Shown here: positions 1 through 11,265 of the stretch, piece after piece | Position numbering within the stretch: position 1 is the first letter of the stretch | Layout: every line of letters starts with the position of its first letter | Source of the DNA: a virus | Taxonomy: Duplodnaviria; Heunggongvirae; Uroviricota; Caudoviricetes | Strand: one strand, 5' to 3' | DNA: 11,265 nucleotides | Virus record (IMG/VR): IMGVR_UViG_2541047828_000001 | The notes under the pieces: generated by a model | The model's database searches: none | The model's input: only the letters and a program-made list of their open reading frames with translations | What the model was told of the DNA's origin: nothing | Program-made: the position numbers and the translations under genes

Positions 1-170
1 ATGATTTTCTGGTGCGTACCGGGTTGAGAAGCGGTGTAAGTGAACTGCAGTTGCCATGTTTTACGGCAGTGAGAGCAGAGATAGCGCTGATGTCCGGCGG
101 TGCTTTTGCCGTTACGCACCACCCCGTCAGTAGCTGAACAGGAGGGACAGCTGATAGAAACAGAAGCCAC
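1..170 (-). CDS. insA: IS1 InsA protein, N-terminal 56 codons (3' end cut by window edge)
   Basis: Minus-strand translation from the GTG at 168-170 gives [57 protein letters not shown], matching IS1 InsA from memory. It is absent from the ORF track only because it is under 60 codons in the window. Confidence 0.85.
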
Positions 171-225
171 TGGAGCACCTCAAAAACACCATCATACACT
201 AAATCAGTAAGTTGGCAGCATCACC
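1..225 (-). mobile_element. IS1 insertion sequence, partial (terminal ~225 bp; the rest lies beyond the window start)
   Basis: The reverse complement of 187-225 reads GGTGATGCTGCCAACTTACTGATTTAGTGTATGATGGTG, which I recognise as the IS1 terminal inverted repeat and left arm. The insA reading frame follows. The IS1 terminus is at 225. Confidence 0.85.
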
Positions 226-342
226 CACGCCCTGATGCGCACGGTGAAATGCACCAAAGCCTAAATGAATAATTCTTGGGGCCAGGTTATTACGATCATA
301 AACAGGGAGTGTCGCTTTTGCTGATAACAAATTATTTCCCAT
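226..342 (-). pseudogene. ydfI: 5' fragment (39 codons) of a mannitol-dehydrogenase-family oxidoreductase gene, interrupted by IS1
   Basis: Minus-strand ATG at 340-342, preceded by AAGGAA, translates as [39 protein letters not shown] and then runs straight into the IS1 terminus at 225. [12 protein letters not shown] is the dinucleotide-binding signature of the mannitol/mannonate dehydrogenase family. The gene symbol is inferred from K-12 synteny (ydfI next to ydfJ). Confidence 0.6.
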
Positions 343-390
343 AACAATTCCTTAAATTTAAATATGGCAAGCTATATGTTTTGTTATATG

Positions 391-424
391 AATAAAAATC
401 CCCTCTCCGGTAAGAGAAGGGATT
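391..424 (-). terminator. Intrinsic terminator downstream of ydfJ
   Basis: Inverted repeat AATCCCCTCTCC / GAGAAGGGATT (about a 10-bp stem with one G-U pair) immediately 3' of the ydfJ stop (431-433). On the minus strand it is followed by TTTTTATT. Confidence 0.55.
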
Positions 425-430
425 GAGGGT

Positions 431-1714
431 TTACAGACTTCTGGAAGGTTGCGCAGCTCTTACAACACGCGGTTGATCTTCCGCAGCGTCTTCCAGCGCA
501 CTTAAATCACGGTCTTTCACCTCTGGCATTTTCAGCGCAGAGATTAAACCAATTACTGAATATGCCATGATCATAATGGCGATCGGATACCAGGATTCCG
601 TCATGGTGCAGAAAATACCCGCCAGGATAGGACCAAAACCGGAAGCGATAAGACCACCAATTTCTTTAGAAATAGCCATCCGGGTAAAGCGGTTTTTACA
701 GCCGAACATTTCTGCCATGGTAATGTTTTCCAGAGCAAATAATCCCAGCACCGCACAGTTATGAATCACAATCAGTGCAACCATAATGGTGCTCGGGGCA
801 TAGCTTTTATCTACAATGATAGAAAGCATTGGCCATGCCAGCACAATCGCGGAGGTATTCATAATAATATACGGGATCCGGCGACCAATTTTATCGGATA
901 ACCAACCAAGGAACGGAATGGTCATAAAGCCGAGAATCGAACTAATCATCAATGCATCTGTTGGAATTGCTTTGTTAAACAATAACGTCTGCACTAAATA
1001 GCCTGCAAGGAAAGTCTGAATTAACCCGGAGTTACCCGCCTGACCAAAACGCAGCCCTGTTGCCAGCCAGAAGGATTTGCTCTGGAACATGCTACCAGCA
1101 GGTGCAGGTTTTGCTGTGGGTTGGTTGCTGTCATTAACCTTCTCAAAGACCGGGCTTTCTTTCAGATTCATACGTAACCAGATAGCAAAGACCATCACGA
1201 CAACGCTCGCCAGGAACGGTATACGCCATCCCCACGCCAGCAGTTCCTCTTTACTGAGAATGAAGAACATAAAGGCCCAGATTGCCGTTGCGCTCAAGGT
1301 TCCGCAGTTAGTTCCCATAGCTACAAATGAGGAGATAATTCCGCGCTTACCTTTTGGTGCATATTCCGCCAGCATCGTACCGGCACCGGAAATTTCCGCA
1401 CCTGCACCCAACCCCTGAATAATACGCAGCGTCACCAGCAAGATGGGGGCAAAAACACCAATCTGTGCATAGGTCGGTAACACACCAATTAAGGTGGTAC
1501 AGATCCCCATCATGGTGATGGTAATAAAGAGCACTTTTTTACGCCCTATTCTGTCGCCCATTTTGCCGAAAATAAATGCTCCGACAATACGCGCCACATA
1601 ACCTGCACCGTAGGTTCCCATTGCCAAAATTAACGCCATTGCCGTTGATGATTCAGGAAAAAATATTTCATGAAACACCAACGCTGCGCCGAGCGAATAT
1701 AACTGGAAATCCAT
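431..1714 (-). CDS. ydfJ: MFS transporter (metabolite:H+ symporter-like), 427 codons, lacking the normal N-terminal ~30 residues
   Basis: A 427-aa ORF with multiple hydrophobic segments and MFS-like motifs (GxLxDRxGRKK, GxxAEYAPxxKRG). The product starts MDFQLYSLGAALVFHEIFFP, i.e. inside the conserved (E/D)W(Y/F)DF..LYG motif that normally lies ~25-40 residues into MHS-family transporters. An in-frame TGA lies two codons upstream and there is no Shine-Dalgarno sequence. Confidence 0.8.
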   Translation of the reverse strand: MDFQLYSLGAALVFHEIFFPESSTAMALILAMGTYGAGYVARIVGAFIFGKMGDRIGRKKVLFITITMMGICTTLIGVLPTYAQIGVFAPILLVTLRIIQGLGAGAEISGAGTMLAEYAPKGKRGIISSFVAMGTNCGTLSATAIWAFMFFILSKEELLAWGWRIPFLASVVVMVFAIWLRMNLKESPVFEKVNDSNQPTAKPAPAGSMFQSKSFWLATGLRFGQAGNSGLIQTFLAGYLVQTLLFNKAIPTDALMISSILGFMTIPFLGWLSDKIGRRIPYIIMNTSAIVLAWPMLSIIVDKSYAPSTIMVALIVIHNCAVLGLFALENITMAEMFGCKNRFTRMAISKEIGGLIASGFGPILAGIFCTMTESWYPIAIMIMAYSVIGLISALKMPEVKDRDLSALEDAAEDQPRVVRAAQPSRSL

Positions 1715-2317
1715 AATTCACAGGTGTTTTTTCCCATCCTGTGGTTTCCTTGGCGTTTTCTAGGTTTTTTCAGATAGTTGCATTTTTTAAAAAGCATCCT
1801 AAGTTCGATCTCAGTGTCTATCTGGGGCCTATTTCTGTCCCATATATGCCCCAAAAAAACTCCCCAACAGATAAGTAGTTTTTTCATGGATTTATGCGTA
1901 AAATCAAGAACGGCTGGAAATCATTCAATACTCACACTATCGAAAAATTTACCAGCCAACCGCAGCACGTTCTTGCATAAGGCGTGTCTGCGGTTTTTCA
2001 ACTATTCAGATACATCACTCCCATCACATTCATTCCTCCGCATCAAAGGCATATAGGCTATATCACCTTGATATTTTTCTTTTTCAGATAAAAACTGTTA
2101 TCTATGTATACTTTTAAACCCAATCCGTGTAGAGTCTCTGCATAAGATAGTTTGCAGTTGCCGCTTCAGCTTGCGCCATAAACCGCCTGATTTTTGCTGC
2201 CACCTGTTAGCATTCCTGTATACCTGAAACGACAATGTTTATCTACGAACTTTAAGAACACCCAAGATAAAAATTGTCAACTATATCATATATAACACAT
2301 TACTAATTCGAGGCTAT

Positions 2318-2431
2318 ATGAACAGCATACTGATAATCACATCTCTCCTTATCATATTCAGCATTTTTAGTCATGCCCTAATAAAATTAGGGATTGGCAT
2401 ATCCAATAACCCAGACAAAACCGATGTATAA
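2318..2431 (+). CDS. Hypothetical 37-aa hydrophobic small protein ([37 protein letters not shown])
   Basis: ATG at 2318 with GAGG 4 nt upstream (2310-2313). Residues 3-28 are uniformly hydrophobic and the tail is polar. It ends 68 bp before the ydfK start on the same strand. Not in the ORF track because it is under 60 codons. Coding status is unproven. Confidence 0.3.
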
Positions 2432-2499
2432 GTCAACATATCCTGAATCAGACATACAATATCGCAATGAAAATCAATAATATTTTAAGGAATATCTTC

Positions 2500-2733
2500 A
2501 TGAAATCAAAAGACACCCTAAAGTGGTTCCCTGCGCAGCTTCCTGAAGTAAGAATTATCCTAGGGGATGCTGTAGTGGAAGTAGCAAAACAGGGAAGACC
2601 TATCAATACCAGAACATTGCTTGATTACATTGAAGGAAACATAAAGAAAAAATCATGGCTGGATAACAAAGAATTATTACAAACAGCGATATCAGTTCTT
2701 AAAGACAACCAAAATTTAAATGGCAAAATGTAA
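2500..2733 (+). CDS. ydfK: Small prophage protein of the YdfK/YnaE family (77 aa)
   Basis: ATG at 2500 is preceded by AAGGAA (2487-2492) with a 7-nt spacer. The ORF-track start at 2467 has no SD. The sequence MKSKDTLKWFPAQLPEVRIILGDAVVEVAKQGRPINTRTLLDYIEGNIKK is recognised from memory as the Qin/Rac YdfK/YnaE protein, and it sits between ydfJ and pin as in K-12. Confidence 0.8.
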   Translation: MKSKDTLKWFPAQLPEVRIILGDAVVEVAKQGRPINTRTLLDYIEGNIKKKSWLDNKELLQTAISVLKDNQNLNGKM

Positions 2734-3049
2734 TATAATAAACTTACTTTTTTATCATTTTTCCACTTTAACAACATTTTGCTCCACTTTTCCACGACCA
2801 AACAACTTGAAATCTGGTTAAAATAACACGCAACACTATTCTTCTTCCTTGAGTCCGCCCGGAACTCGAAAAACAAACCGAGTTAAAGCCATTTTTCACA
2901 AAATCGATTTTGGGTCTCACCAAAATTACGGGGTTGCATACGCATTCGTTTATTTTCGAACGTGTACATACAAATATGCACAAAAATAATCATAATTATT
3001 TTCTGAGATGCATTATGATATGAACACCAATTTCGTATAGAGTCTCACT

Positions 3050-3640
3050 ATGTCTCGAATTTTTGCTTACTGTCGGATATCAACGCTGGATCAGACCACC
3101 GAAAATCAACGCCGGGAAATCGAAAGTGCAGGTTTTAAAATCAAACCTCAGCAAATAATCGAAGAACACATTAGCGGCTCAGCAGCAACCAGTGAGCGTC
3201 CTGGTTTTAACCGGTTGCTTGCTCGCCTGAAATGTGGTGATCAATTGATTGTGACAAAACTGGATCGCCTTGGTTGTAATGCAATGGATATCAGGAAAAC
3301 AGTGGAACAACTGACCGAAACAGGTATCAGAGTGCATTGCTTAGCATTGGGTGGCATTGACCTGACCAGTCCAACAGGAAAAATGATGATGCAAGTAATT
3401 TCAGCAGTCGCTGAATTTGAACGAGACCTTTTACTTGAACGCACTCATTCCGGGATAGTAAGAGCCCGCGGCGCAGGGAAACGTTTTGGTCGACCACCTG
3501 TGTTAAATGAAGAACAGAAACAGGTGGTATTCGAACGAATTAAGTCAGGTGTAAGTATAAGTGCCATTGCCCGGGAATTCAAAACCTCGCGGCAAACCAT
3601 TTTAAGAGCCAAAGCAAAACTTCAGACACCTGACATATAA
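3050..3640 (+). CDS. pinQ: Pin-type serine recombinase / DNA invertase (196 aa)
   Basis: N-terminal YCRISTLDQ catalytic-serine motif (Ser11) with resolvase/invertase-fold motifs, and a C-terminal helix-turn-helix ([18 protein letters not shown]). Length and sequence match the Pin invertases of Rac and Qin from memory. The Q suffix is inferred from the ydfJ/ydfK context. Confidence 0.9.
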
Positions 3641-3737
3641 AAAATAATCTCGGTGTGAGATGCTTTACGTCTTCCAAGCCCCCTTCCTTGCCGTAAATGG
3701 AAAGATACATCTAATTATAGAATTTATATGTTTTACC

Positions 3738-3911
3738 CTACGGCAGTGCTGGCCATTCAATATCCGGTACTACTGATGTATTAACACGGTTCAGCAACAC
3801 CCGATACTTTTTCCAGACTTCTAGCAACGAAGTTTCTTCCTCCGTTGCGATTTCCAGCTCAACAACAGTCTGAACGTACCAGGAACAGCCTCCTTCAGGG
3901 CTTGAAGGATA
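3738..3911 (-). pseudogene. tfa: 3' relic of tail fibre assembly gene tfa (last ~45 codons, no start codon)
   Basis: The minus-strand frame continuing straight after the stf stop translates as [57 protein letters not shown]. From LEIAT onward it is near-identical to the C-terminus of lambda Tfa as I recall it ([39 protein letters not shown]). There is no Met or GTG start in this frame. The stop is at 3738-3740. Confidence 0.7.
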
Positions 3912-6900
3912 TCAATGTTCGCTTCCTGTTAACTGCCCGACAAGTGCAACCAGTTCGCTTACCTGATTTTCCAGAGTGCTGATCCGGGTGCCTGCTGTTG
4001 CCAGATTTTGACGTAGCGTTGTGTTTTCCTCTTCCAGCGCGGTAACGCGATCATCTGTTTCACGGGCGACCTGAACAAGTAAGCCCGTCACGGCGGCGTA
4101 GTCAACATTCAGATAACGTGTTTCTTCACGTAATTCATTGCCGTCAACCGTTGGTCCCTGCAACTCTTCACCGTAATGAGTAAACGATCCCACAGCTTCT
4201 GGTATCGCCTCCATTACTTCCTGTGCAATAACGCCAGCATAAGGCATCCCGTTTTCCCTGAGCGTGTAGGTGTATCCGTTCATTTTACGGATTGCTTTCG
4301 TCGCGTCGCTGATAACGAGAATATCGTCTTTAAGGTCGCGGTCTGATGACTGATTCAGCGTTGTGCAATTAATAGCGCCATTTACATCAAACAACTGGCC
4401 TGCTGACGTTTTTTGCGCATAAAACAGATACGCAGCAGACGTTCCAACCTCAAAAAAGTTTTGTCGAGTACTGGAACCCCACACCCTGACAGAAAACGGT
4501 AGTTCTGCATTACCTGAGTTCTGTAAAACAAAACGATTGCCAGTCCCTGATTGTTTTGTAAGGGTTAAATCAACAGTTGAGTTAACCTCATTCCTGTTGA
4601 TAGTGAGCGCCTGCGCTGTAGCCCCGTTAACAGCACCTGTTTTGAGTTGAACCGCGCCGTCATTACCATTTAACAGTATCTCAGCTCCGCTAAAGAAATT
4701 TTTTAGCGACAGCATCTTACTTACGCCGACTGATGAACCCAACGCCCACGCGAGAGAATTACCGGTGCTATCAAACCCACGTACAAAGCAATCCATTTTG
4801 CTATAGTCTGACGTGCTTCCAAGGACATCAATCCGCCCTCCGCCAGATTTTAACGGGTTAGATGTGGTTAATGACCTGACAGCAAGATCGGTGGATGAAT
4901 TTAGATCGTCTACTGTTAGTAATTTCTTCCATTCCTGCGTCGTTCCGTTTTCAACTGTTCTTCCCCAAAAACCGGAATTGCGGCCTCCGAACTGCACAGC
5001 ATAATTTTTACTAAATTGAACATGAATGCCGCCAAGAACCATAGAACCTGCCGGGCCGTTTGTACTGCCTGCGATTGGTCTAAATTTGTCGACGTTATCA
5101 GTATGCTGAGAGTTCCAGTCATGACCTGTTAATGTTGCGATTCCTGAGTTAGCTGTAATTAACCCAGACGCTTTAAGATTTTGCACATCAATTCTGTCGT
5201 TTGCGAAATTATATGCAATTGCGTTACTAACGCTTCCGGCATCATCATAATCGCGTTTCTGAATAAACCAGTCGCCAGCATTAGCAATGAGAGTATAAGT
5301 AGGCGTGTTAGCCGGGCGATCTGTTTCATTAAATCTTATTGCTGGGTTAGCGCTCCTTATTTGTAAAGGTTTTTCAACCGTTGATTTCAGTATCGCACTA
5401 TCTACAATTAAATTACCTTCTGAGTTAAGGTTTAGATATTTTGAAGCACCAGTTGAACCATCGTATGTAAACCTTATTGTTAATTGACCTGGCTCATTTG
5501 ATAAAGTCTCAACATACATATCAGCACCAAGACGCACAGTGCTGTCAGTTGCTAACAGTCTTGTATGGAGAATACCACTAGATGTGTATGTATTGGTCGA
5601 ATCACTATATCTATCAAGAAATAGACTGTTAAGTTGAGGGCTATTACTCCTGCCTAATCCAAGATTCGTTCTGGCACCATCAATAGTTGCCGCACCAGTA
5701 CCACCATGAGAAACATCAAGCGGTATCCATTTTTTTTGTGTGTCGCTGTAACACCCCCATGTTGATCCGGTTAAACCCAGGCGCATGGATTTATCATGGT
5801 TATATAACCATGTTTCGCTACTCCATTGGTCAAGACGGTCCACTTCATTTTTGCGAGCGTGGCGTGTCCATTGCGGGCCTATTGTCGGATTCCAGCGATA
5901 AGTATAAAGCGAGCGCGTAGCCCATCCCTGAAATACACCTGTATACGCTGGTGTTCCATCTACCTGACTAATAAACCCCGTAAGACTGCTTTCACCGGAT
6001 GCAATCGATGGAAAGCCTTTTGCATTACTCATAATGCGCATAAATCCGATATACCCTGATGGGTTGCCGGAAATATCAGGACAATCACGCGGTGCTGAGC
6101 CAAGACCGATATTATCGCCAACAATTAATTGCGCCTGGTTGCGATAATTAAGTGCGTCCGCCGCAGATTTCGCCGCGTTTGTTTCACTGGATTTAGCATT
6201 AGTTTCGCTGGCTTTAGCGTTGGTTTCGCTGCTCTTTGCTGCTGCCTCGCTATTTTTCGCGTTGGTTTCTGATTTTTTGGCTGCTGTCGCGGAGTTTGCC
6301 GATGCAGTTTGTGAGTCTGCTGCCGCCTGTGCGCTGTTATCCGCATTCGTCTCAGACGTTTTTGCGGCCTTCGCGGAATTTCCTGCCGCCGTTGCCGAGG
6401 AAGCTGCACTACTGGCACTTGATGATGCGTTCGTTTCTGATGATTTCGCTGCCTCTTTTGAGGCCGCCGCATCCCGGGCTGAGGTGGCAGCTTCTGACGC
6501 TTTCGTGGTCGCGGTGGATGCAGAAGTAGCTGCAGATTTTTGTGACGCTGCAGCATTCGTTTCTGACGTTTTCGCCGCACCGGCACTGGTGGCTGCCGCG
6601 CTTTTTGAGGACTCTGCAGCGGCAGCACTTTTTAATGCTTCAGTGGCCTTTGTTGATGCCGTTCCTGCGCTGGAAGATGCTGACTGAGCAGATGATGCAG
6701 CCTGTCCGGCTGACGTGCTGGCGGCACGTGCTGAGCCTGCGGCATCGGTTGCATGGGTTGCCGCCTCACAGGCAGATGTGCCGGCATCGCTGGCTGACTT
6801 CTTTGCGGCAGCCGTGTTCTGTGCCACTGCGGACGCGTTATGCGCCACCTCTTCCACCATCAGTTCAAAGCGGCGCAGTGCCTCCGGACGGGCATCATCC

Positions 6901-7184
6901 TCCGTCATGGCACCAAGAAAATCATTCAGCGTACCCGGTTGTGAGTCTTCATACACGGTGATGGTCCCGGCATGCGATGGCGGGAAGCCTTCCACCAACA
7001 GAATAACGCTGTACTGACCGTACTCAACGTCCATGCTGTAACGCCCGGCTTCATCCGGATTTTCTGAGGCCACCGTGTTCACCACCACCGTGGTGCTGTT
7101 ACGTTTTGCTTTCAGCTGGATTGTGCAGTTCTGTACCGGTTTACCTGCACCGTCTTTCAGTACACCTGAAATCTTTACTGCCAT
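3912..7184 (-). CDS. stf: Side tail fibre protein (~1090 aa) with a C-terminal intramolecular chaperone domain
   Basis: The N-terminus MAVKISGVLKDGAGKPVQNCTIQLKAKRNSTTVVVN matches lambda Stf from memory. The likely start is the ATG at 7182-7184 with GGGGTG upstream; the ORF-track start is a GTG two codons earlier. The stop is at 3912-3914. It follows lom in the lambda order J-lom-stf. Confidence 0.9.
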   Translation of the reverse strand: MAVKISGVLKDGAGKPVQNCTIQLKAKRNSTTVVVNTVASENPDEAGRYSMDVEYGQYSVILLVEGFPPSHAGTITVYEDSQPGTLNDFLGAMTEDDARPEALRRFELMVEEVAHNASAVAQNTAAAKKSASDAGTSACEAATHATDAAGSARAASTSAGQAASSAQSASSSAGTASTKATEALKSAAAAESSKSAAATSAGAAKTSETNAAASQKSAATSASTATTKASEAATSARDAAASKEAAKSSETNASSSASSAASSATAAGNSAKAAKTSETNADNSAQAAADSQTASANSATAAKKSETNAKNSEAAAKSSETNAKASETNAKSSETNAAKSAADALNYRNQAQLIVGDNIGLGSAPRDCPDISGNPSGYIGFMRIMSNAKGFPSIASGESSLTGFISQVDGTPAYTGVFQGWATRSLYTYRWNPTIGPQWTRHARKNEVDRLDQWSSETWLYNHDKSMRLGLTGSTWGCYSDTQKKWIPLDVSHGGTGAATIDGARTNLGLGRSNSPQLNSLFLDRYSDSTNTYTSSGILHTRLLATDSTVRLGADMYVETLSNEPGQLTIRFTYDGSTGASKYLNLNSEGNLIVDSAILKSTVEKPLQIRSANPAIRFNETDRPANTPTYTLIANAGDWFIQKRDYDDAGSVSNAIAYNFANDRIDVQNLKASGLITANSGIATLTGHDWNSQHTDNVDKFRPIAGSTNGPAGSMVLGGIHVQFSKNYAVQFGGRNSGFWGRTVENGTTQEWKKLLTVDDLNSSTDLAVRSLTTSNPLKSGGGRIDVLGSTSDYSKMDCFVRGFDSTGNSLAWALGSSVGVSKMLSLKNFFSGAEILLNGNDGAVQLKTGAVNGATAQALTINRNEVNSTVDLTLTKQSGTGNRFVLQNSGNAELPFSVRVWGSSTRQNFFEVGTSAAYLFYAQKTSAGQLFDVNGAINCTTLNQSSDRDLKDDILVISDATKAIRKMNGYTYTLRENGMPYAGVIAQEVMEAIPEAVGSFTHYGEELQGPTVDGNELREETRYLNVDYAAVTGLLVQVARETDDRVTALEEENTTLRQNLATAGTRISTLENQVSELVALVGQLTGSEH
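3915..4346 (-). other. Peptidase S74 / C-terminal intramolecular chaperone domain of stf (last ~144 codons)
   Basis: The C-terminal segment SDRDLKDDILVISDATKAIRKMNGYTYTLRENGMPYAGVIAQEVMEAIPEAVG fits the S74 chaperone signature (S-D-x-R-x-K ... Y ... G-x-IAQEV...P). It is followed by a heptad-like tail (RVTALEEENTTLRQNLATAGTRISTLENQVSELVALVGQL). Confidence 0.75.
6156..6839. repeat. Intragenic imperfect tandem repeats encoding the Ala/Ser/Thr-rich (K)SSETNA repeat region of Stf
   Basis: Protein residues ~118-345 are low-complexity with recurring KSSETNA, KTSETNA and SAATSA units. In the DNA this appears as reiterated gtttc/tttcgctg/gcggc motifs. This is a known feature of lambda-type Stf. Confidence 0.6.
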
Positions 7185-7190
7185 ATTCAC

Positions 7191-7222
7191 CCCACAAAAA
7201 AGCCCGCCTGAACCGGCGGGCT
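7191..7222 (-). terminator. Intrinsic terminator between lom and stf
   Basis: Minus strand reads AGCCCGCC-GGTTCA-GGCGGGCT followed by TTTTTTGTGGGG. The perfect 8-bp GC-rich stem is at plus 7201-7222 and the T-run overlaps the stf ribosome-binding site. Confidence 0.6.
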
Positions 7223-7248
7223 GTCATAACACTGTGTTACCTGGCTAA

Positions 7249-7848
7249 TCAGAACTTATAACCGACACCCACGATGAAACCGTCAGTGCGCCAGTCGCCA
7301 CTGCCGGAGCCTTCATAAGCAATATCAATGGCCACGGATTCGGTCGGGTTAAACTGCACGCCAGTCCCCCACGCCAGAGACGTGTTGCTGCGGCGACCGT
7401 CATCACTTCCGGTCAGCACTTCGTGCGTTTTCCCCTTGTTGTCAGTTACGCGGAGATAATCCCCGGAGAAAGTAGAAATACGGCTGTAAGCCACACCCGC
7501 CATCGCATACGCGCTGAACCATTCATTCACGCGCACAGACGGCCCCGCCATCACGCTGAACCAGCGGTTACGCACGGAATCTTCATGCCAGCGGGTATCG
7601 CTGTAATGAGTCAGCTGGCGATTCTTGTCTTCTGCATAGCTGAATGACGTCACCATCCCCAGCGTGTCCGTAAACTCATAACGGTATTTCACGTTAATCC
7701 CGTTAAGATCATCGCTGCCGGGAACGTTCGTCGAGGCATGAAGATACCCCGCGCTCAGCGAGGACTGATGTTCAGACGCCCATGCAGGCGCACCGGATAC
7801 GACCAGACAGATGGCTGCGGACAAAATGGCTGCACAAACTTTACGCAT
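7249..7848 (-). CDS. lom: Lom outer-membrane protein (Ail/Lom/PagC family), 199 aa
   Basis: MRKVCAAILSAAICLVVSGAPAWASEHQSSLSAGYLHASTN... has a signal peptide with AWA|SE cleavage-like site, is near-identical to lambda Lom from memory, and ends in the beta-barrel terminal YKF. GAGAGG lies upstream of the ATG at 7846-7848. Confidence 0.9.
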   Translation of the reverse strand: MRKVCAAILSAAICLVVSGAPAWASEHQSSLSAGYLHASTNVPGSDDLNGINVKYRYEFTDTLGMVTSFSYAEDKNRQLTHYSDTRWHEDSVRNRWFSVMAGPSVRVNEWFSAYAMAGVAYSRISTFSGDYLRVTDNKGKTHEVLTGSDDGRRSNTSLAWGTGVQFNPTESVAIDIAYEGSGSGDWRTDGFIVGVGYKF

Positions 7849-7869
7849 AATTACCTCTCGCTTTTCTGC

Positions 7870-7899
7870 AATAAAAAAGGCGTCATTCCTGACGCCCTT
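7870..7899 (-). terminator. Intrinsic terminator between J and lom
   Basis: Minus strand reads GGCGTCA-GGAA-TGACGCC followed by TTTTTTATT, immediately after the J stop at 7919-7921. Confidence 0.6.
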
Positions 7900-7918
7900 T
7901 ATTGGGGTTATAACAATT

Positions 7919-10900
7919 TCAACGAATACTGATACCGGAAGCAGCCTTTTTGGTCACAATCACCGTACAGTCGGTGATATTGCCTGCCCCCTGATTGCCT
8001 TTCTGGAAAATCTTAAACTCCAGAGTGACGCTTCCCCTGCCACTCGGCATATCAATAACCGCACTGTAACTACCGGGAATGGCCCCTTTAGTTTCTCTGG
8101 ATGCGATTAATACGCCGTTTTTGCGAACTTCAAAACCATACCCCGTGTACCTTGTACCTCCCGGGTTATCACCACTTCCCGGATCGTCATACGCTATACC
8201 GTTAAAGATAATGGGCGGAATAATGATTTGACGGTCAAAGTTATGATCATCGCTGATGGTGACTGTAACCGTCCCGTCTGGTGTTTCCGTATTACCCCAC
8301 GTACCAGCCTGTTTCGGGAATGATTTGGATACTGTTTTAACAAAATCACCTCTGACCTGATTCGCCTCCAGCATGCCCTTAATCGTACAGTTTTCATTTA
8401 TCGTGACGTTGTTGAGCGTCCCGGAGTTCGCATTCACACTGCCACTGATATCCGCATTTTTAGCGGTCAGCTTTCCGTCCGGTGTCAGGGAAAATACCGG
8501 TGGATTTCCACCACTGGTAATGGTGGGGGCCGTCAGACGTTTGAGGAACACGTCGTTCATGAATATCTGGTTGCCCTGCGCCACAAACATCGGCGTTTCA
8601 TTCCCGTTTGCCGGGTCAATAAACGCGATACGGTTAGCAGCAACCAGAAACTGGCTCAGTTTGCCTTCCTCTGTATCCTCCATGCTGAGGCCAAGCCCCG
8701 CGACATAATGTTTGCCGTCTTTGGTCTGCTCAATTTTGACGCCCCACATGGCATTCCATTTATCGTTGGCGTCTTTCCACTCTTTCGAAAACTCCTCCAG
8801 TCTGCTGGCGTTATCCTCCGTCAGGTCGACTTTTTCCAGCAGCTCCTTGCCGAGATGGGATTCGGTTATCTGGCCTTTGAAAAAATCCAGGTAACCTTCC
8901 GCATCATCGCTCGCCCGACCGACGGCCTCCACGAATGTCGATTTGCCAACGGTGTTCACACTGCGGATATAAAAGTAATAATCATGGCCCGGTTTGATAT
9001 TGATACTGGCGGCTATCCAGTACAGCGCCGTACCAAGATAGCGGGCTGTGGTTTCAACCTGCCTGATATCGGTAATCCGCTTTTCCGAGAACCAGAACTC
9101 AAACTGTACTGTCGGGTCATAAACGGCAAGATGCGGCGTGGCGGTTATCTGAAAATAGCCCGGCGTCAGCTCAATCCTCGACGGTGTTGCCGGTGCGGCA
9201 ATCCGGAACGATACCGACGCCGGATCGCCCTGCTGTCCCCACGCATTTACCGCCCGGACTGTCAGCGTGTAGTTCCCCAGCGCCAGTTGCGTGAAGCGGT
9301 ATGTGGTTTCCGTCGTCCGGGCCGTGCTGACCAGCCGCTCACTGCCGTCATCCGCTGCCACGGTCAGGCGAAGCATAAAGCTCACCCCCTTCACCACCTT
9401 CGGCGTGTCCCAGCGCGCCAGCACCTGATATTCCCCGCTGTCTGCGGTGACTTCGGCAGTCAGGTGCTGCACCGCTGGCGGCGTGACACCATTCACCGTG
9501 CCGCTCTGGTCGCCGTCAAAGTGCGCCCCGTTATCCACGATGGCCTCTTTTTCCGGTACATGCTGCACGGCGGTGATGGCATACGTGCCGTCATCGTTCT
9601 CACGGATACTCACGCAGCGGAACAGACGCTGGCGCAGCGTCGGCAGCTTCAGCCCCCATACGCTGTATCCGGCAACGCCGTCAGGAACACGGCTCACTTT
9701 TACCTTCACGCCGTCGGTGACGGACTGGACCTCCACGCTGACCGGATTGCCACTTCCGTCAACCAGGCTTATCAGCGTGGTACCGGAGGATGGCAGCGTG
9801 ATTTCACGGTCGAGCGTCAGCGTCCGGGTCTGGCTGTTCACCGCCAGCACGCGCCCGCCGGTGCTGATCCCCGCATAGTCATCATCGCAGATTTCAATAA
9901 CATCACCCGGCACATGGCGAAGCCCTTCGGCACCCACGCTGAAATCCACGGTCTGCGTCTCCAGCAGCTCCGTTTTAATCAGCCACAGCCCGGCGCGGTG
10001 TGCCTGCCCCCGGCAGGTACAGCCAAAGGCATCCATCTTCGTAACATTACGACCGTAACGGGCAATGGCCTGCGTATCTTCAACAAGCTCTGTCGCCGTC
10101 TCCCAGCCGTTGTTCGGGTCAATCCAGTTCACCTCAACGGCATTATGGCGGTCCTTCAGGGCGCTGAAGCTGTAGCGGAACGGCGCGCCATCATCCGGCA
10201 TCACCACATTACTGCGGTTATAGGTCCACACCTTATCCGACGGTCGGTCCTGCACGAACGTCAGCGTCTGCCCGTTCCATACCGGCATACAGCGCATCGC
10301 CGAGCAGAAATCACTGAGCACATCCCACGCCTTGCGCTGTGTGGTCAGGTACGCATTACAGGTGATGCGCGGCTCCGTGCCGCCAAAGCCGTCCGGCACT
10401 GACTGGTCGCAGTACTGGCCGATGACATACAGCGCCCATTTATCCACATCCGCCGCACCAAGACGTTTCCCCATGCCGTAGCGCGGATGGGTCAGCATAT
10501 CCCACAGACACCAGGCCATGTTGTTGCTGTATGCCGGTTTAAACGTTCCGTCCCAGATACCGCTGTATTGCCGCGTCTGCGGGTTATAATTCGACGGCAC
10601 CTGCAGAATACGCCCGCGCAGATGATAATTACGGCTCACCTGCTGGCTGCCGAACTGCTCCGAGTCCACCTGCACGCCGACCAGTGCCGTGTTCGGGTAG
10701 CACTGTTTCACATCGATGATTTCGGTGTATGACGACCAGAGCGTTTTGTTCTGCAGCTGGTCTGTGGTGCTGTCCGGCGTCATCCTGCGCATCCGGATAT
10801 TAAACGGGCGCGGCGGCAGGTTATCCACCACCACCGAGGCCAGATACTGCGACGTGGTTTTGCCCTTAATGGTGATGTCTTTTTCCGTCACCCAGCCACC

Positions 10901-11265
10901 ATTACGCTGTATCTGAACCAGCAGGCGGACTTCCGACGGATTCCGATCACCCTTTGAGGTGGTTTCCACCAGTGCCTGCACGCCGAAAGTAAAACGCAGA
11001 CGGTCAATGTTTGCCGACGTGATGGTCCGGGTGATCGGCGTGTCATATTTCACTTCCGTACCCAGCACCGTCTCGGAGCCGGAGGATTCAAATCCCTCCG
11101 GCGGTGTCTGCTCCTGCTCACCTGCCCGGAACACCACCGTGACGCCGGAGATATTGGTATTCCCCTCACTGTCCAGCACCGGCGTACTGTTCAGCAGCAC
11201 GCTTTTTAATCCATCCACCGGACCTTCAACCGGCCCTTCGCTGATGGCATCGATCACACTCAGCA
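7919..11265 (-). CDS. J: Tail tip / host-specificity protein J (central tail fibre), 5'-partial; ~20 N-terminal codons lie beyond the window end
   Basis: A 1112-codon frame that is essentially collinear with lambda J from memory ([28 protein letters not shown]...). The apparent start at 11257 is an internal GTG; the frame stays open to the window edge (..LSVIDAIS). The last ~150 residues diverge from lambda J. Confidence 0.9.

Follow-up and report, generated by a model that had tools for sequence, protein, structure and literature searches.

The window analysed here, the whole 11,265-nucleotide stretch of the caudovirus record IMGVR_UViG_2541047828_000001 in IMG/VR, begins inside a copy of the insertion sequence IS1, continues through the start of the dehydrogenase gene ydfI and the transporter gene ydfJ, and runs on to its last base as one arm of a lambdoid prophage (Table 1).

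Table 1. Features of the window, with strand and the evidence for each
Feature	Position	Strand	Evidence
IS1 left 225 nt, IS1A type	1..225	-	100% identity with nt 1-225 of annotated 768-bp IS1A copies
insA 5' part: first 56 codons, zinc-ribbon domain, GTG start at 170	1..170	-	Translation and profile matches
Chimeric 47-codon ORF: 39 YdfI codons, 8 IS1-repeat codons and stop	199..342	-	ORF list, translation
IS1 left terminal inverted repeat (IRL), GGTGATGCTGCCAACTTACTGAT	203..225	-	Direct read
9-bp target-site duplication, one copy: CACGCCCTG on the plus strand, CAGGGCGTG on the gene strand; ydfI nt 109-117, codons 37-39	226..234		
ydfI codons 1-39, including the dinucleotide-binding loop	226..342	-	K-12 ydfI alignment and Pfam Mannitol_dh
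Terminator-like hairpin between ydfJ and ydfI, 12-pair stem, T-rich tail	397..424	-	Consensus scan, pattern match only
ydfJ, MHS-family MFS transporter, N-terminus missing, prophage in 5' end	431..1714	-	Pfam MFS_1/Sugar_tr
Lambdoid prophage arm at the Qin/ydfJ site: ynfT, ydfK, pin invertase, side tail fibre, lom, J	1706..11265		K-12 colinearity, mEp460 identity, Pfam

Read on the minus strand from 225 to 1, the window opens with the 23-bp left terminal repeat of IS1, and the copies with which its left 225 nt were compared are annotated 768-bp IS1A elements in complete E. coli genomes. The N-terminus of InsA encoded there scored 42.4 bits, against a cutoff of 28, with the NCBIfam profile for the IS1/IS1595 zinc domain, and this part of insA also matched the NCBIfam IS1 transposase profile. 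The border between element and host lies between positions 225 and 226, so that ydfI is broken after codon 39 (Val, GTG). A preliminary description of this DNA had put the IS1 terminus at 225 and the cut in ydfI at 226, and both the direct read and the alignment with IS1A agree with it to the base.

On the host side of this border, the first 117 nt of the interrupted reading frame aligned with nt 1-117 of K-12 ydfI with four substitutions and no indel, which bears out the proposal that 226-342 is the start of a gene of the mannitol dehydrogenase family. The 39-residue fragment matched the start of the Rossmann domain in Pfam Mannitol_dh (profile positions 2-18, E 7.8e-4), with a score below the gathering threshold because only 17 residues are left to align. 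The eight IS1-encoded residues that end the chimeric ORF are GDAANLLI, followed by a stop codon at 201..199.

The neighbouring transporter gene ydfJ, which the literature describes as a common integration site of lambdoid prophages, codes for a protein without its 30-40 N-terminal residues, since a lambdoid prophage occupies the 5' end of the gene; in K-12, Qin does the same and cuts ydfJ at the same point. Matches to the ShiA and ProP profiles begin only at positions 37-40, and in other strains RefSeq tags the gene as 'missing N-terminus'. This transporter partner of ydfI was already broken before IS1 arrived. The terminator-like hairpin between the two genes suggests that ydfI is perhaps not simply co-transcribed with ydfJ; no consensus match for a ydfI-specific promoter was seen on that strand between the hairpin and the ydfI start.

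In the K-12 annotation, the cryptic prophage Qin ends at the equivalent of window position 1706, about 1.5 kb from the IS1 junction, and ydfI does therefore lie next to a prophage end, as had been claimed. Window positions 226-3857 are colinear with K-12 ydfI(5')-ydfJ-ynfT-ydfK-pinQ at 98.9% identity, and 73-74% of the prophage arm aligns with phage mEp460 at about 96% identity. The K-12 Qin prophage has lost its tail genes, whereas the arm described here goes on to a complete side tail fibre gene, lom and J and resembles mEp460. Colinearity with K-12 stops at 3857, within the 3' end of K-12 tfaQ. A Pin-type serine invertase gene (3050-3640, plus strand) lies beside the gene for a 1092-residue side tail fibre (3912-7190, minus strand), with 3641-3911 between them; the fibre ends in a Peptidase_S74 chaperone domain, and no tail-fibre assembly gene is present. 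A search for an invertible segment on which the invertase might act gave only weak inverted repeats, the best of 24 nt at 83%, and the region near 3857 looks like a mosaic joint that left the invertase with no segment to invert.

The other side of the IS1 element was found by an exact lookup of the 47-residue junction peptide in public assemblies. This product occurred on only three contigs of the public collection, one of which is a 2.1-Mb NCBI scaffold (GCA_000459055.1, KE700843.1; locus L001) and another a contig of the Logan assembly of run SRR770163 (L002) with the same junction. That run may hold reads of the same isolate, in which case the Logan contig is an independent assembly and not an independent strain. 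The reverse complement of the window is L001 1-10342, with 0 mismatches over 10,342 nt, and window base 1 directly adjoins a run of 560 N (L001 10343-10902). The window thus begins inside IS1 because the assembly breaks there, the contig ending in a collapsed repeat.

After the gap, L001 resumes with 205 nt that match the right end of IS1 at every position and finish with ...GGAGTCATTACC. The right terminal repeat (IRR), GGTAATGACTCCAACTTATTGAT at L001 11085-11107, pairs with the IRL GGTGATGCTGCCAACTTACTGAT at window 225..203, and both repeats are identical to those of annotated IS1A copies. The right end is followed by CAGGGCGTG and then by TATGCCGAT..., so that CAGGGCGTG occurs twice in L001, at 10109-10117 before the left end and at 11108-11116 after the right end. 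Since the bases beside each copy do not lengthen the repeat, the duplication is exactly 9 bp. The sequence had been expected to continue leftward as IS1 to its other end, with a target duplication of 8-9 bp matching 226-234, and L001 holds both the right end and an exact second copy of the 9-mer.

The two visible pieces of the element (225 and 205 nt, 430 nt together) are each 100% identical to complete 768-bp IS1A copies, and completing such an element takes 338 nt where the L001 gap is written as 560 N. We infer that the middle is ordinary IS1: it is an N gap in the only spanning scaffold, and both the 768-bp length and the insA/insB' frameshift site are given here by expectation. Likewise, the two contigs were joined by scaffolding, and it is the match of the 9-bp repeat together with the exact resumption of ydfI that ties the two junctions to one event. 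Pfam Zn_ribbon_InsA and DDE_Tnp_IS1 were found on two gene fragments on either side of the gap, around which gene callers give spurious ORFs of 47, 56, 62 and 448 residues.

The element is a member of the IS1 family, with imperfect terminal repeats of about 23 bp, a 9-bp target duplication and the insA/insB' frames all observed. Its terminal repeats, insA start and insB' 3' end are identical in the window and L001 to those of annotated 768-bp IS1A, and it shares the 9-bp direct repeat and the disruption of a gene with IS1A/IS1B of E. coli K-12 and Shigella. The insertion does not differ in kind from known IS1 insertions, and what is particular to it is the target, ydfI nt 109-117. Three IS1 left-end junctions, in data comprising window 226-234 and locus L006, abut host DNA ending in CGTG (CAGGGCGTG, GAAACCGTG and TTGAGCGTG), a sample too small to speak of a target preference.

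When IS1 and one copy of the repeat are taken out, an open ydfI of 1461 nt and 486 codons is restored in frame. It differs from the K-12 gene by 29 substitutions (about 98% nucleotide identity), with no indel and no internal stop, and carries no lesion apart from IS1. Compared with the intact annotated gene of E. coli strain 190 (CP020520.1), only 1 of the 1461 nt differs; CAGGGCGTG is present there as a single copy (nt 109-117), and strain 190 therefore represents the empty site. The reconstructed protein scored 645.5 bits, against a cutoff of 603, with NCBIfam NF011611, the fructuronate reductase subfamily, a name that gives function at the level of annotation only, and the downstream fragment in L001 matched Pfam Mannitol_dh and Mannitol_dh_C. 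Two further predictions, that the ydfI frame resumes beyond IS1 and that the gene encodes a dehydrogenase, hold as well: the 486-residue frame is colinear with K-12 YdfI, and its family is that of the mannitol dehydrogenases. Judging by position and sequence, the gene is the orthologue of K-12 ydfI, with ydfJ and ydfZ as neighbours in both, and it is intact in K-12 and split by IS1 here. We take YdfI to be a UxuB paralogue that may have a connection with the rsp genes close by.

We are highly confident that a single 768-bp IS1 of the IS1A type transposed into ydfI and disrupted the enzyme gene, a reading built on direct observation of the two junctions, the 9-bp duplication, the restored frame, the empty site and the conserved gene order. 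The transposase would have cut ydfI at nt 109-117 (codons 37-39, CAGGGCGTG) with a stagger of 9 bp, and gap repair would have left a copy of these 9 bp at either end of the element, which has the same orientation as ydfI. Such a direct target repeat flanking IS1 is the signature of simple transposition. Translation from the ydfI start would then pass through 39 codons of the gene and eight codons of the IS1 repeat to a stop, yielding a 47-residue peptide that would hold only the first strand and the glycine loop of the NAD-binding Rossmann fold. Because the remaining 447 codons would be left with neither promoter nor start codon context nor ribosome-binding site, and without the cofactor-binding loop, the enzyme is probably lost and YdfI should be inactive in this strain. 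A 448-residue ORF is called from the GTG of the duplicated Val39 codon, and its product would be without the NAD-binding loop. The preliminary description had spoken of a clean insertional inactivation, and the junctions, the duplication and the frame support this, the loss of activity being what they would predict. IS1 insertions are strongly polar, as known from classical work; no polar effect is expected here because ydfI has no gene downstream of it on the same strand; ydfZ, which comes next, points towards it. It is plausible that the loss of ydfI carried no fitness cost, given that its partner gene ydfJ had already been truncated by the prophage.

To place the insertion among other E. 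coli, we compared the junction with complete genomes and found the exact junction in none of 5,426 (0/5,426). The three records with at least 80% coverage proved to be two-piece matches with IS1 at other positions. Window 226-1800 is matched at 100% identity by many complete genomes in which ydfI is intact. With no other lesion in ydfI, an empty site in close relatives and no copy of the junction among the 5,426 genomes, the insertion is recent and confined to one lineage or strain. A remark that a high IS1 load with gene decay of this kind is typical of Shigella is unneeded, since E. coli genomes match the flanks at 100% identity. Our search of the literature on ydfI and ydfJ found no report of this insertion.

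At least three complete E. coli genomes do carry other insertions of IS1 in the first 330 nt of ydfI, all in the same orientation. In isolate J31 (CP053787.1) the element lies at ydfI nt 190-197 with a target repeat of 8 bp, and in CUWW10 (CP182145.1) at nt 316-324 with a target repeat of 9 bp. In EC09 (CM169492.1; L005) IS1 stands at nt 73, and 258 nt of ydfI nt 73-332 are missing beside its right end, with no target duplication, which is the pattern expected of an adjacent deletion promoted by IS1, a type of event that the preliminary description had raised for the present copy and that is met in a different strain. The positions differ among the three genomes, which makes them independent events; the gene, the element and the orientation are as in the present insertion, and its junction is in none of them. 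More broadly, a left end of IS1 on the same strand occurs no more than 1.4 kb from this segment in about 37 of the 5,426 complete genomes, and some 26 would be expected from about 58,500 chromosomal IS1 copies spread evenly over genomes of about 5 Mb, a rough comparison that ignores shared ancestry. The idea of ydfI as a hotspot for IS1 was dropped, the number seen being near the uniform expectation.

Several other explanations of the junction were weighed. Because the window ends inside IS1 exactly at a scaffold gap, and assemblers fail at repeats, the junction might be the chimeric end of a contig at a collapsed repeat, with ydfI really intact. However, the NCBI scaffold and the Logan contig agree on the junction, the other contig has the complementary junction with the duplicated 9-mer, and an artefact would not yield a precise 9-bp duplication with exact resumption of the frame, so that we find this explanation hardly credible. 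Some 220 nt of the 560 N are surplus to a single IS1, and the unsequenced gap could in principle hide more than one element, whether a tandem pair, a composite with cargo or an IS1 split by another element. A second IS1 would add at least 768 nt, though, and both visible ends are oriented as parts of one element with a normal 9-bp duplication; additional DNA of this sort is very unlikely.

IS1 is also known to promote adjacent deletions and inversions, and the loss seen in EC09 fits such a change in this same gene. The element could then mark a rearrangement (an adjacent deletion, an inversion between two IS1 copies or a cointegrate), and the DNA beyond it would not be ydfI. In L001, on the contrary, the 9-mer stands after the right end, all of ydfI nt 109-1461 is there, and ydfZ, rspR, ydfG and dcp come next in K-12 order. 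Matching direct repeats would not remain after a deletion or inversion, which makes a rearrangement extremely improbable. The gene order across the locus, ydfJ-[ydfI::IS1]-ydfZ-rspR-ydfG-dcp, is that of K-12, and the deletion or inversion of the prophage arm that, it was suggested, this IS1 copy could mediate has not taken place here, given that the order is kept on both sides.

Simple transposition of one IS1 into ydfI is thus a textbook case of insertional inactivation of a dispensable gene, a known kind of event with no unusual feature, and it is already visible in the public assembly GCA_000459055.1. It is conceivable, though we think it rather unlikely, that ydfI has been struck repeatedly by IS1 because its loss became neutral or favoured once the prophage had cut ydfJ. 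If this were true, ydfJ-ydfI would be a sugar-acid module in decay, with one more independent loss in this strain. Beyond annotation the significance is small: ydfI should be annotated here as an IS1-interrupted pseudogene, and the 47-codon and 448-codon ORFs beside the element should not be counted as genes. The case also illustrates a way past a contig that breaks off in IS1, the lookup of a chimeric junction peptide having led to the far side of the element. Being present on only those three public contigs, the junction can serve strain typing as a rare marker of a lineage.

Follow-up and report, generated by a model that had tools for sequence, protein, structure and literature searches.

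Among the Escherichia coli genes that receive lambdoid prophages is ydfJ, and its truncation by Qin has already been published, with Nakamura et al. among the sources; E. coli genomes are found in this ordinary state very often. For strains W, K-12, B and Crooks, Archer et al. 2011 (PMC3032704) placed Qin at ydfJ, and the integration of Qin has been described as costing ydfJ its promoter and its 28 N-terminal codons (PMC6379469). In PMC8112680, the att sequences of ydfJ prophages are defined experimentally, an attP PCR amplicon is sequenced from a related ydfJ prophage of the O26:H11 strain 11368, and the occupants of the site are reported to include effector-carrying prophage clusters in EHEC.

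We examined an 11,265-nt stretch of DNA (hereafter the window) in which ydfJ likewise stands without its beginning. An earlier sequence-only reading had offered two accounts of this: integration of a prophage in the 5' end of the gene or, alternatively, a 1-bp frameshift that, once repaired, would restore an N-terminus with ELWDFQ. The empty site, the abrupt break in homology, the far end of the prophage and the attP of free phages all agree with the first of these. Thus, we regard it as practically certain that window 1706–1716 is the attR core of a Qin/mEp460-type lambdoid prophage of ~46 kb, integrated in ydfJ by a tyrosine integrase. The odd start of YdfJ is neither a sequencing error nor a frameshift. 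The coordinates of the features are collected in Table 1.

Table 1. Features of the window, numbered from its first base.
Feature	Position	Strand	Basis
IS1 end	1–225	InsA N-terminus 170–3 (-)	Zn_ribbon_InsA 6.7e-22; terminal inverted repeat ends at 225
ydfI start	226–342	-	Interrupted by IS1 after codon 39
ydfJ 3' remnant, codons 29–455, MHS-family MFS transporter	431–1714	-	ORF and translation against the intact ECO11 protein
85-codon ORF across the junction (the '-1 frame' of the sequence-only reading)	1630–1887	-	Translation; no Pfam family
11-bp attachment identity core (attR copy), TTATGGATTTC	1706–1716	-	Same 11-mer in attB, attL and attP
Extended imperfect attB/attP match, CTTGAATTTATGGATTTC versus CTGTGAATTATGGATTTC, 14/18 ungapped	1706–1723	-	Read from the att alignment
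Phage-derived non-coding arm of attR (P arm of attP), prophage right end	1717–2300	-	582/584 against PhiR42_1
Two TGGGRCA heptamers, 11 nt apart (1853–1847 and 1842–1836)	1836–1853	-	Repeat search of the phage locus
ynfT, prophage small protein	2318–2431	+	Mapped from MS 85-1 (100% identical)
ydfK, prophage cold-shock protein	2500–2733	+	Annotation of related genomes
pinQ serine invertase (Resolvase + HTH_7), intact	3050–3640	+	ORF, domains
Prophage tail fibre with S74 endopeptidase domain	3912–7184	-	ORF and MS 85-1 annotation
Ail/Lom family outer-membrane protein (lom)	7249–7848	-	ORF and MS 85-1 annotation
gpJ tail tip/host specificity protein, cut by the window end	7919–11265	-	ORF and MS 85-1 annotation

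The truncated ydfJ and the empty site

The remnant is a minus-strand ORF of 427 aa whose first residues are MDFQLYSLGAALVFHEIFFP (MDFQLYSLG), the same start that had been read before. The minus strand around it runs CTG TGA ATT ATG GAT TTC, with a TGA in frame two codons before the ATG, and the junction bases upstream are ...AAAAACACCTGTGAATT/ATGGATTTCCAG. A Shine-Dalgarno sequence, sought upstream of this ATG as a GGAG-like purine run, is absent. Both the stop codon and the lack of a Shine-Dalgarno had been pointed out in the sequence-only reading, as had the position of the start inside the conserved N-terminal motif, which the domain matches bear out: intact YdfJ is matched by Pfam MFS_1 from profile position 2 (residue 21), whereas the remnant enters the profile only at position 33. 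With its 28 N-terminal residues gone, the remnant is short of a full-length MHS-family MFS core with the N-terminal TM1 motif, and in K-12, strain 190 and MS 85-1 it bears the RefSeq label 'incomplete; missing N-terminus'. To illustrate the N-terminal motif, we compared the intact YdfJ sequence with solved structures in the PDB, and no match reached E<=1e-10.

The unoccupied arrangement is seen in the prophage-free genome ECO11, where rspB, 57 bp of spacer, a 455-aa ydfJ and ydfI follow one another. The intact protein begins with MTIEKHERSTKDLVKAAVSGWLGTALEF and continues with MDFQLYSLG, which gives the motif LEFMDFQLYS (...GTALEF-MDFQLYSLG; ...WLGTALEFMDFQ). Since 28 residues precede MDFQ in the intact protein, the ATG at window 1714 is its internal codon 29. 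Alignment with the empty site showed the window to be identical at 198/200 positions on the gene side of 1716 but at only 53/200, a random level, from 1717 onwards; homology is thus lost abruptly at 1716/1717, the outcome that the sequence-only reading had named as favouring a junction, and prophage-free strains do not continue with the window's sequence plus one additional base. The sequence-only reading had placed the junction at about 1715–1760. The range can be tightened somewhat, to the 11-bp core at 1706–1716 with phage-only sequence from 1717.

With window 1400–2100 as the megablast query, nearly all of a set of 5,426 complete E. coli genomes were matched. The matches fell in two main classes: full-length ones and ones that end at window 1720 (position 321 of the query), the latter class including ECO11. 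A 311-nt query laid across attB was uninterrupted in 2,009 of the 5,426 genomes, with rspB, ydfJ and ydfI contiguous as in ECO11, and was split at the core in most others; thus, ~62% of complete E. coli genomes are occupied at the ydfJ site. A Qin-like right arm, with at least 80% of window 1400–2100 covered, is found in 2,574 genomes. Few lambdoid integration hot spots in E. coli are busier than ydfJ.

Neither a promoter nor a terminator was found in the 57-bp rspB–ydfJ spacer of the empty site, which is consistent with co-transcription of rspB and ydfJ and is no proof of it; integration would uncouple ydfJ-ydfI from the rspAB promoter. The ydfJ-ydfI/rspAB cluster has reportedly been linked to L-gulonate catabolism (Wichelecki et al., Biochemistry 2014), and our search of a literature collection for the L-gulonate/RspB context returned no relevant match.

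A second frame upstream of the remnant does read ...KKPRKRQGNHRMGKNTCELW, as the sequence-only reading had it, and belongs to the 85-codon ORF across the junction. This ORF consists of phage arm DNA running into out-of-frame ydfJ and is therefore possible solely in lysogens; three Qin-type lysogens, K-12 AG100, strain 190 and MS 85-1, have no annotation for it, and it is most likely not a gene. In F829 (locus L010), the Qin-type arm is kept for ~45 bp past the attR core and then gives way to the IS5-like ISKpn26, and RefSeq annotates a hypothetical protein of 83 aa that overlaps the junction and is analogous to the 85-codon ORF of the window. A phage-supplied substitute N-terminus in the style of e14 in icd was also considered and rejected, since the ORF upstream is in another frame, matches no family and is unlike the lost 28 residues.

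The other prophage end, attP and the integrase

We read attL and the integrase in the genomes closest to the window, namely MS 85-1 (100% identical over 226–11265) and strain 190 (100% over 1400–2100). Both contain a complete lambdoid prophage extending from the tail genes of the window to an integrase/excisionase pair that adjoins rspB; that of MS 85-1 measures 45,623 bp from core to core. Between rspB and the integrase gene of strain 190, K-12 and MS 85-1 we found the missing 84 nt of ydfJ followed by TTATGGATTTC, i.e., the duplicated core that the sequence-only reading had envisaged at the far end, together with the 28 codons that the remnant lacks. The phage DNA that follows the core at attL is AAGAGTCATGCGTGTTAAC..., and the 5' stub of ydfJ encodes 36 aa, MTIEKHERSTKDLVKAAVSGWLGTALEFMDFKSHAC, up to a stop codon. 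The other end of the window's own prophage would be expected to show the same order: rspB, 57 bp, 84 nt of ydfJ, TTATGGATTTC, AAGAGTCATGCG and int. In the K-12 Qin, both junctions are identical in form. Further, the junction GAATT/ATGGATTTC is identical in seven other lysogens, three of which (O157:H7 M1300706002, DETEC-P1056 and PSS-15) form it with clearly divergent phage arms.

The integrase gene next to attL is intact and codes for 426 aa in strain 190 and MS 85-1. The strain 190 product combines an Arm-DNA-bind_2 domain (1.6e-23) with a Phage_integrase domain (3.9e-18) and is a tyrosine recombinase; the integrase looked for at the opposite prophage end is thus present in strain 190 as an arm-binding tyrosine integrase, with an equivalent gene in MS 85-1. 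The K-12 copy is a pseudogene that has lost its N-terminus and is adjoined by a fragment of an IS2 transposase.

The predicted attP was rebuilt as a 389-nt sequence in which the core is flanked by the phage sides of attR (reverse complement of window 1900–1717) and attL, and was searched against a collection of phage genomes. It is contiguous in PhiR42_1 at 100% and in mEp460_ev081, HannyBb and Tritos at 98.5–99.2%, and in all four phages it directly follows the integrase gene on the downstream side. The 11-mer TTATGGATTTC is accordingly shared by attB (ECO11), attR (the window), attL (strain 190, K-12 and MS 85-1) and the attP of PhiR42_1 and mEp460_ev081, and the phage-derived arm of the window matches the sequence abutting the core in the free phage PhiR42_1 almost base for base (Table 1). 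At attP the free phages read CACCTGTGAATTATGGATTTCAAGAG, with the GAATT-ATGG form that differs by one T from the host GAATTTATGG. As GAATTATGG is the native phage attP sequence, this single-T difference is not a mutation in ydfJ. Fifteen records of Stx2a-converting phages (LC727844–LC727872) match the predicted attP from the core onwards only (query 185–388, identity ~90%), and in every record the match is located at the extreme end; these phages appear to combine a related integrase-side arm and core with a different opposite arm, and their attachment site may be the same one or a relative of it.

Read as sequences, the four att sites are shown to be related by one reciprocal crossover in the 11-bp core, and strand exchange must take place within this core or at its edges. 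The 18-bp extended match is probably equivalent to the '18- or 19-bp att sequence' of ydfJ prophages defined in S7 Fig of PMC8112680. Just four copies of TGGGRCA are present in the 3.7-kb PhiR42_1 locus, where they form two tandem pairs of the same orientation, at -137/-126 and +70/+81 from the core, with one pair per arm; we consider these pairs candidate arm-type integrase-binding sites. A second core-like 21-mer, ACCTGTGCATTATTGTTTTCA, lies in the 3' end of int in PhiR42_1 (L007 1135–1155), 127 nt from the core, and agrees with the attP core region ACCTGTGAATTATGGATTTCA at 18/21 positions; it may be due to chance or be a secondary site.

The normal bacterial site for a Qin-type prophage, attB, lies inside ydfJ codons 27–31, and recombination of attP (...CACCTGTGAA-TTATGGATTTC-AAGAGTCAT...) with attB (...GCGCTTGAAT-TTATGGATTTC-CAGTTATAT...) splits the gene, in a crossover that, on the well-established lambda Int paradigm, the arm-binding tyrosine integrase would catalyse. 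The ribosome-binding site and the first 28 codons of ydfJ are left beside rspB, ~45.6 kb off at attL, while codons 29–455 stay at attR, inside the window. Because codon 29 is an ATG, ORF finders take it for the start of a 427-aa 'gene' that opens with MDFQ; the upstream TGA and the missing Shine-Dalgarno are features of plain phage arm DNA.

Alternative explanations

The frameshift account supposes a ydfJ that is colinear with the intact gene and has lost 1 bp, so that a base restored after TGG gives an N-terminus ...NTCELWDFQLYSLG. The upstream frame is indeed open for 59 codons, and the single T that separates GAATT-ATGG from the intact GAATTTATGG looks like an indel at first sight. However, the intact protein reads ...WLGTALEFMDFQ and not ...ELWDFQ, its ancestral form being LEFMDFQ; the window sequence upstream of 1716 bears no relation to intact ydfJ (53/200) instead of being colinear with it; and the GAATTATGG form recurs in the attP of free phages and in 8/8 lysogens examined, which makes the supposedly missing base a phage-derived one. 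Further, Pfam gives no match to the hypothetical N-terminus, KKPRKRQGNHRMGKNTCE, which by eye is without the hydrophobic first half of TM1, and the true 28 codons sit at attL, 45.6 kb away. The supporting details were also misplaced: where a G-run had been seen at 1714–1720, the plus strand reads TAATTCA, and the insertion point TGG/AT, put at about 1716, lies at about 1710/1711. We regard this account as refuted, with next to no chance of being right. It is just as hard to credit that the junction arose from a non-specific rearrangement, such as a deletion of the 5' end of ydfJ or a transposition, instead of site-specific recombination. IS elements are active nearby, with IS1 in ydfI (window 1–225) and IS2 in the integrase gene of the K-12 Qin, but nothing has been deleted, the 84 nt and the core being intact at the other prophage end; the crossover falls in the 11-bp identity common to attB and attP; the junction is alike base for base in diverged prophages; and the reciprocal attP is found beside a tyrosine integrase in free phages.

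With site-specific integration at ydfJ as the origin of the junction, we infer that the remnant it left behind is untranslated or non-functional, as it has no first half of TM1, no translation signals of its own and no promoter-like site nearby. The last point comes from a simple sigma-70 scan of the minus strand over 1717–2480, which found no promoter-like site and gave total counts not above those of shuffles, and is weak evidence; read-through transcription from the prophage would be compatible with it. That the 427-aa remnant is alive seems to us very improbable; its transcription would have to come from the prophage end and its translation to start at Met29, with some function left as an N-terminally shortened transporter. 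In its favor, the 427-codon frame is open in all 8 remnants examined, and the pairwise pN/pS is 0.027 among these versus 0.036 among 6 intact alleles, a comparison of a small sample that is confounded by recurrent, reversible integration and says nothing firm on function. Changes in the ydfJ transcript have also been reported on DicC induction in K-12, where the gene is among those differentially expressed. However, so low a pN/pS is equally expected from recent, recurrent and reversible integration or from allele exchange with intact strains; the remnant has neither a Shine-Dalgarno nor a minus-strand promoter-like site across 1717–2480; and the first ~30 positions of the MFS_1 profile are missing, part of TM1 included. 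Its downstream partner ydfI is moreover destroyed by IS1 in this genome, which suggests that the ydfJ-ydfI unit is dispensable, at least here. Very improbable, too, is that selection keeps the remnant open and that it is expressed by read-through, with a role either as an MFS protein short of its N-terminus or in regulating the rsp/ydfI sugar-acid pathway; were this so, occupancy of ydfJ by the prophage would modulate host metabolism rather than merely knock out a gene.

Neighbouring genes and the ends of the window

The prophage genes that the sequence-only reading had recognized directly upstream of ydfJ are all present: ynfT, ydfK, pinQ, the tail fibre gene, lom and gpJ (Table 1). The pinQ gene is an intact frame of 196 codons in the window and is annotated as frameshifted (590 nt) in MS 85-1, the two being one base apart. 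A short fragment of a tfaQ-type tail fibre assembly gene, annotated without its N-terminus, lies at ~3738–3863 on the minus strand. The tail fibre of the window, with its S74 endopeptidase (intramolecular chaperone) domain, replaces the type found in K-12 and strain 190, and this looks like a swap of the tail-fibre module beside the Pin invertase. Elsewhere in the MS 85-1 prophage (L018 21437–23950), we found a QueH-like gene and a gene for a protein with a KwaB-like (Kiwa anti-phage) domain; the same slot holds relBE in the K-12 Qin and a DUF4209 gene in strain 190, as a variable cargo or defence slot.

At the opposite end of the window, the best whole-window matches all begin at 226, and none of them has the IS1 insertion. 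With IS1 in ydfI and the prophage in ydfJ, both genes are disrupted in this genome.

Comparison with known systems

The closest described counterpart is the K-12 Qin (Kim), in which ydfJ is the pseudogene b4600. It shares with the window the attR junction and arm, an attL beside rspB, and the right-end genes ynfT, ydfK, pinQ and tfaQ; K-12 AG100 is 99.0% identical over window 1400–2100 and identical through the junction. The annotation of K-12-like genomes stands to gain from this, since a 427-aa 'YdfJ' reported there by an ORF finder is a prophage-truncated pseudogene. In contrast to the window's prophage, Qin is a decayed remnant of 20.5 kb that lacks tail genes and whose integrase is interrupted by IS2; the prophage of the window is full-length (~46 kb), includes a long tail fibre besides gpJ and lom, and has its closest relative in MS 85-1, where int and xis are intact.

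Among free phages, the lambdoid siphoviruses PhiR42_1, mEp460_ev081, HannyBb and Tritos resemble this prophage in having a homologous integrase by attP and a module of ydfK, a Ser recombinase and tail fibre assembly next to it. They differ from the window in that attP is uninterrupted in the deposited phage records, of which those of PhiR42_1 and mEp460_ev081 are linear; the similarity is known for the attP region.

More broadly, e14 in icd, Rac in ttcA and Stx phages in wrbA/yehV likewise target the inside of a coding sequence, with a prophage end that replaces the terminus of the gene. In icd, e14 supplies a substitute gene end, and the host protein stays functional. For Rac, which integrates at the 5' end of ttcA, a TtcA whose N-terminus is varied has been described (PMC6379469). 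The ydfJ junction is unlike icd/e14 and ttcA/Rac in that the phage arm brings no in-frame replacement: a stop codon stands two codons upstream of the remnant, and the sole upstream ORF is unrelated and in a different frame.

Follow-up and report, generated by a model that had tools for sequence, protein, structure and literature searches.

The short reading frame upstream of ydfK in a Qin-type prophage is ynfT, a probable single-pass membrane peptide heading a mobile cassette

What is the short, strongly hydrophobic reading frame that precedes ydfK in this viral DNA: a product of chance, a regulatory leader, a toxin, or a gene with a different task? The window, by which we mean the whole stretch of 11,265 nucleotides that was analysed, holds at this locus the left end of a Qin-type lambdoid prophage. 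Here, a truncated MFS transporter gene, ydfJ (431–1714, minus strand), and the invertase gene pinQ (3050–3640) flank two small genes on the plus strand. The first is an ORF of 37 codons plus stop (2318–2431) that begins with ATG and is preceded, 4 nt before this codon, by GAGG (2310–2313), read from the sequence as its Shine–Dalgarno (SD) element. The second, after a spacer of 68 nt (2432–2499), is ydfK (2500–2733). The initial annotation had given precisely this geometry, namely ATG at 2318, GAGG 4 nt upstream, 37 codons and a 68-nt gap to ydfK on the same strand, and it had placed the ORF in a prophage accessory region just 5' of ydfK; both descriptions are correct. It had also called the ORF unannotated, which is true solely for an ORF track with a threshold of 60 codons, since public annotation holds the gene as ynfT.

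The peptide matches the Pfam model PF23676 'YnaM-like' with 96.2 bits against a cutoff of 27, residues 1–37 aligning to model positions 1–37 of 37, as well as the NCBIfam model NF041477 (63.9 bits, cutoff 35) and PHROG 35882. Its sequence is exactly that of UniProt YNAM_ECOLI, appears at NCBI as 'MULTISPECIES YnaM/YnfT family protein', and is found on at least 999 contigs. In a 100%-identical record the RefSeq CDS WP_120795384.1 has the same start and stop as the window ORF, and every full-length match among those listed bears, beside 'ydfK: cold shock protein YdfK', the label 'ynfT' or 'ynaM: YnaM/YnfT family protein'. The hallmarks of the family are likewise present in the window: a length of about 37 residues, one hydrophobic helix, the C-terminal motif GIGISNNPD[KR]TD and, within a lambdoid phage or prophage, a gene of the ydfK/ynaE family directly downstream.

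The names of the gene have changed over time. An ORF between ydfJ and ydfK, described by VanOrsdel et al. at 1632890–1633003 of NC_000913.3, is identical in sequence to the window ORF, and 'ynfQ' is the name printed there for this copy (PMC6001520). The gene at 1632890 is currently named ynfT, and a 2024 survey of the y-ome still counts it as uncharacterised (PMC11551758). Its counterpart in the Rac prophage of E. coli K-12, YnaM, has an identical amino-acid sequence and the same context: it precedes ynaE, the paralogue of ydfK, and adjoins a pin-type invertase. The window ORF is the Qin-type copy; it differs from the Rac-type copy (ynaM) by three synonymous bases and in nothing of substance. 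The window ORF is a known gene, named, detected as a protein and modelled in both Pfam and NCBIfam.

Can a frame of this size be told apart from chance? Its length carries no significance by itself: positions 1500–3500 are overlapped by 32 ORFs of 25 residues or more, and this abundance of short frames within 2 kb is the main point in favour of a chance ORF in AT-rich intergenic DNA that has no coding function. Comparison with related copies argues against it. The cassette of the Salmonella phage 118970_sal3 (L002) is 79% identical, and the ORF spans 114 nt in both. Between them we count 15 synonymous and 8 non-synonymous differences, with 15 of the 23 falling on codon position 3. The dN/dS of 0.078 is indistinguishable from that of ydfK (0.079), whereas the remaining five frames of the same region yield values of 0.31–4.7 and contain stops. 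Against a 71%-identical copy from the L216 clade the dN/dS of ynfT is 0.093, and the E. coli-type alleles differ by 10 synonymous and only 2 non-synonymous polymorphisms (S18G, H19Y). Sampling by way of ydfK, and hence without bias towards ynfT, gives an intact frame in 82 of 84 copies. A search with a degenerate C-terminal pattern returned 190 copies, all of them intact 37-codon ORFs and together encoding only 7 protein variants. The homologues of the L216/L217 and L218 clades, to which searches with YdfK led (72% and 67% identical there), are intact as well; they have 39 codons, a difference that is in-frame.

Two copies with a broken frame, in E. coli ECGI0523 (L015) and S. flexneri SFBU0723 (L017), were considered as a refutation of ynfT and rejected as such. 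Their indels of 1–4 nt amount to 2 and 3 events in ynfT, respectively, but also to 2 and 5 events in ydfK, and they occur at similar density in the spacer and the upstream DNA; a second copy of the cassette within each of these genomes is perfect. Because the indels are equally dense outside ynfT, the two copies represent decay of whole cassettes or errors of assembly. Conservation with synonymous rather than frame-breaking changes, which the initial annotation had proposed to check, is what these comparisons return. Together with the detection of the protein they refute the chance reading, to which we assign next to no probability. ynfT is a genuine protein-coding gene, and purifying selection on its peptide is, by the substitution pattern, as strong as that on ydfK.

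Evidence for the protein itself comes from several studies. The products of ynfT and ynaM were detected by immunoblot as chromosomal SPA-tag fusions (PMC6001520, Table 1, 2018), and both genes were positive in a tetracycline Ribo-seq screen (PMC6001520). In the work of Weaver et al. (bioRxiv 10.1101/511675), YnaM-SPA exceeded the majority of newly found small proteins in abundance, although neither retapamulin nor Onc112 produced a ribosome peak at the YnaM start codon. According to the literature, tagged YnaM produced from its native locus is seen in exponential and in stationary LB cultures. At the transcript level, RNA-seq has shown ynfT to rise 5.7-fold and ydfK 5.3-fold along with cspB, cspG, cspI, ymcE, deaD and rhlE (PMC13058169). 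Published data further report ydfK and ynaE to be raised in long-term stationary phase, with the proteins detected after refrigeration. We infer that in the lysogen the prophage expresses ynfT jointly with ydfK, and that both go up along with the cold-shock regulon. The earlier proposal that the two could be co-transcribed holds to the extent that co-expression is plausible, given one RNA-seq table and the synteny described below. Functional work on YnfT or YnaM was not found in the searchable literature, where the two appear in lists and transcriptome tables only.

What would such a peptide look like in the cell? Hydropathy predicts a single transmembrane helix at residues ~4–22 or 4–28, with a Kyte–Doolittle mean of 2.52 over residues 4–22, followed by a polar tail, just as first read from the sequence; the intact peptide would have a mass of about 4010 Da. 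Among the seven 37-residue variants, changes are confined to residues 2–10, 18–21, 24 and 37; LIIFSIF, A20, I22-K23 and G25–D36 are fixed. A C-terminal stretch of 12 residues is invariant, and across nine variants from four clades the motif GIGISNNPD[KR]TD is always kept. The N-terminus (MNS or MDN) bears no positive charge, and K23 lies just past the hydrophobic core. With no charge ahead of the helix and K23 behind its core, the peptide is likely to be oriented N-out/C-in, and the tail SNNPD[K/R]TD would then probably be cytoplasmic. YnfT is best described as a predicted single-pass helix of the inner membrane.

How widely is this gene distributed, and how tightly is it tied to its neighbour? 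Matches to a 701-nt query around the ORF occur in 2809 of 5426 complete E. coli genomes, in 1–3 copies per genome. The cassette is carried by prophages and by the intact phages mEp460, 2H10, Tritos, Turner, Kati and those of the PhiR-series. Its place in lambdoid phages is the accessory, b-region-like part: int or a dinI-like gene lies on one side of it, the genes for the pin invertase and the tail fibres on the other. As a family, YnfT is very narrowly distributed: among 1.84 billion representative proteins, searched exhaustively with phmmer, only 4 clusters came up at E≤0.001. A tblastn search of the peptide against phages recovered the polar tail only, the hydrophobic part being masked as low complexity.

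In 188 of the 190 copies ydfK lies 68–74 nt downstream of ynfT, and the pair is found in four clades in which YdfK is 67–100% identical, as well as in a positional analogue at 60%. In this analogue (L214/L215), the YdfK homologue is preceded 76 nt upstream by a 39-residue ORF of like architecture, MNFPGWIAIVLMIAFAGAGIVALVKIASQVSNNNDEKEP, which shares A-L-x-K...SNN-D with YnfT and falls below the Pfam model; it looks like a positional and architectural analogue and is possibly a distant homologue. Each gene also exists without the other. In L168/L188 the ynfT homologue is intact, with its SD element and upstream block, while ydfK is absent and a convergent tail-fibre assembly gene abuts it. Conversely, there are YdfK homologues at 55–64% identity, from Limnobaculum, Enterobacter and some E. 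coli (62%), whose genes are preceded by a divergent ynfU instead of a hydrophobic ORF. The linkage between ynfT and ydfK is strong but not obligate, because these YdfK homologues lack an upstream ynfT.

The borders of the cassette are visible in the alignment. Five clades can be aligned only from about 70 nt 5' of the ynfT ATG (GAAC...TAAAAnTGTCwA...TATAAC-like...SD), and they diverge after ydfK. That the homology between clades begins and ends at these points marks the cassette as a mobile unit equipped with upstream signals of its own. In the window the conserved block reads GAACTTT ... TAAAAATTGTCAA ... TATAAC ... GAGG (2247–2317, plus strand) and is a candidate promoter/operator of ynfT–ydfK; the SD position is conserved in the alignment as GAGG, GGA or GGAG in the Salmonella, L216 and L218 clades. 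Clean sigma-70 spacing of −35 and −10 elements was not found in this block, and no consistent pair could be derived from the alignment. A scan for consensus promoters and terminators gave counts of promoter-like and terminator-like sites at the shuffled expectation. An inverted repeat at 2231–2244/2265–2278 (14 nt, 93% complementary) was tried as an operator and set aside as chance, its left arm not being kept even in APEC O1. The sigma-70 promoter 'TTCCCA-16-GATAAT' that a gSELEX paper assigned to ydfK maps to 1312–1339 inside ydfJ, about 1 kb off, and is uninformative here.

Between the two genes little is kept. The spacer measures 27, 32, 68, 73–74 or 76 nt in the different clades and is unconserved in sequence apart from the SD element of ydfK, which in the window is AAGGA (2487–2491). 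A promoter-like site within it, TCAACA-16-TACAAT (2433–2460), could drive ydfK alone. Another, TTGATT-16-TAAAAT on the minus strand (2509–2482), overlaps the SD element and ATG of ydfK, and this overlap explains its conservation. Folding of the RNA at 2290–2520 gave a z-score of −0.72. Downstream of ydfK the z-score was +1.12, with no structure and no terminator in that region, and terminator-like hairpins were found neither after ynfT nor after ydfK. A hairpin within the ORF, CCCTAAT-AAA-ATTAGGG (~2376–2392), was rejected as it is not conserved in the Salmonella clade. A search of 2200–2760 against Rfam at E≤1 returned no family, so no known sRNA or antitoxin lies there.

The neighbour ydfK encodes the 77-residue cold-shock protein YdfK (Pfam PF27475 'YnaE'). 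The calculated mass of the product from the ATG at 2500 is 8772.80 Da and that measured by top-down mass spectrometry is 8772.78 Da (PMC5594050), which rules out an 88-residue YdfK starting from the ATG at 2467. The predicted four-helix fold of YdfK resembles AriR/YmgB, one of the ycgZ-ymgA-ariR connectors, at a sequence identity of 15% and with 15.9 bits for YcgZ_fam against a cutoff of 80. When PDB sequences were searched with a profile of the YdfK alignment, nothing meaningful came up and 2OXL was not found; AriR emerged from the fold comparison only. The likeness to these connectors concerns ydfK and not ynfT, and we know of no YnfT-like membrane peptide in the chromosomal ycgZ-ymgA-ariR(ymgB) operon. 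YmgB is a small cytoplasmic connector acting on RcsC/RcsD signalling that also binds SpoT (PMC11451591, PMC10704370). The searchable literature yielded nothing that links YdfK to AriR, nor functional data that link YdfK to Rcs or SpoT.

Which activity, then, fits a selected, expressed and probably membrane-embedded peptide? The initial annotation had offered two options, a membrane-targeting toxin or a modulator of membrane proteins. As a type I toxin- or holin-like protein, YnfT would oligomerise in the inner membrane and dissipate the membrane potential, with low translation or an as yet undiscovered antisense RNA restraining it. Type I toxins are often located in mobile or prophage DNA, and those of the Ldr, Ibs, TisB, ShoB and PepA1/PepG1 kind resemble YnfT in size, in their single, very hydrophobic helix and in a short charged or polar C-terminus. 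The minus-strand promoter-like site at 2509–2482 would even give rise to a transcript complementary to the 3' end of ynfT and the spacer. The sole match to a toxin family, however, is a weak one to the NCBIfam model PepG1 (E 0.055, 13.1 bits), far under the cutoff of 70. A cognate antisense RNA was not detected, the Rfam search and the promoter and terminator counts give no sign of one, and a stable RNA structure or a long structured 5' UTR is absent. Moreover, type I toxins are normally silent, whereas the tagged paralogue accumulates in unstressed cells in ordinary LB cultures, and half of E. coli carry one to three gene copies. PADLOC gave no hits, and the searchable literature contains no report of toxicity. 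What speaks for the toxin half of the original proposal is a resemblance in form only, and we consider it unlikely; the modulator half is the one we favour.

The effect of ynfT might also lie in its translation rather than in its product. In such a case, translating the ORF would only control the structure, stability or translation of the ydfK mRNA in the cold, and the peptide would have no role of its own. Long regulatory leaders are typical of cold-shock genes of the cspA family, and ynfT occupies the stretch that would form the ydfK 5' leader, changes in level together with it, and is syntenic with it nearly throughout. Yet the amino-acid constraint on YnfT equals that on YdfK, including the invariant C-terminal stretch, and the protein is stable enough for immunoblotting. 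Many ydfK homologues lack such an ORF upstream, so that the ORF and ydfK are not always found together. The variable spacer holds no conserved sequence or fold that could act as an attenuator-like element, and conserved structure, a terminator and tight coupling are all missing. A peptide rather than a leader is favoured because ynfT persists with its SD element and upstream block where ydfK is deleted, and because the spacer is unconserved and unstructured; we hold a leader function to be quite improbable. Still less credit can be given to residues 1–20 being a cleavable signal peptide that directs export and is cut after S18-H19-A20, freeing a 17-residue peptide into the periplasm or medium. 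We judged this by sequence inspection alone, against the Sec criteria of a positive n-region, an h-region of 7–15 residues and small residues at −3 and −1. In keeping with the −3/−1 rule, all 10 variants share A20, and the nine clear family members carry S or G at position 18. The n-region, however, is devoid of positive charge, a core of at least 19 residues suits a membrane anchor better than an h-region, and in the distant L214 analogue residue −3 is I.

The reading that we prefer, and to which we give somewhat better than even chances as a whole, is that of the catalogued gene ynfT heading a mobile cassette and encoding a single-pass peptide that tunes a larger membrane-associated protein. 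The cassette comprises the conserved upstream block of about 70 nt, ynfT as first gene, the variable spacer and ydfK. The peptide would insert into the inner membrane as a single helix, probably N-out/C-in, and its helix, with the invariant LIIFSIF and GIGIS faces, would together with the tail bind the larger protein and tune it. YdfK may or may not be involved in this action. Binding and modulation of a larger partner seems the most likely mode, as it is the usual one among small membrane proteins of bacteria, and pore formation or a purely cis-acting leader role less likely. AcrZ, MgtS, MgrB and PmrR are single-pass regulators of E. coli that YnfT resembles in size (~30–50 residues), in the single transmembrane helix and in stress-specific expression. 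They bind a larger membrane protein by way of conserved helix faces and short tails. They have no sequence relationship to YnfT, which differs from them in being phage-borne and narrowly distributed.

A more specific version of modulation would include the neighbour. YnfT and YdfK might form a phage-borne, cold-induced two-part module, in which the YnfT tail recruits or presents the AriR-like YdfK at the inner membrane and the two retune a membrane-associated signalling protein of the host in the lysogen; we regard this membrane-tethered 'connector', brought in by prophages, as a long shot. By analogy to YmgB, the RcsC/RcsD phosphorelay or SpoT would be the candidate targets. Synteny in four clades and one analogue, equal selection, co-induction and the AriR-like predicted fold of YdfK are compatible with such a module; each gene also occurs alone. 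The link to a cold-shock protein with an AriR-like model, and hence to an Rcs/SpoT connector, gives two y-genes of the Qin and Rac prophages a concrete hypothesis that can be tested. ynfT is not a discovery, having been named, detected and provided with family models since 2018. The reading of raw sequence recovered a genuine gene of fewer than 60 codons, which serves as a positive control for that approach. As about half of E. coli genomes carry YnfT/YnaM, often in several identical copies, the effects of single knock-outs would be masked.

Between cassette clades, alignability begins only about 70 nt 5' of the ATG of the 37-codon ynfT gene (window 2247-2317), and the stretch in question carries, in this order, the conserved elements GAACTTT, TAAAAnTGTCwA, a TATAAC-like hexamer and the Shine-Dalgarno sequence. 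On the 5' side, this block is the boundary of a mobile unit of two genes, ynfT and the cold-shock gene ydfK. Canonical sigma-70 spacing was not assignable within window 2247-2317.

Both genes are also found without their partner. A lone intact YnfT homologue on the minus strand of locus L168 (8508-8621), identical in sequence in L188, retains its own Shine-Dalgarno sequence and the upstream block, while ydfK and the invertase gene pin are missing and a convergent tail-fibre assembly gene directly adjoins it. Conversely, Enterobacter, certain E. coli and Limnobaculum carry YdfK homologues at 55-64% identity that lack ynfT (L204-L213, including L208; the stretch 5' of the ydfK-like genes, near 2170-2380 on the minus strand). 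Its place is taken in L208, L210 and L211 by the divergently transcribed ynfU, which encodes a zinc-knuckle small protein (PF23499), and in Limnobaculum a BON-domain gene comes next. At two further loci (L214 2305-2424 and L215 688-807), a 39-residue ORF, MNFPGWIAIVLMIAFAGAGIVALVKIASQVSNNNDEKEP, lies 76 nt 5' of a YdfK homologue with 60% identity. The ORF has a YnfT-like architecture and an A-L-x-K...SNN-D pattern and gave no match to the Pfam YnaM model; on these sequence features it may be a distant member of the YnaM/YnfT family that escapes current models.

Second copies of the cassette in E. coli ECGI0523 (L015 2231-2765) and S. flexneri SFBU0723 (L017 2205-2730) contain many indels of 1-4 nt, spread over both genes, the spacer between them and the DNA 5' of ynfT, and the other copy in each genome is perfect. 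Either a duplicated cassette is truly decaying in these genomes, or the indels are errors left in an unpolished assembly of a repeat.

The Qin copy of the small gene (window 2318-2431) and the Rac-type copy (L016) are only three bases apart, all synonymous. Standard Ribo-seq pipelines that drop multi-mapping reads could therefore under-report it, and this loss may explain the absent start-codon peak reported for YnaM. Naming adds its own ambiguity: PGAP alternates freely between ynfT and ynaM for single copies, and the gene at 1632890 is ynfT in RefSeq and in the 2024 y-ome paper, which is inconsistent with VanOrsdel et al. 2018, where 'ynfQ' is printed for the ydfJ/ydfK ORF in Table 1. For ydfK itself, an in-frame ATG at window 2467 (extension 2467-2499) would give an 88-residue YdfK, the form annotated in some phage records. 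This start was rejected, as the published intact mass of 8772.78 Da fits only the 77-residue product from the ATG at 2500.

Elsewhere in the window, a weak plus-strand Rfam match to isrG at 6444-6609 (23.6 bits; gathering score 100), within the large tail-fibre ORF, is probably due to chance. A minus-strand match to IS009 at 3772-3972, likewise below threshold (85.5 bits against a gathering score of 117; E 1e-18), falls in the interval that separates pinQ from the tail-fibre genes. It extends into the 3' end of the 1092-residue tail-fibre ORF (3912..7190, minus strand) and adjoins the partial tail-fibre assembly gene that the identical RefSeq record annotates there.

Follow-up and report, generated by a model that had tools for sequence, protein, structure and literature searches.

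pinQ beside the side tail fibre gene of a lambdoid phage: most likely the leftover tnpR of a degenerate Tn3-family element

An intact recombinase gene annotated as a Pin invertase lies next to the side tail fibre gene in the stretch of 11,265 nucleotides analysed here, which is referred to as the window, and the question raised by this locus is whether pinQ is an invertase that has lost its fibre segment or a gene of another origin. The initial annotation had taken it for a fibre invertase of the Gin/Hin/Cin/Pin type, orphaned in the same rearrangement that gave the fibre its S74 tip, or else acting on sites elsewhere. The features concerned are the following:

3050-3640, plus strand: pinQ, an intact open reading frame for a 196-aa small serine recombinase, read here as a stranded tnpR
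3738-3863, minus strand: tfa relic, outside the pinQ cassette, coding for the last 41 aa of a tail-fibre assembly protein and matching positions 90-130 of 131 in the Caudo_TAP profile (E = 2e-17)
3912-7190, minus strand: stf, side tail fibre gene (phage_tail_N at residues 3-136, Peptidase_S74 at residues 949-1000), context and not a PinQ substrate

The description of pinQ as an intact gene with a C-terminal HTH was borne out, a domain search having placed Resolvase at residues 4-144 and HTH_7 at residues 147-190 of the product, and Ser11 was found within YCRISTLDQ as stated. The 271 bp (3641-3911) between the stops of pinQ and stf were also recovered, but they are not largely filled by the tfa relic, which is annotated as partial in RefSeq and occupies 126 of them, a further 35 bp being a terminal-repeat remnant. 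This proximity, with a tfa relic in between, is what speaks for a fibre invertase that lost its invertible stf/tfa segment when the S74 tip was installed.

Scans of the window for crossover cores and for inverted repeats agreed with the previous failure to find an inverted gix-like pair by eye. With AAACCNNGGTTT and up to 2 mismatches, 4 matches were obtained in the window against 5.9 expected, none of them near pinQ or stf, and the core of the e14 pix sites gave no match in the window at up to 3 mismatches. A general inverted-repeat search returned no candidate pair in the window or in three other PinQ loci, while the same search recovered the e14 pix pair as a positive control (21 nt, 95% complementary, 1797 nt apart). 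Moreover, one stf and one tfa relic are present in the window and one tfa in K-12-type loci, and alternative fibre cassettes were seen in neither. The arrangement of the genes also differs from that of pinE, whose 5' end abuts the P segment, with the right-hand pix site 62 bp upstream of the gene, whereas pinQ and the fibre genes converge, the 3' end of pinQ facing them. Since there is no pair of crossover sites in cis, PinQ would not be expected to invert the adjoining fibre genes, and any role of it in recombination would have to be exerted in trans.

The relationships of the protein point in another direction. Within the Din family, identity between members is commonly about 60-70%, and the invertase gene typically has a Fis-dependent recombinational enhancer in its 5' part, Fis sites being degenerate. 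PinQ shares 38% identity with PinE and likewise 38% with Gin, against 85% with the TnpR of a transposon on plasmid pRM10386-2, both proteins being 196 aa long, and 77% with a Shewanella homologue (77-78% with other relatives). The HTH region, recognition helix included, is divergent from that of PinE. Gin is the top sequence match of PinQ among solved structures, which is in favour of a fibre invertase, but its margin is modest (105 bits against 82 for gamma-delta resolvase); no NCBIfam family was above cut-off in a search with PinQ.

In pRM10386-2, tnpR is divergent from a Tn3-family transposase gene inside perfect 38-bp inverted repeats, and a 5-bp target-site duplication, TTTTA, lies exactly outside the GGGG ends. 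This cryptic transposon of 3.8 kb is also carried by many other IncF-type E. coli plasmids, and about 250 plasmids harbour PinQ homologues at 80-90% identity. The Shewanella homologue has the same layout (inverted repeat, tnpA, res, tnpR, inverted repeat, with tnpA and tnpR diverging from res) and an intact 1033-aa DDE_Tnp_Tn3 transposase. A Tn5403-like identity is probable for the plasmid transposon, since a resolvase gene adjoining Tn5403 is called "pinR" by annotation pipelines (PMC13253593), a link taken from annotation strings in two papers. A literature search for the inverted-repeat sequence returned no match.

Remnants of Tn3-family terminal repeats, 38 bp long and of the form GGGG...ACGCTAAG, were found on both sides of pinQ, together with a short direct repeat:

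2845-2849, unstranded: left copy of the target-site duplication TTCCT (5 bp), identical to 3684-3688 and directly outside the left terminal-repeat remnant
2850-2887, plus strand: left terminal-repeat remnant of the Tn3 family, pointing inward, matching 24/38 positions of the perfect 38-bp inverted repeat of the pRM10386-2 transposon, GGGGTCCGCTTGGAAAACGGAAAATATCCCACGCTAAG
3649-3683, minus strand: right terminal-repeat remnant of the Tn3 family, matching the pRM10386-2 repeat at 27/35 aligned positions and lacking 3 nt after the terminal GGGG
3684-3688, unstranded: right copy of the target-site duplication TTCCT (5 bp), directly outside the right remnant, its boundary hinging on the 3-nt gap in the alignment of that remnant

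The two remnants are the two best matches to the repeat in the window and are mutually inverted, 2850-2887 being the best on the plus strand, and the right one abuts the homology between pinQ and the plasmid transposon, which ends at this repeat. Whole-window Markov shuffles reached a match of at least 24 positions in 1.75% of cases, and shuffles of the 316-bp spacer between ydfK and pinQ in none of 5000. Both remnants are degenerate nevertheless; the terminal GGGG of the left one reads TGAG, and its 24/38 match counts against the insertion reading. A GGGG-initiated stretch at 2931 was considered as a further repeat and discarded for its poor score.

Between the left remnant and pinQ, the sequence was compared with an alignment of seven homologues from different genera, which defines a res region of three conserved subsites:

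2937-2962, plus strand: remnant of res site I, the ancestral crossover site (9+8+9 bp), against TGWCCGAAA-N8-TTTCGKACA; right arm 7/9, left arm 4/9 (CATACGCAT)
2977-3008, plus strand: remnant of res site II, against TGTMCGAAAGT-N10-ATTTCGKACA; both arms 7/9
3019-3039, plus strand: remnant of the gene-proximal res site III, against CGTACAYCCATTTCGTACA of the homologues; right arm 8/9 (TTTCGTATA), left repeat 4/6 by a hand count on the alignment of homologues

As judged from this alignment, the region upstream of pinQ (2937-3039) appears to follow the res of the seven homologues column for column, but in an eroded state. A conserved TATGAT/TATAAT box separates sites II and III, and the CG core has gone from both arms of site II (CACAAAA and TTTCTG). 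In a diverged prophage copy of the cassette (L034), into which gene conversion has patched sequence of the plasmid type, the left arm of site I is still 6/9 (CATCCGAAT); the patching supports true homology with the plasmid copies, and the retained arm indicates that site I decayed by point mutation. An end of the transposon homology inside site I, as left by a resolvase-mediated break, was ruled out by the same arm. Elsewhere in the window, the res half-site of the PinQ clade, TGTCCGAAA, gave chance-level matches only.

The window thus contains a cassette of 834 bp (2850-3683) made of the left remnant, what appears to be an eroded res with sites I, II and III, tnpR (which is pinQ) and the right remnant; ydfK lies on one side of it and the 3' end of tfa on the other, and TTCCT borders it on both. 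A search for tnpA or a fragment of it between the left remnant and res gave chance matches only, which counts against the origin from a transposon; with tnpA absent, the cassette would be a relic of a transposon and no longer one itself. The empty site (ydfK-TTCCT-tfa, the flanks joined across one TTCCT) was found neither in 5426 E. coli genomes nor in the phage collection, and the insertion is consequently deduced from the inverted repeats, the target-site duplication and the homology only. Present mobility of the cassette is unlikely, judging by its sequence, the repeats being too eroded (left end TGAG for GGGG), and no sign of multiple independent insertions was seen.

The distribution of the cassette bears on the role attributed to the S74 tip. 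Of 5426 complete E. coli genomes, 2731 carry the cassette at a coverage of at least 80% and about 99% identity, and PinQ itself is 99-100% identical across E. coli and 100% identical in several phage records. Eleven phage records with differing fibre modules carry the cassette, and it is the same in Rac-type prophages, Qin-type prophages and sequenced phages, whatever the adjoining fibre module. In K-12-type genomes the identical cassette, with flanks likewise identical as far as about 3860-3876, stands beside intact tfaQ or tfaR; in sequenced phages such as HannyBb it stands beside unrelated fibre modules; and the module of S74 tip and tfa relic occurs without pinQ in H22. The presence of the same cassette beside several fibre modules means that the exchange for an S74 tip did not orphan pinQ, contrary to what had been proposed, and beside tfaQ/tfaR and beside the phage fibre modules alike the cassette has no invertible segment. 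A fibre invertase deprived of its segment, which also has to face the 38% against 85% identity, the repeat remnants with their target-site duplication, the gene orientation and the published finding of inversions in e14 only and none in Qin or Rac (PMC12529663), has next to no chance of being the right explanation and is effectively refuted.

The catalytic residues were compared as well. In Tn3 resolvase, Y6, R8, S10, D36, R68 and R71 are the six most critical residues. The catalytic core of PinQ is incomplete: Y7, R9, S11 and R73 are kept and E39 replaces D36 throughout the PinQ clade, but the arginine equivalent to R71 is a cysteine:

3275-3277, plus strand: codon 76 of pinQ, TGT, which specifies Cys where Tn3/gamma-delta resolvase has the catalytic Arg, R71

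The homologous codon in the tnpR of pRM10386-2 is CGT, and Arg occupies this position in all transposon-borne homologues, Gin, PinE and gamma-delta resolvase. Among the 120 closest cluster representatives, cysteine is confined to the 5 of the PinQ lineage, and it has been kept in two alleles that are 15% diverged. The earlier claims of a complete catalytic domain and of nothing in the sequence arguing for inactivity are consequently not borne out. Recombination by Tn3 resolvase is lost in R71A and R71K, cleavage being about 1000-fold slower, and both mutants are described as "not inert" (PMC2794168), so that weak activity of PinQ with Cys76 is possible. On its sequence, PinQ is probably a poor catalyst or a non-catalyst.

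These observations bear on the proposal that PinQ still functions as a resolvase, using the res upstream of its gene, for instance in the resolution of phage multimers or in recombination between Rac-type and Qin-type elements. Such a function is suggested by the joint retention of pinQ and its upstream region at about 99% conservation, by the TTTCG core kept in two res arms and by the TATGAT box. It is very improbable all the same: only 4/9 positions remain in the left arm of site I, the invariant CG is lost from both arms of site II, Cys76 replaces the catalytic Arg, and the conservation upstream is put down to recent common ancestry, not to a demonstrated constraint.

Whether PinQ is maintained for some other purpose was approached through the pattern of substitutions. 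Within the Cys lineage dN/dS is 0.36, against 0.05 between transposon TnpRs, which is read as relaxed constraint. The lineage shows 31 nonsynonymous changes where about 79 would be expected under neutrality (24 synonymous changes multiplied by a ratio of nonsynonymous to synonymous sites assumed to be about 3.3). An open reading frame intact in thousands of genomes together with a dN/dS below 1 implies some function under selection, and this counts against the relic reading. PinQ may accordingly have been exapted for DNA binding without catalysis, either as a regulator or alongside PinE-type invertases, as their partner or modulator, and kept for that role, a possibility to which we give limited credence. 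It accords with the dN/dS below neutral, with the retention of Cys76 across the diverged alleles and with the small number of HTH changes on the PinQ branch relative to transposon TnpR (L161F and T180S only). On the other hand, the PinQ2 allele has 8 changes in the HTH region, which look like decay, persistence could be due to hitch-hiking in a successful phage module, and we know of no PinQ binding site or regulon.

Published evidence for activity of PinQ comes from K-12. According to Kirigo et al. 2025, PinQ is an active invertase that acts in trans on the pix-type sites of e14 and drives inversion of the P segment, giving a chimeric StfE2 and blocking T2 adsorption (PMC12529663). Over-production of PinQ raised the inverted P segment from about 30% to about 88% and protected against T2, survivors carried the inversion, and delta-pinQ reduced survival (PMC12529663). 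The res half-site of the PinQ clade (TGWCCGAAACC) also resembles the pix half-site (TCTCCCAAACC), which makes some cross-recognition conceivable and counts against the relic reading. However, a delta-pinE strain was locked in one orientation despite the presence of pinQ and pinR, and the strain table holds no delta-pinE strain carrying a pinQ plasmid (PMC12529663); given the locked strain, direct catalysis by PinQ is not demonstrated by that work. Further points against direct catalysis are Cys76 at the position of the catalytic Arg and the very different DNA-binding domains of PinQ and PinE.

The genomic context adds to these difficulties. In the strain matching the window, iraM is directly beside icd, and e14 is thus absent from its usual site at the icd locus; the K-12-type P segment with pinE is covered to at least 80% in only 170 of the 5426 genomes, against 2731 for the cassette. 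The suggestion that PinQ acts on sites elsewhere consequently has published support for K-12 in the e14 P segment (PMC12529663), but it does not fit the window-matching strain at icd. Altogether, PinQ as an active invertase in trans is an unlikely explanation. The phenotypes of pinQ deletion and over-expression, with inversion still needing PinE (PMC12529663), are in turn compatible with the exapted regulator or partner considered above.

Taken together, pinQ is most likely the tnpR of a decayed Tn3-family transposon, probably a Tn5403-like one, and not a Din-family invertase that lost its segment; it is probably a stranded resolvase gene with no local substrate and with impaired catalysis. 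Its history would have begun with a single ancestral transposition into a lambdoid phage, after which tnpA was lost, res decayed by point mutation and the residue equivalent to R71 changed from Arg to Cys. TnpR proteins repress their own promoter; PinQ probably does the same and has probably kept its binding to what is left of the res arms. A stranded resolvase that lacks a cognate pair of crossover sites explains the absence of an invertible segment beside pinQ, and the S74-tipped fibre of the window would, on the reading as a relic, not be phase-variable. A "Pin" annotation beside fibre genes should hence be taken as a host-range switch only with caution.

As a more speculative extension, held with little confidence, PinQ and PinR, found in roughly half of all E. 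coli genomes, may be natural resolvase derivatives, crippled in catalysis and exapted from a Tn3-family transposon that affect inversion indirectly, through pix-like sites or mixed complexes with PinE. Such a non-catalytic modulator would explain the bias of the P segment on PinQ over-production despite the locked delta-pinE strain. If this were true, it would constitute a non-catalytic modulator of a serine-invertase switch, and the mechanism of the "recombinase-activated" anti-phage system would have to be revised; pinQ and pinR have long been annotated "invertase" in K-12, and the anti-phage paradigm of 2025 was built on an active PinQ.

Compared with known systems, PinQ and PinR of the K-12 cryptic prophages Qin and Rac are the same gene as pinQ of the window, and the order ydfJ'-ynfT-ydfK-pinQ is that of Qin; the window differs from both prophages by the S74 tip on the adjoining fibre gene and by a tfa cut down to the 41-aa relic. 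PinQ has in common with the Din invertases (Gin of Mu, Cin of P1, Hin of Salmonella and PinE of e14) a small serine recombinase architecture of Resolvase and HTH_7, a location near tail-fibre genes in phage and, for the PinQ clade, a site I of 26 bp (12-2-12) like gix and pix with a similar CC-N-AAACC half-site motif, but unlike them it has no inverted pair of crossover sites, no alternative fibre cassettes and no arginine equivalent to R71. The Tn3-family transposon of pRM10386-2 shares with the window a 38-bp repeat after the stop, a 5-bp target-site duplication and, as the alignment suggests, the res layout with site III beside the gene; the cassette of the window differs in lacking a transposase gene, in its eroded repeats and res, in Cys76 for the catalytic Arg and in its location in the b-region of a lambdoid phage instead of a plasmid. 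Finally, TIMEs, MICs and other tnpA-less relics are non-autonomous derivatives of the Tn3 family, and the pinQ cassette resembles TIMEs and MICs, as they are generally known, in being short, with Tn3-family terminal repeats, a 5-bp target-site duplication and no transposase, but differs from them in having retained a full-length tnpR and a remnant of res.

A decayed Tn3-family transposon is the source of pinQ, which is its tnpR: remnants of the inverted repeats, a target-site duplication and an eroded res persist, tnpA is gone and the product lacks the catalytic Arg. The gene belongs to the terminal part of a Qin-type lambdoid prophage integrated in ydfJ, and over 1700-4400, the stretch queried, E. 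coli FDAARGOS_1058 (NZ_CP065970.1) is 100% identical to the window. The gene order is as follows:

431-1714, minus strand: ydfJ'
between ydfJ' and ydfK: ynfT
ending at 2733, plus strand: ydfK
3050-3640, plus strand: pinQ, 196 aa
3738-3863, minus strand: tfa relic, a 41-aa C-terminal Caudo_TAP fragment
3912-7190, minus strand: stf (side tail fibre) with S74 tip
7249-7848, minus strand: lom
7919-11257, minus strand: J

The ydfJ gene (window 431-1956; L001 6186-9015) lacks its N-terminus because the prophage integrated in it, and the neighbouring ydfI is likewise annotated as partial. In non-Qin contexts homology begins at window ~1942-1956, which is probably the prophage end. The Ala/Ser-rich stf repeats (KSSETNA-like) at 6125-6961 are overlain, on the plus strand and in other frames, by several long ORFs of 97-167 aa, which are probably artefacts of repetitive, GC-skewed coding sequence.

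The initial annotation had taken pinQ for a complete invertase gene, and the ORF is indeed complete: its 196-aa product has a Resolvase and an HTH_7 domain, and Ser11 falls within YCRISTLDQ; the distance of 271 bp from its stop to that of stf, with the 41-aa tfa fragment inside the gap, was likewise confirmed. Nor does the window hold a Din-type pair of inverted crossover sites for pinQ, as reported there from inspection by eye. The AAACCNNGGTTT core at ≤2 mismatches gave 4 matches in the window (5.9 expected), none close to pinQ or stf, the published pix core gave 0 window matches at ≤3 mismatches, and an inverted-repeat search of the window returned no relevant pair. As a positive control, the same inverted-repeat tool picked out the pix pair of e14 (21 nt with 95% complementarity, separated by 1797 nt), whose right-hand site is 62 bp upstream of pinE.

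When the window was scanned with the 38-bp inverted repeat of the plasmid transposon, the two best matches bracketed pinQ in inverted orientation, at 2850-2887 (plus, 24/38) and 3649-3686 (minus); allowing a gap of 3 nt brings the right repeat to 27/35, with its end at 3683, and it is continuous with the pinQ-plasmid homology. Markov shuffling of the whole window produced a match of at least 24 in 1.75% of shuffles, and shuffling of the 316-bp ydfK-pinQ spacer did so in 0/5000. TTCCT is present immediately outside both repeats (2845-2849 and 3684-3688), and megablast homology to the plasmid transposon covers 2994-3679, comprising promoter, gene and right repeat (IRR). No tnpA fragment was found between the left repeat (IRL) and res in the window. 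The empty site, queried as joined flanks, was found neither in 5426 E. coli genomes nor in the phage collection, and this is the chief weakness of the case for an insertion. A single old transposon insertion into a lambdoid phage would explain the arrangement.

Three res subsites are common to the upstream regions of 7 homologues from different genera, and the region upstream of pinQ aligns with them in register, in eroded form:

res site I consensus (7 homologues): TGWCCGAAA-N8-TTTCGKACA
res site II consensus (7 homologues): TGTMCGAAAGT-N10-ATTTCGKACA
res site III consensus (7 homologues): CGTACAYCCATTTCGTACA
2937-2945: left arm of site I, 4/9
2954-2962: right arm of site I, 7/9
2977-2985: left arm of site II, 7/9, without the CG core
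3000-3008: right arm of site II, 7/9, without the CG core
3031-3039: right arm of site III, 8/9

The left arm of site I still matches at 6/9 in L034, a prophage copy that has diverged further; therefore, the site was formerly intact and was eroded by point mutation. A perfect 14-bp palindrome (CAAAATCGATTTTG, 2899-2912), situated between the IRL remnant and site I and without counterpart in the plasmid transposon, may be a protein-binding site; both its arms are longer in L034 (AAAAAATCGATTTTT), so that symmetry is roughly kept.

Of 5426 complete E. coli genomes, 2731 cover at least 80% of the 844-bp cassette, duplications included, and in most of them the identity is ≥99%. At the protein level, 11 phage records from 10 distinct phages (2H10 is entered twice) encode PinQ at 99-100% identity; HannyBb, mEp460_ev081, 2H10 and Tritos are among them. 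HannyBb is the only phage locus read, and there PinQ has the int/attP side (ynfT-ydfK) on one flank and the tail-fibre genes on the other. In the mEp460 reference (JQ182728.1/NC_019716.1) just the tfa part of the joined-flank query finds a match, whereas mEp460_ev081 (LR597641.1) has ydfK and pinQ; similarly named phages therefore differ in carriage of the whole ydfK-pinQ region. Fibre modules differ among PinQ-bearing loci overall, and in K-12-type genomes the flank is identical to ~3860-3876, within intact tfaQ/tfaR. The S74 tip and truncated tfa (window 3749-4400) recur as a unit without pinQ in H22, another E. coli prophage context, and the tfa truncation thus travels with the S74 module. 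Since the cassette adjoins varied fibre modules and the S74 unit occurs without pinQ, the S74 swap did not orphan the gene, contrary to what had been proposed, and its orphan status is unrelated to that tip. pinQ never had a local invertible segment.

The earlier view that the sequence gives no reason to suspect inactivity is contradicted by a Cys (TGT, 3275-3277) at the catalytic position equivalent to R71, where Gin, gamma-delta resolvase and nine transposon-type homologues in the alignment all have Arg; of the 120 closest cluster representatives, only the five that belong to the PinQ lineage have Cys there. R71 belongs to a set of six residues in Tn3 resolvase at which mutation abolishes recombination and lowers cleavage ~1000-fold, the mutants being "not inert" (PMC2794168). 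A second prophage allele, PinQ2 (L031 5580-6790, NZ_CP134663.1; cluster P0009, 374 members), is 85% identical, with Cys76 and the same cassette. Its flanks are ~99% identical to the window and its coding region is 10% diverged (dS 0.21), which could reflect a mosaic or fast evolution. HTH changes are few on PinQ's own branch and many in PinQ2 (8 unique). Comparison of the two Cys alleles gives a dN/dS of 0.36, that of PinQ alleles with plasmid TnpR 0.13-0.17, and that of two transposon TnpRs 0.05; from 0.36 versus 0.05, constraint is relaxed ~seven-fold, not abolished. PinQ would retain residual DNA binding and autoregulation with little or no catalysis; pinQ may be kept for a non-catalytic role, its product may have weak activity in trans, or the gene may merely hitch-hike. 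In L034 (5620-6700, GCA_910593615.1, prophage beside prfC/dinI), the cassette has prophage-type IRL, site I, IRR and TTCCT, and the stretch from the site II spacer to ~codon 180, Arg76 included, shares 97% identity with the plasmid transposon, as if a plasmid copy had patched the cassette by gene conversion and so restored Arg76.

The suggestion that PinQ acts on sites elsewhere has published support. Over-production of PinQ is reported to have raised inversion of the e14 P segment from ~30% to ~88% and given T2 protection, and BLAST detected inversions in e14 only, with none in Qin or Rac (Kirigo et al., PMC12529663). The clade's half-site of site I (TGWCCGAAACC) is moreover similar to that of pix (TCTCCCAAACC), both sites being 26 bp, which favours some cross-recognition. 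Four points, however, weigh against direct catalysis. In the same study a delta-pinE strain was locked despite the presence of pinQ and pinR, and the strain table lists no delta-pinE strain with a pinQ plasmid; consequently, direct catalysis by PinQ was not separated from PinE. The DNA-binding region of PinQ is unlike that of PinE. In FDAARGOS_1058, iraM is directly beside intact icd (NZ_CP065970.1 3858226-3859902, L033), so that the usual attachment site of e14 lacks this prophage and, with it, pinE and the P segment. The K-12-type P segment with pinE reaches at least 80% coverage in only 170 genomes, which is a minimum figure, since inversion of the segment breaks up the match.

PinE is 38% identical to PinQ, which scores 105 bits with Gin and 82 bits with gamma-delta resolvase, and PinQ is not a close Din-family member. 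A plasmid search returned ~250 plasmids with PinQ homologues of 80-90% identity. The cluster representatives P0004-P0007, all from short contigs, are 91-93% identical to PinQ, with a plasmid TnpR-type N-terminal half (Arg76) and a PinQ-type C-terminal half, and could be real recombinants or assembly chimeras. Additional copies of the 38-bp repeat in Photorhabdus (L015) and Budvicia (L022), cutting into or preceding truncated tnpR genes, suggest nested or repeated insertions of this transposon family.

In pRM10386-2, a 196-aa homologue, 85% identical to PinQ, is divergent from the adjoining Tn3-family transposase, and the element ends in perfect 38-bp inverted repeats GGGGTCCGCTTGGAAAACGGAAAATATCCCACGCTAAG (L003 2882-2919 and 6658-6695) with a 5-bp target duplication, TTTTA. 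A locus in Shewanella is laid out likewise and encodes an intact transposase of 1033 aa (DDE_Tn3). Annotation pipelines in Klebsiella plasmid papers label the resolvase gene beside Tn5403, a cryptic Tn3-family transposon making 5-bp duplications (PMC5142620), as "pinR", and it is through this naming, not by sequence comparison, that Tn5403 is likened to the plasmid element. Both the pRM10386-2 and Shewanella elements match the classic IR-tnpA<-res->tnpR-IR organisation, in which res lies between divergent genes with site III adjoining tnpR (PMC7157771).

Follow-up and report, generated by a model that had tools for sequence, protein, structure and literature searches.

A lambda-type side tail fibre with a predicted S74 chaperone domain and a tfa remnant at the Qin-prophage locus of Escherichia coli

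Introduction

Phage fibres that carry an S74 self-chaperone and fibres whose assembly is assisted by a Tfa protein are textbook alternatives. The S74/ICA domains of endoNF, T5 pb1, GA-1 gp12, S16 gp37 and MyRF are located at the C-terminus of a trimeric fibre, share the Ser-Lys dyad of an SDxxxK motif, a GxIAQE motif and a terminal coiled coil, and are released by autocleavage after folding. The stf-tfa loci of lambda, Rac and Qin encode a side tail fibre (Stf) with a characteristic N-terminal anchor, together with an intact Tfa of 191-194 aa whose start overlaps the stf stop. In Tfa proteins a conserved helical trimerisation domain is C-terminal, and fibre binding is the task of an N-terminal domain that is not conserved (PMC9608196). 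Within stf-tfa, lambda recombines with both Rac and Qin, and for one third of the sequenced lambda-Rac recombinants the right-hand junction is in tfa (PMC3945230).

Here we describe an 11,265-nucleotide stretch of DNA (IMG/VR record IMGVR_UViG_2541047828_000001; hereafter the window) in which elements of both systems are found together. The locus corresponds to that of the Qin prophage in E. coli and belongs to a lambda-like prophage. It shares with the lambda, Rac and Qin loci the Stf N-terminal anchor, the slot between lom and pinQ, the last ~45 tfa codons and the downstream sequence, but has a different distal fibre and no intact tfa. The C-terminal domain of the fibre has the position, dyad motif, GxIAQE motif and coiled coil listed above for S74/ICA domains, here assigned from sequence and found on a lambda-type side tail fibre, and its autocleavage is predicted. 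The same combination is present in phage mEp460, whose Stf (YP_007112094.1; PHROG 6578) has a lambda Stf N-terminus, an S74 C-terminus and an identical stop-spacer-remnant junction. The exchanges described by De Paepe et al. 2014 (PMC3945230) are similar in that they affect the stf-tfa region in Rac and Qin and place junctions inside tfa; those experiments used marked Tfa-type alleles in the laboratory, whereas the tip at the locus described here is S74-type and our evidence is comparative. Our literature search found no paper on S74-type lambdoid Stf proteins or on tfa remnants.

Results

A lambda-type side tail fibre with a replaced distal part

The fibre gene and its parts, all on the minus strand, are as follows.

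3912-7190, minus strand: stf, side tail fibre gene (ORF list, translation, PGAP annotation)
6343-7190, minus strand: conserved lambda-type Stf N-terminal part, phage_tail_N plus Ala/Ser/Thr-rich shaft (Pfam, colinearity with PhiR42_1)
4347-6342, minus strand: distal shaft and receptor-binding tip specific to the cassette, residues ~284-948 (absent from PhiR42_1)
3915-4346, minus strand: putative Peptidase_S74 intramolecular chaperone/autocleavage domain, residues 949-1092 (PF13884, alignment with 6f45)

The stf open reading frame encodes 1092 aa counted from a GTG at 7188-7190 to the TGA stop at 3912-3914; PGAP prefers the ATG at 7182-7184 and so a protein of 1090 aa. The PGAP protein for the identical sequence is WP_115200346.1, labelled 'prophage tail fiber N-terminal domain and S74 family endopeptidase-containing protein', and the product is also matched by PHROG 6578, while an NCBIfam search returned no family match for either Stf or the tfa remnant. 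The gene order J, lom, stf and the phage_tail_N anchor (Pfam PF08400, residues 3-136, E 1.1e-71) identify the product as a lambda-type Stf. For many lambdoid phages the match is limited to the N-terminal part (6343-7190), and BLASTP comparison with StfR was uninformative owing to the low-complexity shaft.

The distal part of the gene is shared with mEp460, and segment 4347-6342 matches the Stf of that phage in blocks of 86-96% identity. The two proteins are 96% identical over the first 512 residues and nearly identical over the last ~300, but they differ in the middle of the shaft (residues ~513-670), and the mEp460 protein is 110 aa longer. A T4 gp34-like domain is located directly before Ser949 (4uxe, E 2.5e-8), and residues ~284-948 are predicted to constitute the end of the mature fibre after cleavage.

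The C-terminal domain

The first-pass annotation of this DNA had proposed that the last ~144 residues of Stf carry an S74 signature, with a predicted cut site about as far from the C-terminus, and the sequence agrees with both. Peptidase_S74 (PF13884) matches residues 949-1000 (E 1.9e-12, 47.7 bits against a cut-off of 22), and the motif SDRDLK starts at Ser949 (codon at 4344-4346) and ends at Lys954 (codon at 4329-4331), such that a cut before Ser949 leaves 144 residues with a computed mass of 15.8 kDa. The domain occupies the extreme C-terminus of the 1092-aa fibre, includes a GVIAQEV motif, and ends in a coiled coil, with coiled-coil profile matches at 1049-1090. It aligns with the solved chaperone domain of S16 gp37 (6f45) across SSDRxxKxDI...AGxIAQEV, which places SDRDLK opposite SSDRRIKKDI, and the Ser949/Lys954 spacing is the same as that of the endoNF (S911/K916) and MyRF (S587/K592) dyads (PMC8326128).

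Structure prediction adds little to this picture. An AlphaFold2 monomer model of the last 342 aa, built from a shallow alignment of 20 sequences for a protein expected to be an obligate trimer, has a mean pLDDT of 50.7 and a pTM of 0.26; its highest-confidence part is a long C-terminal helix at model residues 281-341 (means of 54-80 over 10-residue blocks). Because the model is poor, support for the S74 fold comes from sequence alone, and at that level the Stf C-terminus is assigned as an S74 intramolecular chaperone with a catalytic-dyad motif. Autocleavage at NQS|SDRDLK would be expected by analogy with the family. An S74-tipped Stf of this type should likewise fold independently of Tfa. Lambda side tail fibres are not required for plaque formation, and the viability of mEp460 is therefore no proof that such a fibre assembles.

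A tfa remnant behind a 37-nt spacer

Between the end of stf and pinQ there are three features on the minus strand.

3875-3911, minus strand: 37-nt spacer of non-tfa origin (alignment, folding)
3738-3874, minus strand: tfa remnant, last ~45 codons plus the TAG stop at 3738-3740 (Caudo_TAP profile, tfaQ alignment, PGAP)
3640-3661, minus strand: weak hairpin resembling a terminator, ATCTCACACCGAGAT and then a T-run (read by eye, folded at -4 kcal/mol)

The first-pass annotation had also reported a start-less end of tfa in frame with stf and immediately beyond its stop. Its identification as tfa was borne out by comparison with known tfa genes: it matches positions 87-130 of the 131 in Caudo_TAP (PF02413; E 8.5e-18), it can be aligned with the Tfa proteins of lambda, Qin and Rac, and 34 of its last 45 residues are identical to those of K-12 TfaQ. 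The length of ~45 codons and the shared frame are likewise as described, but the remnant does not follow immediately, the 37-nt spacer being interposed. At the nucleotide level, segment 3000-3874 is 97.4% identical to the K-12 sequence from pinQ to the 3' end of tfaQ, and the homology to tfaQ stops at 3874, although protein-level similarity to Tfa may reach ~3884. A complete tfa gene has a start, an N-terminal domain and ~190 aa; here ~146 codons are missing from the 5' side, leaving part of the conserved C-terminal helical domain and no start codon. The ORF list contains no ATG-, GTG- or TTG-opened frame of at least 40 aa in the remnant frame, and PGAP annotates 3738-3863 as a pseudogene, 'tail fiber assembly protein, missing N-terminus'. 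The recovery of the 4.3-kb region from five complete genomes at 99.7-100% identity rules out an assembly artefact.

The spacer contains a hairpin (CCTTCAAGCCCTGAAGG, 3892-3908, -8.3 kcal/mol by folding) that begins 3 nt past the stf stop and overlaps a Shine-Dalgarno-like motif, AAGGAGG, at 3889-3895, after which there is no start codon. A Shine-Dalgarno-like motif of this strength directly upstream of the remnant is an observation that counts against the remnant being inert. Among 41 distinct copies the spacer region has only two polymorphic sites in 40 nt. The ATCTCACACCGAGAT hairpin downstream of the remnant is also present after the intact tfaQ of K-12; a consensus scan of the stf-pinQ interval found no terminator, and while ATCTCACACCGAGAT fails that scan it may nonetheless act as one.

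A probable cassette exchange at the Qin locus

Comparison with PhiR42_1, a Tfa-dependent sister phage, delimits the difference clearly. The two are colinear at 1950-3874 and at 6343-11265 (93% identity from 6343 onward), and only 3875-6342 differs, giving cassette borders at 3874/3875 and 6342/6343. The right-hand crossover maps within the remnant.

3766-3782, minus strand: right-hand crossover zone, inside the remnant (SNP pattern)

There are three mismatches to K-12 Qin in 3000-3765 and 20 in 3766-3874, against six mismatches to mEp460 in 3783-4456; on this SNP pattern, 3766-3782 is read as the switch from Qin-backbone-like to mEp460-like cassette sequence. The first-pass annotation had interpreted the locus as the scar of a cassette exchange with its crossover in the conserved 3' end of tfa, and the clean replacement relative to PhiR42_1 and the position of the switch agree with this. 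The truncation of tfa, however, neither happened locally nor was itself a crossover in conserved sequence, being an older junction that was imported ready-made.

Nucleotide diversity is low in a core made up of the spacer and the final 150 nt of the chaperone-domain sequence (pi ~0.02), and is 0.075-0.145 in the flanks. The C-terminal tails of the remnants (PALP, PAVPVME, PTNPVRE, PVAPIG, PEEPDTV and others) are alleles of intact tfa open reading frames, while the allele in the window, NTSVVP, occurs only in remnants in the sample examined. We set aside a dN/dS-type test on remnant-specific substitutions, which was confounded by tfa recombination and had too few remnant-private changes to work with.

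Distribution of the junction

Of 5426 complete E. coli genomes, 804 carry the stop-spacer-remnant junction, at 1382 places altogether (93-100% identity). The cultured phages mEp460, Ayreon and PhiR70_1 have an identical junction, as do 50 IMG/VR contigs. All 50 of the IMG/VR matches carry the remnant, and in none is the spacer followed by an intact or longer tfa. The exact 28-base junction pattern gave no match outside E. coli among GTDB species representatives, a looser pattern having been rejected as swamped by chance matches. What follows the remnant varies, with dinI and int downstream of it in mEp460 and pinQ in the window.

The remnant frame is open in about 50 of 52 copies, and in frame with stf. 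An intact in-frame remnant could hint at constraint, and the import of pre-selected tfa alleles explains it equally well. The first-pass annotation had noted the shared frame, but this detail has no weight: the copies all descend from one ancestral junction, and the agreement in frame is thus a single one-in-three event. PhiR63_1 and 2G7b have an independent junction between S74 and tfa sequences, at which the tfa part lies in a different frame and behind a blocking stop. Truncation of tfa to its 3' end is seen in at least five further independent cases, some of them beside cargo genes. Where short pieces of the tfa 3' end occur in E. coli prophages, they are recurrent scars of recombination and not genes, and the joining of the stop and spacer to tfa codon ~147 is a single illegitimate junction of older date, which arrived at this locus already formed.

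Discussion

The account that we favor, and which we judge to be probably correct, is that this is a self-chaperoning Stf followed by an inert tfa remnant of single origin, which doubles as the right homology arm of a unit spread by recombination. The distal two-thirds of Stf would belong to the self-chaperoning class, with the S74 domain nucleating folding of the trimer and then cutting itself off before Ser949 by means of the Ser949/Lys954 dyad, to yield a mature fibre of ~99 kDa and a 15.8-kDa fragment. With a self-chaperoning tip of this kind a separate Tfa is expected to be unnecessary. The remnant would have arisen once, when the end of an S74 fibre gene and 37 nt of its own downstream sequence were joined illegitimately to tfa at codon ~147, and the resulting unit of S74 tip, spacer and tfa remnant would then have spread through E. 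coli lambdoid prophages by homologous recombination, with the conserved 5' part of stf as the left arm and the conserved 3' end of tfa, plus whatever lies beyond it, as the right arm. In the Qin-type prophage described here, the unit would have taken the place of the distal part of stf and of ~146 codons at the start of tfa, its right crossover falling inside the remnant. The recombination pathway and the lack of translation of the remnant are both inferred.

Two other histories of the junction can be considered. Were tfa to have been deleted within this prophage once an S74 fibre had made it redundant, the locus would be in keeping with the decayed remnant that the Qin locus represents in K-12, and deletions do occur here, as seen in a variant (L038) in which lom is joined straight to the spacer; nonetheless, the recurrence of the junction, base for base, in cultured phages and at all 1382 places in the 804 genomes, and the absence, among the 50 IMG/VR matches, of any spacer copy with a longer tfa behind it, render such local decay extremely improbable. 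Tail-fibre switches worked by invertases are well known, as in Mu G, P1 C and e14 P with Gin, Cin and Pin, where two inverted crossover sites of 26 bp flank alternative cassettes of fibre tip and tfa, and the neighboring gene invites the question of whether a serine invertase made the junction or moves the cassette through gix/hix-type sites.

3050-3640, plus strand: pinQ, Gin/Hin/Pin-type serine recombinase gene, convergent with stf (Resolvase and HTH_7 domains, PGAP name)

The gene is only 98 bp from the remnant, and invertase-driven exchange of tail-fibre genes has been proposed in the literature (PMC3945230). Against this, a window-wide scan for the crossover-site consensus at up to three mismatches gave no match, the sole half-site match being far off at 1140, although degenerate sites could escape such a scan. 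There is no inverted alternative fibre cassette and there are no long inverted repeats, and mEp460 and Ayreon have the junction with no adjacent pin gene in the regions displayed. We find the involvement of PinQ scarcely credible, and treat pinQ as context, a role for it in the junction not being demonstrable.

The inertness of the remnant can be challenged in two ways, through translation or through RNA. Read-through of the UGA or re-initiation could add or make a Tfa C-terminal trimerisation helix, for which one could cite the frame shared with stf, the hairpin 3 nt past the stop, the AAGGAGG upstream and the frame that is open in nearly all copies, as well as the existence elsewhere of short open reading frames with a Tfa C-terminus and a real ATG (PHROG 2341; L071, L107 and L120). 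However, no canonical start codon follows AAGGAGG, both polymorphic spacer sites are non-synonymous in the remnant frame, the independent junction type is neither in frame nor free of a blocking stop, and the remnant has no fibre-binding N-terminal domain; the open frame is accounted for by the import of alleles from intact tfa, and translation strikes us as highly improbable. Much the same can be said of retention as an RNA, be it the element 'IS009' of Rfam or a small RNA whose source is the stf 3' UTR. Rfam RF02111 (IS009) does match at 3772-3972 with E 1e-19, and the 320-nt region folds somewhat better than shuffled sequences (z -2.2), but at 85.5 bits the match falls short of the gathering score (117), and true homology is confined to the 3' half of the model. 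In intact tfa the complete IS009 model lies within coding sequence (218-221 bits in tfaQ, tfaR and lambda tfa), so that the family may be merely conserved coding DNA, and the only paper that we found leaves IS009 out as being within genes (PMC5331693). Conservation as an RNA is thus a most doubtful proposition. The broader claim that the remnant is not inert, acting in cis or in trans, whether as an IS009-related sRNA or as a UGA read-through extension of the chaperone domain, we still hold to be very unlikely.

The arrangement is common and already annotated, with the protein and the pseudo-tfa in RefSeq and the protein type in PHROGs, and the usual exchange of modules among phages accounts for it. 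For phage engineering, it offers S74-tipped lambda Stf modules with natural, well-defined borders, at stf codon ~283 on the left and in the last ~45 tfa codons on the right, and these modules should not need co-expressed Tfa. For annotators, we note that the Rfam 'IS009' model largely detects a conserved tfa coding segment.

Gene order at the Qin end

The window represents the Qin-prophage end of an E. coli chromosome, and its 3000-7300 segment is 99.7-100% identical to FDAARGOS_1058 and four other complete genomes. The features are arranged as follows.

431-1714, minus strand: ydfJ', MFS transporter gene
between ydfJ' and pinQ: ynfT and ydfK
3050-3640, plus strand: pinQ, 196 aa, Resolvase and HTH_7 domains
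3738-3874, minus strand: tfa remnant, between pinQ and stf
3912-7190, minus strand: stf, 1092 aa
7249-7848, minus strand: lom
7919-11257, minus strand: J

The ydfJ annotation records an N-terminal truncation caused by the prophage insertion, like that at the K-12 Qin boundary. The NCBI pipeline names stf a 'prophage tail fiber N-terminal domain and S74 family endopeptidase-containing protein' (WP_115200346.1) and treats 3738-3863 as a pseudogene ('tail fiber assembly protein, missing N-terminus'). This type of Stf is already known from RefSeq, PHROG 6578 and the cultured phage mEp460, which encodes the same protein type, and in other coliphages a separate Tfa has been described as alternating with an intramolecular chaperone (PMC11990801); an S74-ended Stf with a tfa remnant is an ordinary feature that has been annotated before.

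A predicted self-chaperoning side tail fibre

Stf is 1092 aa long with a GTG start (1090 aa with the ATG used by PGAP) and carries phage_tail_N at residues 3-136 (Pfam, E 1.1e-71). The S74 signature that the first-pass annotation recognised at its C-terminus is borne out by a Pfam match to Peptidase_S74 at residues 949-1000 (E 1.9e-12, 47.7 bits; cut-off 22). Its SDRDLK motif runs from Ser949 (4344-4346) to Lys954 (4329-4331), the same spacing as in the catalytic dyads of endoNF (S911/K916) and MyRF (S587/K592) (PMC8326128), and in a sequence search of the PDB it aligns, over SSDRxxKxDI and AGxIAQEV, to the phage S16 gp37 chaperone domain (6f45). By every sequence-level measure Stf is an S74 family member, and it is a predicted self-chaperoning fibre of the endosialidase, T5 pb1 and S16 gp37 class. 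The predicted autocleavage would release exactly 144 residues (15.8 kDa), in line with the approximate length first proposed, from a mature fibre of 948 aa (98.8 kDa); a structure model of this end was of poor quality.

The domain directly before the cleavage serine (residues ~895-948, 4350-4500) resembles a domain that recurs in gp34, the proximal long-tail-fibre protein of T4 (4uxe, 5nxf; E ~3e-8), and relatives bear the annotation 'pyocin knob domain-containing S74 family peptidase'. Within the Ala/Ser/Thr-rich shaft, at 6259-6578, there are four copies of a repeat spaced at 84 nt (28 codons) with 73-100% identity, which may be a source of the length variation among relatives (roughly 830-1370 aa).

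The tfa remnant

Beyond its TGA the stf frame stays open for 57 codons before a TAG, and residues 14-57 of this frame match the Caudo_TAP profile at positions 87-130/131 (E 8.5e-18); the last 45 residues are identical to TfaQ at 34 of 45 positions. Neither the ORF list nor the translation of the window offers a usable start codon in this frame, and the start-less tfa relic described initially is thus confirmed. It does share the stf frame, but it does not lie immediately after the stop as proposed: the two are separated by a spacer of 37 nt (3875-3911) that has another origin and holds a Shine-Dalgarno-like AAGGAGG as well as a hairpin of 7 bp. In Tfa the C-terminal helical trimerisation domain is conserved and the variable N-terminal domain binds the fibre (PMC9608196); the remnant keeps the former and lacks the latter, which fits both the strong DNA conservation of the segment and a remnant unable to chaperone.

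A single junction, widely shared

Similarity to K-12 Qin extends across 3000-3874 and no further, while mEp460 matches from 3752 across the entire S74 end, as do the cultured phages Ayreon and PhiR70_1; the stop, hairpin, AAGGAGG and tfa entry point are identical in all four aligned sequences. With a 191-bp junction probe, 804 of 5426 complete E. coli genomes give matches, at 1382 places in all and with 93-100% identity, downstream of fibres named either as S74 or as 'pyocin knob' proteins; an exact-pattern search of species-representative genomes of other taxa did not find the junction. The spacer runs on into the remnant in 50 of 50 spacer-bearing IMG/VR contigs, with a longer tfa behind it in none. 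The fibres joined to it are some 830 to 1370 aa long, and all that are long enough to score have the 144-aa S74 end except L038, an stf deletion. In this contig (reverse strand, ~3700-3900) the whole of stf is lost and a truncated lom (~window 7685) is fused straight to spacer and remnant.

That genomes, phages and contigs have this junction in common points to a one-time illegitimate join that truncated tfa and was afterwards inherited and spread. It rules out a local tfa deletion at this locus and, together with the presence of the same region in five complete genomes, an assembly artefact. Because all copies come from one junction, the shared frame of stf and remnant, noted earlier, amounts to a single one-in-three coincidence and carries no meaning; at an independent junction type, in phages PhiR63_1 and 2G7b, tfa resumes at the equivalent of window 3861 and the remnant is in another frame and blocked by a stop. 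We have seen no evidence in these sequences that the remnant is translated. Its open frame is kept in nearly all copies, but this can be accounted for if the alleles were imported from intact tfa genes, where selection had acted on them, and both polymorphic spacer sites are non-synonymous in the remnant frame.

Exchange of the cassette

The cultured lambdoid phage PhiR42_1 has the ordinary stf-tfa-pinQ order, and the window is colinear with it over 1950-3874 (98.8%) and 6343-11265 (93-95%). The sole dissimilar segment, 3875-6342, replaces distal stf and the first ~146 tfa codons. The original suggestion of a cassette exchange was therefore right in substance, although the scar arrived ready-made and was not formed here. 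There are 3 mismatches to K-12 Qin in 3000-3765 and 20 in 3766-3874, with 6 to mEp460 in 3783-4456, a pattern that places the switch from backbone to cassette at ~3766-3782, within the remnant. Diversity among 41 distinct copies is low (pi ~0.02) in a core made up of the spacer and the final 150 nt of the chaperone domain, and higher on either side, in the remnant (pi 0.075-0.145) and the upstream chaperone sequence (pi ~0.1). The remnants have at least eight distinct C-terminal tails, with the same alleles in intact tfa ORFs. A remnant that still recombines with intact tfa genes would be expected to give such a pattern, and would thereby act as a right-hand homology arm. There is laboratory precedent: lambda takes up Rac and Qin DNA through homologous recombination in stf-tfa, and one third of sequenced lambda-Rac recombinants have their right-hand junction in tfa (PMC3945230).

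Exchange mediated by PinQ is very unlikely. The window contains no gix/hix-like site at up to 3 mismatches (one half-site lies at 1140) and no inverted second cassette, and the displayed mEp460 and Ayreon regions have the junction without a neighbouring pin gene. The pinQ gene itself is intact and 99.6% conserved relative to K-12, with neither detectable recombination sites nor an invertible segment in the window. An RNA element, Rfam IS009 (RF02111), is also very unlikely: its match at 3772-3972 (minus strand) scores 85.5 bits against a gathering score of 117. Within the intact genes tfaQ, tfaR and lambda tfa the same model reaches 218-221 bits, so that IS009 in essence amounts to conserved coding sequence from the 3′ part of tfa. 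The family may owe its existence to that coding sequence and not be an RNA gene; the sole literature found left it out as lying within genes (PMC5331693). Matches in comparison loci are at these positions.

L003 6345-6543: IS009 match
L060 5755-5953: IS009 match
L059 3417-3615: IS009 match

tfa 3′ ends as module boundaries

A survey of tfa 3′ ends at about 165 loci shows at least five additional kinds of truncated or hybrid end, with breakpoints at roughly codons 140 to 160. At two loci a class I SAM-dependent methyltransferase gene lies on the opposite strand between two directly repeated tfa 3′ fragments.

L012 12062-13300: methyltransferase cargo flanked by tfa 3′ ends
L007 (phage 2G7b) 1401-2620: methyltransferase cargo flanked by tfa 3′ ends

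The arrangement suggests that tfa 3′ ends serve as boundaries for the insertion or exchange of cargo genes; given also the recurrent remnants, the conserved tfa 3′ end would seem to be a place where modules of these prophages generally meet.

PhiR63_1 (L006 2572-4239) and 2G7b (L007 2618-4285) show a second S74-tip architecture in lambdoid phages. There the fibre is divided among Stf (~790 aa), a 93-aa ORF and a protein of its own for the S74 domain (346 aa); next come a ~97-aa ORF with a hydrophobic end and a tfa remnant that breaks at another point. Three IMG/VR contigs (L071, L107, L120) contain an ORF of ~88 aa that has a genuine ATG, beginning MLPQHSDIEIAWYASIQQEPNGWKTVTTQFYIQEFSEHIAPLQ and ending in the conserved Tfa C-terminal domain. 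This ORF may be a 'mini-Tfa', and from its length it may correspond to the 88-position family PHROG 2341, which the window remnant matches.

Follow-up and report, generated by a model that had tools for sequence, protein, structure and literature searches.

Mosaicism of tail-fibre genes is a textbook phenomenon. In phage lambda the side fibre genes stf and tfa (orf-401/orf-314/orf-194) follow J and lom, and the distal part of the fibre needs a separate Tfa protein; lambda exchanges stf/tfa sequence with the Qin and Rac prophages by Red recombination (PMC3945230), and its Stf has been reported as an OmpC binder (bioRxiv 10.1101/2022.09.30.509847). The lateral fibres of T5-like phages (T5 pb1, DT57C LtfA) are self-chaperoned by a pfam13884 domain and bind the primary receptor, the O-antigen (PMC4728585, PMC8594841), and host range is switchable by recombination within ltfA (PMC4728585, PMC8594841, PMC11990801).

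The stretch of viral DNA analysed here (the window; 11,265 nt, IMG/VR record IMGVR_UViG_2541047828_000001) contains stf from a lambdoid prophage that occupies the Qin/ydfJ locus of E. coli, in the gene order J-lom-stf that matches the position of stf in lambda. It is an ordinary lambda-like prophage gene, already known and annotated before; its RefSeq entry is WP_021543334.1, [quoted passage not shown]. Over window 3600-7400, the part queried for stf, E. coli MS 85-1 is 100% identical and four further genomes at least 99.6%; 87 of 5426 E. coli genomes carry at least 80% of this part.

A module-wise identity map was obtained from eight relatives by pairwise protein comparison and a MAFFT protein alignment (Table 1). 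Homology junctions were located near aa 284 (versus lambda), 361, 494-498, 685, 750-769, 938 and 1047. As judged from these comparisons, stf is a mosaic of at least seven swappable modules with at least six or seven junctions, and we consider it probable (about 0.78) that this lambdoid prophage side fibre (Qin/ydfJ) was built by repeated recombination among tail-fibre genes.

Table 1. Coordinates of stf, its modules and the adjacent tfa remnant (positions are those of the window).
Feature	Residues	Position	Strand	Basis
stf, side tail fibre gene		3912..7184	(-)	1090 aa + stop; ATG at 7184
Module 1, N-terminal tail-attachment domain, lambda-type (PF08400)	1-134	6783..7184	(-)	Pfam match, lambda identity
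Module 2, Ala/Ser/Thr-rich repeat shaft	135-345	6150..6782	(-)	composition, repeats
Module 3, conserved domain	346-498	5691..6149	(-)	common to mEp460, Nonagvirus fibre, T5-like fibre
Joint motif DVSHGGTGAATIDGARTNLGLG	490-511	5652..5717	(-)	homology breakpoint inside at aa 494-498
Module 4, rare AT-rich swappable cassette	499-685	5130..5690	(-)	GC3 0.26; unrelated in several relatives
Module 5, divergent-allele segment	686-755	4920..5129	(-)	identity to relatives
Module 6, distal region before predicted cleavage site	756-946	4347..4919	(-)	alignment of homologues
Module 7, S74 intramolecular chaperone + C-terminal coiled coil (aa ~1047-1090)	947-1090	3915..4346	(-)	PF13884, S947-x4-K952 motif
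tfa remnant, 41 C-terminal codons, lambda-type		3738..3863	(-)	annotated as partial; lambda Tfa identity

In pairwise comparisons of stf relatives, segments of ~100% identity adjoin unrelated segments, and some E. coli stf genes are ~100% identical up to aa ~361 (window ~6100) and only 40-77% identical thereafter. Across the 5426 E. coli genomes the frequencies of the modules differ ~40-fold: the N-terminal domain was found in 4732 and the repeat tract, counting any match, in 4638 (80% or more of its length in just 624), aa 346-678 in 242, the cassette (aa 499-685) in 113, and aa 679-1090 in 819. These frequencies and identity breaks bear out the multi-part chimera proposed in the first-pass annotation. 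Module 3 lies between two junctions, one at aa ~361 (IGLG) and the other within HGGTGA; module 5 shows ~57-67% identity to mEp460 and ~97% to W284, IAI1 and HUE1; and the final ~110 residues of module 6 are well conserved among the homologues, whose most variable part is aa ~499-770. For the cassette, PhiR70_1 alone among phages reaches 82% and all others 40% or less, and an unrelated cassette occupies this position in mEp460, PBS4, HUE1 and the phage lateral fibres. When modules 2-6 were scanned with Pfam and NCBIfam (E up to 1), nothing meaningful came up; modules 3-6 had no match to a curated family or solved structure in Pfam, NCBIfam and PDB sequence searches, and the NCBIfam scan of the whole protein gave no match, so that the "pyocin knob" name borne by truncated relatives in RefSeq was not reproduced.

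The lambda-like N-terminal domain and the Ala/Ser-rich repeats that had been described for the proximal part were both recovered. PF08400 matched module 1 with an E value of 1e-71 (239.6 bits, cut-off 26.6), this module is ~94% identical to a solved chain (9e7m, "Tail fiber protein"), and aa 1-284 share 86% identity with lambda orf-401. The tract of aa 135-345 consists of Ala (36%), Ser (22%) and Thr (12%) to a large extent and contains degenerate direct repeats at 84- or 126-nt spacing, in which Tandem Repeats Finder detected one short array only, the repeats being too degenerate for the program. The shaft is colinear with lambda Stf only as far as aa 284 (window ~6333), a point inside the repeat tract; no similarity to lambda Stf was found past it, and the SETNAK-type repeats beyond it resemble those of the T5-like fibre.

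The 5' third is indeed GC-richer, with a total GC of 0.55-0.57 versus 0.39-0.50 in the distal modules. Of the compositional seam that had been placed at 6100-6160, a homology junction at ~6100 (aa ~361) stands, but the best single GC change point was at window 6278 (aa 303, LLR 19). The GC content of the repeat tract was 0.566, as compared with 0.555 expected from its amino-acid composition (synonymous-codon shuffle), with a GC2 of 0.74 and a GC3 of only 0.44 (z +1.2). The step in total GC is mostly an effect of the amino acids of the Ala/Ser/Thr-rich tract, not of foreign origin; because amino-acid composition drives it, the step at 6100-6160 is no evidence of import, and its use on its own as a sign of foreign origin was rejected. 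At synonymous sites modules 1 and 4 alone stand out, and the breaks do not fall at 6100-6160: the N-terminal domain has a GC3 of 0.60 (z +4.9), comparable to J (0.67) and lom (0.62), the cassette one of 0.26 (z -4.7), and the change point in GC3 falls at aa 162 (window 6701). In addition, the distal modules have lower GC3 values than J and lom, the neighbouring lambdoid tail genes. The gene thus illustrates that an intragenic shift in total GC can arise as an amino-acid artefact, with the real breaks at synonymous sites located elsewhere.

The immediate relatives of stf, by sequence comparison, are other lambdoid prophages and phage mEp460. The stf of mEp460 (AFM76057.1) has the J-lom-stf order and the tfa remnant in common with the gene described here, as well as PF08400, the Ala/Ser repeats, module 3, the distal part and S74. 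Identity is 96% over aa 1-510 (lost after aa 498) and reaches 86% in aa 669-1090; mEp460 differs in that a longer unrelated cassette replaces aa 499-668 and the allele of aa 669-755 is diverged. With lambda are shared the N-terminal domain, the first Ala/Ser repeats and the place after J and lom; unlike the Tfa-requiring lambda fibre, stf ends here in S74 and tfa is cut to 41 codons. The fibres of T5-like phages and Nonagvirus have the Ala/Ser repeats, module 3, joint motif, distal region and S74 in common with stf at 58-74% identity, and differ in the N-terminal attachment, the middle cassette and the ~40 residues at the C-terminal end. For the fibre of Nonagvirus FritzHoffmann (Bas20), identity amounts to 74% in aa 318-508 and 71% in aa 669-1063; for that of T5-like slur09, which is without a PF08400-type domain, the figures are 58% (aa 204-512) and 66% (aa 674-1062), while BF23 ltfp and the Salmonella T5-like phages show 43-47% identity to stf. 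Since the Nonagvirus fibre is laid out in the same way overall, down to a PF08400-like N-terminal domain at only 35% identity, the architecture may be old and shared, and not the product of a foreign tip joined to a lambda shaft.

The imported tip on a lambda shaft, as envisaged in the first-pass annotation, holds in part. In its favour are the tfa remnant and the distal modules common to the lateral or L-shaped fibres of other siphophage lineages; with at least six or seven junctions, however, a two-part picture is too simple. PHROG 6578 matches all four of the segments used as queries.

The motif noted earlier in the distal region was confirmed at aa 490-511. Its region is present in 363 phage records, T5-like, phiEco32-like, T4-like and ~138-kb Klebsiella phages among them; in the slur09 fibre it is matched at three separate positions, and the PDB sequence search gave a 28-residue match of the motif to 7z47. 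The motif is a tail-fibre joint of several phage groups, with one of the junctions inside it.

The cassette of aa 499-685, with its GC3 of 0.26 and its occurrence in 113 of 5426 genomes, stands directly after the HGGTGA...NLGLG joint. It could conceivably represent a second domain for receptor binding, of recent import and lateral placement, that gives the fibre two specificities, although we regard this as quite improbable. Dual-domain "T-shaped" fibres have reportedly been described in BASEL phages, and a cassette of this kind would resemble them; host-range variation would then lie mid-fibre (aa ~499-770) and not at the conserved S74-adjacent tip.

The S74 module expected at the end of the protein was found as a PF13884 match on aa 947-998 (47.7 bits, gathering cut-off 22). 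S946, S947, D948, R949 and K952 are invariant across nine homologues, the conserved Ser...Lys cleavage motif is present as S947-D-R-D-L-K952, and the segment aligns to gp37 of phage S16 (PDB 6f45; SSDRRIKKDI in 6f45, SSDRDLKDDI in stf). On the basis of the literature (PMC4728585), S947 and K952 presumably form the catalytic dyad, and autocleavage after folding is predicted. The Pfam match above the gathering score and the S-D-x-x-x-K motif are shared with the endosialidase-type S74 chaperones (PF13884), from which module 7 differs in its additional C-terminal coiled coil and in capping a fibre in which no recognisable depolymerase (enzymatic) domain was found by Pfam and NCBIfam scans. An AlphaFold2 monomer of aa 669-1090 was unusable (pLDDT 37.8, pTM 0.20; alignment of 30 sequences, all from E. 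coli and at least 63% identical), its sole confident part being a helix at aa ~1048-1088. When the distal parts were searched against PDB sequences, the only hits were the S74 segment of 6f45 and the joint-motif match to 7z47, with no match to the T5 pb1 tip. S74 is a folding and cleavage module and no indicator of receptor class; the tip adhesin of S16 gp37, in which S74 is also present, binds a protein receptor.

The tfa remnant downstream of stf is 80% identical to lambda Tfa aa 151-191. It follows an S74-type stf in seven of the eight lambdoid loci scanned by pattern, including mEp460 and PhiR70_1, whereas the Nonagvirus and T5-like loci lack it. This remnant, together with the distal modules common to T5-like and Nonagvirus fibres, supports the replacement of a Tfa-dependent distal end by a self-chaperoned S74 tip; we infer the direction of transfer from the tfa scar only.

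In the proposed assembly, aa 1-134 would anchor the trimer to the lambda-type tail tip and be followed by the Ala/Ser/Thr-rich shaft, and the exchangeable distal modules (aa ~361-498, 499-685, 686-755, 756-946) would form the receptor-binding part. The S74 chaperone (aa 947-1090) would drive folding of the trimer and afterwards be released by self-cleavage at S947/K952. Such a self-chaperoned fibre should need no separate Tfa, so it would be Tfa-independent, with which the reduction of tfa to a 41-codon scar fits. Exchange would take place at short conserved joints, IGLG (aa ~361) and HGGTGA...NLGLG (aa 490-511).

An invertase gene, pinQ (3050-3640, plus strand), is found near the fibre gene, intact and 100% identical to annotated PinQ. 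A search with up to one mismatch for AAACCNNGGTTT, which we take to be the consensus of the Gin/Hin/Pin-type crossover core, found no site, and no suitable inverted repeats were found around the 3' end of stf. An invertase-switched fibre of the Mu Gin, P1 Cin or e14 Pin type is not supported, the invertase gene being present but inverted crossover sites not having been found.

Against construction by recombination it may be held that stf is a single vertically inherited gene without chimerism, the seam being a compositional artefact of the Ala/Ser/Thr-rich tract. The GC of the tract, almost as predicted from its amino acids, and its unremarkable GC3 agree with this, as do the span of PHROG 6578 from N-terminal domain to C-terminus and the 87 genomes that hold most of the region. 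It is nevertheless highly improbable in view of the ~40-fold spread of module frequencies, the ~100% identical segments beside unrelated ones and the two GC3 outliers; as an explanation of the whole gene it is refuted by the identity breaks and the rarity of the cassette, and it survives only for the step in total GC at 6100-6160. The S74-type distal part might instead be native to a lambdoid Stf subfamily and have been taken from prophages by the virulent T5-like phages and Nonagvirus, in the opposite direction to that of the first-pass annotation; this would suit the 819 genomes with aa 679-1090, the exclusively lambdoid closest relatives and an identity to virulent-phage fibres of only 58-74%. 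The truncated lambda-type tfa directly downstream, indicating that the locus once held a Tfa-dependent fibre, and the GC3 of the distal modules, lower than in J and lom, make this unlikely.

With regard to the receptor, a glycan is plausible by analogy with the T5-like fibres (PMC8594841, PMC11990801, PMC4728585), and the fibre would be a reversible primary-receptor binder, probably of O-antigen glycan. Binding to an outer-membrane protein instead, as in the report on lambda Stf and OmpC (bioRxiv 10.1101/2022.09.30.509847), is unlikely: the receptor is not set by S74, a folding module that also stands at the end of S16 gp37 (6f45), but the relatives of the distal modules are T5-like, Nonagvirus and related lateral fibres described or proposed as O-antigen binders (PMC8594841, PMC4728585), and Ur-lambda Stf appears to engage the O16 O-antigen (PMC11990801).

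Beyond correct annotation the locus is of little consequence, apart from being a clean example of lambdoid fibres rebuilt from modules shared with virulent siphophages, in which the tfa scar would record the direction of replacement. The module boundaries and the joints IGLG (aa ~361) and HGGTGA (aa 494-498) offer natural splice points for the engineering of chimeric lambda Stf, and the S74 end implies that such chimeras would do without Tfa.

The window corresponded to a lambdoid prophage's right end, the insertion being in ydfJ (the E. coli Qin site), with the gene order ydfJ′, ynfT, ydfK, pinQ, tfa remnant, stf (side tail fibre gene), lom and J. Positions 3600–7400, which contain all of stf, matched strain MS 85-1 at 100% identity and four further genomes at no less than 99.6%, and the stf product was already in RefSeq as WP_021543334.1. 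The N-terminus of ydfJ (431–1714, minus strand) was cut off at the prophage boundary, in agreement with the Qin attachment site arrangement of other strains (loci L001, L002 and L009).

The elements described for the fibre in the first-pass annotation, namely a lambda-like N-terminal domain, the Ala/Ser repeats, the motif HGGTGA...NLGLG (here the joint motif), the S74 end and a GC-richer 5′ third, were all present. The solved "Tail fiber protein" chain 9e7m was about 94% identical to residues 1–94, and the repeat tract consisted of degenerate repeats spaced by 84 or 126 nt. An S-D-x-x-x-K motif, from which the cleavage sites of T5-like fibres have been predicted (PMC4728585), was found from S947 to K952 and was invariant across nine homologues. 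No curated family matched modules 3–6 (module 4 being the cassette), and an attempted structure prediction gave no usable model.

Features of the stf locus. Genome counts are megablast matches in 5426 complete E. coli genomes (sensitivity about 85% identity or more)
Feature	Window	Strand	Residues	Details	Genomes with match	Genomes ≥80% covered
stf ORF	3912–7184	minus	1–1090	1090 aa counted from ATG		
N-terminal domain, lambda-type (PF08400)			1–134	Pfam, E 1e-71	4732	4679
Ala/Ser/Thr repeat tract			135–345	Ala 36%, Ser 22%, Thr 12%	4638	624
Segment 346–678			346–678		242	105
Joint motif	5652–5717		490–511			
Cassette	5130–5690	minus	499–685		113	112
Segment 679–1090			679–1090		819	410
Peptidase_S74			947–998	Pfam, 47.7 bits vs cut-off 22		
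tfa remnant	3738–3863	minus		41 C-terminal codons, ~50 nt downstream of stf		

The proposal that stf is a chimera was borne out, and more than two parts were found. As well as the unequal frequencies of its segments, positions 3600–7400 were covered to at least 80% in only 87 genomes. Match ends clustered at window 6100 (aa 362), 5692–5705 (aa 494–498) and 5130 (aa 685), with further clusters at 4880–4936 (aa 750–769), ~4670, 4372 (aa 938) and 4045 (aa 1047). When the protein was aligned with eight relatives and identity was taken per bin of 30 residues, aa 1–360 were 90–100% identical in all lambdoid comparators. HUE1 and W284 fell to 40–77% over aa 361–498; over aa ~499–690 mEp460, PBS4 and HUE1 were unrelated and W284 and IAI1 97–100% identical. 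Two alleles were seen at aa 691–750, W284 was divergent over aa 751–870, PhiR70_1 lacked aa ~690–930, and the S74 domain was again 90–100% identical across all the lambdoids aligned. The gene is thus a mosaic with at least six or seven junctions, and the seam placed at 6100–6160 coincides with one genuine junction among these, at aa ~361.

GC was 0.55–0.57 in the 5′ third vs 0.39–0.50 in the remainder, a real step, but when one change point was fitted to total GC by maximum likelihood it fell at 6278 (aa 303), outside the proposed interval. Because Ala, Ser and Thr codons carry C at position 2, the repeat tract reached a GC2 of 0.74; its GC3 of 0.44 was unremarkable (z +1.2), and its GC of 0.566 compared with 0.555 expected when synonymous codons were shuffled within the gene with the protein sequence held constant. 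GC3 was 0.60 (z +4.9) in the N-terminal domain, close to J (0.67) and lom (0.62), two tail genes lying upstream, 0.26 (z −4.7) in the cassette and average in every other module, with its change point at aa 162. Since the repeat tract is close to the shuffle expectation and synonymous sites break after the N-terminal domain and at the cassette, not at 6100–6160, the visible GC seam is mainly a boundary in protein composition. The cassette was also the most AT-rich synonymous-site stretch of stf (GC3 0.18–0.20 in 50-codon windows, aa 551–625), coinciding exactly with the rarest module (113/5426 genomes).

Relatives of the fibre were recovered among lambdoid, Nonagvirus and T5-like phages. With lambda orf-401, which forms the N-terminal portion of Stf in that phage, identity was 86% over aa 1–284; colinearity with lambda Stf stops at that point, within the repeat tract. 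The closest cultured phage, the lambdoid mEp460, was 96% identical over aa 1–510, breaking down past aa 498; a different cassette followed, and then 86% identity over aa 669–1090. In Nonagvirus FritzHoffmann the lateral tail fibre shared 74% over aa 318–508 and 71% over aa 669–1063, and its N-terminal domain was 35% identical. The L-shaped fibre of T5-like slur09 shared 58% over aa 204–512, a stretch that takes in the Ala/Ser repeats, and 66% over aa 674–1062. For the cassette a single good phage match was obtained (PhiR70_1, 82%), the others being at 35–40% in T5-like Salmonella phage fibres and several mEp phages.

The region around HGGTGA...AR.NLGLG matched 363 phage records, including T5-like and phiEco32-like phages, a T4-like phage and a ~138-kb Klebsiella phage. 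The slur09 fibre was matched at three separate positions, and a further match was to 7z47, a solved chain named "Putative tail fiber". The breakpoint at aa 494–498 lay exactly inside it, both in E. coli and in mEp460. The motif is no receptor-specific signature; it acts like a conserved joint that links modules and at which the part downstream can be exchanged by recombination.

The IAI1 allele (locus L010), ~96% identical overall, contained a 161-residue insertion after aa 448, within module 3; since the slur09 fibre repeats a W...PL..GGTGA unit, this may represent a duplication or an extra module. The final 134 nt of stf (3912–4045, minus strand), encoding a C-terminal coiled coil (aa ~1047–1090), occurred stand-alone at 97.8% identity in some genomes, in one case (NZ_CP134376.1) beneath an annotation as "GREB1-related protein". 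This coiled coil was also a part unlike the Nonagvirus and T5-like fibres.

The direction of replacement is supported by the tfa remnant, which was 80% identical to residues 151–191 of the 194-aa lambda Tfa. A degenerate pattern built from it and scanned over the comparison loci was found after an S74-type stf in 7 of 8 lambdoid loci, including phages mEp460 and PhiR70_1; in the eighth, IAI1, a remnant is annotated too. The scar thus occurs at different chromosomal sites as well as in phages; the Nonagvirus and T5-like loci scanned did not contain the pattern. The remnant is best read as the scar of a replaced stf-tfa pair: the distal end of a lambda-type stf, together with most of tfa, would have given way to a distal part with its own chaperone. 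The replacement is an old one and has become widespread among lambdoid prophages. The scar supports in substance the idea of an imported tip.

In the fibre so assembled, the N-terminal domain would anchor the trimer at the tail tip, the shaft would consist of the Ala/Ser/Thr tract, the Gly/Ser/Thr/Asn-rich distal modules would carry receptor binding, and the S74 domain would fold the trimer and then remove itself; we infer both autocleavage and independence of Tfa. The S16 gp37 fibre uses a protein receptor. It also ends in an S74 domain (6f45), and S74 serves folding and does not determine specificity. In a set of 30 homologues the ~110 residues immediately ahead of the predicted cleavage site were conserved and the variable parts were aa 669–770 and the preceding cassette, so specificity differences may be located mid-fibre. 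A surface glycan, serving as a reversible first receptor, is the probable target by analogy: lateral fibres of T5 and DT57C bind O-antigens, O-antigen binding has been proposed in BASEL studies for Nonagvirus and related siphophages, and Ur-lambda side tail fibres appear to engage the O16 O-antigen (PMC8594841, PMC11990801, PMC4728585).

RefSeq already holds exactly this protein and architecture, and mEp460 has a near-identical fibre. That unrelated phages exchange tail-fibre segments horizontally has been on record for decades; PMC3945230 cites it as the classic case and also shows recombination of lambda with the Qin and Rac stf/tfa genes by experiment. The engineering of chimeric lambda Stf proteins is routine (bioRxiv 10.1101/2022.09.30.509847). 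Three useful corrections emerge: the seam in total GC is an artefact of composition, the mosaic is made of many parts, and the direction of replacement can be read from the tfa scar.

The pinQ gene (3050–3640, plus strand) encoded an intact Pin/Gin-type serine invertase of 196 aa, 100% identical to the annotated HUE1 PinQ; in the record of MS 85-1, identical in other respects, the gene is annotated as frameshifted. Neither a crossover-site core nor flanking inverted repeats were found for it, so pinQ appears to be an orphan invertase, the remnant of a fibre segment that could be inverted. Several long spurious ORFs (97–167 aa) lay in other frames over the repeat tract (6125–7017, both strands), likely by-products of biased composition; in lambda, "orf206b" is annotated antisense to the equivalent region.

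Follow-up and report, generated by a model that had tools for sequence, protein, structure and literature searches.

Which outer-membrane receptor would be used by a lambdoid prophage whose J protein follows that of phage lambda closely and then departs from it at the receptor-binding end? The question is raised by a virus record, IMGVR_UViG_2541047828_000001, of which we analyzed one stretch of 11,265 nucleotides (hereafter, the window; all positions refer to it). A sequence-only reading of this DNA had proposed that J is nearly identical to lambda J for about 950 residues, that its C-terminal 150 or so residues diverge, and that a different outer-membrane receptor is therefore to be expected.

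The window contains the part of a lambdoid prophage in which the late genes end; the prophage occupies the Qin site, within ydfJ. Positions 226-11265 were 100.0% identical to the chromosome of E. coli MS 85-1 and 99.9-100.0% identical to several other strains. Two features mark the end of the window that lies away from J.

1-225, reverse strand: IS1 end, encoding the InsA N-terminus (Pfam Zn_ribbon_InsA, E 1.2e-20)
431-1714, minus strand: ydfJ transporter gene, 5'-truncated

The first 225 positions matched MS 85-1 at 61 of 225 bases, and MS 85-1 has chromosomal ydfI-side sequence there; the source genome thus has an IS1 insertion beside the ydfJ remnant. Because of this IS1 end, a search with the whole window gives matches in every E. 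coli genome and in many plasmids. The MS 85-1 prophage in ydfJ encodes integrase, excisionase, regulators, lysis, terminase, portal, and capsid proteins and a full tail set, and it is apparently complete. Its J is annotated as gpJ (WP_021518718.1, 3414 nt), and the tail genes upstream of J were seen at this locus in the order tape measure, M, L, K, I. In the early region of the MS 85-1 prophage, outside the window, one gene (L011 15928-16950) is annotated 'Kiwa anti-phage protein KwaB-like domain-containing protein' and is accompanied by hokD and dicB, which suggests that it is defence cargo.

J and its parts were delimited as follows.

7919..11265, minus strand: J (tail tip / central tail fibre), an open frame with its stop codon at 7919-7921
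8393..11265, minus strand: lambda-like J body, comprising hub domains, two FNIII/Ig domains, helical shaft, and beta-prism fibre, assigned by identity to lambda
8360..8440, minus strand: mosaic junction relative to lambda, from a 30-nt identity profile, lying in and just after a conserved segment common to all receptor-domain types
7922..8392, minus strand: J receptor-binding end of the phage 434 type, residues 981-1137, assigned by identity, Pfam, and structure matches
7922..7951, minus strand: conserved C-terminal motif of J, a KK-x-x-x-G-I-S/T end found in all aligned types

The window contains 1115 codons of the J frame without interruption and lacks the first 23, which fall past its end. 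The Pfam domain series (FNIII-A_GpJ, Phage-tail_3, Ig_J, Ig_J_second, Phage_Tail_Tip, and Ig_GpJ_C, 6/6 above curated cut-offs) identifies the product as a lambda-like tip attachment protein J, as does the position of the gene, with lom and stf after J in the window. The protein matched lambda J of PDB 8iyk end to end (residues 26-1131, E-value 0).

We compared J by alignment with its counterparts in lambda (NC_001416), phage 434 (OL657226), and mEp460 (JQ182728). Over residues 24-973, the first 950 codons in the window, 925 of 950 residues (97.4%) were identical to lambda J, with a dN/dS of 0.09 for this lambda-like body. In 50-residue windows, identity to lambda was 0.90-1.00 up to column ~950, 0.78 at columns 951-1000, and then 0.31-0.52 with gaps. 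From NCTIKG (residue 981, positions 8390-8392) to the end, 59 of 148 aligned residues (40%) matched lambda, and there were three indel sites. A drop of this size, from 97% to 40%, greatly exceeds what chance would produce. In the part where lambda diverges, the identity of J from the window is 88-98% with 434 J and 98% with mEp460 J.

The break was also seen in the DNA. Identity to lambda in 30-nt steps was 1.00 at 8452-8482, 0.80 at 8392-8422, and at most 0.50 from 8362 downward; overall it fell from 0.9-1.0 to ~0.5 between positions 8440 and 8360, placing the break at ~8390-8440. Identity to mEp460 remained 0.93-1.00 across the junction. The segment just upstream of the receptor-binding domain is 73-100% identical among all types, and the receptor module was probably gained by homologous recombination in this segment, which is common to all J types. 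The sequence-only reading was accurate on these points: the stretch of near-identity and the divergent C-terminus are as it described, its coordinates of 7919-8390 bracket the divergent domain almost exactly, and the motifs that it quoted exist (NVTINENC corresponds to residues 975-982). J also keeps the related KKxAxGISxx terminus that it pointed out, the lambda counterpart being KKQALGISVV.

To which type the divergent end belongs was determined by aligning the C-terminal ~250 residues from eleven J proteins, one being the A8 gpJ chain of PDB 9wca. The sequences fell into four receptor-domain types.

Domain type 1: lambda
Domain type 2: 434, mEp460, and J from the window
Domain type 3: A8, Stx2a_WGPS8, 4A7, and EH1910
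Domain type 4: PhiR55, PPompW, and phage 204576

Comparison with lambda J and the J tips of other lambdoid phages, the check that had been proposed with the sequence-only reading, thus places the domain with 434 and mEp460 and not with lambda. The last 157 residues of J were 94% identical to 434 J without gaps, 98% identical to mEp460 J, and 40% identical to lambda J; identity to the A8/WGPS8 type was 46-47% and to the PhiR55/PPompW type 43-44%. Both identity and indel pattern agree with the 434 (h434) domain. They differ from those of the lambda-type LamB-binding domain (lambda residues ~981-1132), relative to which three indels occur, all in variable segments. The A8 gpJ receptor-binding end was itself 98% identical to J of the O157:H7 prophage Stx2a_WGPS8, which points to the latter, on sequence, as the natural type behind the A8 chimera tip.

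Pfam PF12421 (Ig_GpJ_C) covered residues 976-1111 of the window ORF with 89 bits against a cut-off of 26, and the domain matched two solved structures over its full length, A8 gpJ (9wca, E 2.6e-64) and lambda gpJ (8xcj, E 1.7e-54). As these matches to solved J tips span the whole domain, they fix its predicted fold. AlphaFold2, run on the last 209 residues as a single sequence, gave a model with a mean pLDDT of 45, too poor to place the variable segments. The segments below come from the four-type alignment.

8273..8314, minus strand: hypervariable segment 1, residues 1007-1020, with an indel relative to lambda
8132..8203, minus strand: hypervariable segment 2, residues 1044-1067, with a 6-residue insertion relative to lambda
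8066..8113, minus strand: hypervariable segment 3, residues 1074-1089
7973..8017, minus strand: hypervariable segment 4, residues 1106-1120, shorter than that of lambda

The four hypervariable segments separate conserved strands, and indels occur in three of the four. Lambda gpJ is built from hub domains, a pair of FNIII domains, a helical shaft, and a beta-prism fibre, and is tipped by an Ig-like receptor-binding domain, from which four distal loops reach into LamB (PMC11101478). We infer that the four hypervariable segments are the corresponding receptor-contacting loops.

Phage 434 uses OmpC as its receptor, and lambda given the 434 gene in place of its own J is known to bind OmpC instead of LamB (PMC3509688; PMC11101478). 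Given this published switch and the 94% identity to the 434 domain, OmpC is the most likely receptor of J from the window. Our main reading, to which we assign a probability of about 0.85, is that this J is a mosaic of a lambda-type body up to residue ~975 and a 434-type tip that would recognize OmpC in place of LamB. The different receptor anticipated by the sequence-only reading is thus supported, with 94-98% identity to the 434 and mEp460 tips as the evidence. The assignment to OmpC is carried over from phage 434. Between the two domains, 10 of 157 residues differ, and the preference among OmpC variants could differ accordingly. For mEp460, the closest relative, we found no published receptor in the papers listed for that phage. 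A search for IdasGreatGrand returned no paper, searches on ECOR13 and h434 gave nothing relevant, and the supplement of the gpJ chimera preprint gave no sequences for the 1A2 variant.

In lambda, binding to LamB pushes the three receptor-binding domains apart, and a twist travels up the fibre and opens the tail tube (PMC11101478). For the prophage in the window, by analogy with published lambda h434 hybrids and the lambda J-LamB complex, the variable loops of the trimeric Ig-like tip domain would enter trimeric OmpC, and not LamB, at its extracellular face. Binding to OmpC would then set off lambda's own fibre rearrangement and tail-tube opening through the lambda-like upstream part of J. Since J is 97% lambda-like upstream of residue ~975, the same trigger machinery is expected, and only the sensor would differ.

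Three other readings of the divergent tip were weighed against a 434-type, OmpC-binding domain. One is that the tip still binds LamB and has the same receptor as that of lambda. It shares the Pfam domain family and the fold of the lambda receptor-binding domain, which agrees with this idea; however, the two are only 40% identical and have indels in the variable segments, and the nearly identical 434 domain is the one reported to move lambda from LamB to OmpC (PMC3509688; PMC11101478). We consider continued use of LamB very improbable. Even less credence is due to a J that is the decaying remnant of a defective prophage and no longer functions in adsorption. The Qin site of E. coli K-12 is occupied by a defective prophage, and the MS 85-1 annotation has a frameshift in the adjacent pinQ and a truncated tail-fibre-assembly gene, all of which would fit decay. 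J itself does not: its frame is intact over the 1115 codons, its dN/dS is 0.05-0.09 throughout, and the MS 85-1 prophage has complete head, tail, lysis, and integration genes.

Substitution patterns within the 434 type bear on the third alternative, a 434-type fold in which the ten substitutions shift specificity, so that only certain OmpC variants are bound or the receptor is a related porin, such as OmpF or one encoded by a prophage. Relative to 434, the receptor domain had a dS of 0.35, a dN of 0.03, and a dN/dS of 0.08, and the upstream part of J had a dN/dS of 0.05-0.09. With these values, the domain is old and conserved within the 434 type; as judged from the codons, it is under purifying selection and functional, without decay. 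This speaks for conservation and not for diversifying change, and so against a shift in specificity. Six of the ten substitutions fall in the hypervariable segments, which make up 44% of the domain; we tested for a concentration of the 434 differences in these segments and rejected it, as this is no convincing enrichment. The ten differences themselves, six of them in hypervariable segments, nevertheless leave room for altered specificity, and engineered gpJ variants have been reported to tell MG1655 OmpC from EDL933 OmpC (bioRxiv 10.1101/2022.09.30.509847). Sub-variants also exist in nature, since the 434-type DNA of E. coli genomes fell into identity bands of 90-95% (1348 records), 95-99% (716 records), and at least 99% (49 records). 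Taken together, we regard shifted specificity as improbable. It is somewhat less doubtful, and still speculative, that the ten substitutions (including Q1008, A1009, D1055, I1108, Q1110, and G1115 in the variable segments) tune this allele to particular OmpC variants, in which case the sub-variants may reflect an allele-matching arms race with OmpC. The reading of J as a lambda-type body with a 434-type, OmpC-directed tip is retained.

The difference from lambda is not confined to J. The block unlike lambda extends past the J stop codon through a terminator and most of lom, and DNA similarity to lambda returns at ~7340. Three features follow J.

7879..7896, minus strand: GC-rich hairpin followed by a T-run, between J and lom, found by scan
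7249..7848, minus strand: lom, an Ail/Lom outer-membrane protein (Pfam Ail_Lom, E 2e-122)
3912..7190, minus strand: stf, side tail fibre of 1092 residues (Pfam phage_tail_N and Peptidase_S74)

The hairpin was reported by the scan on the plus strand; read on the minus strand, TTTTTTATTGC comes next. It is a probable intrinsic terminator; the mEp460 and 434 records both have a rho-independent terminator annotated at the corresponding position. Lom had 47.5% identity with its lambda counterpart, as against 93% with that of 434 and 99% with that of mEp460. We asked whether the lom allele is tied to the type of receptor domain and rejected this, as the same 434-like lom follows two other tip types (WGPS8, PhiR55, and PPompW).

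The side tail fibre also departs from lambda. Only across residues 3-286 (284 aligned) did Stf match lambda Stf, at 86% identity, and its distal part had no significant match to the orf-401 part of lambda Stf. A long repeat region rich in alanine and serine is present, and at the end stands a Peptidase_S74 domain, an intramolecular self-cleaving chaperone, with which Stf should need no separate assembly protein. The sequence-only reading had described the stf tip as swapped and both adsorption structures as unlike those of lambda, and this agrees with an Stf that is lambda-like only at its N-terminus. Beside stf lie a truncated remnant of a tail-fibre-assembly gene (~3737-3862) and a gene for a Pin-type invertase (3050-3640), the latter an intact ORF in the window and annotated as frameshifted in MS 85-1. 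Invertase and assembly-gene remnant look like what is left of an invertible fibre-tip switch.

We determined how common the tip is with the 472-nt receptor-domain segment. At a threshold of at least 80% identity, it was present in 2112 of 5426 complete E. coli genomes (~39%), often in several copies. At an identity of at least 90%, it was found in 74 phage records, among them 434, mEp460, cdtI, and many Stx1a-, Stx2a-, and Stx2c-converting phages. The J tip of the window is therefore the classical, already described 434 host-range (h434) module, which is common, annotated in RefSeq, and already known. The divergence emphasized by the sequence-only reading is real and relevant to the receptor; it is not new, the classical 434 type having been missed. 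The locus is a textbook modular exchange of a receptor-binding domain, and the same module gave lambda h434 hybrids their OmpC host range. For annotation, particles of this prophage should be predicted to need OmpC and not LamB. The ~39% frequency of the 434-type tip also bears on the choice of J variants for engineered lambda-based delivery particles.

Among the named J proteins, that of lambda (NP_040600.1; structures 8iyk, 8xcj, and 8xck) has the same domain architecture, the 97% identity over residues 24-973, and the common KKxxxGIS terminus. Its receptor domain is homologous over the full length yet only 40% identical, and lambda binds LamB. A8 gpJ (PDB 9wca/9wcb), a chimera reported to bind OmpC (bioRxiv 10.1101/2022.09.30.509847), has a homologous domain that was the best PDB match, but at 46-47% identity it represents a separate domain type.

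The closest relatives are mEp460 and 434. J of mEp460 (AFM76055.1) is 98% identical in the receptor domain, with three differences (Q1008K, D1055N, and I1108V), and the two loci share a 99% identical Lom and the same start of stf; mEp460 is a free phage isolate from Mexico, whereas the window belongs to a prophage at the Qin site. J of phage 434 (UMO75286.1), the source of the 'h434' host range of lambda h434 hybrids, has the same length of 1137 aa and the same indel pattern, and is 94% identical in the last 157 residues and 92-100% identical upstream. Within the last 200 residues, J from the window and 434 J differ at 13 positions, and 10 of these are in the receptor-binding domain. The full J gene matched phage 434 and the hybrid 'Lambda h434 imm21' end to end at ~95.5% nucleotide identity (95.6% for 'Lambda h434 imm21'). 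The likeness continues downstream of J, with the same terminator and a lom allele 93% identical, and ends in the stf region, where identity between 434 and the window is 0.3-0.6 from ~6830.
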